A stretch of DNA of 63,545 bases, the filler included, from Klebsormidium nitens (taxonomy: Eukaryota; Plantae; Klebsormidiophyceae), in the NCBI GenBank assembly GCA_000708835.1. It is 7 parts of 7 records of this genome, joined end to end, with 100 filler letters (N's around TTAATTAATTAA, not from the genome) between each part and the next. Parts side by side here need not be neighbours in the genome. Positions count along the whole stretch, not along the records: positions 12,955 to 37,079 come from DF237861.1; 6 more parts are not named here. The stretch is one strand, 5' to 3'. The notes under the pieces are model-generated. The model had not been told where the DNA came from and searched no databases. It was given only the letters and a program-made list of their open reading frames with translations. Below, piece after piece: positions 1-63,545 of this stretch. How positions within the stretch are numbered: the first letter of the stretch is position 1; every line of letters begins with the position of its first letter. The position numbers and the translations under genes are program-made.

Positions 1-347
1 CCATGCATTAAATGCGAATAATGCAAAGGGGCCAAAATGCATGGACCCCAATAAACGAAGGGTCCAACATGAATAGGCTATGGCCGTGCATAGGCTATGA
101 GCCTGTGGCGGCGGCGGCGCGATGCGCGCGCGCGCACGCTCAGGACACGCTATGGCAAGGAGCCAATCTGGCGTGACATGCCACATCCCCGACTTCTGGC
201 AAGCGTATCCCATTTCAATCAGACCAATGGCCCGTCCAGCCCTTCTGTGCTCTGCGATCCCTCACTCTTTTCGGCTTCTCCTTTCTGGGGGACCTTGGTA
301 CTCTCCTTCGAAGCTTTCCTTCGCTAGAGAGCCTGGAGCTTCACCAT

Positions 348-3344
348 ATGGATGGCCAGACTTACACTCTGCGCTCCCATCCCCTCAACAAGTTCTATGC
401 ATGGGGCAGGGGCGAACTGGGGTTCGACGTCAGGACCCCCAGATTGGCGACAGTCCCAAGGAGTCTTGCAATGCTTCTAGGCTTCCTGCGTAGCGGCAGC
501 TTTTTGGAGAGTTGCTCGCACAAGGATGGGGCTCTGGAATTGTTGGAAGTGTTGTCGTGTGACACAGCGTGTCAGAAGGCGCTCGGAAAGCTGCCGCAGT
601 GTGTTGAGACGCTGGTGTGCTTTGTCTGTGATGGGGAGGTCTCTATTCAGAGGAAGGTACGCTGAAAGCGCTCCAGAACCTTGCTCTGTACCCCGAAAAC
701 AGAAGACTCATTGCCGATGTGCCCGGGGTGCTGGTGCAGCTGGGGGCCTTCTTGCAAGACGTTGCAAAGGCTGAGGCAATAGCGAATGGTGCGGCTCAGT
801 TGCTGGGCTCCTTGACAAAGGACAACGAGGTTGGGGAGACTGTCGGCCGCATGCCATGGATGCTTGGGGATTTTTTAAATGCACTTGGCGTCACCTCAAT
901 CTCAACGGACGTCGCCCGGGTTCTTTATAACTCGACCAGGGGGCCTGAGGCCAGGGAGGCAATTGCCAACTCTGGGGTCCTCCTCAAGAAGTTGGTCAGT
1001 TAGTTGGACATACAAAAGGCCGTCGCAGTGCCGTTGACGGCCGCAAGCATTCTGTTGCACCTCAGACAGGACGGGGAGAGGGGGCCTGCGGTGAGCAGTG
1101 TTCAGACATTTGTGCAACAGCAATTGCACATGATGGTTCATGGAGACAACGCGCTCCTGAAGCAAAGGGCAGCAATGCTGGTTTTGGGTCTCGCGAGTTT
1201 GCATAAGGAGGCGTTGGCAGGTGTGCCGGATCTGTTGGAGGGGCTGGTAGCGGTTTTGGACGGGGCAACGTCGGGTGAGGTAGTGGCTACAAAGGCAGCA
1301 GAAAAGGCTGCGGAGACCCTGAATATCCTCTTGAGAGACAATAAAGAGACGTGCAAGGCTCTGAGAAAGATTGGGGGGAGCATGCGAATCCTTGTGGGGC
1401 TCCTTGGCAGCAACAGCCAGCAATTGCAATTGGTCTTACTAAGAACGCTGGGGTTTGTGGTGAGCCATGTCGAGGGGATGGGTGAGGAACTTGCTGGACT
1501 GCCCGGGTGTGTTGCCAACCTTGTCAAGCTCTTGGAGTGCCCTGCGGATGCTGTAAAGGGGAACGCAGCCGGTCTTTTGACGCACTTTGCAACAGAGATC
1601 AAGAGTCCTTCAGCACTAGCAGCCGCCCAGACGACCATTGCGAAGGAGCCAACCTTGTTGCCCAAGTTAGCTTTTGATTTGAGTGTTGTGGAGGAAAATG
1701 AGGCAGGAAGGGAGCTCAGGTATTACAGACGGCGGTTGGGGGAGCTTCTGAGATCCTTGTGCAGAAACATGGACAACAAACAACTTGTTGCGGGCATGCC
1801 TGGCTGTCTAGAGGGGATCCTTGGTCTGCTGGAACGTTCGCCCTACCTGCAAGAAGTGGGGGCGACTGCCTTGTCAGACCTGGTAACCGATGTTCAGGCC
1901 CAGCAGGCGTTAGCAAAAGTTCCTGGGGTTGTCCCGAAGCTGATCAAGGGGCTAGACGGAAGCGAGCGTGTGAGGCAAGCGGTCCTGACGGTTCTTCATC
2001 AGTTGGCGCTGAATGAGGAGCCCAGGCGTGCAATCAAGGACACTCCTGGGTGTGTGGAAAAAGTGGTCGCATTCCTGCAGGGGAACATCAGCTCAAGCAA
2101 GCCCCTGCAGCAGCGCTGCTAAGTGTGTTGGGGGAGCCCGTTGCCGACCTTCCTGGTGTGCTTCACAGATCGGTGAGCGTTTGACAGAGGGGGAAGGAGC
2201 CGGGGTGCGGGAGGTCGAATTGGCGCTCAGATGCCTCTTGAACAGCCCTGAAGCATGGAGGCTTTTTCTGGACGGGAGGCAACTCGCAATAAAGGTGGTG
2301 GGTCTGTTGGAGGCCCGGTTGCTCTCAATACAGCTCTTTGCAGCGGATATTCTAAACCGGATGGCTGCGACGCCGGCAGGCGCAGAAAGCGTGGCGGGTC
2401 TGCCGGGGTGCTTGGAGAAGCTGGTTGCTTGGTTTGAGAAGACGGCGAGGTGCTCGGAGGCCGGGGGGCAAGCCGGGGGGGAAGTTTTGGTACGCCTGAC
2501 GGCTTGTGCAAAGGTTAGGAGACTTGTCGCGAGGGTTCCTGGCGTCCTGGAGGTTTTGGTGGGCGCTTTGAATGGCGAGAGCGAACCAACCCGAGGGGCC
2601 GCGGGGGCAACTCTGTGCAACCTGGCGCTGGATGCTGAGAGCAGGGCCGCGATAGTGCGATTGCCGGGGTGCCTGAAGGGGCTGTTTCCGGTTATGCTGG
2701 AAATCGAGCATCCGGTAGCCCCGTTGGTGGCAGTTTCCGCGTTGGATCGATGGGCCAAAGACAGTCGAGTTGACAAAGCGATCGTTCGCACGGCAGCCGA
2801 GATCCCCGGGGCCATCGAGCGCTTGGTTGCACGCTTGAGTGGCAACTCGCCCGCGGCGTTGCGGGCGCAGGCCGGGGACGTTCTGGCGGCTGTTGCAACG
2901 GAAGCGGCATCTGCAAAAGCTATGGTGAGCCTGCCGGGGTGTCTCGCGGGGGTGGTGCGCCTAGCGAAAGAAGGGAACGGGTCTGGGGCATCAGTTGCTG
3001 TTTCGCTGCTGCTGAATCTGGCCGCCCATCCTGACGTGCGGACGGTTCTGAGGGGCGACCCGGACGTACGAGCGGCTCTCGTGGCCAATTTGAACGGCGG
3101 GGCCATGGGGATGGTGTGGCGTGGCGCGGCGGAAGCGTTGGAGGCCCTGGACTCGGTGGGGGGCGCGGAAGGGGGGCCGGGGGAAGCGGACAGAACGGTG
3201 GGAGGGGCGGAAGTTTTGGGTGGGGTCGAATGCGTGCCAACTCTGGAAGCGGGGCCGTCAGGGGTGAACAGCGAGGAGCGCGAAACGGAGGGCGGGGTTA
3301 GTGGGGTTAGGGGGGGTGCAGAAAAGGCTGCCGGCCCTAGTTGA
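348..3344 (+). pseudogene. Armadillo (ARM)-repeat protein, disrupted
   Basis: Recurrent ARM-like units (e.g. VLVRLTACAKVRRLVARVPGVLEVLVGAL; TLCNLALDAESRAAIVRLPGCLKGL) run across ORFs 348-665, 719-1003, 1004-2122 and 2013-3344. The repeat continues in a shifted frame at ~657 (TLKALQNLALYPENRRLIADVPG), reads through TAG 1001-1003 (LVS*LDIQKA) and shifts again at ~2110-2170. Confidence 0.75.
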
Positions 3345-4299
3345 CGAAGAGGGCCCGAGCAAGAAGGCGCGGTAGGGGGTTGGCGAGGTTGGGGGTGCAA
3401 GCGGACAGGAAGTACATGTGCGTTCGACACTGATGTGTACATAATCTTTGCGGTGTAGACTTTGGTTACCGGAATACGGAAGAGCTTCGAAAGACTAGTT
3501 GTGCTTTCGTGGACCGAAGTCTTGCTGGGATCGTTGTCTTACTCATGGCCTTTTCTGAACAAACTCTGCCTGTGTTTGATTTCGTCTGCATCTTGTGGTG
3601 CTCGCTGTTCGAAAGTTGTGTTTGCCGCCCCCGTCTTCTGCTTTATCTGTACACCAGATCACGAAAGAACGTGTGAGAGCCGTCAAAGCTGCTCCTTGAT
3701 TGTTTCTGCCTTGCTTTAGTCGCTCACTCTTCCAATCATCACCATCCCGAGCTCCCAAAGACGCTCGACAGAGGTTCGCAAAACGACTTCTCTTTCAGGG
3801 GCGTCGACGCTGCAGGTAGATTGATTCGATATGAAACTTCGCTTCAATGGGCGCTATTGTACTGATTCCCCGGAGCCGCCTCTTTCCGACCGTTCGCCTG
3901 TCCACTCACTTCAAAGTCGAAACAAGCCGGATGTTTTTCATTGTCAGGGGATGGGAGGGAACAAGACTGGACGAGATCAACGGCACAAACATGGGGACAA
4001 TCAGTACAAAAGCAGCGACGTTGCCCGAAGAGAAGTGCTCAGAAGCGGACACGTGGCAGCTCGGGCAACAATGAGTAATTTAGCTCAGGCGAGGTAAGGC
4101 TCTGCTTTGTCCTTATTGCTCGCAAAGCGAGAAGTCAACTCGAAGCCTCTGCACAGATCGATTCTGGAGCCTTGAACGGGGAGCAGACAAAGCTTGAGTC
4201 ATGTTTTTTTGGCACTTAGGGCATCTGCCTTCGAAGCTTTGAGCCAGACGGGTTCGGATCCTTCAAGTGCCGCTTGCTTGCTCCTAAGAGGCGAAACGA

Positions 4300-7200
4300 T
4301 GAGAGCGGCTGAGAGTCGAATCATGATCCTAGAAACATTCATCAAAGCTCACAACTAATTCAAGTACAAATACTTCTGCAGGTGCCGGAGTGCGCGCAAC
4401 GACCGAGACTTGCCCTGCCACAGCGGGAGAAAGGGGGCCCTCGGGGAAGTCAAGGCGACCACAGGAGCGGCCGGCTCGGGATACAAGTCGCCTAGAGTGG
4501 GCTCCGCTCCCGACGGCTGAGGGGGGCGGGTGCTGTTACTGACACAAAGCCAGCCGATTGGTAAGCTCTAACTGCTGACAATTCATAATTGTCGCTATGC
4601 CAACAGCGTATCTGCGCAGGTTCGCAACTTGGCCCTCCGAAGGGCGTCGACGAAGGTGTTCTCAGGAGGCACTTGTTCAGCTCAAGGGAACCGCGTTTGC
4701 TTTGAGTAAGCGCTTAAATGTTCGGAAGGATGTATCCACGGAGGGCCGTCCTTTCAGAGCCTGGGCAGACTTTTCTGCATAAAAAGGCCCGCTGTTTTGT
4801 CAGGAAGATCGGAGGCCGCGAATAGACCCGACCAGTTCTTCTGCCCCTTACTGCGACGTTTCTCATCGACCTTCATTATCTTGGGGAATGAATCTGGTTG
4901 TCGGCCAGCAAGTACGGTTTCCGTTTCTGCACTGTTAGCCGGAACTCACGCCCTCTGTTTTCAGCATCTACAACTAACTTTCAGTCTGTCGGGCTTGAGC
5001 TTGAACAAGTACACAAGATCTCGGGACGTATCATCCGTCCATTACTTGTATGATTAGCTTCTGATTCGAAGGGCGTCTCAACAGCTTCCAACGTTCTCTT
5101 CAGGTGGTGGAGCTCGAAGCGGGGGCAGGACAGGTTTCAATGCGTCCATTCCGCTTCCAACGGACGAGCGGAACTGCACAATCACGCAGCGGACGCAGAA
5201 CCACGGCACGGAGAGATGTCTACTGCAGGCTCGCCAGTTGCAACGAGGGGACGGCCGGACGTCGGTTGACGGGAGCGGAATTTTGGGTGACGAAGAGCGG
5301 ATCCAAGGTGAGGCCTCAGTCGATCAGAAGCTCAGCAAGTTGATGATTGTTTCTGCAGCAAAAACAGTGCGACATGTGGTTACAAGGCTTCGGCTATACG
5401 TAGACTTCTTGCGTTCTCGTTTCGACCTTCCTTGTCGGGACCTGCGACCAGAAGGACACGCACTTCTTGGTATGCTTAAGCATTTTGCGGATATGAATCG
5501 AAAGCCGCAGCAAGAAATGAGCCCTCAGCACACAAGGCGGCTGATCGAAGTTGACAATACTGCTGTTTGCGTCAGACTTGGCACCCGAACTTGGGTCGAA
5601 GCGCGCGGGTTTCAATCTTGAGTCGCGAAGTCGGTCCTCGATCCTTGATAGACATCCCCCCTGAAAACGTTACGCGTAGTTTGGCCGCTTTAGTGACGGT
5701 CAGCGATTTGGCATCCGGACTCCGGAGTCCTTTCAGGGGGGTACTTTGGGGAGTATCGAGAACCGAAATCGCGACTCGTGATCGAGGAACGCGCGTTTCC
5801 ATTCGAGCTCGTTTGCCAAGTTTGACGCAAATAGCATTAACTCGGGGGCTTGGACAAAAGTCGCATGCGCCGGAAGTCACCACTGGGTGTTCCTCGTGTA
5901 GCTTCCTTTCTGCTGTCAGTTACCTGGCTGGAATGGCAAGCGATGGAGTTTCAATCAGCGCAGGTTGTCCGATAACGTCTTTTACTTATTGGTCGGCGTG
6001 CGGTTGTCCTTCACATGCCAGGAATGCGGGGTATGCACTGCGAATCATATTCTGGCCGTTGTCCATTGTTTGCCGCCGCTACATCTCTGCCGTTTACTTT
6101 AGTGTTCGTTCTGCCTCACAACACATTCCGATGCTTTTTCTTTATATCTCTCATTTGATCTTTTCAGAGCGTCGCCCCAACAGCTTGCGGCCTGCATATG
6201 CGACAAGGACCTGCACTCCCGACGCCACGTGGGGCCATGTCATCCAAATCAGTTGCAGTCGCCTACACACGGGTAAGAAACATGTAAAGATCGATCCAGT
6301 GTGACTCTCTGATAGGGGCCGGAGGTTTGCGGGGCCACTTTTGCTTCGCTGTATTCATAATTTCTTGGCGTCTCCCAGCTTCACGAAGCCCTTGGAGAGC
6401 AAAGAGCTTTTGCTCTTGAGCTCTTGAGCTCTCTCTCCTTCGTACCTGGTTGATTCTTGAGCAGAGAAAATCCGTCTATTGCCGACGACCGAGATACCTT
6501 GGAGAAGAGTTTCAAGTATCCCACGGTTGCAAGGTTTGCTGGCAATCCAGATTTGCGTATTGCCCAGCTTTAGAAAGCTCGTCAGCTGGAAGCCGCAGCC
6601 GTCTAACAGAAAGTGCCGAAGATATTCAGCTTCGTTTGAGAGAGGCTGAGTGTCGCTTTCTGAATGTAAAAGTAGACATCAAAGCTCACGGTCAAATCAA
6701 GTACAAACACTCCCAGGTGCCGGAGTACGCGCGACCATGGAGACGTGCCCTGCCACAGCGGGAGAAAGAGGGCCCCGGGGAAATTGAGGCGACCACAGGA
6801 GGGGCTTGATCGGGGTACAGGTCGCCCAGAATGGGCTCTCCTCACGACGGCCTAGGGGGCCGGTGCCGTTATAGACAGGATATCAATCGTAAGGTAAGCT
6901 CTTACTGCTGATATTTCGTGATTGTTGCTGTGCCAACGAGAGCAGCTTGGAAGCAAAACGTGGCTTATATCACTTGGAAGGGCACCAACGGAGTAGTTTT
7001 CAGGCACTTGTTCAGTTTCGTGTAGATCTCAGCTGCATCGAGGACGCGGTCTACGTTCTGGAAGAAATTCTCAACAAAGGGCCGTACTGGACACCTTGGC
7101 AGGAGTCTTTGCATGAGAAAGACTTGTGCCAAAGAAAAGCAGAGGCCGATGATTAGACCCGCTTACAGATCCTTTTTGTATTCAGCCGGAAACTCACGCC

Positions 7201-8600
7201 CTCTGTCTTAAGAAGCCCATCAATTTCCAGTCTGTCCGCTTAAGCCCCAACACTTTTGGAAGATTCGGGGATATATCATCCGTCCATTATTAAGCTCTTG
7301 TTTCGAAGTGCGTCTCAACAGGTTCCAACGTTCTCTTCAGGTGGTGGAGCTCGAAGCGGGGGCAGGACCGGTTTCGGTGCGTCCATTCCGCTTCCAGCGG
7401 ACGAGCGGAACTGCGCAATCACGCAGCGGACGCAGAGTCACGGACAGCAGAGATGGCTACCGCAGGCTCGCCAGCCGCAACGAGGGGAAAGCCGGACGTC
7501 GGTTGACGAGGAGCGGAGTTCCGGTCGGGAAGAGCGGAAGAAGGTAAGGCCCCAGTCGATCAGAAGCTCAGCGAAAGTTCCTTCAAGAGAAAACGGCGCA
7601 AATGGTGGTGAGCGCTTCGGTTGTGAGTGGAAGTCGTGCGTTTTCGTTTGCGACCGTGCTTGTCGAGACGTGCGACCGGAAGCACAAGCAGTTCTTGTTA
7701 TGCTCCAACGGTTTGCAGGCTTGAAATGAAAAGCTGCAGCAAAAAGGGCATCCCCGAAATGGCTCCTCAGGACTTTTAGGGGCTGATCAAACTTGACAAT
7801 CACTCGAGGTCTCGGACTCAAAACTCGCACACGACCGCAGTCTCTAAGTCTTCTTGCGTTAGCTTGTTTTCGACTGTCAAATTGCATGGCTGGGTCGGCG
7901 AGCGACTGATTCTCAGAAGGTACAGGCTGTCGGATCACGTCGTTTTCTACGGACCTCGTACCGTTGTCCTCCACGTGCCAGAAACGGGGGGTATGCATCG
8001 CAAATCACATTCTGGCCGTTGTCCACTGTTGTTGGTAATTCCTGCCTGTCTGACGTTCGATTCAGTGTCCTTTCCGCTTCAGAACGACTTCCGATGGTTT
8101 CCTCATGTTCTTATTCCATTCGTCTCGTTCAGAGCGTCGCCCCGACAGCTCGCGGCCTGCACATGCGAGAAGGACCTGCCCCCCCGACGCCACCTGGCTC
8201 CACGTCATCCAAACAGTTGACGTCGACTATGCACGGGTAAGAATCTTGTGTCGATCAGATCCAATATGACTGTCTATTGGGGGCCGGAGGTATTCTGGGG
8301 CCGGCTCATGATTCGCTGCTTTCCCAGATTCTTGTCGTCTCCCAGCGTCACGTAGCGCATCAAGAGCAAGTAGCTAGAAACATTAGTACTTGTTTGGAAT
8401 CTGAGCAAAAAATTGCGTGTATTCGTCTCTACGACTACGATTCTTAAGATAAATCTTGAGTGTCCAGTCGCAACTTCGGGATTGCCGGCGTTCCGCATTG
8501 GTTGGTATGCCAGGGCCTCACCCGCTTGTCAGCTAGAAACTGCAACCGTTTCACAGAATTTGATGTTTCCCCAAGCCTTCAAGTTCTCGTATCGGTTTCA
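4300..8600 (+). repeat. Diverged tandem duplication (~2.0-2.3 kb unit) containing three exon-like segments
   Basis: Paired segments 4382-4560/6717-6893, 5104-5307/7341-7543 and 6168-6271/8133-8236 are clearly homologous, and each is bounded by CAG| and |GT(A/G)AG in both copies. Flanking intron-like DNA is also homologous. Confidence 0.8.
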
Positions 8601-9269
8601 CTTCTGCATGTCCAGATCAGTCCGCACGAACTTCTCCCGTTCTACCCAAAACTCCGTAACACGAGCGTCGGTTGGTCATATGGTCTTGAATACCGTCAGC
8701 TGATTCGTTCCGATCTTACAGGCCCGTTCCTGTGCACAACAGCAGCGGAGCTGTTCGCGGTCAGCTACGCGCCGGAGCCTGGAGGCATGCGTCAGGCCTG
8801 GCGGCTCATACGCCAAGTGAGCGCGACAGATTGCGGAAGGGGAAGGGAAGGGACTTCGTGACGGGGAGGGGGAAGTCGAGGGGTTTGGCGAGGAAGAAGG
8901 AGAGGGGCTTCGCGAGGGGGGGGGGCTCGAATAAGTTGTGGGGAGGGGCTTCTAGAGGGGGATACGGAGGGGGCGAGTGACGTCGATGGGCGCCACTCGG
9001 CGCTCCGAGTAGTGCGTTAGCTGCGCGCTCCACCAGCAGAACGGTTGAAGACCTCTCCAGACCGCAAATTGGCAGGGACATCGGGCGAAGTTCGGTCGGT
9101 GGGGCGGTCGGAGAAATTGGTCTCGGACGAGCTGACGTCAGCAGCCACGTCAGCGCTAGGCTGGTCGACTGCCGACGACAACCAGGGGGCACGGGGTGAC
9201 TGCAGAAAGCGGGACCGGAGAGCAGCTTGACAGGGCGGAGCGGTCTTCGCTCTTGACGCGCCGTGGGTG

Positions 9270-9740
9270 GTCGGCAAGGGGAGATCCCTTGATAGGATCC
9301 GTGGCAATAGCTCGTCTCCAGTGGACGAGCTGGGGCGTGCCGGGGGCTTGGACAGGAGCTGAAGGCGGGGGGTGGTTGTCCTGGGGCGCCACGTGGCAAG
9401 AGCTCGTCCTGGGTGGACGAGGGGGAGCGTACGCGGGCTTGGAATGGAGCTGAAGGCGGAGGATTGTCGGCCAAGAGAGATCCTGGATAGAGGACGTGGC
9501 GAGAGCTCGTCCTGGGCGGTCGAGGGGGAGCGTACGCGGGCTTGGAATGGAGCTGAAGGCGGGGGTTGGCCGGCCGCGGGGGTTCCCTAGATAGGACACG
9601 TGGCGAGCGTACGCGGGCTTGGAATGGAGCTGAAGGCGGGGGTTGGCCGGCCGCGGGGGTTCCCTAGATAGGACACGTGGCAAGAGCTCGTCCCGGGTAA
9701 ACGCGGCGGGGCATACGCGGGATTTGGATTCGAGCTGAAG
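9270..9740. repeat. Degenerate G-rich minisatellite, ~77-104 bp period
   Basis: Core CGTACGCGGGCTTGGAATGGAGCTGAAGGCGG at 9428, 9531 and 9608; degenerate copies at ~9336 and ~9712. Confidence 0.8.
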
Positions 9741-12700
9741 GAGAGAAGGTCGTTCGGGTGGCGGCAATACTGGAGGATGAGACACCGCATGGTGAGTCGG
9801 TTCGAGAGTCCTGCCACGCTTCTCAACGTCGGGTCTACTTCTGTTGAATTACACAGACTAGTACTCGTCTTCGTTGAACTGGGATGTCCAGAAGTTCCTT
9901 CAAGGATGCCGTTGGGAAAGGTTTTCCCCTCATGAAAGGAGTGTCCTCCGACATTCACCTAAAACTAGCAAGGCTGGAGATGAAGAACGACGGCGGCCGA
10001 CTTTTAGCCGACTCCATTCTGTGCCGTGCTTTCTTGTATCCAACAAAGGTACTTTGACGAAGCACAACTAACAGCTAAAACCGTCTGCCTGAAGGTTTCT
10101 CTTGTTGGTGGGTCACGACCCTCGGTGAAAAGAGGCGTGCATGTCAGGGAGTGTTCCGCACAAGCAGCCAGTCTTCCTTCGACCTCCGTGCGAAGCGACA
10201 CAAAATTGCCACTGAATCGCACTTGAACATGCTTCTATCTTTCATAGCTGATGCCATCAATGGAGAGATCGCATCGACCTCAAGCCTAGCTAAATCTCTC
10301 GTCGTCGGCGGCACGTGGGTACCTTCACCAGGAGATTCAGTCTCGAAATGCAGGATCCTCATCAGCGCTTAAGCGGACACTTACGCCTTTACAATCGCTT
10401 CGCCGGGTGTCCTTTTTTGGCCAGATTGTCTCCTTCAATGGCACCCAATGTCTGTTGCTTTTTTCTATAGGTGGCCCGGTGAAGCTGTCTCGCAAAGGAG
10501 CACCGGAGCCATGACCAAGCTGGCGCTGCGACGGCGTCAGCAGCGGATCCGATCACGTAACCTGGGCTTCTGGTGACGCCCGCTTCCAAGCGGTTGTATA
10601 TATTCTTGTTGAGTTATGACGAATCCGCTGGACCATTGTCGTAGGCTGCGCGCATAGCGGGAGCACGTGTACACAACCGATAGGTATATATCGAAAATTC
10701 AGAGCCTGAGACAAGTTTCAGCATTTCTATGATCATTGGCCTCTAAAATTTTCGGGTCCTTCAACTGGATCTTTCCAGATTCCCACTTGACAGAAAACGG
10801 CGGATTGAAGATACCACGACAGAAGAAGCCCTGAGTTAACGTTCCATCAGGTCACGATCCTGCTGCCAGGTTTCGAGCACTCTGGCAGCGGCGGTTGGAG
10901 GCTTTTGATTCGAATTTTCATATGTCAACTGAGAGTGCGTTTCTGACATGATCAGCACGTTTGATAGATCGAGTCAAAACTCAAGTTGGCCGGTCGCACT
11001 CAAATTTTGGAACTCTCTGTCTGGCCATGGCATGTGGGCCAAAGTCTATCCCCGAGTACGTGCCATGTCATGCAGCTCTCCTATAAGCTGGCCTACTCAG
11101 TGAGCCTTGCTCGCATGTTATTGCAATGAAATATGTGGAGTCGACGCCGTTGATTGGACAGGCTACTACGCCGGGGGCTAGGACCGTCGGTCACGTGTGC
11201 CATAAGTTCCGATCAACATCCGGCGTGCTCACTGAGCTGGCCGGGCCCTCAGTGGCATATACGTACGTACGTCCTGCGCACATGATTGCAATGATTTAAC
11301 AATGCATAATGATTCACGTACAATCTGATCATTGAGTCCAAAAATCCACTCGATCGGATCGAGTGCGCATGCACTGTTTCATAAGACGCTGATCAGACAC
11401 TACTGGCCATAACGTGCCGCCCGGCCATGCATGGCGTCCTTGTGTGTATGCGATATGCACTACTAATGATGCATTGTCCTTGCGCACTGCATGCGTCACC
11501 GGCGCCATATCATGGCCTAGCTCAGGTAGCTAGTGCAGCCTGGTCCCCGCCTCCAATCCGATCGCGACATGGTTGGATCGTTCGTGATGCTGGCCGCGCA
11601 GGTGAAATGGATCATAGTGGCAATTGAGAACAACTTCTTAATCGCGGACTCCCGATTCATTCATGCAGTACGAAAGCTAAGAGCACACGCTATGTTGATT
11701 GGCGTGCCGCGGAAGATATCCATGTGACCTGTTTACTTAGATCGTCATGTATTTGCAGTAGCCAGGTCGGGGCGGCCGGGCCGGGACTTCGGAACAGTGG
11801 TTCAATTTCAATGGATTGGAAACCTTGAAACGTTCGGATAGACAAATGGTTTGCAGGGGCGCTTGCTAGGAATGGGCTTCCTATTGAATGCGCTCTACCG
11901 TACCAAGAAAAACGCGTTACCGGTGAATTCATTGATGCCTAGCGCTTGTCACTCGTCTATTGGCCGACTTAAATAGGAGTACTTTTTTGGAAAATCAGCT
12001 ATGACGTGCGACTTTGACCAAAGTTCCTAGCTCCATAAACATGTGCAAGTTGACTATCAAAGTGACTCAATCGAGAAATGAAAAGCCCCGACGGCTTCCC
12101 CGTAATCAATCATGGCCACTTCCTACTTCTTACATTGACAAGCGAATCGATCGCTCCTCAGTTCCCTGAAAGAAGAAGTGGGTGAAGTCAGCGTTTCCCT
12201 TCCGTTGACCGTCCAGACTTAAGGGTCTCTATAGAGCAGCTGCAACCAACACGAGAAGTGGCAGCCAGAAAGGCTTTGCAGCCCACTGATCCAACACATC
12301 GCGGAGTTTCCTCCAAGGACGCTTTCCCGTTGCAAAGTGCAAGCATTCGTTGTGAGTCTCCTCTAGGCTTGGGTCATTGCTCCATTAAGCCATAGAGGCG
12401 GAGCGGAGCGGAAAATCATTGTGCGCTTCACTTTTGTGCTTCTCTAAGCCGTGAGAAATGTCACCTCAAGATTTCAATTGCCGTACTAATCTTCCTGGTC
12501 GGCATGAGGAATCAACCCTCAAAAGCCGGTGGATCTTGCGTCCGTCTCCACCCTTTCAAGAAAGCTCAGTCTCTTTAACGCGACCCACCTTCCGATCGTC
12601 GTTGGGCACCGCTTTCAAAGGCTCCTGTGAAGCCTCCGTCCCGCAGCAGACCAGCGCAGTGACGTCACTGCTGACGTCAACTATGCCGGCACTGTAACGG

Positions 12701-12954
12701 CACGACTGCGCACCGACTTCTGGCTGCGCGCCAAACTCGCGGCCGCGCATCGTCCGTTATTATACGCTATCGACTTATTTGATATATCGAATCACTACAC
12801 GACACGTGTCTGAGTTGCTGCTTCACCGCGTGACCGTCCGATAAGACCCACGTGNNNNNNNNNNNNNNNNNNNNNNNNNNNNNNNNNNNNNNNNNNNNTT
12901 AATTAATTAANNNNNNNNNNNNNNNNNNNNNNNNNNNNNNNNNNNNNNNNNNNN

Positions 12955-15247
12955 ACGGCGCCAAGAGCGGAACCCCAACTCCCATTAGCGTTGGATCTCC
13001 CCTCCCCCGCATCGAATCCTCCAAACCGTCTGTGTACAGCCCGAACAACAATGGACTAAGAGGACAACCCTGTTTGACTCCCGAGTTGCTTTGGAAGCTC
13101 TCTTCTGAGATCCAACCATCTCCCCTGACCCGGCAACGCACGTCGGTGTACATGCTCCGCACGCTCTGCAGCATTTTCACCCCCACTCCTAGTTCTTTCA
13201 GCCGTTGCCACAACTTATCTCTGGGCACCAGATCAAACGCTTTTCTGAAGTCGACAAAGCAAGCAAAGAGGTGCCGATCCCTACCTCGACCCCATTTTTC
13301 GATCAGGACACGCAGCGCAAGAAGATGATCTGTTGCTCGGAAACCTTTTCGAAACCCGGCCTGCCCTTTTGCCCGAATTGACCCTTTCTCGGCCCACTCC
13401 GTCAGCCTTCGATTGATGACAGTTGCAAACAGTTTGCCCAACACCGGCCCCACTGTCACCGTCCTGTAATTGCCATAATCTGACGGGTATCCTTTCTTGA
13501 AAATGGCAACGAGCACACCCTCGTTCCAATCCTCCGGAAACACGCCTTCTTCGAAAACCCGGTTAAAGACCGAGGTTAGGCCCGCCACAAGCTGCTTTTG
13601 CCCTGCCTTCAGCAGTTCAGCCGTAAAGCCTTTCAGATCAGCACTTTTTCCGTTCTTGAGGCACTTCAGAGCTGCTTCGACTTCGCCCTCTTTGATCGGA
13701 GCCTCCAGCACTTCGCTCCTTTCTCTTGTTTGCCTGACTCCTTCGCCACTTTCCGATGCACGCGTTGCACCCGCAAGAGGGACCTCCTCTACCTTCGACT
13801 GCTCATACAGATTTTGACAATGCTTAACAAGACCTTCCTTATGCACAAGACCTAGTCCTTGCCTTTTCTTTCGGAATTGCTTCCAAAACCGACCCGGACT
13901 GTTCAGGATTTGATCTTCCAACTTGGCTACGCGGTACTTGCTAAAAGCTCGTTTCTTCCTTCGCACAACCTTTCGATACTCCTTCTTCAGTAGACTGCTT
14001 AGATGCGAAGGACCGCCTGCTCTCGAAGCCTCTAAGAACTTTCTACGGGCCGTCCGACAATCAACATCAAACCAGGTCGGACTACAGCTATTCACAAAGT
14101 TTCTTCTAGATTGCGGCGTTGGAAACGCCGATATTGCAGCAGCTTCTATTGCTTCTTCTAGCATTACAGCTGCTTGCGAAGGACTCAGTGCTGCCGAGCT
14201 TTCCGCTAGAGAGTGCAGCTTTGCCGACGATGCCAACAACTCCTGGAAACGAGGGATTCCTCCTTCACGGACTCTTGGCAGTGTTTGCTTCGCCCTCTCC
14301 CCTTCAGCATAGCCTGTCCCTTGATCACTCCCCCAGCGTTTCTCGCAAAGATGAATGCTCAGCATCACGAGTCGATGATCAGACTCGGGCACTTCTTCGA
14401 AGACGCTGAGCATGTCTACATGCTTGACAAAAGAAGCTGGACAAAGAAAAAGGTCTACCAGACTGCTTCCGCCGCTTGCTGGAAAGCAAGTGGTCCTTCC
14501 TTCCCTATCTCCTCTCGCTCTCCCGTTCAAGATTCTACAATCTGTTGTTCTGCAGAACTCGAGAAGGACTCTCCCCGTTGCATTGACCACTTTATCTTGA
14601 GACGTTCTAGGCATTGTGCACTCTACTTCATTAAGGCACTCCGCATCTGGCGTCTGAGCAAGGAGATGAATGTCTCCAGAATCCAACCAATCAGGAAGAG
14701 ACCCCGTTCTAGCATTGAAATCTCCTGCGAGCAACACTTCTCCACTTTGCAGAGCTTCTCCTACTTCTTCCCTAAGCTGGTCAAAAGCCTCCTCTACTGA
14801 AGTTCCAGCTTGATGGTACCACGAAGACTGCCCCGGAGGAAGATAAACTAGGCAAAGAAAAAGATCCTTGCCCGCTGGCCCAAGACCAGGAAACTTCAGC
14901 CACATATGGCTTTCAGCTAGACCTGCCTTCCATTCAGTGACACCAAGGCTTGCCAATGCTTCTGAAACCAAAATTGCCAACCCTCCCGCGCCCCGCCAGG
15001 CGGCTTGATGCTTAAAACTACGAGGCTGCTCGAATGATTGAAATCCTGGAAGGTCGACAAGCTCTTCATTTGGTCTAGCCCAAGTTTCAGTCAAGAGAAT
15101 GACCTCCACCTCTAAGTCACAAGTTACTTTCGAAAGGACATCCGCCTTCTCTTCACTCCATCCCTGGCAATTCCAAAGGGAAAATCTCAAACCTTGCTTT
15201 GCTCCAGTACCTCTCCTCCCCTCCTCCCCATCACGGCTCCCGCACCC
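12955..15247 (-). CDS. LINE ORF2: AP endonuclease + reverse transcriptase (partial)
   Basis: EN motifs WNCQG, LTETW, GGLAILV, LAGDFNART, VDLFL, SDH. RT motifs NYRTVTV, QAGFRKG, FVDFRKAFD, GVKQGCPLSPLLF. No internal stops. Confidence 0.93.
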
Positions 15248-16156
15248 CTAGCTTTTGTTAGGAACCGGAGCAGCTCCATTTGCAGCTCCGCGCTTCAGTG
15301 CCACGTCATCGACTCTCACAACAGCGCCGTCGACAAAGAGCCTGCCCCCCATAATGCGTGCATGCTTCTTTTGAGCCCTGGCCTCTCGCATGAGCTTGAC
15401 CATGCTGTAATGCTGAGCTTGCTGGACAGGCGTTCTGTCTTCATCAACACCAATCCTGCACCCCTTAAGATTTGGCTTCCGCATCAGGATCTGCCGCCGT
15501 GCTTGTTCAGAAATGCAGCGCGCCAGGACCACCTGAGGCCGTCCATCTTCTCTGCGCTTACCAATTCTGGAAGCCGATTGGATCAGATCCTTGGCATTTG
15601 GCATTTTCATCTTCTCAGACACGAGCTGGATTACTTGTTCAAGCACAGGAGGCCCCTCTTGACTTTCTTCTAGACCGGTGATACGAAGCGTGCACCCACG
15701 TGACTTGCGCTCAACAGTTTCCCACACTCTCTCTTCCACCACCGCCGAGACTGTCCTCCTGACCTCCTCTACCACCTCCGCACTTTGCAGGGGTGCAGCT
15801 GACTGAATTGGAAACACCTTTTCCTGCACAACCTTCCCAAAGTTCTCCACCGTCTTTCCAAACTCGCCAGTCTGGCGGTCTAGCTTTGACATTTCAGTCC
15901 TTGCTTGAGCCAGTTCACTTTTCAGTCCCGCAATCTCCTCTGCCTGCGCGTCAATTCTTTGCTTTTGGTCATATATCTTGGTTTCCAGCGTCTGCCTCAT
16001 CTCTGTCATGGCTGCCTGCAGTGATTCTAGAGTCATTGGCTCTTTAGAGGCCACTGCTTCTGCGTAGGTAGCCATGACGCGCTGAACAAAACCAAGCGCC
16101 CTACTAGTATATATAGCACTTCTAGTATAGTACTCATCCGAGCTAGCCACCGTCAT
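15248..16156 (-). CDS. LINE ORF1: coiled coil + RRM-like + C-terminal domain (L1 ORF1p-like architecture)
   Basis: Heptad-rich N-terminus (LQAAMTEMRQTLETKI...LKSELAQARTEM), then TLRITGLEE...SRIGK...PQVVLARC...IGVDEDRT typical of LINE ORF1. The start may be ATG 16075 rather than 16156. Confidence 0.8.
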   Translation of the reverse strand: MTVASSDEYYTRSAIYTSRALGFVQRVMATYAEAVASKEPMTLESLQAAMTEMRQTLETKIYDQKQRIDAQAEEIAGLKSELAQARTEMSKLDRQTGEFGKTVENFGKVVQEKVFPIQSAAPLQSAEVVEEVRRTVSAVVEERVWETVERKSRGCTLRITGLEESQEGPPVLEQVIQLVSEKMKMPNAKDLIQSASRIGKRREDGRPQVVLARCISEQARRQILMRKPNLKGCRIGVDEDRTPVQQAQHYSMVKLMREARAQKKHARIMGGRLFVDGAVVRVDDVALKRGAANGAAPVPNKS

Positions 16157-16730
16157 GGCAGTACGTGGGACCGCCCAAGCAACGTACAGGCTATAGACAT
16201 ATATATTGATCTAGCTGCAGATCAACTCATGGTGCGGGCCGCCCGGTGCCTGCAAATCAAGGCATACCCCGCATGTTTGCATGAATGATGCCGCGTGCGG
16301 TACTATAATTAAAATAATTGTTGGACGTGCCAGACGCCAAGATTCGAGAACCGTACTTAGCACACATGGCATGCATGCTCCATGTGAGACAAAGATCGAG
16401 TAGCTAAAGTTGCATAAGGGGTCAGGACTTGCCAGGCCACGCTTTGGCAGACAAAATAAACGGGGATTCAGGTTGAACTTGACTTGTAGTATTGAATGTC
16501 AGCTTGATTTGCAGGGAAAGGGCGGCTTATTTCGCGTAATTGTAAATTGCATCCGACACGGCGTACAAGGAAGTGACGGCGCCTTTAGTAGGCAGACTCC
16601 ATGATGCTTGATTCTACGGAGAACCCTTCAAGGGATACCACTGAGACGTCAATGGAACGTTTGAGCTCCGGCATAAAAAATGGTCAACAAACACAGCGCT
16701 CTCTCGAGCGAGAACAACACCCAAAATTGT

Positions 16731-19700
16731 TCAAGCCACAGCGGCAGTGGAGTACATGTCCGCCTTGATGGCGAACACCTTGTTCAACACGTCCTCCACC
16801 ACCTGCAAGCAAAAGGATACATGTCAATCGAGCCACATTTTCGCCATCGCAATCGCCCATACTCCTGTTTTCCCTCCAAAATCAGGAATGCCACTTCGCA
16901 GCCGCCTTCAATAGGAGTCTACCTTTACAGATAGATAGAACGTTCTGGGAGTGAGAAGAGACTACCCCAGAGCAGATCGAAAAAGAACATGAATGTTAGC
17001 TCACCTTGTCCGGCGTGGAGGCTCCCGACGTGATGCCAATCTTGACAGGGCCGTCGGGCAGCCAGTTGTCCTTCTCTACAAGCTCGCCGTACTGCACGAG
17101 GGAGGAGTTTCTAAGATTTGGCGCCAGATGCGTCAAGTCTCGAGATCCGCAAGGAACCGACAGGTAAGGCGTAGCCCTATCAGGACTACAGATAGGACTG
17201 GAGTCTGCCTACTCCCAACTAAGGGGAGAAAGGCCCTTGCGCAAAAATAGCAGACTATTGAGATACAAAGCTGACGTTGTCCGATTGTCCATCGCCGACC
17301 TCTCAACCTGGACCTGGTGCTTCTTACTCCCTATCAACCCAGTAATATGGCAACTCACTGGAATCTGAAAAGTGAGAAATCAAGTAAACACATGTACGTC
17401 AAGCGAGATATCCAGGGAAAGCACAGCAGAACAATGCATCTCGTCACAATCCAAGTTAAAGACTCGCGGGGTTGGATTTTCACCAGGAGACGGTGCGCGA
17501 TCTTGTTGCCTGGCCCGACCCTGTCTGCGGAGTCAACCCAGAAGGAGGGGATGTTGCGCTGCTCCGCGATCTCCTGCAGGTGGCTCGTGTTGCTGCTGTT
17601 GTACCCGCCCACCACAATCATCATGTCCAGCGGCTCCTCCACCAGCTCGAACATCGCGTCCTGCCGCTCCTGCAAACGAAAATGTACAAAATTGAAGGTC
17701 AGGGAAGGACCAGAGAACCATGATGAGAATCAGCGCCGACTGACGCCCTAAAAACCCATCCCGAAGTCTCCGCTCCGCACCCGTACCCACGCTACCCCCA
17801 ACATTAAGCCTACCCTTTCTGCCGCTCCTGCAGCCAGCATGAGAGTAGAGTTGGCTGTTCTGCTCCCATTTCTTCCCCCTTTCTCCCCCATATTTGAGGA
17901 TCCCAAAATGATACACACCGACTTCGACGAGCACATGATGGCAGATCCGCGGCCAGGTCTTTCTCCGAAGTGCCCCTGTCTCTCTTCAAGTGCGGACTGA
18001 TCAGTACGAAATGGCTGATCGAGAGAAACGCAGACGGATTCAACCATTTGCCAACGGCGTCGATGAACTTGCAAAGCTGAAGTGATGCGAGACCTGCCGA
18101 ACAACATGCCCTCACTCTCACAATCAGCGTCGAGCTCGGAACAAGGGCTCAGAATGCTAACGTTAACCTTCTCCCTTGATTTTTGCTGAGAATTGTTTTC
18201 GAATTCCTTACTGCTAACCAATGTCATTAATCCTTAAAAGAATATGTTTTCTTAGGAGGAACTAGATGGGGGAGCGAGCTCACCTGCGTGGCGTCGCAGA
18301 TGGTGTTGAAGCTCATGAAGTGGTCGTTGACCTCCGCAGGGCCAAACTTCTGCATCATGGTCCGCTCAAGCAGCTTGCCTGCACACCACCGCAAGCAAAC
18401 TGGATCAGTCAGACATGAATCCTTCCTGCAGGTGCCTCAAGAGTGCCCTTAACTTTCAGTCCCAGGAACATCGGCGAAACAGCAGACAAAGACCTCCGCA
18501 AACCTTCTCGCATCATTTTTTGTTGGGCACAAAAACTAAAGCTGAGCATCCAAACACCACCTGGCGACAGCCACAATCGGCTCCATTGCGAGCGAGAAAA
18601 GGGACAATAAAGACTCCTATCTGCTGCACTTGATTGCGAAATAAGACAAGGAGGACAAATCCGAGCCGCTTTGAACAAACGTTTCGTCTTGCTTCAGAAG
18701 GGGCTTGGGCAACGACTCAGAAGCAGCTTCAGCGATTGGCCCCTATGCTCGCTGTCAACAAGTGCTTTCGTTCTAATTACGAAGAAGTATCCAACTGCAG
18801 TCCGACTTAATCCCCGAAATCCCGCATGCACGTTTGCTCACCGATGGCTTCGGTCTCGCCCTTGAGCATCGTGGTCTGGTTGGCGATCCCCAGACGGTCC
18901 AGGTCCGTGTCGGGATCGAAGTCCTTTGAGATGGCAAACTTGAACTTCTGCAGCCACACAGTTTGCCAATATGTTAACCTAGCTGGCCGAACCTCAGCCA
19001 AGGGCCTGGTGGCCCAACACAGGGAGGCGCGCACAGCGCAGAAACGCTCTGGCACACGGCGAAAAGATATGGGGGCATCAGATATCCCCGAATCTCAGTG
19101 AACACTGTCCTGGGACAGCGCTGGACCCATGTTCGAACCTAGTACCGCGTTTGACGTAGCAACGTGTATGAAAACCAAACACAAGGAAGCGAAGAGAGCT
19201 TCACGCGTCCGTAAGCTGAAATTTCTTTCGTTTAATCGCCTAGATTGAAGCCCTTTTAGCCTCCGGCAAAGCAGGTGGGCGCAGATGAGCACACTAAGTC
19301 CGGCCGCATTGTTGACATTAAGGATTGACTTCAGAGAACGCTTGAATTTAGTTTGCAGATGGCTGAGGTAAGGCTGAACGAGTTACCTCTAGGAACTCCT
19401 CCCGCGTGCCACTAGACCCGTCCAGCTTGCCTCCCAGGATGTAGTCACAAACGTAGTTAGCCTGCAAGCGTCACGGTCATGTCACCTCGTCAGCATGCAG
19501 GATGAGGTGCACAGGAAGAGAGTTGGTCAAAGTCCTCCGAAGACAAGCAAATAAAGCCAGGAGAGAAATTGCAACGTATTCATTTTCTTGGGATGAGAGA
19601 CTAGGACGGTCAAGGTGATTGTTAAAAGCTCCAGAAGGTTCACTGCCTTGTAGAAAGATTCCAGTGGAGCTTCAAAAGACGTTGGAAAAGTCGGAAGAAT

Positions 19701-21721
19701 TGTTGCCAGTCGATATGCAGTAGCACTGTCATGCTGATCCAGCTAGTTTAGTCCCAGTTCAATTCTCACCTCCGTCATGTTCTTGACAATGATGTATGTG
19801 CCAGCGAACGACGCTGTGGCGACTGTTTCCTCGTGGGAATACTTCCCATGGATGACTGATGTGTACGTCTTCACGCGGTGCTTCTCCACCGTGTTCCACA
19901 CCTGCAAGCAGCACGAATGATGTCACCAATATAACTTTATGCTTACAGCCGACTCTCAAAACTGAACGAACCATGTGCGCTGCAGCTGGAGAGTGCGTTG
20001 CTGCCAAAACCTCTGACACCAACTGTGTCTTGCTGCGTCGCACGGGGGTTGTGCTGGCCGCTTTGAGTGGTGCCCGACAATACCATGCAAAGTTCTGCCG
20101 CCGTGAGGCCAACTAGATTGAAGTTGTTTTGCCCCCATTCCAGCCACCCATCGCACAGGTATCCAAGTCTCACAATTCCCAACCTCCGGCGCTTGAGCAA
20201 CCAAATGCCACTTTAGCGAGAAAGAATCCAATGGCTAAATTCTGTTCTTTCCAAGCATCCTGACAAAGCCATCACATGGCCGCAGTGTCTACTCACCTTG
20301 GAGACCCAGGGGCAGGTGGTGTCTACCATCTTGACGCCCCTGTCTGACAGGAGCCGCATCTCCTGTACCGTGGCGCCAAATGCGGGCAGGATGACAACAT
20401 CCCCATCATCCACCACCGTGAAGTCCTTAACCTCGTTATCAACTGGGATGTACTGAATGTCCATGTCCTTGAGCTTGTTGTTTACGGTGGGGTTGTGGAT
20501 GATCTCATTCGTGATCCACATCTTCTGCTCCGGGTAGTGCTTTCTGGCCTCGTATGCCATCTGAACGGCGCGCTCGACGCCCCAGCAGAAGCCGTACGAC
20601 TTGGCCAGGCTGATGGTGACGTCGCCAATTGTGTACTCGTTGTTGTTCTCCTTCAGCTTTGTAATGAGGTCGCCTGTAGCGCAGAGGCAGGCGCAGAGTG
20701 TTGGAAACGGAGATGGCATGGGGCAAAGTCTCACACCCCACATCAGCTTGACAGCCTTCCGCTTGGATGCAGTTCAACATGAATGCAGAAGGGTGCATGA
20801 GCACAGAATCTTGGGTGCCCAATACCAGACGCAGCGGAAGCCCGCACAGCGACCTACTATCTATCTTACAAGAGGCATGAGAACGGGGGCACCGCAGTTG
20901 TGACGCAAGGGTGCGCCATCCTGCCAAGAGCAGGACAAGTGGCACACCAGGCATTGATGACTGCGCAATGCTGCTATCGGCATGTAGAATCGGGCCAAGT
21001 TTCACCATTGGAATCGATGAGTGGCTGCCACAATCATCTTTGAAAGTTGTGCCCTAGTGTTGTATGTACACAAACAAAAAACAGCACAATGCTGCGGGTC
21101 CCGCATTCGCCGGTTGGGATTTAGGGGCACCCTAAGAAAAGCTTTTTAGGGAGGCTTGGAAACAAGTTCAAGGAGGCGGCTCTTTTTGCCAAAAGACTTT
21201 GGCTTCCACATAAAAGTCCAGTGCAAAAGAGGTTGCCGCCCTGCCCTCCTTTTCGCAAACCAGTTGCCAGCAATTGGTTGAAATCTCGCATGACTGTGTT
21301 ACAAGGCTCTCTGCAGGGATCTCTGACGTGCAAGGTGCAAGAGAGTCCAGGAATTCTACTCACTTGTGTACTCTTGCGACATCTTCTCCAGCATCTCCTC
21401 CTTGTACCCAAACCCGTTCCTGTTGTAGTTCAGGTTCTTATTCAGGGCCCTCTTGAACGCCTTTGCATCAAACCTGCCCTCAGCAGCCGCCTCCGCTGCT
21501 TCTGTCCCCTGTGCCCTCGGCCCCATAGCCTGCGGTCTGTGCTCTAGCTGAGTGCATCTCCGACCACATCTCATTTTCATGGCCCCTGACAAGAAAGAGC
21601 AGGCCGCGCCTCTCGGAAGAAGCGCCGGGGCATGGGAGGCATCCTGAGAAGTGGGGAGGGAGCAATGGGGAAAGCAGCCTTGCGTGTACCCAACCTTGAC
21701 CGCGCTGGAAGACGCCATCAT
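16731..21721 (-). CDS. HDR: 4-hydroxy-3-methylbut-2-enyl diphosphate reductase (IspH/LytB), plastid-targeted; 9 exons
   Basis: Exons 21721-21364, 20673-20297, 19901-19770, 19461-19387, 18947-18842, 18378-18284, 17669-17483, 17091-17005, 16802-16731; all GT-AG and in frame. Motifs [51 protein letters not shown]. Transit-peptide-like N-terminus. Confidence 0.97.
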
Positions 21722-22576
21722 GCTGCCCCACTGTTTCAAAGCCCACCCTGTTCCCTAAATACAGCTAGCTGGTCTCAGCGCACCCTGGGCCTGGGCTTTG
21801 ATGTTTGATGTCAGTGAAGTTGCTTGTGACTCCGCAGTCGGACCTGTGCTGAATTCCTGGGAGAGACTAGACACAAGGTCAAGCCAGGTCCAAACCGAGC
21901 CGGGCAAACCGGTCCTTATCCCCGGTCCTCTCTCCAAGACCTGTTGGGACCGTCAAGTCACAAGTGCCCCGGCAGTGGACTGTGGAAGGGTAATTGCGCA
22001 GTACCGTATACGCGGCATCGGATCGAACGAGGCAAGGTGCCCGGTCCATTCCTCCGACTCGGTACGCTGTACTAACCTTGACCAATCAACCAGACCAGAC
22101 CAGAGTTCGACGCGAAGGAAGCAGATTCAGGTTTTGCTGCACCGTGCACGGTGCACGGCAAGAGGAAGTGAGGAGGCTCAGGTAGGTAGACAATCTTGTC
22201 TGCTTGTGGCTGGCGTCCAACGCGACACACTCATTCAAGCGAATGCAGCTGCACCTGACAAAAAGAGAGGAAATTGGGATGAGATTGAATCTTACAAAGG
22301 CTTTGTCGTAACATATGACCTAGCGCTTGAAAGATCTGAGCAAATCATCTTGCCTAGCAGCTTTTGAGACGGGTGGGTTTGATCCCGAGACATCTCCGCT
22401 TTGCATTTGAGCAAATCCATCACTCAAATTCCACCAAGATTTCTGTAGCATTCGCCGCTCTGTAGATGGTTGCCAGAAGAAGTTATGTGGCTGTAGCAAT
22501 AGGGTTTCAATAGTTGCATTGCTGCTCATCAAAAGCAGCTACAGGTCGGCGAGCAGACAATTGGTCAAGAAGCAAG
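21722..22576. promoter_or_regulatory. Shared upstream region of divergent HDR and delta-COP genes (candidate bidirectional promoter and 5' UTRs)
   Basis: The two start codons face away from each other, 855 bp apart. No specific cis-element was identified. Confidence 0.45.
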
Positions 22577-25500
22577 ATGGTGAGTGCGGCAAGTGCATAC
22601 TACAGCAATGTCTTTTGATAGCTCAAAAAGATGCTCATCTGCTCGGCTGAGGAAAGTGCATATCTACCTTTCATCGGTGAAGTCACATCGTATCCAGATG
22701 GGGCATCAACCAAGACAATAAGATTACTCTGTTCCATTATGCAGGTTGTCCTGGGAGCGTCTGTCATCAGCAAATCAGGCAAAGGTCAGTCTTGCATTTA
22801 GTATGCGCCTTGAGGGCGATTTTGATATCATCACCTGCTTTCATTATGCATTATGTTAAAGCTGGCCAGAGTTTGTCTTTTGCAATTCTTGTGCGCTTGC
22901 TGTTCCACTGAAAAAAAACCGTTTGGAAACTGTACCTTTGTTGGCAACCCCAGTGTTTGCTGGCGAGACACCTTAATCTCTTCTTTGTTGCAAGCAAAGT
23001 AGCTAACTGCTCAGTCAGTTGTTTCATTTATCCTACTTAATAGCTGCGTCTTCATGTCTTCTAAGTCAGTACACCTGAGCGCTTGATGACCAGAAATGCA
23101 CATATCAAGCAGATGAGCCGATTGGGGTGGTGGCAATCGCTTCAGTGTAATTATGGAAAGTTTGCAATAAAACTTACTCTGTTCTTGGAGTTTGGCCCAA
23201 AGCGCTGCTTCGACGAAAAATCAGGCTTAAGGACCAATTGATGCTCTCAGAATGAGCTCTAGTGTAAGGGGCAAGCTGCCAGTTGATGCGGGGATCTAGC
23301 CCTGTTCTGCCAAGTTTTGCAATCCGTGTCTTAGGACTGCTCAGCCATTTTGTTTTTAACAGGCCTTATGAATGTCAGCTGCCATGCAGTTGACAAGGCA
23401 TGGGACTTGGCAGGAATTTTACTGGATCCTAGGGTTATGCAGTGCAACTTTGGGTGTTCTGCAGTACTACTTACCTTTGCTGGCGGTGATAGGCGCCACA
23501 TTTTCCTGCAAGAGCTGTGGACATGGTCGATTCATGGGCCTGAAAACAGTTTGGCCCCATCCTTGCAGCGCTGGTTTTGCGCAACTATGTGGAGATGACG
23601 CGCATTCGGATCGAAGGCCTGCTGGCTGCCTTCCCCAAGCTAGTCGGGAGTGGGAAGCAGCACACGTATGTGGAGACAGAGAACGTGCGCTATGTGTACC
23701 AGCCAATGGAGGCGCTTTACCTGCTGCTTGTCACCAACAAGCAGAGCAACATCCTGGAGGATCTGGAGACGCTGCGCCTCATCTCCAAGATTGTGAGCGA
23801 TCCACATTAGAGACTATCCCCTTTCAGAATTGGAACCAAATTCTGTCGCCAAACATCGCTTGCCTCTTTTGCTTTGGGGGCACCCTCCTTGGCTGCCAGT
23901 GGACATGTTGTTCGCTTCCATGATTGACACCTTTCTAACTCCAGTGAGCTTGACGTTGTAGCGATCTATGACAGACCTGGCCACTCCGTTTTGTGTTGTA
24001 GGTTCCGGAGTACTGCCCTGCCCTGGACGAAGAGAGCGTGTCCCACAAGGCGTTTGAGCTGATCTTTGCATTTGATGAGATCATCTCATATCAGGGCCAC
24101 CGGGAACCTGTGACGTTGGGCCAGGTGAAGCAGTTTACGGACATGGACAGTCATGAAGAGAAGCTGCACAACATGATCATGCAGAGCAAGATAGCAGAGA
24201 CCAAGGACATCATGAAGAGGAAGGCCAACGAGATTGACAAAACCAAGGTGAGCCAAGGACTTGACTCTGTTGCAAAGATTGGTGATTAGTTCAGTCTTTT
24301 GGCTTATGGTAAAAAGCTGGGGGAACACCTCCCCTCTGAGCATGCAAACCTGGAGCACTCTAGGGCTTTCCCCAATGTCAAAAGCAGGCAACAGAGAGGG
24401 CGTGTCTGCATGTCAGCTCTACGAGTTCGCAATGTTGGTCGGATGATCGCCGTAGCTGCCTTGCCGCTTGTTGATGTTTACCCTCAGGCTGTCCGTGTCA
24501 CAGTGCAAACGTCGTTCCTCACTGCCTATTATTCCTGATTGCAGATTGACAAGCAGAAGATCGAGGCAGGCCCCAGGGGCTACGTCCCAGGGGGTCTCAC
24601 TGGTATCAGTGCGCAGTCTAACTTGGGCGGAGGCATGGGGATGGGAAGCGGCGGTTTTGGGGAGACCAACAATGGGAGCGCGTTTGGAAGTATCGCGAGC
24701 AACTACGGAGCCAGCGCCCCAGACGAGAAGGGTGAGCATGGGAATTCTCTATAGCGGTCAGCATTCGAAGAGTAACGATGCTCCTCATTTCTTGCATGTT
24801 GCTTCTCATCTTTGACTCCTAGCTTTCTGTATCTTGTAACCGTCGACAGCCTTGCTTGTATCACAATCCTGATTGTACGTTTGCTCCTTTGTCCGACCTC
24901 TGGTTGTGTGTTTGTGCTGCTGTAATCTTTGGAAAGTCCTCTTAACGCCAAGCACCGCCCCTGGCTATCATATCTGCGCTTTCTCTGATGCGTACGATTT
25001 GTTTTTGGTGCAGCGCGCGTGGCTGCGGCGCCCCCCAAGGGCAAGGGCATGAAGCTGGGCGGATCCTCCACCAAGAACCAGCTGCTCGAGTCCCTCAAGG
25101 CGGAGGGCGAGCTTATCGTGGAAGAACCCGCCGCTTACGGGACCGCTGCCGCTGCCGGCGGGCCCAAGGCCGGGCCGCCGGTCCCGACCGACCCGATCTC
25201 GATCATGATAGAGGAGAAGCTGAGCGTGGTGTTGCGGAAGGACGGGGGGATGGAGAACCTGGAGGTGCAGGGCACGATGGCGCTGCTGGTGGGCAAGGAC
25301 GAGGACGCCTACATCAGGGTCGTGGTGAGCACAGCGGGCAATCTTTTCCTTGGCTCAGGATGATGGGGGGTTTGATTTAGAAAGGCATGCGATCTGAGCT
25401 TGGTTATCGGACAACGACTTGCTGTGCTGGCGCTTGAGCGCAGACTGAGAGCGAGAGGGCGGACGCAGAGACTTTTATGCAGCCGTGGAACAGTCTCGCC

Positions 25501-27055
25501 GTAATCCGGTAGATTTTTTCAGTGCGGGAGACCTAGATGATCCTGATGAAACAAGCAGATTCTCAGCAAGCCGTTCGTCAGTAGTTGTTAACCTACACTT
25601 CGTTTTGGCATCAGCAATTGCCCTCAAAACAACCTCCCAATCTAAGACGCTGTATTCAAAGGGGTGCGTCCCTGCTTGCCCCTATGTTTGTGCAGTTGGA
25701 GAGCGGCGAGAACCGCGGGTTCCAGTTCAAGACGCACCCCAACATTGACAAGGCGCTGCACCAGAAGCAGAACGCGCTGGGCCTGAAGGACGCCAGCAAG
25801 CCGTTCCCGTCGGGCAACCAGCCGCTGGGCATCCTCAAGTGGAGGATGCAGAGCAAAAACGAGGAGATGGTGCCCCTCTCAAGTAAGTCCTTCCTCTGAT
25901 GATGGCGCTTGAGTCCGATGCTCTCCGGCGTATTTCAAGCCTTGTTCTAGGCATTGTAACTTAGACACTGCCGTTTCCCGAGCGCTCGAGATGCAGCAAT
26001 ACGGGCCAGATATGCTGAAGGGTGGGCCGAGAAAAGTCGAGTGTCCGTTAGAAAATCAACGGCCTGCTCCTACAAACGCAGTTCTGAAGCTGTGCTTTCT
26101 GACCATCGTGCAGTCAACTGCTGGCCGTCGGTGACGGGGAACGAGTCGCAGGTGAACATAGAATACGAGTCGCAGGCAGAGTTCGACCTCAAGAACGTGC
26201 TCATCAGCATCCCGCTGCCCGCCCTACGAGACGCCCCGCAGGTCAACCAGATTGATGGAGAGTGGAGGTAAGGCGCTCGAAGCAGCACGCTTCGACGAAG
26301 CTTCGCCTTGCAGTCACAAGTCCAAGTCTTTTTCAACCTCGGATGGCCGTACCGAAAATAAGGTGCAGGAAAGTGACCAGTTGCACGGCTTCTATGGTGA
26401 TGACTCGTTTGTACAGCTAACACGTGTCCGTGAAGCAAAGATTTGGAGTTGTTTGGTAAACACTGCAGGTGTTGTTTTCTTGGCTTGTTGTCGCCAATCT
26501 GCCCGAGCTGATTAATGACCTTCCCAGCTAAAAATGCTCTGCGCATGTTGGGAAGAACGACGAAATGCACGCATAATGGAGGCATGTATACAAGTTCTAC
26601 TCCGTCCAGGTACGACCCTCGGAGGTCTGTTTTGGAGTGGCAGATTGTCCTTATTGATGACACAAACCGAAGGTCAGTACTGCGTTCCCTGTTCCTTTAC
26701 CTGCATGATAATCGACCGACTCAAGGACTCAGCAGGGTCGTCTACTCTAGAAACATGATGATCCATGCCTGCATTGTTTCTCGGATGTGATGTTTGCGCT
26801 TCCGTTTGTCCAAAGCTGAAGAGAGCAACAATTGATTGTAGATCTGACAGAATTCCTTCTGTCTGCAGCGGGTCATTGGAGTTCGCAGTACCAGCCACAG
26901 ACCCACAGTCATTTTTCCCCATTGATGTCAAGTTTGCTGCTGACAAGACCTTCTGCGATGTCAAGATTAAGCAGGTTATCAAGGCATCATCAGGAGAGGC
27001 TGTCAAGTTTGGGGGCAAGACACAACTGGTGGTCGACAGTTACCAAGTACTCTAA
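22577..27055 (+). CDS. ARCN1: Coatomer subunit delta (delta-COP/archain); 10 exons
   Basis: Exons 22577-22579 (ATG only), 22745-22784, 23569-23792, 24002-24247, 24545-24731, 25014-25324, 25696-25882, 26114-26267, 26610-26672, 26869-27055; all GT-AG and in frame. [46 protein letters not shown] and NCWPS cover the longin and mu-homology domains. Confidence 0.97.
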
Positions 27056-27561
27056 TCTGCGTGTCAGGAGTTGTGCTTGTGAACAGTATCCAGCTTCGAT
27101 ATTGCAACCGTGGTATCGAAATTGCGGCCATTTCCTCAGCCTTCAATTCAGTTGCGGACATGCCGCTTGGCACTGGTCTAGACAGTTTCATGCATCAGTT
27201 GTCGAAGCTGTCAAAGTACTGTCTGATCAAGAATTGTGCCACGTCGACGCTCATGACAAGTCGGGCCACCACTCTCTTGCAAGGTCCTTTCGGCTAACCG
27301 TCCTCGGTGGCTAGCTATACATGCAATATCAGGCTATACGACATGGGACCTTAGGTAACTCAAAAGTGTGGCCGATGATGCTCTACAAGTCGATGATGTA
27401 AGTTCTCTTTCCAAAATGCCGTAGACACATGGGCCATAGGCTCCCATGGCGTGATATGATGTTCTCTTTTCAAACGCCGCAAGTAGCCAAATTGGCCGTA
27501 GGCTTCCATGGCCGCTGATACATGGAATCATTATAGTGTTCGACACTTGAACGCCTAGCGC

Positions 27562-28323
27562 GCCACAAGCTACCTATGGTGGGTACCGGCCGAGTCGATT
27601 CCGACTCCGGCCGCCACAAAATCGATTTAGCGCGTATCGAATATCGTCAGTGTTACCGGCGGTTCGCGTCACGGCTACTCAGGTTTATGTTACTCGGGCG
27701 GTACAAATACTCAGAGAATTTTGCCGGGCCGTAAGTAAGTGTGAGGAGATTCTTAAACAGTGTCAGGTTTTACACTTTGAGAGGAGCATCAAATTGGCAC
27801 GCAAAGAAGAGCCATATGCAGGCTTATAAAAACCTCTGACAAGCAGAAAAAAATGTTGGGAGAGCGTCATGAAGGCTCCTTCGAAGCTCCAACATCTTGT
27901 TATGTTGAGGACAAATCGGAAGAAGCACCATCGTGGCTGCAAATGGCCGCCATTGCTTGCTTCTAAAAAGCGCCATTCCCTACACTCCCGTTTCCATCTT
28001 CTGCACTCTCCTTTCAAGTTAGGTACCGCGGTACTCTAGGGTGGTTCGAGTCGGAACTTCCGATCGAAACCATGATTTTCAAATTTCACGTACGGTCAGA
28101 CTTGATCGGTACCGTACCGCCGGAAACTCCGGAAATTTCTGACGACCGGATTGTCAGACAGATTCTAATTTATGAACTCGGACCGGATTCTCAAGTACCG
28201 GTCTGCACGGTCGTCAGTACCGCGTACAGTAATTGTCGCGACGCGACACACCGGTGATTCAAATTTGTGACCGGATCGTCGCGCGATCGAGACCGCCGAT
28301 ACCCACCATAGGTTGCTTGTGGC
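27562..28323. mobile_element. MITE-like non-autonomous DNA transposon
   Basis: 24-bp terminal inverted repeats, 23/24 identical (GCCACAAGC[T/A]ACCTATGGTGGGTA), at 27562-27585 and 28300-28323. Non-coding interior; no clean TSD seen. Confidence 0.65.
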
Positions 28324-29861
28324 CTACTCCACCGCATCTCGGTGTGCTACATTACTAAGTCCATACCTAGATTGTGTATGTCAACTTCTCTGGATCGGAT
28401 GGCTATTCCGACGTATGTCTGCGCTAGCGAAACAGCTACGCTTCACTCGGGACTACAGGCTCAGCTAGAAGACTGCTGAAGCTAGGATTAGCACTAAATA
28501 GCGGACAGCCGCGCGCTGGCGGCGATCATCTTCGATCCGATCAGGGATGTAGACCGCTAAGATCGGCACAAAGGGGCAGATGCGGTGTATATTGGTACAC
28601 ATGCAGTATGCCGGCCGTCGAATTCCATGGCTGCCGCGTACCGTTGCACACTTCATGTGATACTTGGGATTTAAAGTTTGAGGTCTATACGGTTTGAACG
28701 CCTACTGTAACTGACGCGCGATGCAGATCCGACATATGTCTTTAATTGAGGAATATTTAGATTTCGCACAGGCGCATCATGCGGCAAGTGCAATGTACGG
28801 TACTAGCTCCGTGGCGCAATGTTCCTGCAGCTCTAGATCAAACTCTCTGGCATGTATATAAATGGTTCAATCCAGGCTGCCGTGCAATCGATCTTCTCAA
28901 CGGGAGCTCGTATGATATATACGTTTGCCCAATTATCATCATTATACATAGCTGTAGTGCGAATCGTCGACTCATCGTCTACAGGCACTAGGCTATACAA
29001 ACACATATAGCCAGCCCGCATGCAATCCTCATGACAGCTTGATCAAAACGATTCGATCCATTGATCATTTCTTGAATTTATCTCAATTCAATGGCGCCAT
29101 GTGGCCGTGCCGGGGGCCAGAGTACTAAGATTTGATAGAGGCATCTCAACCTTTGATAATCCTAGTGGACATACTAGTCAACTCAGTGGCCAGCCTGGCT
29201 ACACCGACAACGTCTGAACCTGAACAACATAAGCGACTATACCGTACCATTATGTATCGTCATAGGCATGACCGTTCCCAGCTGAAAACAACGTGACAAT
29301 GTCTGATGACAACTTCCAATTGGATGTATGATTGATCGGCCGTATGCACTTGATGGTCTCTTGATCAGCTTGGCAGCTTGATGGGACAACTACCAAGCTG
29401 TTTCGCAACCGGGGGTTGAAAGCCGTTCAAGAAGAATAGTCCGATTTCAAGAAGTTTGAAACCATCCACCAGTGATGAGGCTGCTATCTGTCAATATTAA
29501 GCGCTACTCCTACCTGAATAGTTCCTGACGAATGCTCAAAATTCTGTTAAATGTTGAGTTCGAAGATTGCTTTCAACTTCGCTGAGAATACTCGCTGTCT
29601 TACAATACAATAAATTCAATGTCAACTGCTCTGCCCCCGCTGAACCGACGACTGAGCTTCTCTGTTAGAACAAACGGTTTCCTTGTCGTGTCTCTGTGCA
29701 AGATCTGTCCTCTTGATTTGTGTGTCTTAAGTGCAGGGACGTTCATTGCACGAGCCTTGAACCATTCACTGTACCTATACTTTTGACCAATTGATTGAAC
29801 TATACTAGAATACAAGCTTCCGTCAAACAACCCGTCGGATCGCACAACCTGGTACTGGATG

Positions 29862-31582
29862 TTAAAGATCCTCAATGTCAAGTACCACCGGAGCTGACCG
29901 TCTGATGATATCCAGCACAAGATCGTGTGGTAAGGAAGACAGCATTGTCTTCTGTGGCTGTAGCGATCGGAGGTTGCTGCTTGAGGTCTGGAGGGGATTC
30001 CGCTGCAGAAACAGGACCCTCCAATGAGCAAGCAGTTGTTTGCAAAAGATCGACAATCTATCAGAATTTCAAAGTGTGCACTCCCTAGGTTACTGCCCTA
30101 ATGGCAGTCGACCATCAGCACTGAGCTAAAAACAAGACTGTCAATCTGCTCTGTTTCCAACTGTACTTGCTACTATCACAGCTCCCTTGATCGAATGGAG
30201 TCACATACCTTATTCAGCAGGTTGGAAAGTCCCGAGCCCTTTCGCTTCAGAGAACCCGGCAAAGGATCTTCCAATGACTGCAACTTTCCCTGGGAACCAT
30301 GGCACAGTAGCAGAGCCTGTACTGCAGCGTGGAAGTCCTCTGGGAACGCATCGTGCTTGCAGGGGGACCAGGTGATTGCTGCGGGGTGCTGGATGGAGGC
30401 CACGAAATCGGTGGATGACTGAACGGGCACAAAAAGCTGCAAAAACCCACAGCACTTGTTAGGACTGCTTTGGCTCGCTCTCTGCTGGTGCAAACAGATA
30501 AGGAACTCCACGTTGTCTTCATAGACAGACCACGATTAACAAGAGCACTGAAGCGAAGAAAAGAGAAAAAACCTTTACAATGAGCCATTGCTATGTCAAA
30601 AGCACAAATAAGATACTGGACTGAAGAGGTATTGCCCTTACTAAGGGATTAACCAGCATTGTGGCCCAGGCGAACATTGACATGATGACTTTTAACAGCA
30701 TTGTGTCATATGGCCTGCAGAGTGCATAATGCAATCTGCAAGCAAGCAGATGTGCTTACCACTCTCCGGTCCACAACCAGTTGCTCTCTGGTTGCATTGG
30801 TGCGGAAGCTCCAGGGATGACCTGCAAACAGACGATAGAAATTTCTCATCAGACACTAGTAACACACTGGCTGCTTGCACTACACTAACAAAGGCTGCCA
30901 CTTTCTAAGTGGGGTACTGCAAGACTGATTTGCGATCTTCCACAATTGTAAGAACCTTTCCTTTCAACGCCTTGGCAACCCAGATTGTCCTCTGGCTCTA
31001 CAGAATGAAGCACAGATTGCTGAGCCTTTTGAGAGGTTTAAACTGTCACTCTGCCACTCACCGACAAATGTCTGTTGACGATAGTATTTTCCTGGTTGTA
31101 TCTTCTCGTAAGGCACCTGGAATGAGACACGAAACAGCAATTCACTTCGTGCATTATGAAGGCAGACGATTGATCTCGCGCAAGGGACTGCAAAAGAGCT
31201 CAAATCCTTAGAAGACGTAACAAGAAATGGACAGAACATCAGGCAGCTTTAGGGTCTGCCATGTAACCTCAATGAACCAAAGCTTCTTTGAGAATAAAAT
31301 CATTCAAGACAATGCAAGATAGTTAATCTGCAAAGCCATGTAGCTCGTGAGCAAGATGCTGTAACTCACCTCTTTACCCTCGTAGTCTATCCATGACACA
31401 CTCACAACCATGTCGGTATCGTTCTTGAATTGCACAAAGGTTGACTGGCTTGATGGCCCCGAGCGAACTTGGTGCGGCATCTGTGGCTTCCATTTTGGGC
31501 CCAAGTCCACATCAAAATGTGCTAGTATGAACGAGCGGATGTAGGAACGAAGGTATGCTCGCAAGCTTCTGAATGCAGCCAT
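29862..31582 (-). CDS. VHL beta-domain protein (von Hippel-Lindau-like) with non-canonical C-terminus; 5 exons
   Basis: Exons 31582-31370, 31116-31062, 30821-30760, 30436-30209, 30002-29862; GT-AG and in frame. The spliced protein contains VRSGPSSQSTFVQFKNDTDMVVSVSWIDYEGKEVPYEKIQPGKYYRQQTFVGHPWSFRTNATREQLVVDRRVLFVP, collinear with human pVHL 63-138. The last exon boundary and the start codon are less certain. Confidence 0.85.
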
Positions 31583-33598
31583 CTCTGTAGCTCTTGGATC
31601 TTCACACCGCTCAGAATAATGACCAGCACCGCGCAAACCCTCAACACGTTTTTGAGCTTCAACTCTGCAACCTTTGCAACCCAACTTTCTGTATGGAAAG
31701 AACAAGAAGCTGAGGATAGCTCCAAGGGCTGTTACGCAGATGAGCAAACCAACATTCAGATTGTCGTCGCAACCCAGGAAGCTCCTGAAGAAGTGGTCAA
31801 CTTGTCCCCACACGAGCTTCCGCTTCCACAGCCTGATTCACCTTCAAATTTGGGCAGCAGGTACCCTGTGGAGGAATAGGAGGAATGGCGGACTTGGACG
31901 CCGATAGCAGCAATTTGGGGCACCTATCAAAGGCAGCACTTGGCAGAGGCAGCCATTCTGACCTTCCGCCTCAGGCGGTTGCCCTTTCACGGTTGCGAAC
32001 AGATTGCAGAGCGGAGAAGGCTGCGATCGGATCGTGCACAGCAGCCGTCGCGCATTAGAGAATCCGTATGCGAATCAGAAGCTTTAGACTTCCCCCTATT
32101 TGTAGCATGGAGTGGAGCGCTTTTCCGGGTCAGATACTCCGACGGATTACCATTCCCGAACCCGCGTAAAAGCGGCAGTCGTTCTGCGCACTGCACTCTG
32201 AACGGTTTCTCCTTGCGGGCAGAGGGAGCCTGACTTTTGTACCCATGTGGCTTTTGCATAAAAAGATTGGGTACCTTTCCAAAGGCGCACTCTCTTATAG
32301 GTACCGGTATAGGTATACGGTAAACTCAAAAGCAGGTGCCCAAGTGCCTAGCTAACGGTACCTACCGTACTTGCGTGCTGGGACTGCCGAGGTCCGAGCG
32401 GGGCTGTAGCCGGTTGGCCACAGCTTCCCCGGGCGGGGAGAACCGGCGACCAAATACGCACAGTACATACCGGTACCCAGCTCGTATTAGGTAGCTGCTC
32501 AAAAGTGACGTCATTTTGCTTTGTACCCCAACGTACCAAGTTCCAACGAAATCTGACACATACCTTTACCGTAGTTCCTGGGGGATGTACCTCTCGAATA
32601 TCTTCAATGATTGAAGAGGTTGTTTGTCAAGATCGACGGTACAGTGCTCCCCCAAAGAGGCCCCTCAGTTAAATCGGACGGTCATAAACCATTTCTGGTC
32701 AACGCTTTGCGCGAGTCAAGATCCTTTTCTGCCATAAAAATTGAAATGGAGTGAGCCGGACCTGGCATTGATTAGGCAGTACGGAATTCGACAAGCACAA
32801 TTTAATTCTACGGTTTAAAGTTTAAACTTTACATAATACCAGTCCGCACAAGCGAGGGCCGGCTCAAAAACTTGGCTGTCGTCGATTCATGGGGGGAGTT
32901 TTCATCTTTGAGCCTTTGAACCGTCGGATGGGGATCGCATCCATGCCAACGTACTTGCCCCAGCAAACCAAATGAAGGTCGGCCTTATTTTCAGCCGCTC
33001 GATAGCTGACACGTGTCCCCCCCGGCCCGAGGGTCCGACGGTCCGCAGAAATCGTGACTTTGCGCCGTCGAAGTGCCGGACCGCCACCGACTGCCGGTCC
33101 TGAGCCTTTACCGCAACCCTTACCACCTGGCGAAGTGGCCCAGCAAGCCACCAAAGGTTGCTATTAAATTTCAGCCACTCAGAAGCTGCCACGTCGACCC
33201 CCCTCGCCCGGAAGGGTCGTGCCAGTTCGCAAAGCCAAGTATACCAGCCAAAACCCGGTCGAATAGGACTCACTTTCTGGCCGGACATTCACGTTGAAGT
33301 CCCGGTCGTGAATCCCAGAACGAATCATCGTCCAAAATACGAAATGTTCAAGTAGTATTAGAACCGATTTTTGTTCGCAGACTTGGTAATACTTAGTAAT
33401 GCCACGTCGCGCACCACCATGCGCACCACATCGTCCGAATGGCCGCCAACGTAGTACTCAAACCCTTAAATGTTCGGACGGTAAGTAACAGCTATAAAAG
33501 CTGGAAATTAGGTTTTTATCAGGACTCTTTTTGCACAACATTAGGTTTTTCTCGATCTAGGGGTCCGTCGGCCACTTTTTAGGGTTTCATTCAACGAC

Positions 33599-34762
33599 AT
33601 GGAAGACGAGGACTTTGCTCAATTCAGTCAAGATGTTGAGTCACTGTTCCTCAGTCCATCCCAGAAATTAGAGAAACGACGCAAAGTGATACTATCACAA
33701 TCCGACAACGCTACAGTCAGCTCAGGGATTGAGACTGAATTCAGTCGCTTACATGAGGCTGGGTATGCTGTGGGCACCGGATGGTTGACTACCCGAATGA
33801 AAGATGGGAAAGGTCAGGATTTTGCAATGCTTGTCCAAAGTTTCCTTGAAACTCTGCCCATGTGGACCCCCGGATGATGTAACGGCACCAATTCTAAGAG
33901 TCCTTGATGAAGGCACCTTGGGTACTGAAAAGCACTTAGAAGCGCACTTTGATAAACTCCCAGAAAGAGGTGGTGTAAAGGTTACACCTTTGGTGGGTTT
34001 CAGGCTACTTAGCCATCCCCTCTCCCACTTGGGAGTCTAGCAGGCTCCTGCTTACTAGTGTGCAGTCCATACGCGATGGCACTGCACCAGTCTATGAGTT
34101 TGAGTGTGTACTACCAGTGCACAAGCAAGACTCAGACTACGGCCCGTTATAGTTTGAACCCAAGTAGCCAGATGTACGTATCTGATTACTTGACAAGCTA
34201 TGCAAGGCTTAGGAATCTATCCTATAACTGTACGCGCTGGGACGCGGCCGCGCGCGCGAGCGAACGTCGAGTCGCGTAATATGCTGGACACATGTCTAGC
34301 ATAACTCTGGCGACCATACACCTGGAATACCTATGGGACTGTCGCCCTAAGTATAGAGGTGGTATAGTAGCCCGTTACAATCCTCCCCTTCTAGTGCGAA
34401 ACTCCGGAGAGCACATCGCAAACGTAATGGGAAACTATACCTGTAAAAGTCTCTGGCCAGGATCTGGCGGGGCCCTCGAAGTCGGACAGGTACTGCCGTC
34501 GGCCGCACCTGACCGGCTTCTTGGGCTTCGTCAGGACCTGCTCAAAGACACCTGGCTTAACAAAAGGCAGGTATATGAATTTCCGAGAATCGATCTCAGG
34601 TTCTTGTGGGCTAGAAATTTGCGTCACGCGACGTCAAGGATTCTAGACCGCCGATATCGATATCCGTCGATAACCACCGTCGATCTGCGTCACGCAGAAC
34701 ACGCTGTCGCGCGCATCGAGCGCCTGCTAAAAGATAACCAGAAAGGGTTAGCAAATAGCTAA
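33599..34762 (+). pseudogene. Unassigned broken coding-like region (ORFs 33599-33877, 33804-34040, 34292-34762)
   Basis: Protein-like composition with a frameshift near 33870 and several stops. No recognisable domain. Confidence 0.25.
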
Positions 34763-34909
34763 CAGACGTACAAACGATCACTAACCCAAGAGGTTAGCAA
34801 AGAATTACTTGTGGTAGCCCACCTGGCTAACAACAAAAGCAGAAAGCGAGGCTTCAACCCTGACACTCTGCCAAAGGGTTAGAGCCCGCTTCCTGACATT
34901 ATCTCTGTC

Positions 34910-35290
34910 TTTTCGAAATTCTTATTTCGATCAGACGTACTAACCACCCGGTTAGCTGAAACCATCTGGTTTAGCAAAAGCTTCCTGGAACAGCGAGGAT
35001 TTAGCCTAGAAGCGTTGCCACCAGATTAAATCCTCACTGGACCAGGTGACCTATTGTCAATCCGAAATTACTTATTCGACTGACAGATCACACTAACTAT
35101 CTGGTTAGTAAAACGCACTTCGATTAGCCGCCCTCTGGCTAACAAAAGTTCCTCGAACAACGGGTCTTCAGCCTAGTAGATTGAAGACTCACTGGACGAG
35201 GTGAACTGTTGTCTACTCGAAATTACTTATTCGAATAAGAGACAACGCTAACCACTCGGTTCGCTGTCAACCGCCTGGTTAACCAAAAAG
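34910..35290. repeat. Degenerate ~150 bp tandem repeat
   Basis: CGAAATT(A)CTTATT(T)CGA recurs at ~34914, ~35064 and ~35218, each followed by CTAAC...GGTT motifs. Confidence 0.55.
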
Positions 35291-35551
35291 GGTGCCGCTG
35301 GGATCCTGGATTGATAGAAGCATGGTATCTTACCATTCATCCAAGATCCCACTGGGCAGCCACTGCTGTCTTAACAAAAGACATAAACAAGTGCATAACC
35401 ACTCGGTTAGCAACTTAACAAAAACCTCCCGGTTCCTTTACCCGGTGAGCAGACGCTCTACCCATCGGTTAAAGAAAAGGGGAGTGATCAATCTGTCCAC
35501 GAGAAAACTAAAAACTCGTGCATGAACTTTCGTCACTTGACAAAAGCTCAT

Positions 35552-37079
35552 TGAGACGGGAGGGGTTCACCTCCTTCAATTCTCGCTCCCCCGTCGTCAG
35601 GCCCACCTTCCGGAGAGGCCTCTTTGATCGACGAGTCGGTAGGGGGGTTCCGGGTTAAGCTGACCGATCCACCCCCCACCTAGAGTGACGGCTATCAATC
35701 GCCGAACGCCGAGAGAGACCTGTCTCAAGGAGACTATAAAGGTTAGATTCTTCGAGCTGACAAGTTGTGGGCTCGACCCAAAGTTAGTTAGATGGCCTCG
35801 GAAATCTCGTTAACCTTTATTTGACATTCCAGCATGCAAGGGTACTCACCCGAGCACCCACAAAAGGGGTGGGGTTCGGGGACTGGGGCGATTGATTGCC
35901 GTCACTCGAGTACTGCACAGTCCCCGAGTGTCAACCCTCAATCGTCTCAGTGCCTCCACCCCACACCTGCTGGAATAAATATGAAAACTGGTTAAGTATA
36001 CCAAGAATTCCAAATCACATTCTTGTGGGCTAACTTAAGACCACCGTTCGATGACTTCATCGACGTCTTGTAGGAACTTTCCTACGACCTGCAGATTCAC
36101 TTGCAGTCTGTTCAACGGAGCGGTTCCGTTCTAGTTCTGCTGCTTTCCGTTTCTTCCTGAGCTCTGCTTGCTTCTCTCGTACACCCTGTGGAGAAGTAGC
36201 TTCATCAGCCCAGTAATCTGCGAGAAGATCTTCACAGTGTGTTAGATTCTTCTTTGGCTCCCAGGTATTGTGTTCGTGTCCATACCCGAGCCACTTGACC
36301 AGAAACTCTTTTCTGGTTCCTTTACCACGTTTCACTTCGCGGTGTCCGAGTACTCGTTCCACCTCATATTCTAATGAGTCATCGATTTCAATGGGAGGTG
36401 AGGGCGGCTGCACCTTTCCATTACTTCGATACTCCTTAAGAAGCTGAACGTGAAACACGTCATGCATCTTAAGGTTTGGCGGAAGCTCTATCCTGTAGGC
36501 GACCTTGCCAATCCGTTCAACCACTTTGAACGGTCCGACCCACTTGGGCAACAACTTGCGCGTCCCTGGATGCGCAAGCTTGAAGTTGACTGTAGAAAGT
36601 AAGACATCCTGTCCCACCTTCAGCTCAACTTCACGACGTTTTTCGTCAGCAAATAACTTCTGGCGAGACCGAGCCGCATGAAGAGAAGCCTTGGCACGTG
36701 CCAGATTCTCTTCCAAAGTCCTCGCAAAGTTACTGGCTTGGGGAACACGAACTTCCCTACCGCCGCTCTGATTAAGAGGTGTACGCGGCTGCTGTCCGAA
36801 ATTAAGCATAAACGGAGTGTTCTTGATAGATTCTTGCCAGGCGTTGTTTACCGAAAACTCAGCCGGAGGCAACCACTCATCCCAGTCATTCTGAGAGGGA
36901 CTGATATAATGCCTTAGATAATCTTCAAGAACTCGGTTAGACCTCTCCGTCTGGCCATCTGTCTGAGGGTGGAAAGCAGTTGACATTTTGAGCTTCGTGC
37001 CCAACAAGCGAGTCAACTCAGTCCAGAACTTAGATGTGAACCGGGGATCTCTATCCGAAATAAGTTCTGAAGGCAATCC
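35552..37079 (-). mobile_element. Ty3/gypsy chromovirus A: 3' part (integrase-chromodomain, PPT, 3' LTR)
   Basis: LTR 35949-35552 with TGAGACG...CGTCTCA inverted termini, preceded on the minus strand by purine-rich GTGGGGTGGAGGCAC. The upstream portion is lost in the gap. Confidence 0.88.
36057..37079 (-). CDS. Gypsy integrase C-half + SH3-like + chromodomain (partial)
   Basis: [52 protein letters not shown]...[17 protein letters not shown]. Confidence 0.93.
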
Positions 37080-37337
37080 NNNNNNNNNNNNNNNNNNNNN
37101 NNNNNNNNNNNNNNNNNNNNNNNTTAATTAATTAANNNNNNNNNNNNNNNNNNNNNNNNNNNNNNNNNNNNNNNNNNNNTTCTCTGCATCATCGAGAGAA
37201 TGACAAATGCTTCACCGCCCAAACTTCCGCTTATTTGGCATTATAAAAGAATAATTGGCAAACAAATTCGAAGATTCAAAGACTGATACACACCCGTTTG
37301 AAACAATCAAATTGTTGTATCCGCTGTATCAGTCTGC

Positions 37338-38115
37338 CTATGGGAGGTTCCCTTGCGCATCCGTCTGTGCTAGCTCCTTCTCAGTCTTCAAACGAATCCC
37401 AAAGAAACCTCTAAGCCGCTTCTTACCGTCGATCGTTCGAATCAAGATGGCTTTTCCCCGCTCCTGTGGGAACCCCTTCAATCGCATCGCTCTTGTCAAA
37501 CCGTCCCCCGCCATGCCCACATCATGCCCACTTGAGTATAGAAAGTTTGTGAAGGCCTCAACAAACTCGGTCCTGGTGACGCTTGCCGCCTCTCCCTCAG
37601 CCGTTTCCTTAGTAGTGCAAGCCTCGTCTATGAAAACTTGAAGCTTGTCGTTCTCCGAAGCGTATTCCATTACAGCCGCGCTGAACTCCTCTGGAACTGG
37701 CGAAAGAACCTTCGAGGCGGGAGCTAGTGCCCTTTTGGCGTAGTACATGATTGCTCCTTGAACGCAAAAGTCCAAAGTGTCCGCTGCTCCTTCGTCCGAT
37801 TCAAAGTAGGGCTTCCAGGTCACATCGATGGGCTTGTGCATCTTGTTCGTTGCATCAAGCTCGTGGGGGTTCTTAAACGTGTAGTTGAACATGAGCAACA
37901 CAAGCCGTCGAATGAGCGCAGTGTCATCGCTTGGAAAGTCCGGCCTGTAGTTCGTGAACAAACAAAGCTTGAATTGCGGCACGTAACTCTGCGGCTTGCA
38001 GAACAGCTCGCGTGCATCGAGCTCGCCGCCACCGGTAGCCTCTTTCAAAAACGACGTGTGAAGCACCTCTCTTCCTTCCGATTCGTCGTTGGTGACAAAC
38101 CTCTTTGTTCGAATT
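37338..38115 (-). CDS. D5-like SF3 helicase (primase-helicase C-terminus), copy 1, 5'-truncated by gap
   Basis: Walker B FVTNDE, ATGGGELDARELF, sensor LFTNYRP, arginine finger ALIRRL. Confidence 0.8.
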
Positions 38116-38293
38116 NNNNNNNNNNNNNNNNNNNNTTTTCTGCATCATCGAGAGAATGAGAAATGCTTCACCGCCCGAACTTCCGCTTATTTGGCATTAT
38201 AAAAGAATAATTGGCAAACAAATTCCAAGATTCAAAGACTGATACACATCCGTTCGAAACAATCAAATTGTTGTATCCGTTGTATCAGTCTGC

Positions 38294-39294
38294 CTATGGG
38301 AGGTTCCCTTGCGCATCCGTCTGTGCTAGCTCCTTCTCAGTCTTCAAACGAATCCCAAAGAAACCTCTAAGCCGCTTCTTACCGTCCATTGTTCGAATCA
38401 AGATGCCGTTTCCCCGCTCCTGTGGGAACCCCTTCAATCGCATCGCTCTTGTCAAACCGTCCCCCGCCATGCCCACATCATGCCCACTTGAGTATAGAAA
38501 GTTTGTGAAGGCCTCAACAAACTCGGTCCTGGTGACGCTTGCCGCCTCTCCCTCAGTCGTTTCCTTAGTAGTGCAAGCCTCGTCTATGAAAACTTGAAGC
38601 TTGTCGTTCTCCGAAGCGTATTCCATTACAGCCGCGCTGGACTCTTCTGGAACTGGCGAAAGAACCTTTGAGGCGGGAGCTAGTGCCCTCTTGGCGTGGT
38701 ACATAATTGCTCCTTGAACGCAAAAGTCCAAAGTGTCCGCTGCTCCTTCGTCCGATTCAAAGTAGGGCTTCCAGGTCACATCGATGGGCTTGTGCATCTT
38801 GTTCGTTGCATCAAGCTCGTGGGGGTTCTTAAACGTGTAGTTGAACATGAGCAACACAAGCCGTCGAATGAGCGCAGTGTCATCGCTTGGAAAGTCCGGC
38901 CTGTAGTTCGTGAACAAACAAAGCTTGAATTGCGGCACGTAACTCTGCGGCTTGCAGAACAGCTCGCGTGCATCGAGCTCGCCGCCACCGGTAGCCTCTT
39001 TCAAAAACGACGTGTGAAGCACCTCTCTTCCTTCCAGTTCGTCGTTGGTGACAAACCTCTTTGTTCGAATTTGCATGAGATGGCTCGAGGCCGCAGAGGC
39101 ATTAGCCTTGAACGTGAGTTTGATGAAGATGGCCTTGTTCCTCGCGCAATTGTAACGTCCAAAGGCCTTTCGGAGTGCTTGCTTCAACACTCCTTTTCCA
39201 TTCGAACCGCTATAACCATTCATGATGACAAACAACTCTTCCAACGTCTCTCCAATAAGACAATAGCCAAAGAACATCTGGAGCCACTCGATCG
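38294..39294 (-). CDS. D5-like SF3 helicase (primase-helicase C-terminus), copy 2, 5'-truncated by gap
   Basis: Walker A GYSGSNGKG, Walker B FVTNDE, LFTN, ALIRRL and a winged-helix-like C-terminus. About 20 substitutions versus copy 1 over ~930 bp (hand count). Confidence 0.85.
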
Positions 39295-40252
39295 NNNNNN
39301 NNNNNNNNNNNNNNNNNNNNNNNNNNNNNNNNNNNNNNTTAATTAATTAANNNNNNNNNNNNNNNNNNNNNNNNNNNNNNNNNNNNNNNNNNNNGATACC
39401 GCACGGCATTGACGATATCGCAGGCTCGTCGCCGCTTCGGTTGTACACCAACGCCTGAACAGGAACGGCATGTCTTCTCAAAACCAAGCTGTTGCTCAAA
39501 GAGATTCCGAGGCAGCATTTCAAATCAGCGGCACAAAACTTGCAGAGTTGCAAACTAAACGAGACTTTTCACATGATCCAACGTTGTCCCTCTTATTTTG
39601 ACCTGATAGGGTATACATTTGAAACTCAACTAATTCACTGCCTGCACATGCTACCTTCGATCTTGTGTTGGATTCAGCATTCTTGTACTGGGGTGGGGCC
39701 CTACCTGCAAGCAGCCCGTTGTCCTCGTCCGCACCCCCAGTTCTGCTTGCTCCCCCACCACCCGTTCCCGCACCTAACAAGAACAACGGAACTGTTTCTG
39801 AAGCCCTTCGGCTATGCAGAATGCCCATCACTACCACAAAGAGGTCCTTTGATCAGATAAGATCACTTTTCTATAGGCGAAGCGGAAGCGCGGACCACAA
39901 CCTCAGCACATAACCTTGAAACACCGAAAGTGCATCCTTGAAGCTTTGACCTGCTTTGCGGTTCCTAGTGAGGAGGCTTCTCATTTCTCACCTGCTTCTG
40001 CCGTATGCCCGCCTGGAGCATCTGCACCCCCTCCTGTATTTTGGGTCCCTGCATTTGCAATGGTTGAGGATTATTGATTTTTTTTCCTTCCAAGAAACTT
40101 AAAAGCGACACAGCATATCCAGCATCTCTAGCCTGCATCCATCCAACATGGCTTCTGCCAAGCTGTGCATTAGCTGACAAAATAATCAGTGCATTAACAG
40201 AACCAAGTTGATGCTGCCACTTTGAAATGAAAGAGCACGCTACGAAACGTAC

Positions 40253-41324
40253 CTGCTCCCGTGTTCAACCCATCCCGCGGCGCAGGAGGCTCCTCGCATT
40301 GCTGCCACCGCGCCACTGCATGCTTGACCACTGTGTGCAGGATCGCCCGCACCTCAATCGACTCGTTGCAAAGAACCGCAGACGTTGTAAGTGCCTTCTC
40401 AAGTTTTTGCTCGGCCACTGGAGGGGTGTTGTTCTCGCAGATGCACTTTGCAGCAGCCATCAGAACCCGAATCAGTGACGGCTTGCAAACAGACGCTGCT
40501 TGCTAAAAGGTCACGCCGTCTGGCCACCAAGGAGGACTTCCCTTGAAGTTATCCAAGGGAAAGGCCTTCAACGATGGCTCACAGCGCTTGAACCAGCCCG
40601 ACGCCAGTGACGAGAGCTGCTTCTGGCCCAATTTGTCTAGAAGCACAGCCAGGTCCAAGGCAGCGTACCGGGGAAGGGCTTGCTGCATTGCACCAGTGTT
40701 TGTTAAGTGAACTTTCAAAGCCTCTCCTCGGTACTTTCTAGCCATCCACTCCGCCATGCTTTCAGCCCCCCCAATCTGCAGCTTCCCTGAAGCCGTGGTG
40801 TAACCGTAACACCAGCAAGTCACTGATAATCCACTCTCCATTTCAGCGAAGTACTTTCGGATCATCCGCTCTTTTGCCGCCGTTCGCTTCTGAATGACTG
40901 CCGGTGTTGCCTTCTTGCGCTGCTTTCCTTTGCAGGCCCCGCGCAAGGCTTGCCCCCCTAACCCTCGGTCTTCCCCCTCCTCGCCTTGCTCTTGCTCCTC
41001 ATCTTCTACCTCTGCTGTACGGTCAATGACTGTTTGAATGGCCGAGAGTCTCAACTCCAGCTCCGCAGTTGGCTGCTTCCTAGCCTCCCTCAAAAAACGT
41101 TCAAAGACACCACTTTCTAGTGAGTCCTCTTGCTGATCTTTGTCCTCTTCTCTGTCTTGTTCCTTGGGTTCTGCCTCGCTTTGGGCCTGAGCGAGCTCCT
41201 CACTGGCATCAGATACCTCTTCCACTTCTCCGTCCCGGTGAGGTGGCTTTCCTTCCAAGTGGCTGGCAGGCCAAGAGCCACACTTGCACTGATCAATGCA
41301 TTTACGTTGGCCCTTCCTTGTCAC
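40253..41324 (-). pseudogene. PPWWP-motif DNA-binding-domain protein (NRF1/EWG-, EIN3- or DUF2841-like), one in-frame TAG
   Basis: RMIRKYFAEM...RKYRGEAL...LLDKLGQKQL...WFKRCEP...PPWWPDGVTF*QAASVCKPSLIRVLMAAAKC. The frame stays open after TAG 40503-40505 to a GT donor at 40252. Confidence 0.5.
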
Positions 41325-41969
41325 AAGCGCCTTCCAGCTGCTGTCTGCACCCTAGGCTTGGAAAACTTGAAAGAAACAATGGAATCTGGGGCCAGCACAG
41401 CTTTCAAATTTGTAGGGCGGGACGAACCCGTGCGTCTGGACTCATCGGCCCGATTTGTCCGCAGTTCAGGGTTTCCCATCGGGANACCCTANNNNNNNNN
41501 NNNNNNNNNNNNNNNNNNNNNNNNNNNNNNNNNNNTTAATTAATTAANNNNNNNNNNNNNNNNNNNNNNNNNNNNNNNNNNNNNNNNNNNNCCTACCAAA
41601 TGAAGTTCGGAGTTAAATAAACGGCCAGGATCCGCCCGGTCGGATCGGACGGCGCACGTTCGACAATGGTCGTGCCGGATCTGGCAGTGACGCTAAAATG
41701 TATTGCATGTACCGGAGAGGACTGCCACGTCACCACCCCTGCGAAGGTTCTCGAGACATTTCGAAACCTCGGGCGTCGAACCATCGGAACTTAGGGCTAA
41801 GCGACCGGGACCACCGGCCGAGGTCGGGCTTTAGGTACTTAGGGAGAGGGCGTCGGGCCAAATAGGCAAGTTCGAGGGCCCGGTAAAATCGGACCGGGGA
41901 GCAGGAGGCACGATAGAGGCGCACGGGGCTTAGGAAGATCCGGCCCCCTCAGAGTAGGCCAAGGAAAGG

Positions 41970-43623
41970 GTGGTAACGATGGAGTCTCAAGCTAGTCTTC
42001 AGCATTTCAGCAGTAGGCTTGGCCACATTGAGCAAGGTAGCCTGAGGGGGATCACCTCAGGTGAAATCAGGGTTGGCATTGAGAGTTGCAAGGAGCGTGT
42101 TGCTTTCAGATGCCTGACGTGCATGCATCAGATCTGGGTGAAGAGCAAGGGGGTTGCAGGCCTCATGACGCTCGCATGGCGCAAGAGCGACCGCGGCGTG
42201 CTGATGGGCTACCTGATTAGCGCTGGGATCCCCAAGGGGAAGCAATGCAAGCAGGTTGTGTGTTTGAGCTGCATGAACAGGCTGCTCGCTGTGGTGGCAG
42301 AGAGCGCAGATGGGTTGTCGGTCACGTTAAGTGGCAGGAAGGATGGTGGGCAAGACACGCCCATCTTGCGGCGGCAGAGGGGGGAAGGGCCTTGGAACCA
42401 AAGTTTCGAGCTCACGGACGATGTGCTGAGCTTCCTTTGTCGAGAGAATGCAACGACAGGACTGGGGCAGAGGCCAGTAGCCACGGCGGCGACCCAGATC
42501 GGCGATCGAGGCATGGCGAAGGGTGTGCGGCCGAGGGTGAAGGGCGCTTCAGAGGAGACGAGCCCTGAGGTGAGCTTGCACATCCTTTTTCTTGATTAAT
42601 ATCAGACCAAAATGTCTAGCACTGCAGTCACCTGTTGCCCAGCTCGTTCTAAATGCCATCGATGCTACATAGCACGGGCAAGTTGTCGACAGCGACATGG
42701 GAGAGAGTTTAAGATTCTGCTGAAGTTGCTCTACAACGACTCTGAATTGTGCGGTCACAAGATATCTCAATTGTTTGAATCCAGAGACACTGACTCAATG
42801 GGCTCCGTACTTGTAACCTTGCCTGACGATGGCAGGGAGGTCCGTCTGTAAGACCTGCTCCCGCCTTGTGTTGCAGGGGGCTGTTTTAGGCATAAAGGAG
42901 CAGGCGGTGCGGTACCTCGTGATGATGACGTCTCCCAAGGAGTCGGTTCGCGTCTTCCTCCCAACAGGGTCGGCGTCCCCTCCGCTTAGGCTCTACATGT
43001 CGGCGTGGGATCACAATGGAGAGGGCCGGCCAAAAGGGCTTGGGAAGCCATCCAAGACCCACGCGCTCCCAGAGACCGTCTGGTGGAGCGCGCTCGGCGA
43101 GCTCTGCTGTACGTGCCACCGGGGCCGGCTGCTGGAGGACGCTCCTTGTGTCCACAAGCTGGCAATGGCGGCCCTCAGCGAAAGCTGGACCTCGACCGCG
43201 GAGCTGCCTACTCACGACTTGCTTGGCAGGGGGGCGAAGGTGGAGCGGGTTGGCTCGGATGAGACGGGGAGCTACTTTGCGGTGGCCGACAACCTCCAAG
43301 GGCCGCCTAGCCCGCAGAGACGCATGGTCTTCCGCAGCAGCAAGGGGGCTTGGTATTGCGAGGGGAAGCGCGACGGGTGCCCGAGCCTCACCGACTGCTC
43401 GCACGTCATAGCGGCAAAGGCGGCTCTGAGGGTTGAGAAAGACGTTTCCGTGGCGGACCAGCTGGTGTTGAGGCTGTCGGAACCCTTGTCGATGGCGGCG
43501 CTAAGCTGGCTCGAGCGGTGGAACGGAGAATTGCCAAAGATTGGAGTCCTCCCCGCCGTGGGCACCTCCTCGCAGGGGGGAGGTGATGCGGTGCTGTCGC
43601 AGGAAAAGCGGTATCTTGTTGGC
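41970..43623 (+). CDS. Double SWIM-type zinc-finger protein, probable N-terminal half of a DNA transposase (Zisupton/KDZ- or MULE-like); truncated by gap
   Basis: CTCHRGRLLEDAPCVH (~43105-43157) and YCEGKRDGCPSLTDCSH (~43353-43405). Predicted GT-AG introns 42570-42605 and 42840-42876 join three ORFs in frame. No catalytic domain is visible before the gap. Confidence 0.55.
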
Positions 43624-44473
43624 NNNNNNNNNNNNNNNNNNNNNNNNNNNNNNNNNNNNNNNNNNNNTTAATTAATTAANNNNNNNNNNNNNNNNNNNNN
43701 NNNNNNNNNNNNNNNNNNNNNNNACTGAGCCTCTTAAGCTATCAGTATAGATCTGGACTAGGGGTGTGATTCTACTTGAATGAGTCTAGCATAGCAAACG
43801 GATCGAAAAGCTTTAGCGCCGCTAGATTTCAAACACATATATATATTGGGTGAACATGATCATCTGATCATTCATTCCCAACAACGCTGTGTTTCACCAG
43901 AAACCAAATTCCTCTGAAACGCTTAAATCCTCGGTGTAGAAGCGCACGTAAGCCATGCATCAGTGGGCGAACTTACGCGGCAACCTTTCTTGGAATCGGT
44001 GAGCTCGTAGACTCTCGAGCTAGGCCACATTGACGTTTGCGGGCGGATGTCGGTGCCTTTATTGAGGGGCGACCGGGATTTTGCCACCAATTTTAACTAC
44101 TACAGCAAGCTCTCGATTGTGGTTTCCATAAGGAGAAGGGCGAGGTGGTCAGCTGACTGTGCACTCGGTCAACCAATCGGAGTTGCATATTGGGCAAGAA
44201 GCTCAAGTCGGTGCGGACAGAGGGGGGAAAGGGGTACCTCCAAGCCCTCAAGGACGTCTCTAGAGGAAAGGGGACGGCCCGCACGAGAAGGTCGCCCCGT
44301 AAAAGGCCGAGCAAAACTGGTCGACACAGCGGCTCAATTGGCATGGGAGAGGGTCCTGCCGATACTCAAGGATGGGCTGCCCAAAGAGCTATGGGGGGAG
44401 GCCGTGTTTGAATTCGGTGTTTCCGGTCAGCCGAATCACTATTGTGAGGGTTCGGCCCGAGTTAGGGTTTGGA

Positions 44474-44965
44474 TGTTGAAAGCAAGCGCCTCTCAAGTTC
44501 ACAACTACTAGAGATGAGTTTCCATTTCATGGCAATGTCCAAGGCATTCCAAATCCGTGAGTAGGTGACCCTAGCCTTACTAGTCTAGTCCACCTCTACC
44601 GGGCACTAGCCGGTTCAACTATATGAAGTCCTATCCAAGTGACCGGGTCACTATATGACGCACTCGGGTCACTATACGACTCGCTATACGGGTTGATTAC
44701 CAGTCGGACTTGTGGTCGGCAGTACTATACCGAGGTGGTCGGTAGTACCGTACTACTAGGTCCGATCAGGGCTACTACACACAAGTGGTCGGAACTCCTA
44801 AATCACTCGACTCGACTCACGATCGGACGGTCGATATTGCGTGAATACACACCAAATAAGTTGCCATCCTACGGTCGATACTCGGCCTACCGAAGCCTCA
44901 ATCGGCGGCTACGAATTGTCTAGGATATTAGGCGTACTCACTCAAGTAACGCCCAAATCTCAACA
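44474..44965 (-). mobile_element. Solo copia-type LTR Y, reverse orientation
   Basis: TGTTGA...TCAACA termini, perfect TSD TTGGA (44469-44473, 44966-44970), and reverse-complement similarity to the LTRs of element Z. Confidence 0.88.
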
Positions 44966-45375
44966 TTGGACTAGTAAGAACTGGCGCGCATGCATGGCGA
45001 TTGGACGGTTAAGCGTTAGGCAATTTGGAGGTTAGGCGAATGAGAGCGACCGTCGGGTAAGCCGAAGATGAGTAGGTACATCGAAGGCTAAGATTGGGTG
45101 TGACGGGGGTATGACTGTGAGTAGTAGGCTAGTGAGCGCTAAGTAGAGTGTAACTTAAGCTAGTGAGTTTAGTAGGCTAGTGAGCCTGGTGGAACGGGAG
45201 AGACCCGTAAGATTCATAGTGGTGGAAATCACTAATGATACATCATTCTAAGAGAAGTTTGTAGAGAGAAGGAACCTAGATTTGTGAGGTGCTTCGTATG
45301 TTCCTCTTAGAATGCATGGCGGCCTTCAATAAGTGATGAGCAGGGGTGCCGAGCAACACGATAAGCCCCGATCAC

Positions 45376-48300
45376 TGTTGAGAAATGCAGTTGATTGACG
45401 GCCAGATTGTTGAGTTAGGCTCGATAGATTTGAGCCGTAGGATCGTGAGTTTTTGTCGGCGTGTAATATCCACCGTAAGATTTTGGTTTGTGTCGTGTAG
45501 CATCGACTGTAGAATTGGAGGTTTTTTATCGTTGAGTGTCGACCGTCGGATTGCGTGTTGATTCGGAATGTGGATCGTTAGATGTGAGTCGACTCGGGTA
45601 GTATAGTACCCCGACCACTAGTAGTACGGTACTACCGACCATCAGTAGTATAGTGCCCCGGTCACAAACCCGAGTGTAATATAGGCCGTATTGTGAGTAC
45701 TAGAGTGACCGATTGATGGAAAGGAGTCCATATAGTTGAACCGACTAGTGGGTGGTGGAAGTAGACCCGACTTCGGCTACTACCTAAGAGTACACCTAGC
45801 TACGAGATTGGAGTGACTTTGGACTAATGTCATGTGATGATAATCATTCTAAGATGCTTGAAGAGAGGAAAGCGCTTCTTTGTGAAGGCGCTTGTGTTCG
45901 AGGGTGGTTAGACCCTACCTTGTGACAAGCATGAGTGAACATTTCAACAGGTTATGGGCCCACACGCGCTACTCTAGGTAAAAAGGGATGAAGCGGTCGG
46001 TGTGAGGAGGAAAAAGGGAGCGAGCTGGGGTGCGGCGAGGAAACCGTTACCGTGAAGAAAATGGCGGGGTTGGATAAGCCCACGCGCGCATCCCGGTTTT
46101 GGGGGGGGAGGATTGGTCAACATGGAAGGAGAAGTTCAAGGCTCTTTTTGGTGTACGAAAGCCTCTATATGGCAAACGAAAGTCCGGACTCTGCGGAAGG
46201 CCGGAAAGCGTCGGACCAAGCTAGGTCCTTGATGATTATGCACACGGTGGATGCATATATGAAGTTGTTTGCCGGAGCGGACACGGCGGTGAGGGCATGG
46301 AGGAAGCTCCATGATAACTTTGAGATGACGAGCAATGCAAGGGTGTTCAACTAAGGAAGAAGTTGACAAGCTTGGTGTTGACGCCGGGGTAGAGCGTCGC
46401 GGAGTACGTGGGAGAGTTCCGCGAGATCAAGATGGATTTGGAGACGGCGGGTTAAACCGTTTCCGAAGTAGAGTTGGCGGTTCATGCTTTGAATGGGTTG
46501 CCAAAAGCGTATGCAACTCTAGTGGCCCAGTATCTAGACTTGAGTGACACGGAGTTGACATTGGATACGCTTCAACCAATGCTCATGCAAAAGGAGCAAA
46601 CGTTGAAGAGCTTGGAGGTGGAGGTAGAAGGTCCGGACAAAGAAAAGGATAAGAATGCGGAAGGGAATTTCTTGCTAAGCAGGAACGGTATGGGGTAACC
46701 GCTGTCAAGGGGTCAAGCGAGCGGGGACTCACCAGCGGGGAAGGAGGAACGCCCCGTACACGAGAACTTGCTACACTTGCGGCGAGAAGGGCCACGTTCG
46801 GGCCTCTTGCCGGGATGGTGCAAGAAGCGGCAGTGAGGACCGACCGGGCCGGAAGGAGTTTGCCGGTGCACGGGACCGCTACGGTGCAAAATCGCTCCGC
46901 GGCAATTTCCCCGGTACTTCAAACTTACGGTGGTCGGGCCCCGCACATTTGCGACTGTACGACCGAATTTCGGGTGCCGATTTTCCGGCGGTCTGTGGGT
47001 ACCCGCAACGGTGCTCGTACGATATTTGCCCCAGAATATCACATATTCCCACCAATTTATCGAATCATGTAGGAAATTGGCCCTAAAATTGGGCCTTAAA
47101 AATGACACTGTAGGAGCTTCAATAGGCAAGATACACCAGCGACACTTGGGGCTATGCTTGGGGGTAGTGTTTACAACAGTTCTATAATAGTGTTATAGTG
47201 GGGATTACTAGGTTTTGGATCAAGTTCCAAGCTCAATTTGACAAGAAGGTAGAGCAAAAGGAGCCATTTTTTGGACACCATATTTTGTAGGAGGAAAGGG
47301 GAACTTTTACATCATCTTGAGATTTCTGAGGGAACGCGAGTTGTACCCGGATTAGGCAACTTCGACACCGCCACACGTTCGGTGATGACTTGGCAGGGCC
47401 GGAAGAAGTCACGGTACCTAAACGGTACTACCCGGTACGGCAATCATTAAGCACCGGGCTAGATTGTACCGGTAGATGTTGACCTACCGCGGTAGCGACT
47501 GATCAGACCGCCGTAGGTACTGAACTACGGTACGCAAAACCCGAATGTACCAAATTGTACGCTACAAAACGGCCGGGGTGACTGAGAAGCCTTTCCGGGG
47601 CTCGGTGAAAGCTCGAGGCTTAGTCATATACAACAAACGGGATACGCGAGTTGTCCCGGTAAGCATTTTGCCAATGCAGAGTACTCAGATGTAAACGTGT
47701 CCCNNNNNNNNNNNNNNNNNNNNNNNNNNNNNNNNNNNNNNNNNNNNNNNNNNNNNNNNNNNNNNNNNNNNNNNNNNNNNNNNNNNNNNNNNNNNNNNNN
47801 NNNNNNNNNNNNNNNNNNNNNNNNNNNNNNNNNNNNNNNNNNNNNNNNNNNNNNNNNNNNNNNNNNNNNNNNNNNNNNNNNNNNNNNNNNNNNNNNNNNN
47901 NNNNNNNNNNNNNNNNNNNNNNNNNNNNNNNNNNNNNNNNNNNNNNNNNNNNNNNNNNNNNNNNNNNNNNNNNNNNNNNNNNNNNNNNNNNNNNNNNNNN
48001 NNNNNNNNNNNNNNAAACCGGTGCCTCATGCGGCAGCAGCGCTGTACATTGTACTCCACGGGTTGACTGCTGCGTTACGTTTATGCTCAACCGATTCTTT
48101 ACCTTTCGGGGCATTTCGAAGTGAGCCTAATTTGGGCTAAACCGGGGCGAAAAGCCCAGCATATTAGGGCAATTTACTGCCAAGGACAATTTTCGCCGGC
48201 CCGGAGACTCGGGCGACGAGCCCGCACGGTAAATTTCATTTGGTACGAATACTCGGCCAAACTTCCGCGCCGCAGCCCGGTTGGCGGGTGTGTGGCTCGT

Positions 48301-49711
48301 TGACTCGGGGAGCACCCAACACATTACGGCGGAGAAGAGCCAATTTGTGCAAGCTACGAGAGGCTTGCGCGTACGGAGAGGATAGAGGGGCTCCGAGGAG
48401 AAGCCTTGACGGCGGTGGGAATCGAAAAAGTTGTCTTGGAGTGTGAGAAGCCAATCGGGGCGAGCACGGTAACCTTGAATGAGGCACGTTCTCGGAGCGA
48501 GGGCGAACTTGTTTGCTATGCGGAGAGCAACGGACGCGAGAGCAAGGGTCTCCTTTGAAAGGGGAGTAGCCCGGTTCGAGATGGGAGGTGTGGTGAAAAC
48601 AGAGGCGGTACAACACGGCGGGTTGTGGGAGATTGCATCGGTGAAGAAGGCGCGGGCATTCGTGGCCGCCGGTCAACGGCCCGGCCAAAAAGGAGTTTCG
48701 GTTAGGAGAGGGGTGAAGGAAGCCGCCGGTAGTTGCGGAGAGAAAGCGGGTGGAGGTGAAGCCGGCCAAATTCATTGAGGTTGACCTTGAGTCGGACGAT
48801 GAGTCGGACGACGGGGTAGAGAAGTCTCAACCGGTGGATGCGAGCGTTGGAGAGACGGAGCCGGTGACCGAGGAACACGGCACGACGGAAGCCGTGGAAG
48901 CCGGAGCAGAAGGCATGGGAGCCGCAACGAAAGGCGTGGAAGCACGGGCGAAGATAGCTTTGAAGGAGACGGACGGGTGGTATCGTTGGACATGGGCGGC
49001 AAACGTTATTCGGATAGAGCGCGAGCGGCACCCGTCAACTTTTGCGAGACGCCAACCGAGAAGGGGTGGATCACGCCAAGGTCCAAGAAGAGAGCGGGTA
49101 GAAGAGGCTAGGTGTGAGCGGGACAATTTGTCCGCGTGGGAGTGTTGAGAGATTAAATTGATTGACGGCCAAATTGTTGAGTTAGGGTCGATAGATTTGA
49201 GCCGTAGGATCGTGACTTTTTGTCGTGTAATAAATCCACCGTTGGATTGTGGTTTGTGTCGTGTACTGTCGGCTGTAGACTTGGAGGTTTTATCGTTGGG
49301 TGTCGACCGTCGGATTGCGTGTTGATTCGGAATGTGGATCGTTAGATGTGAGTCGACTCGAGTAGTATAGTACCCGACCACTAGTAGTACGGTACTACCG
49401 ACCACTAGTAGAATAGTGCCCCGATCTCAAATCCGAGTGGACTATAGGCCGTATTGTGAGTACTAGAGTGACCGGTTGATTGAAAGGAGTCCATATAGTT
49501 GAAAAGACTAGTGGGTGGTGGAAGTAGACCCGGCCTAGGCAAGAGCACATCTAGCTACGGGATTGGAGTGACTTTAAACGAATGTTGTGCAATGATATTC
49601 AATCTAAAATGCTTGAAGAGAGGAAAGCGCTTCTTTGTAAAGGCGCTTGTATTTGTATTTAAGGGTGGTTAGACCGTACCTTGTGACAAGCATGAATGAA
49701 TGCTTTCAACA
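45376..49711 (+). mobile_element. Ty1/copia element Z, two LTRs, internally deleted (gag + protease; no integrase core, RT or RNase H)
   Basis: LTRs 45376-45949 and 49143-49711 (TGTTGA...TTCAACA). PBS GGTTATGGGCCCA at 45950; PPT ...GTGGGAG. TSD ATCAC/ATAAC (4/5). gag LNGLPKAY, knuckle CYTCGEKGHVRASC, protease WLVDSGSTQHIT. Confidence 0.9.
46869..48283. mobile_element. Non-coding DNA-transposon-like insertion inside copia Z (contains an N-gap)
   Basis: Flanked by GCCGGTG/GCGGGTG (6/7). Removal restores KEFAGVWLVDSG in frame. Termini are weakly inverted. Confidence 0.65.
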
Positions 49712-50702
49712 ATAACAAATATAATTCACTTACACTACGAGTTCCTACCATACATTTCAACCGGCCGTACTGACAATCAACTAAATCCAAAACCGGACCC
49801 CCGTGAGCGCGCACCGGATGACTTCGTGGGAGGCGTTCTTCAGCACCAAGCCAAAGGTGGGCACATGCGGGTGTTTCGGGCGCGGTCGCTTGCGCACGTT
49901 TCAAAGCAACAGAGACGGAAGTTGGATACGCTCAACGAGCGAGGAGTGATCGTGGGGTAGGAGCCGGACTCCAAGGCGTATCGGATGCTCTAGGAGAAAG
50001 AAGGCAAACTCATCATCCACCGGATCGTCGATTATGTCGAGAGCGCGACGAAGAATGGTTTGTCGAGCGTAGTTCCGATCTTACGGAGTATTCGCCCACG
50101 GCGAACGAGATTGGCGCACAAGAGCCCGCAGTGATTCAAAAGTGTCCCTTATCGGATTGGCGCGCAAGGAGTCTCTGAAGCGAGTTAGCAAGCCAAATCC
50201 AAAACCTGGCCGATTTCGAAAGGTTTCGGATGTTCATCGCCAAGCTGAGGCAAAACGGGACAAGATGGGGTGGGACCAAGGAATACAACCACCGGCTGCC
50301 TAGAGGTACCCCAACCACCCTCCCGACGGGCATTACGGAAGTGGTACTGCGCCAACTTGGCATCGGATGCTGAAGCGGGGGATCACCCGAATGGGACGAG
50401 GGAGCACCCAGAACCACGGAGGTATATATAAGGAGTCATAGGGGGAGAAGAGAGTGACCTTTGGCGGAAGTCCATGGGACGGAAAAAATGCGTTAACCCT
50501 GCTGGAGAACCGGACGTGGGAGGTCGTCAGAAAACCGGAAGGTGTTAAGCCGGTTTCCATCAACAATGTAGAGCAGCGAAGGCCTACGTGCAAAAGCAGG
50601 TGNNNNNNNNNNNNNNNNNNNNNNNNNNNNNNNNNNNNNNNNNNNNTTAATTAATTAANNNNNNNNNNNNNNNNNNNNNNNNNNNNNNNNNNNNNNNNNN
50701 NN

Positions 50703-53700
50703 TTTCCGCACATGGCTGCCGTATGTGTGTTTAGTTATCCCGCCAGCGCTTCGCTTAAGCTGGCCAACCGTCACACAGAGGCAGTCAAGATCCAGATGTT
50801 CATGGATGGTTTGATTAGTGAGGTTCGTTTCCTGGGTGCGTGCATGCCGGATGGGTCCCGTTGGACTAGCTTTGCTCCGTTTCTCAAGTGTTGCTCGCTC
50901 AATTGGGTAGTGATGCAACAGACTAGGAAGAGCTCTAGGACCCAAATCCGGGTTCGGGTTCGGGGTCGGGTCCTAGTCGGTCCGAGGATATAAGCAAAGC
51001 AAACCCAAGACTAACCGCCCCTTCAATCATGTGCAAGGCGCTGTGACTAAGAAAAAGCAGCGCCACCATCCCTACATGAAGAAGTGGATGGGCAAGGCGA
51101 ACGGGTCGGGATTGGAAATCCCTCGGGAGGAGGTGGCGAGGCTCATGAAGGCGGGAGTGTGCCTCTACTGTAAAAAGAAGGGCCACTTCGCTAGGGACTG
51201 TTCGCAGAACCCTAAGAACTGTAAGGCCGCCTCCACCCCTCATTCGGATAACTCTTAAGCTCTCTTTCTGCGGCTGATAAGTTAGAGAGCATCGGTAGTG
51301 TAGCGAACACTACAGCTAGTGAGAAGATAGACCTAACTTCGGATGACTTCCAATTGTTACAGACACGAGTTTGTAAGGCATTTGGAACCGGTGTCATTTC
51401 CGTTGATGGTGTTTAGTCTTCTGACTGGCCCGAACTCAGCCACTTTTCCGATCTTGATTTGGCGCATAAACACATGTGGATTAATGCCGATTCTGATACG
51501 GGCCTCCGTAGTAGTTCACACTTCCAAAGTGTTTATGCTAAGGCGCCGCACGATACTTCCGCTTGCATCCTAATAACGCATCCTCGTCAACTTCCTTTGG
51601 AATGGTTGAAAGGATGGCGTTCTGTGGATACGGTCCTGCGCGGCTCGCCTATAATCAAGTATAACAAACAAGGCGTAGCTGAAGTAACAACTGCAAAGCA
51701 CCCGCTTTGCGTTATGTACTATACTAGCCTTCCGCTTCCCGTTGATCTTCCGGCAGAGGATGATGTTTTCAATGCAACTCTAGGCACAAAGTCTCAATTG
51801 AAGATGCTCTTTTCAGGGCAAGCGGCCGGTATTACGGCGAACTTCCTTTTTGACTCTGGTGCTAGCTGTTGCTTTGTTTCCAAATCCTTCTGTAATATTG
51901 CCGGTATTACTATTGCGAAGAGTGCTTCTCAGGTCGCAAAGTTAGGCAATAACACAGAGGTTCTAAGTGATGGCACGGAGCGAGTGCACGTTAGACGTGG
52001 GGCTCTCTGTCGGCGTGTTGATTGTGTGGTTCTTGACTTGTTGGACGGAGTCGATTTAGTCTTGGGTAATGACTTTATGACTTCTTTTAACGTAGAGTTA
52101 AGATACCGAACTCGTTGTGCCGTCCGTTGTTGGACGCCGTAAAATCACTGTCAATCAAAACATTCTTATTCGCGATTTATTGGCGAATCCTGAGGAGGGA
52201 GGAGGTGAGGCCGAACCGGTGCGGCTCCTTTCGGCACTTCAAGTGAAGCGCCAAATTCGTAAGGGTAAGCCAATGTTCTTGGCTCTACTCAAGGACCCGC
52301 CGCTGCCTGGTGAGACCTCCAGACTCTGGATTGATAGGATGTTGAAGGATTTCGTGGATGTGTTCCAGGACCCTCTGCCTCCAGGTTTGCCACCTGAGCG
52401 AAACCGTTCGCATGAGATTCCTCTAGAACCAGGCCACACACCTTCGTTTCGCCCTCTCTATCGATTGTCACCTTTGGAATTGGAAGAAGCAAACAAGCAG
52501 ATAATGTTTCTTTTGGGAACGGTTCTAATTCAACCTTCCACGAGTCCTTACGGTGCCCCGATTCTCTTTGTTCCTAAGCCTAACGGCCGAGGTCTGAGAA
52601 TGTGCGTGGACTATAGGATGTTGAATCAGACGACTGAGAATCGCTATCCTCTTCCCCGTATCGATGACATGTTGGATACGGTTTCGGGTGCTAAGTTCTT
52701 TACCAGTTTGGATTTGACCTCCGGCTATTGGCAAATTCGAATTTCAGCCTCCGACGTTCCGAAACCGGCTTTCAGAACGCCTTTTGGACACTTCGAATGG
52801 AGAGTCCTTCCCTTTGGTTTGACTAATGCTCCCGCTACCTTCCAATCTGTCATGAACGGCATTTTTTAGCCTTATCTTCGGGACTTCGTAGTAGTCTATC
52901 TTGATGATATTCGTATCTACAGCAAGACCGAAGAAGAGCATGAGGCTCATGTGCGAAAGGTCTTGGAAATCTTGCGTCGCGAAAGGTTCTATATTTGTAA
53001 AGACAAAAGCTCTTTCGTGCAGAGCGAGACCAAGTTCCTCGGCCACATCGTCGGAGTTGACGGCATCAAACTAGACCCCAACAAGGTCAGAGCGGTCTCT
53101 GACTGGGCGGTCCCGAAGGATGTGCACCAAGTAAGGTCCTTCCTTGGTTTGGCTAACTACTTCCGACGTTTCATTCAAGGCTTCTCGACTCTTGCTTCGC
53201 CGTTATCCGAGTTGACGCGAGCAAATAAGCCTTTTGAATGGTCGGCCCGTCAGCAAGAGGCATTTCATGGTATTAAGGACGCCCTTTGTCGAGCACCCGT
53301 TTTGGTGTCGCCGGACTCCTCTAAACCATATACGGTGGTGAGCGACGCGTCGCTTTTAGGAGTCGGCGGGGTCCTTTTACAAGCCTTCAACGTTTTACAA
53401 GCCTTCAACGGTTTGACTTTGAGTGGGTCTACAGGCCTGGTAGGTCTAACGTTGCAGACCCGTTAAGCCGGTTCCCTGTGAGTGACGTTGCCTGCCTCAC
53501 ACTTTTGCGGGATGAAGAGCTTAGCACACCGGTCGTGGCGGTCGGCCAACCCCATCCGGTGTTAGCTGCCAGCGAGGTCTTCACAAGGCGTACGCTTCCA
53601 AGTAAGTATGGCTTACCTCCCCTTCTTCAGGAAGCCATCCTTTCTTCGTATGCCAAGGACCCAACACTGCGAGATGTAAACAGTGTTGCGGCCCGACGAC

Positions 53701-55245
53701 TGCGTATCACTTCAGAGGGTCTAGTTATAGAAGATGGTCGCATCTATGTGCCTGCCACCGCCGATACCTTCGAGGTTCGGCGAACGATCATGACTGAATA
53801 TCATCATACTCTTTATGGCGGCCATACCGGTATAACTAAGACCCAGAAGGCAGTCGAAAAACTCTTTCGTTGGGACGGTCTGACAGGGGACGTCCGTCGT
53901 TTTGTGCTTACTTGTACTGTTTGTCAGCGCAATAAGCCTCGGCAACGAAAAGCCGCCGGTCTGTTACAATCAACTGAGACACCTAACGACCCATTTGAGT
54001 GTGTTTCCTTTGATCTTGTAACCGATTTGCCGAAGACTCAGCGTGGGTTTGACTCTGTGGCGGTCTTTGTTCATCCTTTAACAAAGCTATGCCATTTTGT
54101 TCCGACCACCAAGACAGTCGACGCAATAGGGTTCGCTCATCTCTATGTGAACAATGTCTTTAAGCATCACGGCTTATCTGATAAGTTCATTAGCGATCGC
54201 GATCCTCGTTTTACTAGCAAGTTTTGGACGGAACTTACCAGGTTGATTGGTACTCGACTTGCTCTTCGTTCTTCCTATCTTGCTCAGACGGATGGGGTAA
54301 CGGAGAGGCTTAATCGGACTATGGAAACGTATCTTCGTCACTTTGTTAGTGCCGACCAGTATAATTGGGACACTCTTTTGCCTATGGCTAAATTCGCTTA
54401 TAATTCTGCGTGGCAAAAGTCGGTTAAAGCCTCCCCTTTCGAACTTACTTTTGGTCGTCAGCTCAAAGCACCCGTTGGGCGCATTCCGGTATCTTTGGTC
54501 CCCGGAGCCACCTCTTTTGCAGAGCGCATCTCGTTGGGCCTTTCCAAGGCTAGAGCGTCGTTGGCCCAAGCGCAGGCGCGGCAAAAGACGTTTGCCGACC
54601 AAAAGCGCCGTGAAGTCTCGTACGAGGTGGGCGATTCGGTGCTGTTGAGCTCCCGAAATCTTCCTATTCGCTTCACTGGCTCTGGTAAACTCTTACCTCG
54701 TTTCGTAGGCCCGTTTAAAGTTGTCCAGCGGATTGGCAACTTAGCCTACAAACTCGATTTGCCGGCTCATTACCGGATTCACCCGGTATTTCACGTTTCT
54801 TTGATTGAGCCTTATCGAGCCGACGGACGATACCAGCCCCCGCCACCTCCAACCGAAATTGAAGGTGCCTTGGAATGTGAAGTCAATAGGATCCTAAGTC
54901 ATAGGTACACTCGTAAAGGCAAACGTCGTTTTGCTTGGTACCTCATCGCCTGGAAGAATTAGGGACCAGAGCATAATTCGTGGGAGCCAGTCGCAAATCT
55001 CATTAATGCCAACATTTCTCTTAAGGAGTATTGGCAGCGTGCCCGGTCCGTTCTTCGCCTAACGACCCTCCCCTGGGTCGGGGTGCGGCGAAGATAGGCG
55101 GCACAGCGCGGGTTATATACGCAAACGTCCCGCGTCGGGTTCTACTTCCGTAGGTATGAACCCAAAACGTCAACGCCGGTAGGGTTGCTTTACCTCCTGC
55201 TTCTGCTTCCACCAACGAGGACGTTGGTATTAAAGGAGGGAGGTG
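50703..55245 (+). mobile_element. Ty3/gypsy chromovirus B internal region: gag-CCHC, extra domain, protease, RT, partly deleted RNase H, integrase, chromodomain; degenerate
   Basis: CLYCKKKGHFARDC; FLFDSGAS; [39 protein letters not shown]; HHCC finger (HHTLYGGH...CTVC); SFDLV/ISDRD/TERLN; WYLIAWKN*GPEHNSWEP. Stops at 51414, 52867 and 54960; frameshifts near 52120 and 53400; PPT AAAGGAGGGAGG. Confidence 0.93.
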
Positions 55246-56957
55246 TGTAACGGTTGCACTCTTTCGGCTACTATCCCGATTCTCCCCCTTACTACCGAAA
55301 TTGTTTGCTAGGTTCTATTCGTTGAACCAGCCGAACCTTGTGCGATAGGGCGACTTAGCCTTTCGCACTAGTCGGCCCTAGATCGCTTGAAGGTACTCTA
55401 ATAGGCTTGAGACTTGTCGGCCCTAGATCGCTAGCGGCTCGCGCACATAGTCTAAGTCTGTCGGCGGTCGCACTTAAGACTTGTCGGCCCTTGTTCGCAA
55501 GCGGCTCGCGCACATAGTCTAAGTCTGTCACCGGACCGCATACCGGCCGGACCGGTGCCAGCCGGACCGGAATGGACTGCGCCGAACCGCGGCCGGTCGC
55601 ATCCCAACTCTTCCCGGATTATGCCGGCGAACGAACTCACCGAGTTCACGTATACAAAAGGTTCCTCGGAATCTTCGAATAGAGGCTTCGCGACTTAGTA
55701 GAGTCTTAATTAATTAAGGCTACTAATACTACTAAGTACAGCCCCGACTATAGGAAGTACTACTAATCAAAGGTCTCTTAATAGTAAGACTATATAGTAG
55801 TAGCAATACACTTCGGTAGTAATGCTACTAAGATAAGATTTCTATTAAGATTCCCTAGTAGTATACTACTATAGGGCCTATCAGGCCACGCGAACAAATG
55901 CCGATTGGTATAGTCTATCTACGTATAGTCTATATAGGAATGTATAGACTATATCTAAGATACTGTGACTATAGACTAATAGCATTATGCCAATTAGTAT
56001 TAGTCTATCGTAAATATAGTCTATATTATTTGTATTGACTATACCTAAGAGTGAGATAGACTAATAGACTAAAGGCAACTAGGATTCAATAGGAAGCTGC
56101 GGCTTTACTAAGAATCCTATTACTTAATAACTTCGGTTATTAAGGCGAAGTATAGTTCTAAGTAACGACTTAGACTATACACGTTCGGTGATCAAGTGAT
56201 CTTAAAGGATCCTTGAAACATCCGAAAACAAGGCTGCCAGACTGTTAAAGCCAGCATGTCATACNNNNNNNNNNNNNNNNNNNNNNNNNNNNNNNNNNNN
56301 NNNNNNNNNNNNNNNNNNNNNNNNNNNNNNNNNNNNNNNNNNNNNNNNNNNNNNNNNNNNNNNNNNNNNNNNNNNNNNNNNNNNNNNNNNNNNNNNNNNN
56401 NNNNNNNNNNNNNNNNNNNNNNNNNNNNNNNNNNNNNNNNNNNNNNNNNNNNNNNNNNNNNNNNNNNNNNNNNNNNNNNNNNNNNNNNNNNNNNNNNNNN
56501 NNNNNNNNNNNNNNNNNNNNNNNNNNNNNNNNNNNNNNNNNNNNNNNNNNNNNNNNNNNNNNNNNNNNNNNNNNNNNNCCTAGAGTCGCACATTTACCTA
56601 ACTAGTATAAATAATACGGTGAAAACAGCCGGAATATCAACGCGCGTCCTTTTTGGCTGCCGTAGCACAGTGGTAGTGCTTCGGACCGTCACACATACGT
56701 GACGCGGCGGCTGACAGGGACTGCCCTTGTACGGGGAGCGCCCTTGCGTGGTCTGCTGCAGTCTTAAGTAAGACTGCAGACTGCCAGCCTAAGTGAGGTG
56801 GCTGCAGCACTAGCCTGCAAATCTTCACTATAAAATGGGTTGGATTGCGAAGTTGCGAACACAGAAATACTTCTCGCGTTCGAGCTTCCACCCACACGAC
56901 CATTCCAAGCTTCCGCAAATAGTCGGCCCAACTTCCGGCCGGGTTGAGCCCGTTACA
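55246..56957 (+). repeat. Probable 3' LTR of gypsy B (right end tentative), with internal tandem repeats
   Basis: TGTAACGG directly after the PPT; the inverted match CCGTTACA ends at 56957. Internal ~67-bp duplication at ~55410-55530 and ~89-bp TA-rich duplication at ~55900-56070. Spans an N-gap. Confidence 0.5.
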
Positions 56958-57128
56958 GAAAATCATTCGTAACATTCCGACCCGTTGCGATCGACCCCCT
57001 CAAGATCATCTTATACACCGCCCCGCCGCTTTTGCGGCATGCCAGTTCGCAGACTCTGTATGATGAGTTGCGTATGGCTAGATTGTACATCACGAAGAAG
57101 AAAGGTCCACCCACTGTCCTGAGACTGA

Positions 57129-57549
57129 GGCATGTCCTGGGCTCGGATTTCCACCGCGGAAGCGGCGTTGCGGAAATGTTTCGCGGAAAGCGCGGGAATA
57201 TGCGGAAAGATGCGGAAGACTGCGGAAGCTTGTTGAAACCATGCGAAGGCATGCGGATGGGAAAGGGGGATAGACGCGGAATGCGCATATGCTTGCGGAA
57301 GCACTCGGAAGCGTGCGGAAGCGTGCAGAACTTTTTGCGGATCTCGTGCGCGGAAGCATGAAGCATACAAAAACTTACATGATATGCTAGAAAGATAAGG
57401 GCCACATACGCGGAAAAGACAGCGGAAGCACAGCGGAAAGTCTGCGGATGCGCGGACCCACTGCGGAAGCAGCGCGGAAGAGCCGCGGAAGCTTTGCGGA
57501 AACACGCGAAAACTGCTTCCACCGCGGATATCCAAGCCCAGGACATGCC
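57129..57549. mobile_element. MITE with GCGGAA-rich interior (Harbinger/Tourist-like ends)
   Basis: 24-bp TIRs 22/24 identical (GGCATGTCCTGGGCT[C/T]GGAT[T/A]TCC); 17 GCGGAA copies by hand count. No matching TSD (TGA vs TAG). Confidence 0.78.
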
Positions 57550-59599
57550 TAGAATGTACTAGTACCGTACTGCCACTCCCATTCGCACAAAAATAACTAT
57601 TTTGAGGCAACTGCGAAAATGCGAAACAAAACACAAATGGAAAAGACCGAAAAGATACTTCCAAGTTCTATGGCTTTTTGGCATACCATTTTCAATCTGT
57701 GTCATTCCGTTCCGTGTAGCCTTACTACATTCCGTCTACGTACGCCGTGCGGAATCGCAAATTATTGAATTCTAGTTGAAAGTGTGAGAGTGGCAAAGCC
57801 GTAGGAATCAGTAGGAATGAGTTCGAAGCCGTTGCTCACTGCAGTGTACGACGTGGAAACTTTATAAGGGTTCCTAGTCTACTTTTAAGATTTGTAGAAC
57901 GCTGAGAGAAGAGCCTCGCATGCGCGGGGGAATGGATTTGAGTTCCGACTTGTTTTTGGCATGCCATTTTCTTGGCGTTCTTTGCGCTCCCTGTGTGTGC
58001 GCGAGCGGTCGCGTGTTATTGAAAATGGCGACAGCCGTAGAGTTGATCACAAAATTGGCGCTGTACGACGCCGCGATCGAGGGGGCGACCACGGGCCGAA
58101 CTTCAGGCTACATGCGTCGCTATTTTCCCTCTTAAGATCCTCCGTTTCTACCCGCCCGAACTTTTCGCGTAGCCGGATTTACTGGCCGTGGCTGTGAATT
58201 TGCTCATTACTGAACTTCTCAGCACACGTTGTCCATAGAATCGGTCCAAATTCTACATAATGCGCGTTTATCGTCGAAACGCCGGATTGGATGCCGCGCG
58301 TGCGGGCTATTTTGCATTTTAGCGACAGAATTTAGTGACGGATCGTACCTCACGTCAATTCTGTCAAGCAGAATCTACGGCCATTTTGAGACGCCGTCGG
58401 AAACGACTCCTCGGGGAACTTAAGTAGGGCGACTGTCGTCGACCGAATTACGGGCATAAGTCGCCGCGTTGTATCATCCGGGGCGAGAATGCGAAAGTAG
58501 AATCGATTATCATTTTCTCGAATTTCATAATAGGTATGTACCTACTAGGTACCGTAGTAACGGTACCGGGTACGGCGCGCGTAAAATATAGGCGTACATT
58601 GTAACCCGGTTGCCAGTCCCGGTTGAGTAGATATTATCTAATCAACCGGTCACTATATTTGCCGCGTTCAATGCCACAATAGCCTCCCGGTAGCCTAGCT
58701 CGGTACTTCGTTCCACGCTTCCGGCAAACTTGGTCCCCGGCGATTTGTAGGCGAAGTTCAGTATCACCTCGTAGATTAGTTTGTTGTACGCTGTAGGGAA
58801 CCGTGTCCGTCGGATGGTCCCTAGTATTTTCTCCTGATATATCGCAGTGTGCTAATAACACTCTTCTCCGTACAGCGAAATCGCGGATTTTGTCGTCTAT
58901 CTAAAGTAGCTAGTCGGCCCGCGTTTCGCAGGCCGTCCGATGGCATTTGGCGCGTGTGAGTATTTTGTGAATGCCGTTGGTTCACCGGCCGACTTGGTAC
59001 GCGAGGTCCATTGGCTCCACCGGTCTGGTGCATTGGATGTGGTGTCGATCCGATACTGGTATCTAGCTACCGAATCTAGTAGGTACCGTAGTCCCGTACA
59101 TGTGGGACACGTGGTAATGGACGTAGAATCCGGGCTGTCGATGCAACTTTTCTAGGACCAAGTATGACTACTAACCGTGCGATGATACAAAAAGTATTCC
59201 AAAACGTTCACACGTATCGTTCATTAATACGAAGTGACCACGTTCAATTGGCATGCCGGGTGCAGCTGCTGCAATATATCGTGCTGCCTATCTAGTTTAT
59301 CTTATTTTCCGGCTGATTATCTAATTATCGCGACCGTTTGTAAAATATTTCGACTTTGTGCGACAGTTAGCGATTCTCGGCTCTCCGGTCGCAGATCGTC
59401 GATAAAGTATCTACCGTACCTCGAAAAGTAGTCTAGGTACCTCTCTCAATAACTCCAGACTGTCATTCTTTAATATATGAGTTTACAATCATAAATTGGC
59501 GGCTGAAAGTTGTTGAACTTAATACCAAAGATTTGGATTTAACGGTCTATGGTCGTAGTTTGGACACAGCCTTTCTTTTCTTGCGGAGCGGTTTGAGGG

Positions 59600-62500
59600 G
59601 GGCTGCACAGTTAGCGGGTGAGCCTACCGCTGAGGAGGTGCAGGCGCGCAGGATCCGCAGTAGTCTTCGGCTTGGACGGGCGGGTAAGCTTCGCCGCGCA
59701 GCTAGAGCTTTGGAGTCGAGCAGACCGGCTCCGGTTATGGAGGAGACTGTTCAGACCCTTAGACAGTTGCTTCCTGCAGCGCCGTCCCCGATTCTTGATT
59801 GGGTAGCTACTTTTGAGCCCGTCGATTCCTGCCCTCTTAGCCCCGAGCTTCTCCATGCCGCCCTGGCATCAGCGCCTAGTCTATCTGCTGGTGGGCCGTC
59901 AGGGTTGGTGTATGAGCACTATCGTGACATTTTGGGGGATGCGCCGGCCGTGTTTTCTGTTTTCCATTCGGTCTGTTGCCTTATCGCACGGGGTTTGGTG
60001 CCCCCACGTGCGCGCGCCGCGCTCAGTAGCTCTCGGCTTTTGGCCATGGCCAAGCCGGTTGAGGGGGGGCCGGATAGGGTTAGACCGTTGGCAGTGGGAG
60101 AGGTCTTGCGTCGGCTTGTAGCTCGGGCGGTGGGCCTGCAGTATAGAGAGCGCTTTCGCGAGTTTTTCACTCCGCTTCAGTATGGGGTGGCGACGCCGGG
60201 GGGATGTGAGGCGGTGGTAGCCGGTATCTGGGCTTGCTTAGATTTGGAGCCGGAGACGCTGTTTCTGCAGGTCGACTTGGCCAACGCGTTCAACGAGGTT
60301 GATCGCGTAGCCATGTTTGACGAGCTCCGGTTGCACTTCCCGGAGCTCCTCCCGTTTTTCTGCTGCTTTTATGCGGAGCCGTCTCGGTTGCTACTTGGAC
60401 GGGATAGCGGGGATTGGGAGTTGTTGCAGTCTAGCACGGGGTCCTGGCAGGGGGACCCTTTAGCCGGGTTTCTGTTCGCCCTAGCCTATCACCGTCCCCT
60501 TTCCGCCACGTGCGCAGCCTTTCCGGATGTCCAGCTCCCTTCCTACGCCGACGATACTCACATCGTCGGCGCGCCGGCGCGAGCCGCGGAGGCTTTTGCG
60601 CATCTGCAGGGCGGCCTAGCCACGCTCAGCCTACGGGTGAAGCTGGCAAAGTGCGCGGCATTTTCGACCCGCCGAGCTTCCCCCCGCCCTTCCCATCCCC
60701 CCCGAGTTCCGGCGCCCCGCCCACGGCATCGTAGCTCTTGGCGTCCCCATCGGTTCGGTCGCCCACATCCACGAGGTTGTGGGGGCTAAGCTACAGTTCT
60801 TCAGTGAGCAGCTGACCACCCTCCCTATGCTCCGAGATTTGCAGATAGATTATGCCGTCCTCGTCCGAGTGTTTGTACTGCGCCCCTCGTACTTGATGAG
60901 GACGGTATCCCCCTCCCCGGAGTTTCTTGAGCAGCTTCGGGGTTATGACCGTCTACTGCTTGGGTGCTTTGAGAGCCTCTTGGGTCCAGACGCGTTTGCG
61001 GGGGAGGCGGGAGAGCTCGCGCGCCGGCAGGTGACGTTGCCCACGTCCCTTGGCGGTTTGGGCGTCCGCTCCCGCGGCGTTCTTTGGTGCGTGGGCGCTG
61101 GTTGAACGCTTGATTGCGGGGCGTTTCGTCCGATCCGGTGAGCAGTTTCTTTCGGAGGCTGTCTCGGATGGGGTTGAGACTGGAGGCTTGCCGTTTCAGT
61201 TGGCGCTGCGCGCGGCTCGGGATAGTCTTCCAGGGGAGGCAGCGGGACAGGCGCTGGGCGCTTTAGCCAGATTCGGTCGGGAGGAGAGAGTCGTAATGGG
61301 CCGTGAATAATTACAACTTCCCATATACGCCTTTTTTCTTCCTCATTCTACTCATTTAATATTGCGTATGAGGATACATGTGCTTATATACTACTCATCC
61401 ACACACGTTTCCCTCCTTATATGTGTACATGCACTCTCCTCACCCTCCGCGTCCTCACTGTTGGACTAGGACCCCCCTAAGAACAACCGTTCATCATCCT
61501 CATTTTTCTCTTTCCCTGGACGGGTCCGTACCCCCCAAAAGGTCGTTCATTATCCTCATTTTCCTCATTCCCTGAAAGGATCCCTACCCCCTAAGAAAAG
61601 CCGTTCATCATCCTCATTTTCCTCGTTCTGTGGACGGGTCCCCACCCCCAAAAAGGTCGTTCATCATCCTCATTTTCCTCATTCTCTGGACGGGTCCCTA
61701 ACCCCAAAAAGGTCGTTCATCATCCTCATTTTCGTCATTCTGTGGACGGGTCCCTACCACCCAAAAGGTCGTTCATCATCCTCATTTTCCTGATTCCGCA
61801 GAATGAGGAAGGGAAGCCGATGAATGGTCTTTCCTAGGGGGTCCTCCAGAGGTTGAGGAAGATAAAATGATGTAAGAGGCACCCCGGGCCCCCCCTCCCA
61901 AGGCGCCGTTCATCCACTTCATTCTGCAGAATGAGGAAGAGGAAGCCGATGAATGGTCTTTCCTAGGGGGTCCTCCAGAGGTTGGAGAAGATAAAATGAC
62001 GTAAGAGGCACCCCGGGGGGCCCCTTCGAGGCGCCGTTCATCCACTTCATCTTGAGGCTTATTCTCTGGACAGGTCCCTACTCTCAGAAAGGTCGTTCAT
62101 CATCCTCATTTTCCTGATTTCCCAGAATGAGGAAGGTGAAGCCGATGAATGGTCTTTCCTAGGGGGTCCTCCAGAGGTTGAGGAAGATAAAATGATGTAA
62201 GAGGCACCCCGGCCCCCCCCCTCAAGGCGCCGTTCATCCACTTCATCTTCCTCATTATCTGGACAGGTCCCTACTCCCAAAAAGGTCCTTCTTCATCCTC
62301 CTTTTCCTCATTCTCCAGAATGAGGAAGATGAAGCCGATGAAAGGTCTATCCTAGGGGGTCCTTTAAAGAATGAGGAAAATGAGGATGAAGAAAAACACC
62401 TGGAGAAGGGACTTCCGGTCTTTCTTGCCCCCTCTTAGAAATGCTGTTCATCATCCTCATTCTCCTCATTCTTCTTAGGAAAGATGAGCAGCATGAGAGC

Positions 62501-63381
62501 GTCATTGAGAAAAATGCAGGCTTTCACGATGAAGGCTTCACTCTTCGTATAAGGAAAGGTGAAATGAGGAAGCTGAGAATGAGCAACAATCTTGTAATTC
62601 TTCACCAGCCGTTACTCCTTCATGGTCGGGAGGCGGAGAGAGGCGTGCAGGAGAGGCTGACTGCAGCCATCGAGTTGGGAGCGGTGCAGAGGCTCCGAGA
62701 CCAGACACGGGACCCCGCTCAGCGAGCGCGGCTGGTGAGCGAGACCGGGCCGGGGGCGGCAGCCTGGTTGTCGACCGCCCTGCTGTTTCAGGCACTGACG
62801 ATTGAGGATGAGTGCTTCCGAACGGCTTTGCGGAGTTGGCTTGGTTTGCGGCACCCGATGGTAGCGGGCATTGCGTTATGCGAGTGCGGGCAGTCCCTTC
62901 AGGGTCCTTTGGGAGGACAGCACTTGTTGCGTTGCGCTCGCGGGACGGTTGCGTGACGGTCGCGGACCCGTTGAGAGACGGGATGCTTCCGGAGGCCGCG
63001 GTTGAGCGCGGGCGGGCAGCACGGGATGCGGCGCAGGCAAAGACGGTGAAGTACGGCGATCACCCCGCTGACGACACCTTCATCCCCCTTGCGGTCCAGA
63101 CATACGGGTTTTTGAACTCCTCCTTCGATGAGTTCCTAGGCACTTGTGCTAGACGTGCAGCAGACCTGGGTGGCCTAGATTCGGCACCCATGGCATCTAG
63201 GTTACTGTGCTACTTCCGTCAGCGAGTTTCGGTTAGCCTCCAGCGTAGCCAGGCCCGGGCAGTTCACCATAGAGCGGCCCGCGCGATTGAGAGGTCGGTA
63301 GGTCTCAGAGCTCAGGTAGTCCAGGACGCCCGAGTTCGCAGTGCAGACTTGCACACTCTGTCTAGGGTAGGAGGATCCTAG
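59600..63381 (+). mobile_element. CRE-clade-like non-LTR retrotransposon (RT + CCHC finger + restriction-like endonuclease), 5'-truncated, frameshifted, interrupted
   Basis: RPLAVGEVLRRL, QYGVATPGGCEAV, VDLANAFNEVDR, QGDPLAG, YADD, LPTSLGGLG, CECG...HLLRC, KTVKY...FIPLAVQTYG, RVSVSLQR. Most of the RLE N-terminal part is deleted near 62950. Confidence 0.88.
61285..62623. mobile_element. Non-autonomous DNA element (Mutator-like TSD length) filled with two satellites
   Basis: 10-bp TSD GGTCGGGAGG (61275-61284, 62624-62633). Degenerate TIRs GTAA(T/C)GG...GTGAA(T/G)AATTACAA. Removal restores ARFGREAERGVQ. Confidence 0.8.
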
Positions 63382-63545
63382 AGACCGAGATCGAGGCTCG
63401 ACTTGTATATTTTCGGACTGTTGGCTTTGCCGACCCATTTATACCGGTAGACAGACCCGCACGATACCGTGGTACTAGTAGTACCGGTAGTAGGTTGTAA
63501 CGGTTGGCCAGCTAGATGCGAAGAGCTCGCAAAATAACTACACAT

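Follow-up and report, generated by a model that had tools for sequence, protein, structure and literature searches.

The closest described counterpart of the gene reported here is animal pVHL, the substrate receptor of the CRL2-VHL ligase. Residues W88, Y98, S111, H115, and W117 of pVHL form a cage around the 4-hydroxyproline of HIF-alpha and hydrogen-bond to it. The alpha domain of pVHL is a structural analogue of the F-box, both being three-helix units that dock onto an adaptor. No HIF partner is known from the green lineage. Prolyl hydroxylation read by VHL is regarded as an oxygen-sensing mechanism invented by animals, and plants are considered to rely on the PCO/N-degron route (PMC9618697, PMC13223302). 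A synthetic F-box-VHL-beta chimera supports PHD-dependent degradation in Arabidopsis (PMC13223302).

Here we describe a VHL-like gene of the alga Klebsormidium nitens, located in the DF237861.1 part of a 63,545-nt stretch of DNA (the window). The encoded protein shares the beta domain of animal pVHL, with W88, Y98, H115, and W117 identical and S111 present as Thr. The two proteins differ on either side of this domain. Animal pVHL has an alpha domain, or VHL box, made of a BC box and a Cul2 box, whereas the algal protein lacks it, carries a motif A, a linker, and a motif B, and has an extra basic N-terminal helix. Several pVHL peptide contacts outside the pocket are also changed in the alga (H110 to Q, R107 to Y, P99 to E, N67 to P, and R69 to S).

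The VHL domain call is already known and present in public databases. The gene is deposited in GenBank and UniProt as GAQ92053.1 / A0A1Y1IN22 (UniRef100_A0A1Y1IN22) under the title "Tumour suppressor protein von Hippel-Lindau disease". The first-pass annotation of this DNA had predicted that ORF-based annotation would miss the gene, which does not hold, as the deposited model is spliced identically and named after VHL. The deposited protein was recovered by a query with the contiguous exon-1 ORF; when the spliced domain was used as query in a word-indexed search of proteins, only an exon-1 fragment from a relative matched. A literature search found no paper on this protein, its named algal orthologues, or green-algal VHL proteins. 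What is new here is a corrected start, RNA-confirmed splicing, a green-lineage-wide family with an undescribed C-terminal module, and the recognition of the pocket as a feature of the superfamily.

Gene structure, transcript, and start codon

The coding sequence comprises 699 nt (232 codons) on the minus strand in joined GT-AG exons. Exon 1 (31370..31582, residues 1-71) is covered by RNA contigs and encodes a conserved basic amphipathic N-terminus followed by the first part of the VHL beta domain. Exon 2 (31062..31116, residues 72-90) and exon 3 (30760..30821, residues 90-110) both have GT-AG borders seen as RNA joints. Exon 4 (30209..30436, residues 111-186) encodes the last part of the beta domain together with motif A and the first part of a disordered linker. 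Exon 5 (29862..30002) encodes residues 187-232, comprising the remainder of the linker and motif B, and the stop codon (29864-29862). The introns appear as CT..AC on the plus strand of the window; a plus-strand reading was rejected, the coding strand being minus.

All four introns were matched exactly by RNA joints in contigs from four runs of four studies, and no other joints were found between 28500 and 33000. Because the RNA contigs give exactly those four joints, the gene is expressed and spliced as modelled. A chain of four GT-AG exons at 30400-31480 had been proposed from the sequence. The contigs from all four studies bear this chain out within a full gene of five exons, and the proposed range is the VHL-coding part, in which M35 maps to 31480 and the beta domain ends near 30380.

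The transcript extends approximately from 32102 to 29345 on the minus strand, where coverage by the RNA contigs of the four runs ends. It includes a 5' UTR of about 520 nt (31583..32102) and a 3' UTR of about 450-520 nt (29345..29861). One RNA contig ran unbroken from 31367 to 32102. At the other end, contigs were contiguous from 30002 to 29345-29469 and continuous across the stop codon. Additional upstream coding exons were rejected, given the unbroken contig from exon 1 to 32102 and an in-frame upstream stretch without an ATG. The 5' UTR holds three short uORFs with ATGs at 32055, 31956, and 31755, spanning 22, 9, and 7 codons, respectively. The long 5' UTR and its uORFs may serve translational control. 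Low-depth contigs from the same RNA runs, at about 1-10% of exon depth, also covered the introns (30003-31369); these represent unspliced precursor or DNA carry-over.

GAQ92053.1 has the same four introns and comprises 198 aa, corresponding to residues 35-232 of the 232-aa protein supported here. Its start is the second ATG (31480), and the upstream ATG at 31582 adds a basic amphipathic N-terminus of 34 residues (MAAFRSLRAYLRSYIRSFIL...). A transcript of Klebsormidium subtile contains an ORF of 232 aa that begins MAAF and is identical to the K. nitens model at 219 of 232 positions. Exon-1 fragments in other samples likewise begin MAAF. DNA similarity to a related species begins exactly at the ATG at 31582, and the first 34 codons differ from those of that species by 14 synonymous and only 2 non-synonymous changes. 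The annotated start at M35 was rejected in favor of M1 on the K. subtile ORF, the MAAF fragments, and this pattern of codon conservation. The deposited start is thus probably wrong, lying 34 residues late, given the 232-aa ORF, the MAAF fragments, and the point at which similarity begins.

Other features were seen in the window. A non-LTR (LINE-like) retrotransposon with an endonuclease and reverse-transcriptase ORF lies on the minus strand at 12955-16156 and is cut by the edge of its piece; a 302-aa coiled-coil ORF1-like frame (15248-16156) precedes that ORF. A Ty3/gypsy-type integrase tail with a Tf2-like SH3 and chromodomain, chromovirus-like and likewise cut by the piece edge, occupies 36057-37076 on the minus strand. 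An exon of IspH/LytB (HMBPP reductase of the plastid MEP pathway; Pfam LYTB, E=2.7e-28) was found at 20213-20743 on the minus strand. An exon at 25019-25363 on the plus strand resembles the medium/delta subunit of an adaptor or coatomer complex, with a weak match to Pfam Adap_comp_sub below its cut-off.

The VHL beta domain and its pocket

The spliced 101-aa domain scored 61.3 bits (E=9e-17) with the Pfam VHL beta family (PF01847), whose curated cut-off is 21. Exon 1 by itself gave only E=0.027, in agreement with the earlier statement that the domain becomes visible only once spliced. GAQ92053.1 also matched PF01847 (E=4.6e-16, 59 bits), as did all 41 of the family members described below. Human pVHL was the sole significant match in a phmmer search of PDB sequences (E about 4e-9). 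The alignment of query residues 5-81 with pVHL 64-140 was ungapped, with 27 identities in 77 columns, closely reproducing the 27 gapless identities to pVHL 63-138 first counted by hand. By sequence, the VHL beta match is far beyond chance. The core of pVHL contains an "aromatic tetrahedron" of W117, F76, F119, and F136 (PMC3688787), and all four residues are kept in the ungapped alignment of the K. nitens domain.

The fold was modelled with AlphaFold2 from a 41-sequence family alignment. The sequence folded and searched was residues 35-232 (GAQ92053.1), and the model reached a mean pLDDT of 87 and a pTM of 0.72. Every top Foldseek match of this model was pVHL. VIA-align superposed model residues 3-95 on pVHL residues 61-155 (7khh_C) with a Z of 16.6 and an rmsd of 1.3 A over 93 residues, and the next unrelated fold scored a Z of 7.5. 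The model thus superposes on the seven-stranded beta-sandwich of pVHL 63-154. In structure, the beta domain reproduces the substrate-binding domain of pVHL almost exactly.

The pocket positions, numbered on the 232-aa protein with codon coordinates checked, are spread over three exons of the minus strand. W64 (pVHL W88; 31393-31391) is encoded in exon 1, Y74 (Y98; 31110-31108) and T87 (S111; 31071-31069) in exon 2, and H91 (H115; 30819-30817) and W93 (W117; 30813-30811) in exon 3, with P92 between the last two. F88 of exon 2 aligns with pVHL Y112 in the ungapped alignment. All five pocket positions are therefore filled, as W, Y, T, H, and W, and the change of Ser111 to Thr retains the hydroxyl. 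This HMMER alignment agrees with the first reading of the pocket, including Phe at the Y112 position. In the 41-sequence alignment of the algal family, numbered on the 198-aa protein (pVHL numbering minus 58), Y40, H57, P58, W59, and W99 were invariant. W30, T53, F18, N20, H104, F107, P108, F111, L119, L176, and P177 were kept in at least 90% of the sequences.

Pocket columns were also tabulated over 380 domain copies in proteins from the best 150 of 1502 database matches. In VHL-beta domains outside the algal family, W88 was kept in 174 of 178, Y98 in 144, H115 in 164, and W117 in 163; position 111 was Thr in 157 and Ser in 11 of the same 178. Threonine is thus the majority state at position 111 among the VHL-beta domains of these best 150 matches. 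Pocket residues were less well kept in the tandem copies of giant proteins. Because domains of every sampled architecture keep W/Y/T/H/W almost as well, the intact pocket is a sequence signature of the VHL-beta superfamily, including multi-domain and likely bacterial members. It neither singles out K. nitens nor implies a HIF-like pathway. The first-pass annotation had placed the novelty of the locus in its pocket conservation and its architecture. The first part of that claim is weakened, as the pocket is superfamily-wide, and the second stands, as the architecture is unlike that of animal pVHL.

The pocket residues could be kept for folding only, with the beta-sandwich acting as a scaffold and an unrelated surface being the functional one. 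The complete aromatic tetrahedron fits this explanation, and W117 is a core-packing, structural residue as well as a pocket residue (PMC3688787). However, Y98, S/T111, and H115 do not belong to the core set, and their conservation is nonetheless complete or almost complete in the algal family and high across architectures. A modelled Y98H substitution, moreover, leaves the structure of pVHL virtually unchanged (PMC3688787). We regard the folding-only explanation as improbable. Pocket conservation rather suggests a conserved ligand site, because Y98, S/T111, and H115 are not core-packing and are conserved nonetheless.

The green-lineage family and its C-terminal module

When 1.84 billion representatives were searched exhaustively with HMMER, 1502 matches were returned at E<=0.001, and VHL beta domains are by this measure widespread. 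VHL-like domains are known outside animals. The fungus Amanita carries such a domain, diatoms fuse it to PUB, and clusters of the ESM Atlas contain bacterial VHL beta domains fused to S9/DPP-IV peptidases, LRR, or SH3. Giant proteins of 1700-2140 aa with 6-12 tandem VHL beta domains were also observed. These proteins (bacterial S9/DPP-IV-, LRR-, and SH3-VHL, diatom PUB-VHL, and the tandem giants) share the domain and its conserved pocket residues with the K. nitens protein, but their partner domains are different and motifs A and B are absent.

A three-part architecture of beta domain, motif A, and motif B was found in at least 24 of the best 150 cluster representatives. The family consensus is W..H..FP..F(R/K)..V..LLLCH.R for motif A and LG.LP.D(L/I)L..I(I/V)...AP.V.DI.P for motif B, and the linker between them varies from 34 to 166 residues. 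Named orthologues come from Chara braunii, Closterium, Netrium, Coleochaete, Chlorokybus, Mesostigma, and Micractinium. The family therefore spans streptophyte algae, including Zygnematophyceae and, as the deepest, Mesostigma and Chlorokybus, as well as chlorophytes. No land-plant member was present among the named matches listed. Deposited algal orthologues have the same architecture, and their entries say nothing of the C-terminal module. A tree of 25 members was poorly resolved; the named streptophyte algae and the chlorophytes fell on opposite sides with weak support, and vertical descent of the family is not proved by this tree. A deposited protein of 1506 aa from Closterium sp. NIES-65 carries motifs A and B at its C-terminus (residues 1430-1506) and is either a real fusion or a product of merged gene models.

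In the K. nitens protein, the beta domain ends at about A129 (30380) and is followed by motif A, a disordered linker of 64 residues, and the C-terminal motif B. Motif A (W..H..FP..F...V..LLLCH; W133..Q159) is encoded at 30370-30290 of exon 4 and motif B (LSSLPHDLVLDIIRRSAPVVLDIEDL; L207..L232) at 29942-29865 of exon 5, both on the minus strand. The full AlphaFold2 model placed high-confidence helices at 101-106, 109-131, and 178-188 (198-aa numbering) around the disordered linker. When the module was modelled alone, pLDDT reached 96-98 in motifs A and B, and a small strand pairing joined the two ends. In pVHL, the corresponding place is taken by the alpha domain.

Pfam searches at E<=10 gave no F-box (PF00646, PF12937) or other match to the C-terminal half of the K. 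nitens protein. Among the 41 family members, one gave a weak Pfam F-box match (E=0.13). Family profiles built for the module and for motif B found no solved F-box, SOCS-box, or VHL protein among PDB sequences, and their sole matches were chance hits to repeated "LTTLPKEI" leucine-rich-repeat units. Foldseek of the module against the PDB gave no match. The best VIA-align match had a Z of 4.1 and none was an F-box, in a comparison that detects small helical or permuted units poorly. In the ESM Atlas, the module matched only a chlorophyte cluster of the same family. Language-model features placed F-box clusters as the nearest named families, with weak scores of 0.77-0.79. Based on these negative or weak results from Pfam, family-wide Pfam, two PDB profile searches, Foldseek, VIA-align, and the ESM Atlas, F-box membership of the C-terminus was rejected. 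In these searches, the module matched no known family or fold.

By sequence, the last helix nevertheless resembles the first half of an F-box, motif B (LSSLPHDLVLDIIRRSAP) being similar to the F-box start LPxE(L/I)(L/I)xxI...(D/A)P. F-boxes usually precede the substrate domain in the chain and require two further helices. The K. nitens motif, in contrast, is at the extreme C-terminus; it ends the protein and leaves no space for F-box helices 2-3, which speaks against F-box-like docking, as does the lack of any Pfam, profile, or fold match.

The C-terminal half also bears on whether the protein is a true pVHL orthologue in a HIF-like axis, in which a transcription factor marked by an EGLN-type hydroxylase would be handed by the algal protein to a CUL2-Elongin BC ligase. 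The sequence, fold, and pocket of the beta domain are pVHL-like, and motif A, as read from its sequence, presents a hydrophobic i/i+4/i+8/i+12 face (F141, F145, V149, L153) where pVHL has its BC-box helix. However, Phe replaces the small residue at BC-box position 6. VHL_C (PF17211) was absent at E<=10 for the K. nitens protein and at E<=1 for the 41 members, and the structural alignment with pVHL stops at residue 155; VHL-box (alpha-domain) membership was rejected on these two results and on the lack of a PDB match for the module alone. Human pVHL is also distant (E about 4e-9 against PDB sequences) relative to hundreds of non-animal VHL-beta proteins. CUL2 is reported to be lacking in plants (PMC13223302), and reviews treat the HIF/PHD/VHL axis as specific to animals (PMC9618697). 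Orthology within such an axis is accordingly very improbable, the least credible of the explanations considered here.

Proposed function and its implications

Our best explanation, which we hold tentatively and rate just short of probable, is a reader of proline or hydroxyproline peptides tethered by the family-specific module to a cullin-ligase adaptor. In this explanation, the K. nitens protein belongs to a family of small, cytosolic green-lineage proteins that combine a VHL beta domain with a two-part module. By analogy with pVHL, the beta domain may recognize a proline or hydroxyproline, together with the short peptide that surrounds it, in a cytosolic protein. Docking of this reader would fall to the C-terminal module, which would attach it to an adaptor of a cullin-RING ligase, most likely of the SKP1 or Elongin-C type, and the bound protein would then be ubiquitinated. 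We infer the docking role from the placement of the module, which matches that of the pVHL alpha domain, and from the likeness of its last helix to an F-box start. Hydroxyproline binding and coupling to a ubiquitin ligase are plausible from sequence; selectivity for hydroxyproline, the partner, and any link to oxygen likewise enter the proposal as inferred elements. An engineered F-box-VHL-beta chimera follows the same logic of a VHL beta domain joined to a helical docking unit (PMC13223302).

The pocket residues alone do not indicate a degradation pathway, because they are kept in every sampled architecture. The main rival is a binder of Pro/Hyp peptides without a link to ubiquitination, which could serve at a membrane as an escort or scaffold, or bind a hydroxylated housekeeping protein, with the module as a dimerization or localization unit. 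VHL beta domains fused to S9/DPP-IV, LRR, SH3, or PUB, or present in up to 12 tandem copies, are consistent with this rival, and so is a module that matches no ligase-docking family. Two N-terminal features hint at membranes: the conserved basic amphipathic helix of Klebsormidium and a myristoylation-like MG...S/T start in 13 of 53 family members, the named ones being Micractinium, which suggests membrane anchoring in those lineages. Against a non-degradative binder stand the location of the module at the topological place of the pVHL alpha domain, the likeness of motif B to the LPxE(L/I)(L/I)xxI F-box start, and F-box clusters as the nearest language-model neighbors. We consider this rival doubtful, and the tethered reader remains our preferred explanation.

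A more specific form of the tethered reader would be a cytosolic hydroxyproline-dependent degron in green algae, both chlorophyte and streptophyte, in which the VHL-beta reader, the undescribed module, and a cullin ligase act downstream of an O2/2-oxoglutarate-dependent prolyl hydroxylase. We judge this form unlikely. If it were true, prolyl-hydroxylation-dependent proteolysis would predate animals and would have been lost, or replaced by the PCO/N-degron route, towards land plants. A conserved and expressed family that keeps the pocket provides a concrete and cheap test of hydroxyproline-dependent recognition in the green lineage, and would give the synthetic F-box-VHL-beta switch of Arabidopsis a counterpart in nature. 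Should the domain turn out to bind proline peptides generically, the meaning of the "VHL pocket" signature outside animals would still be redefined.
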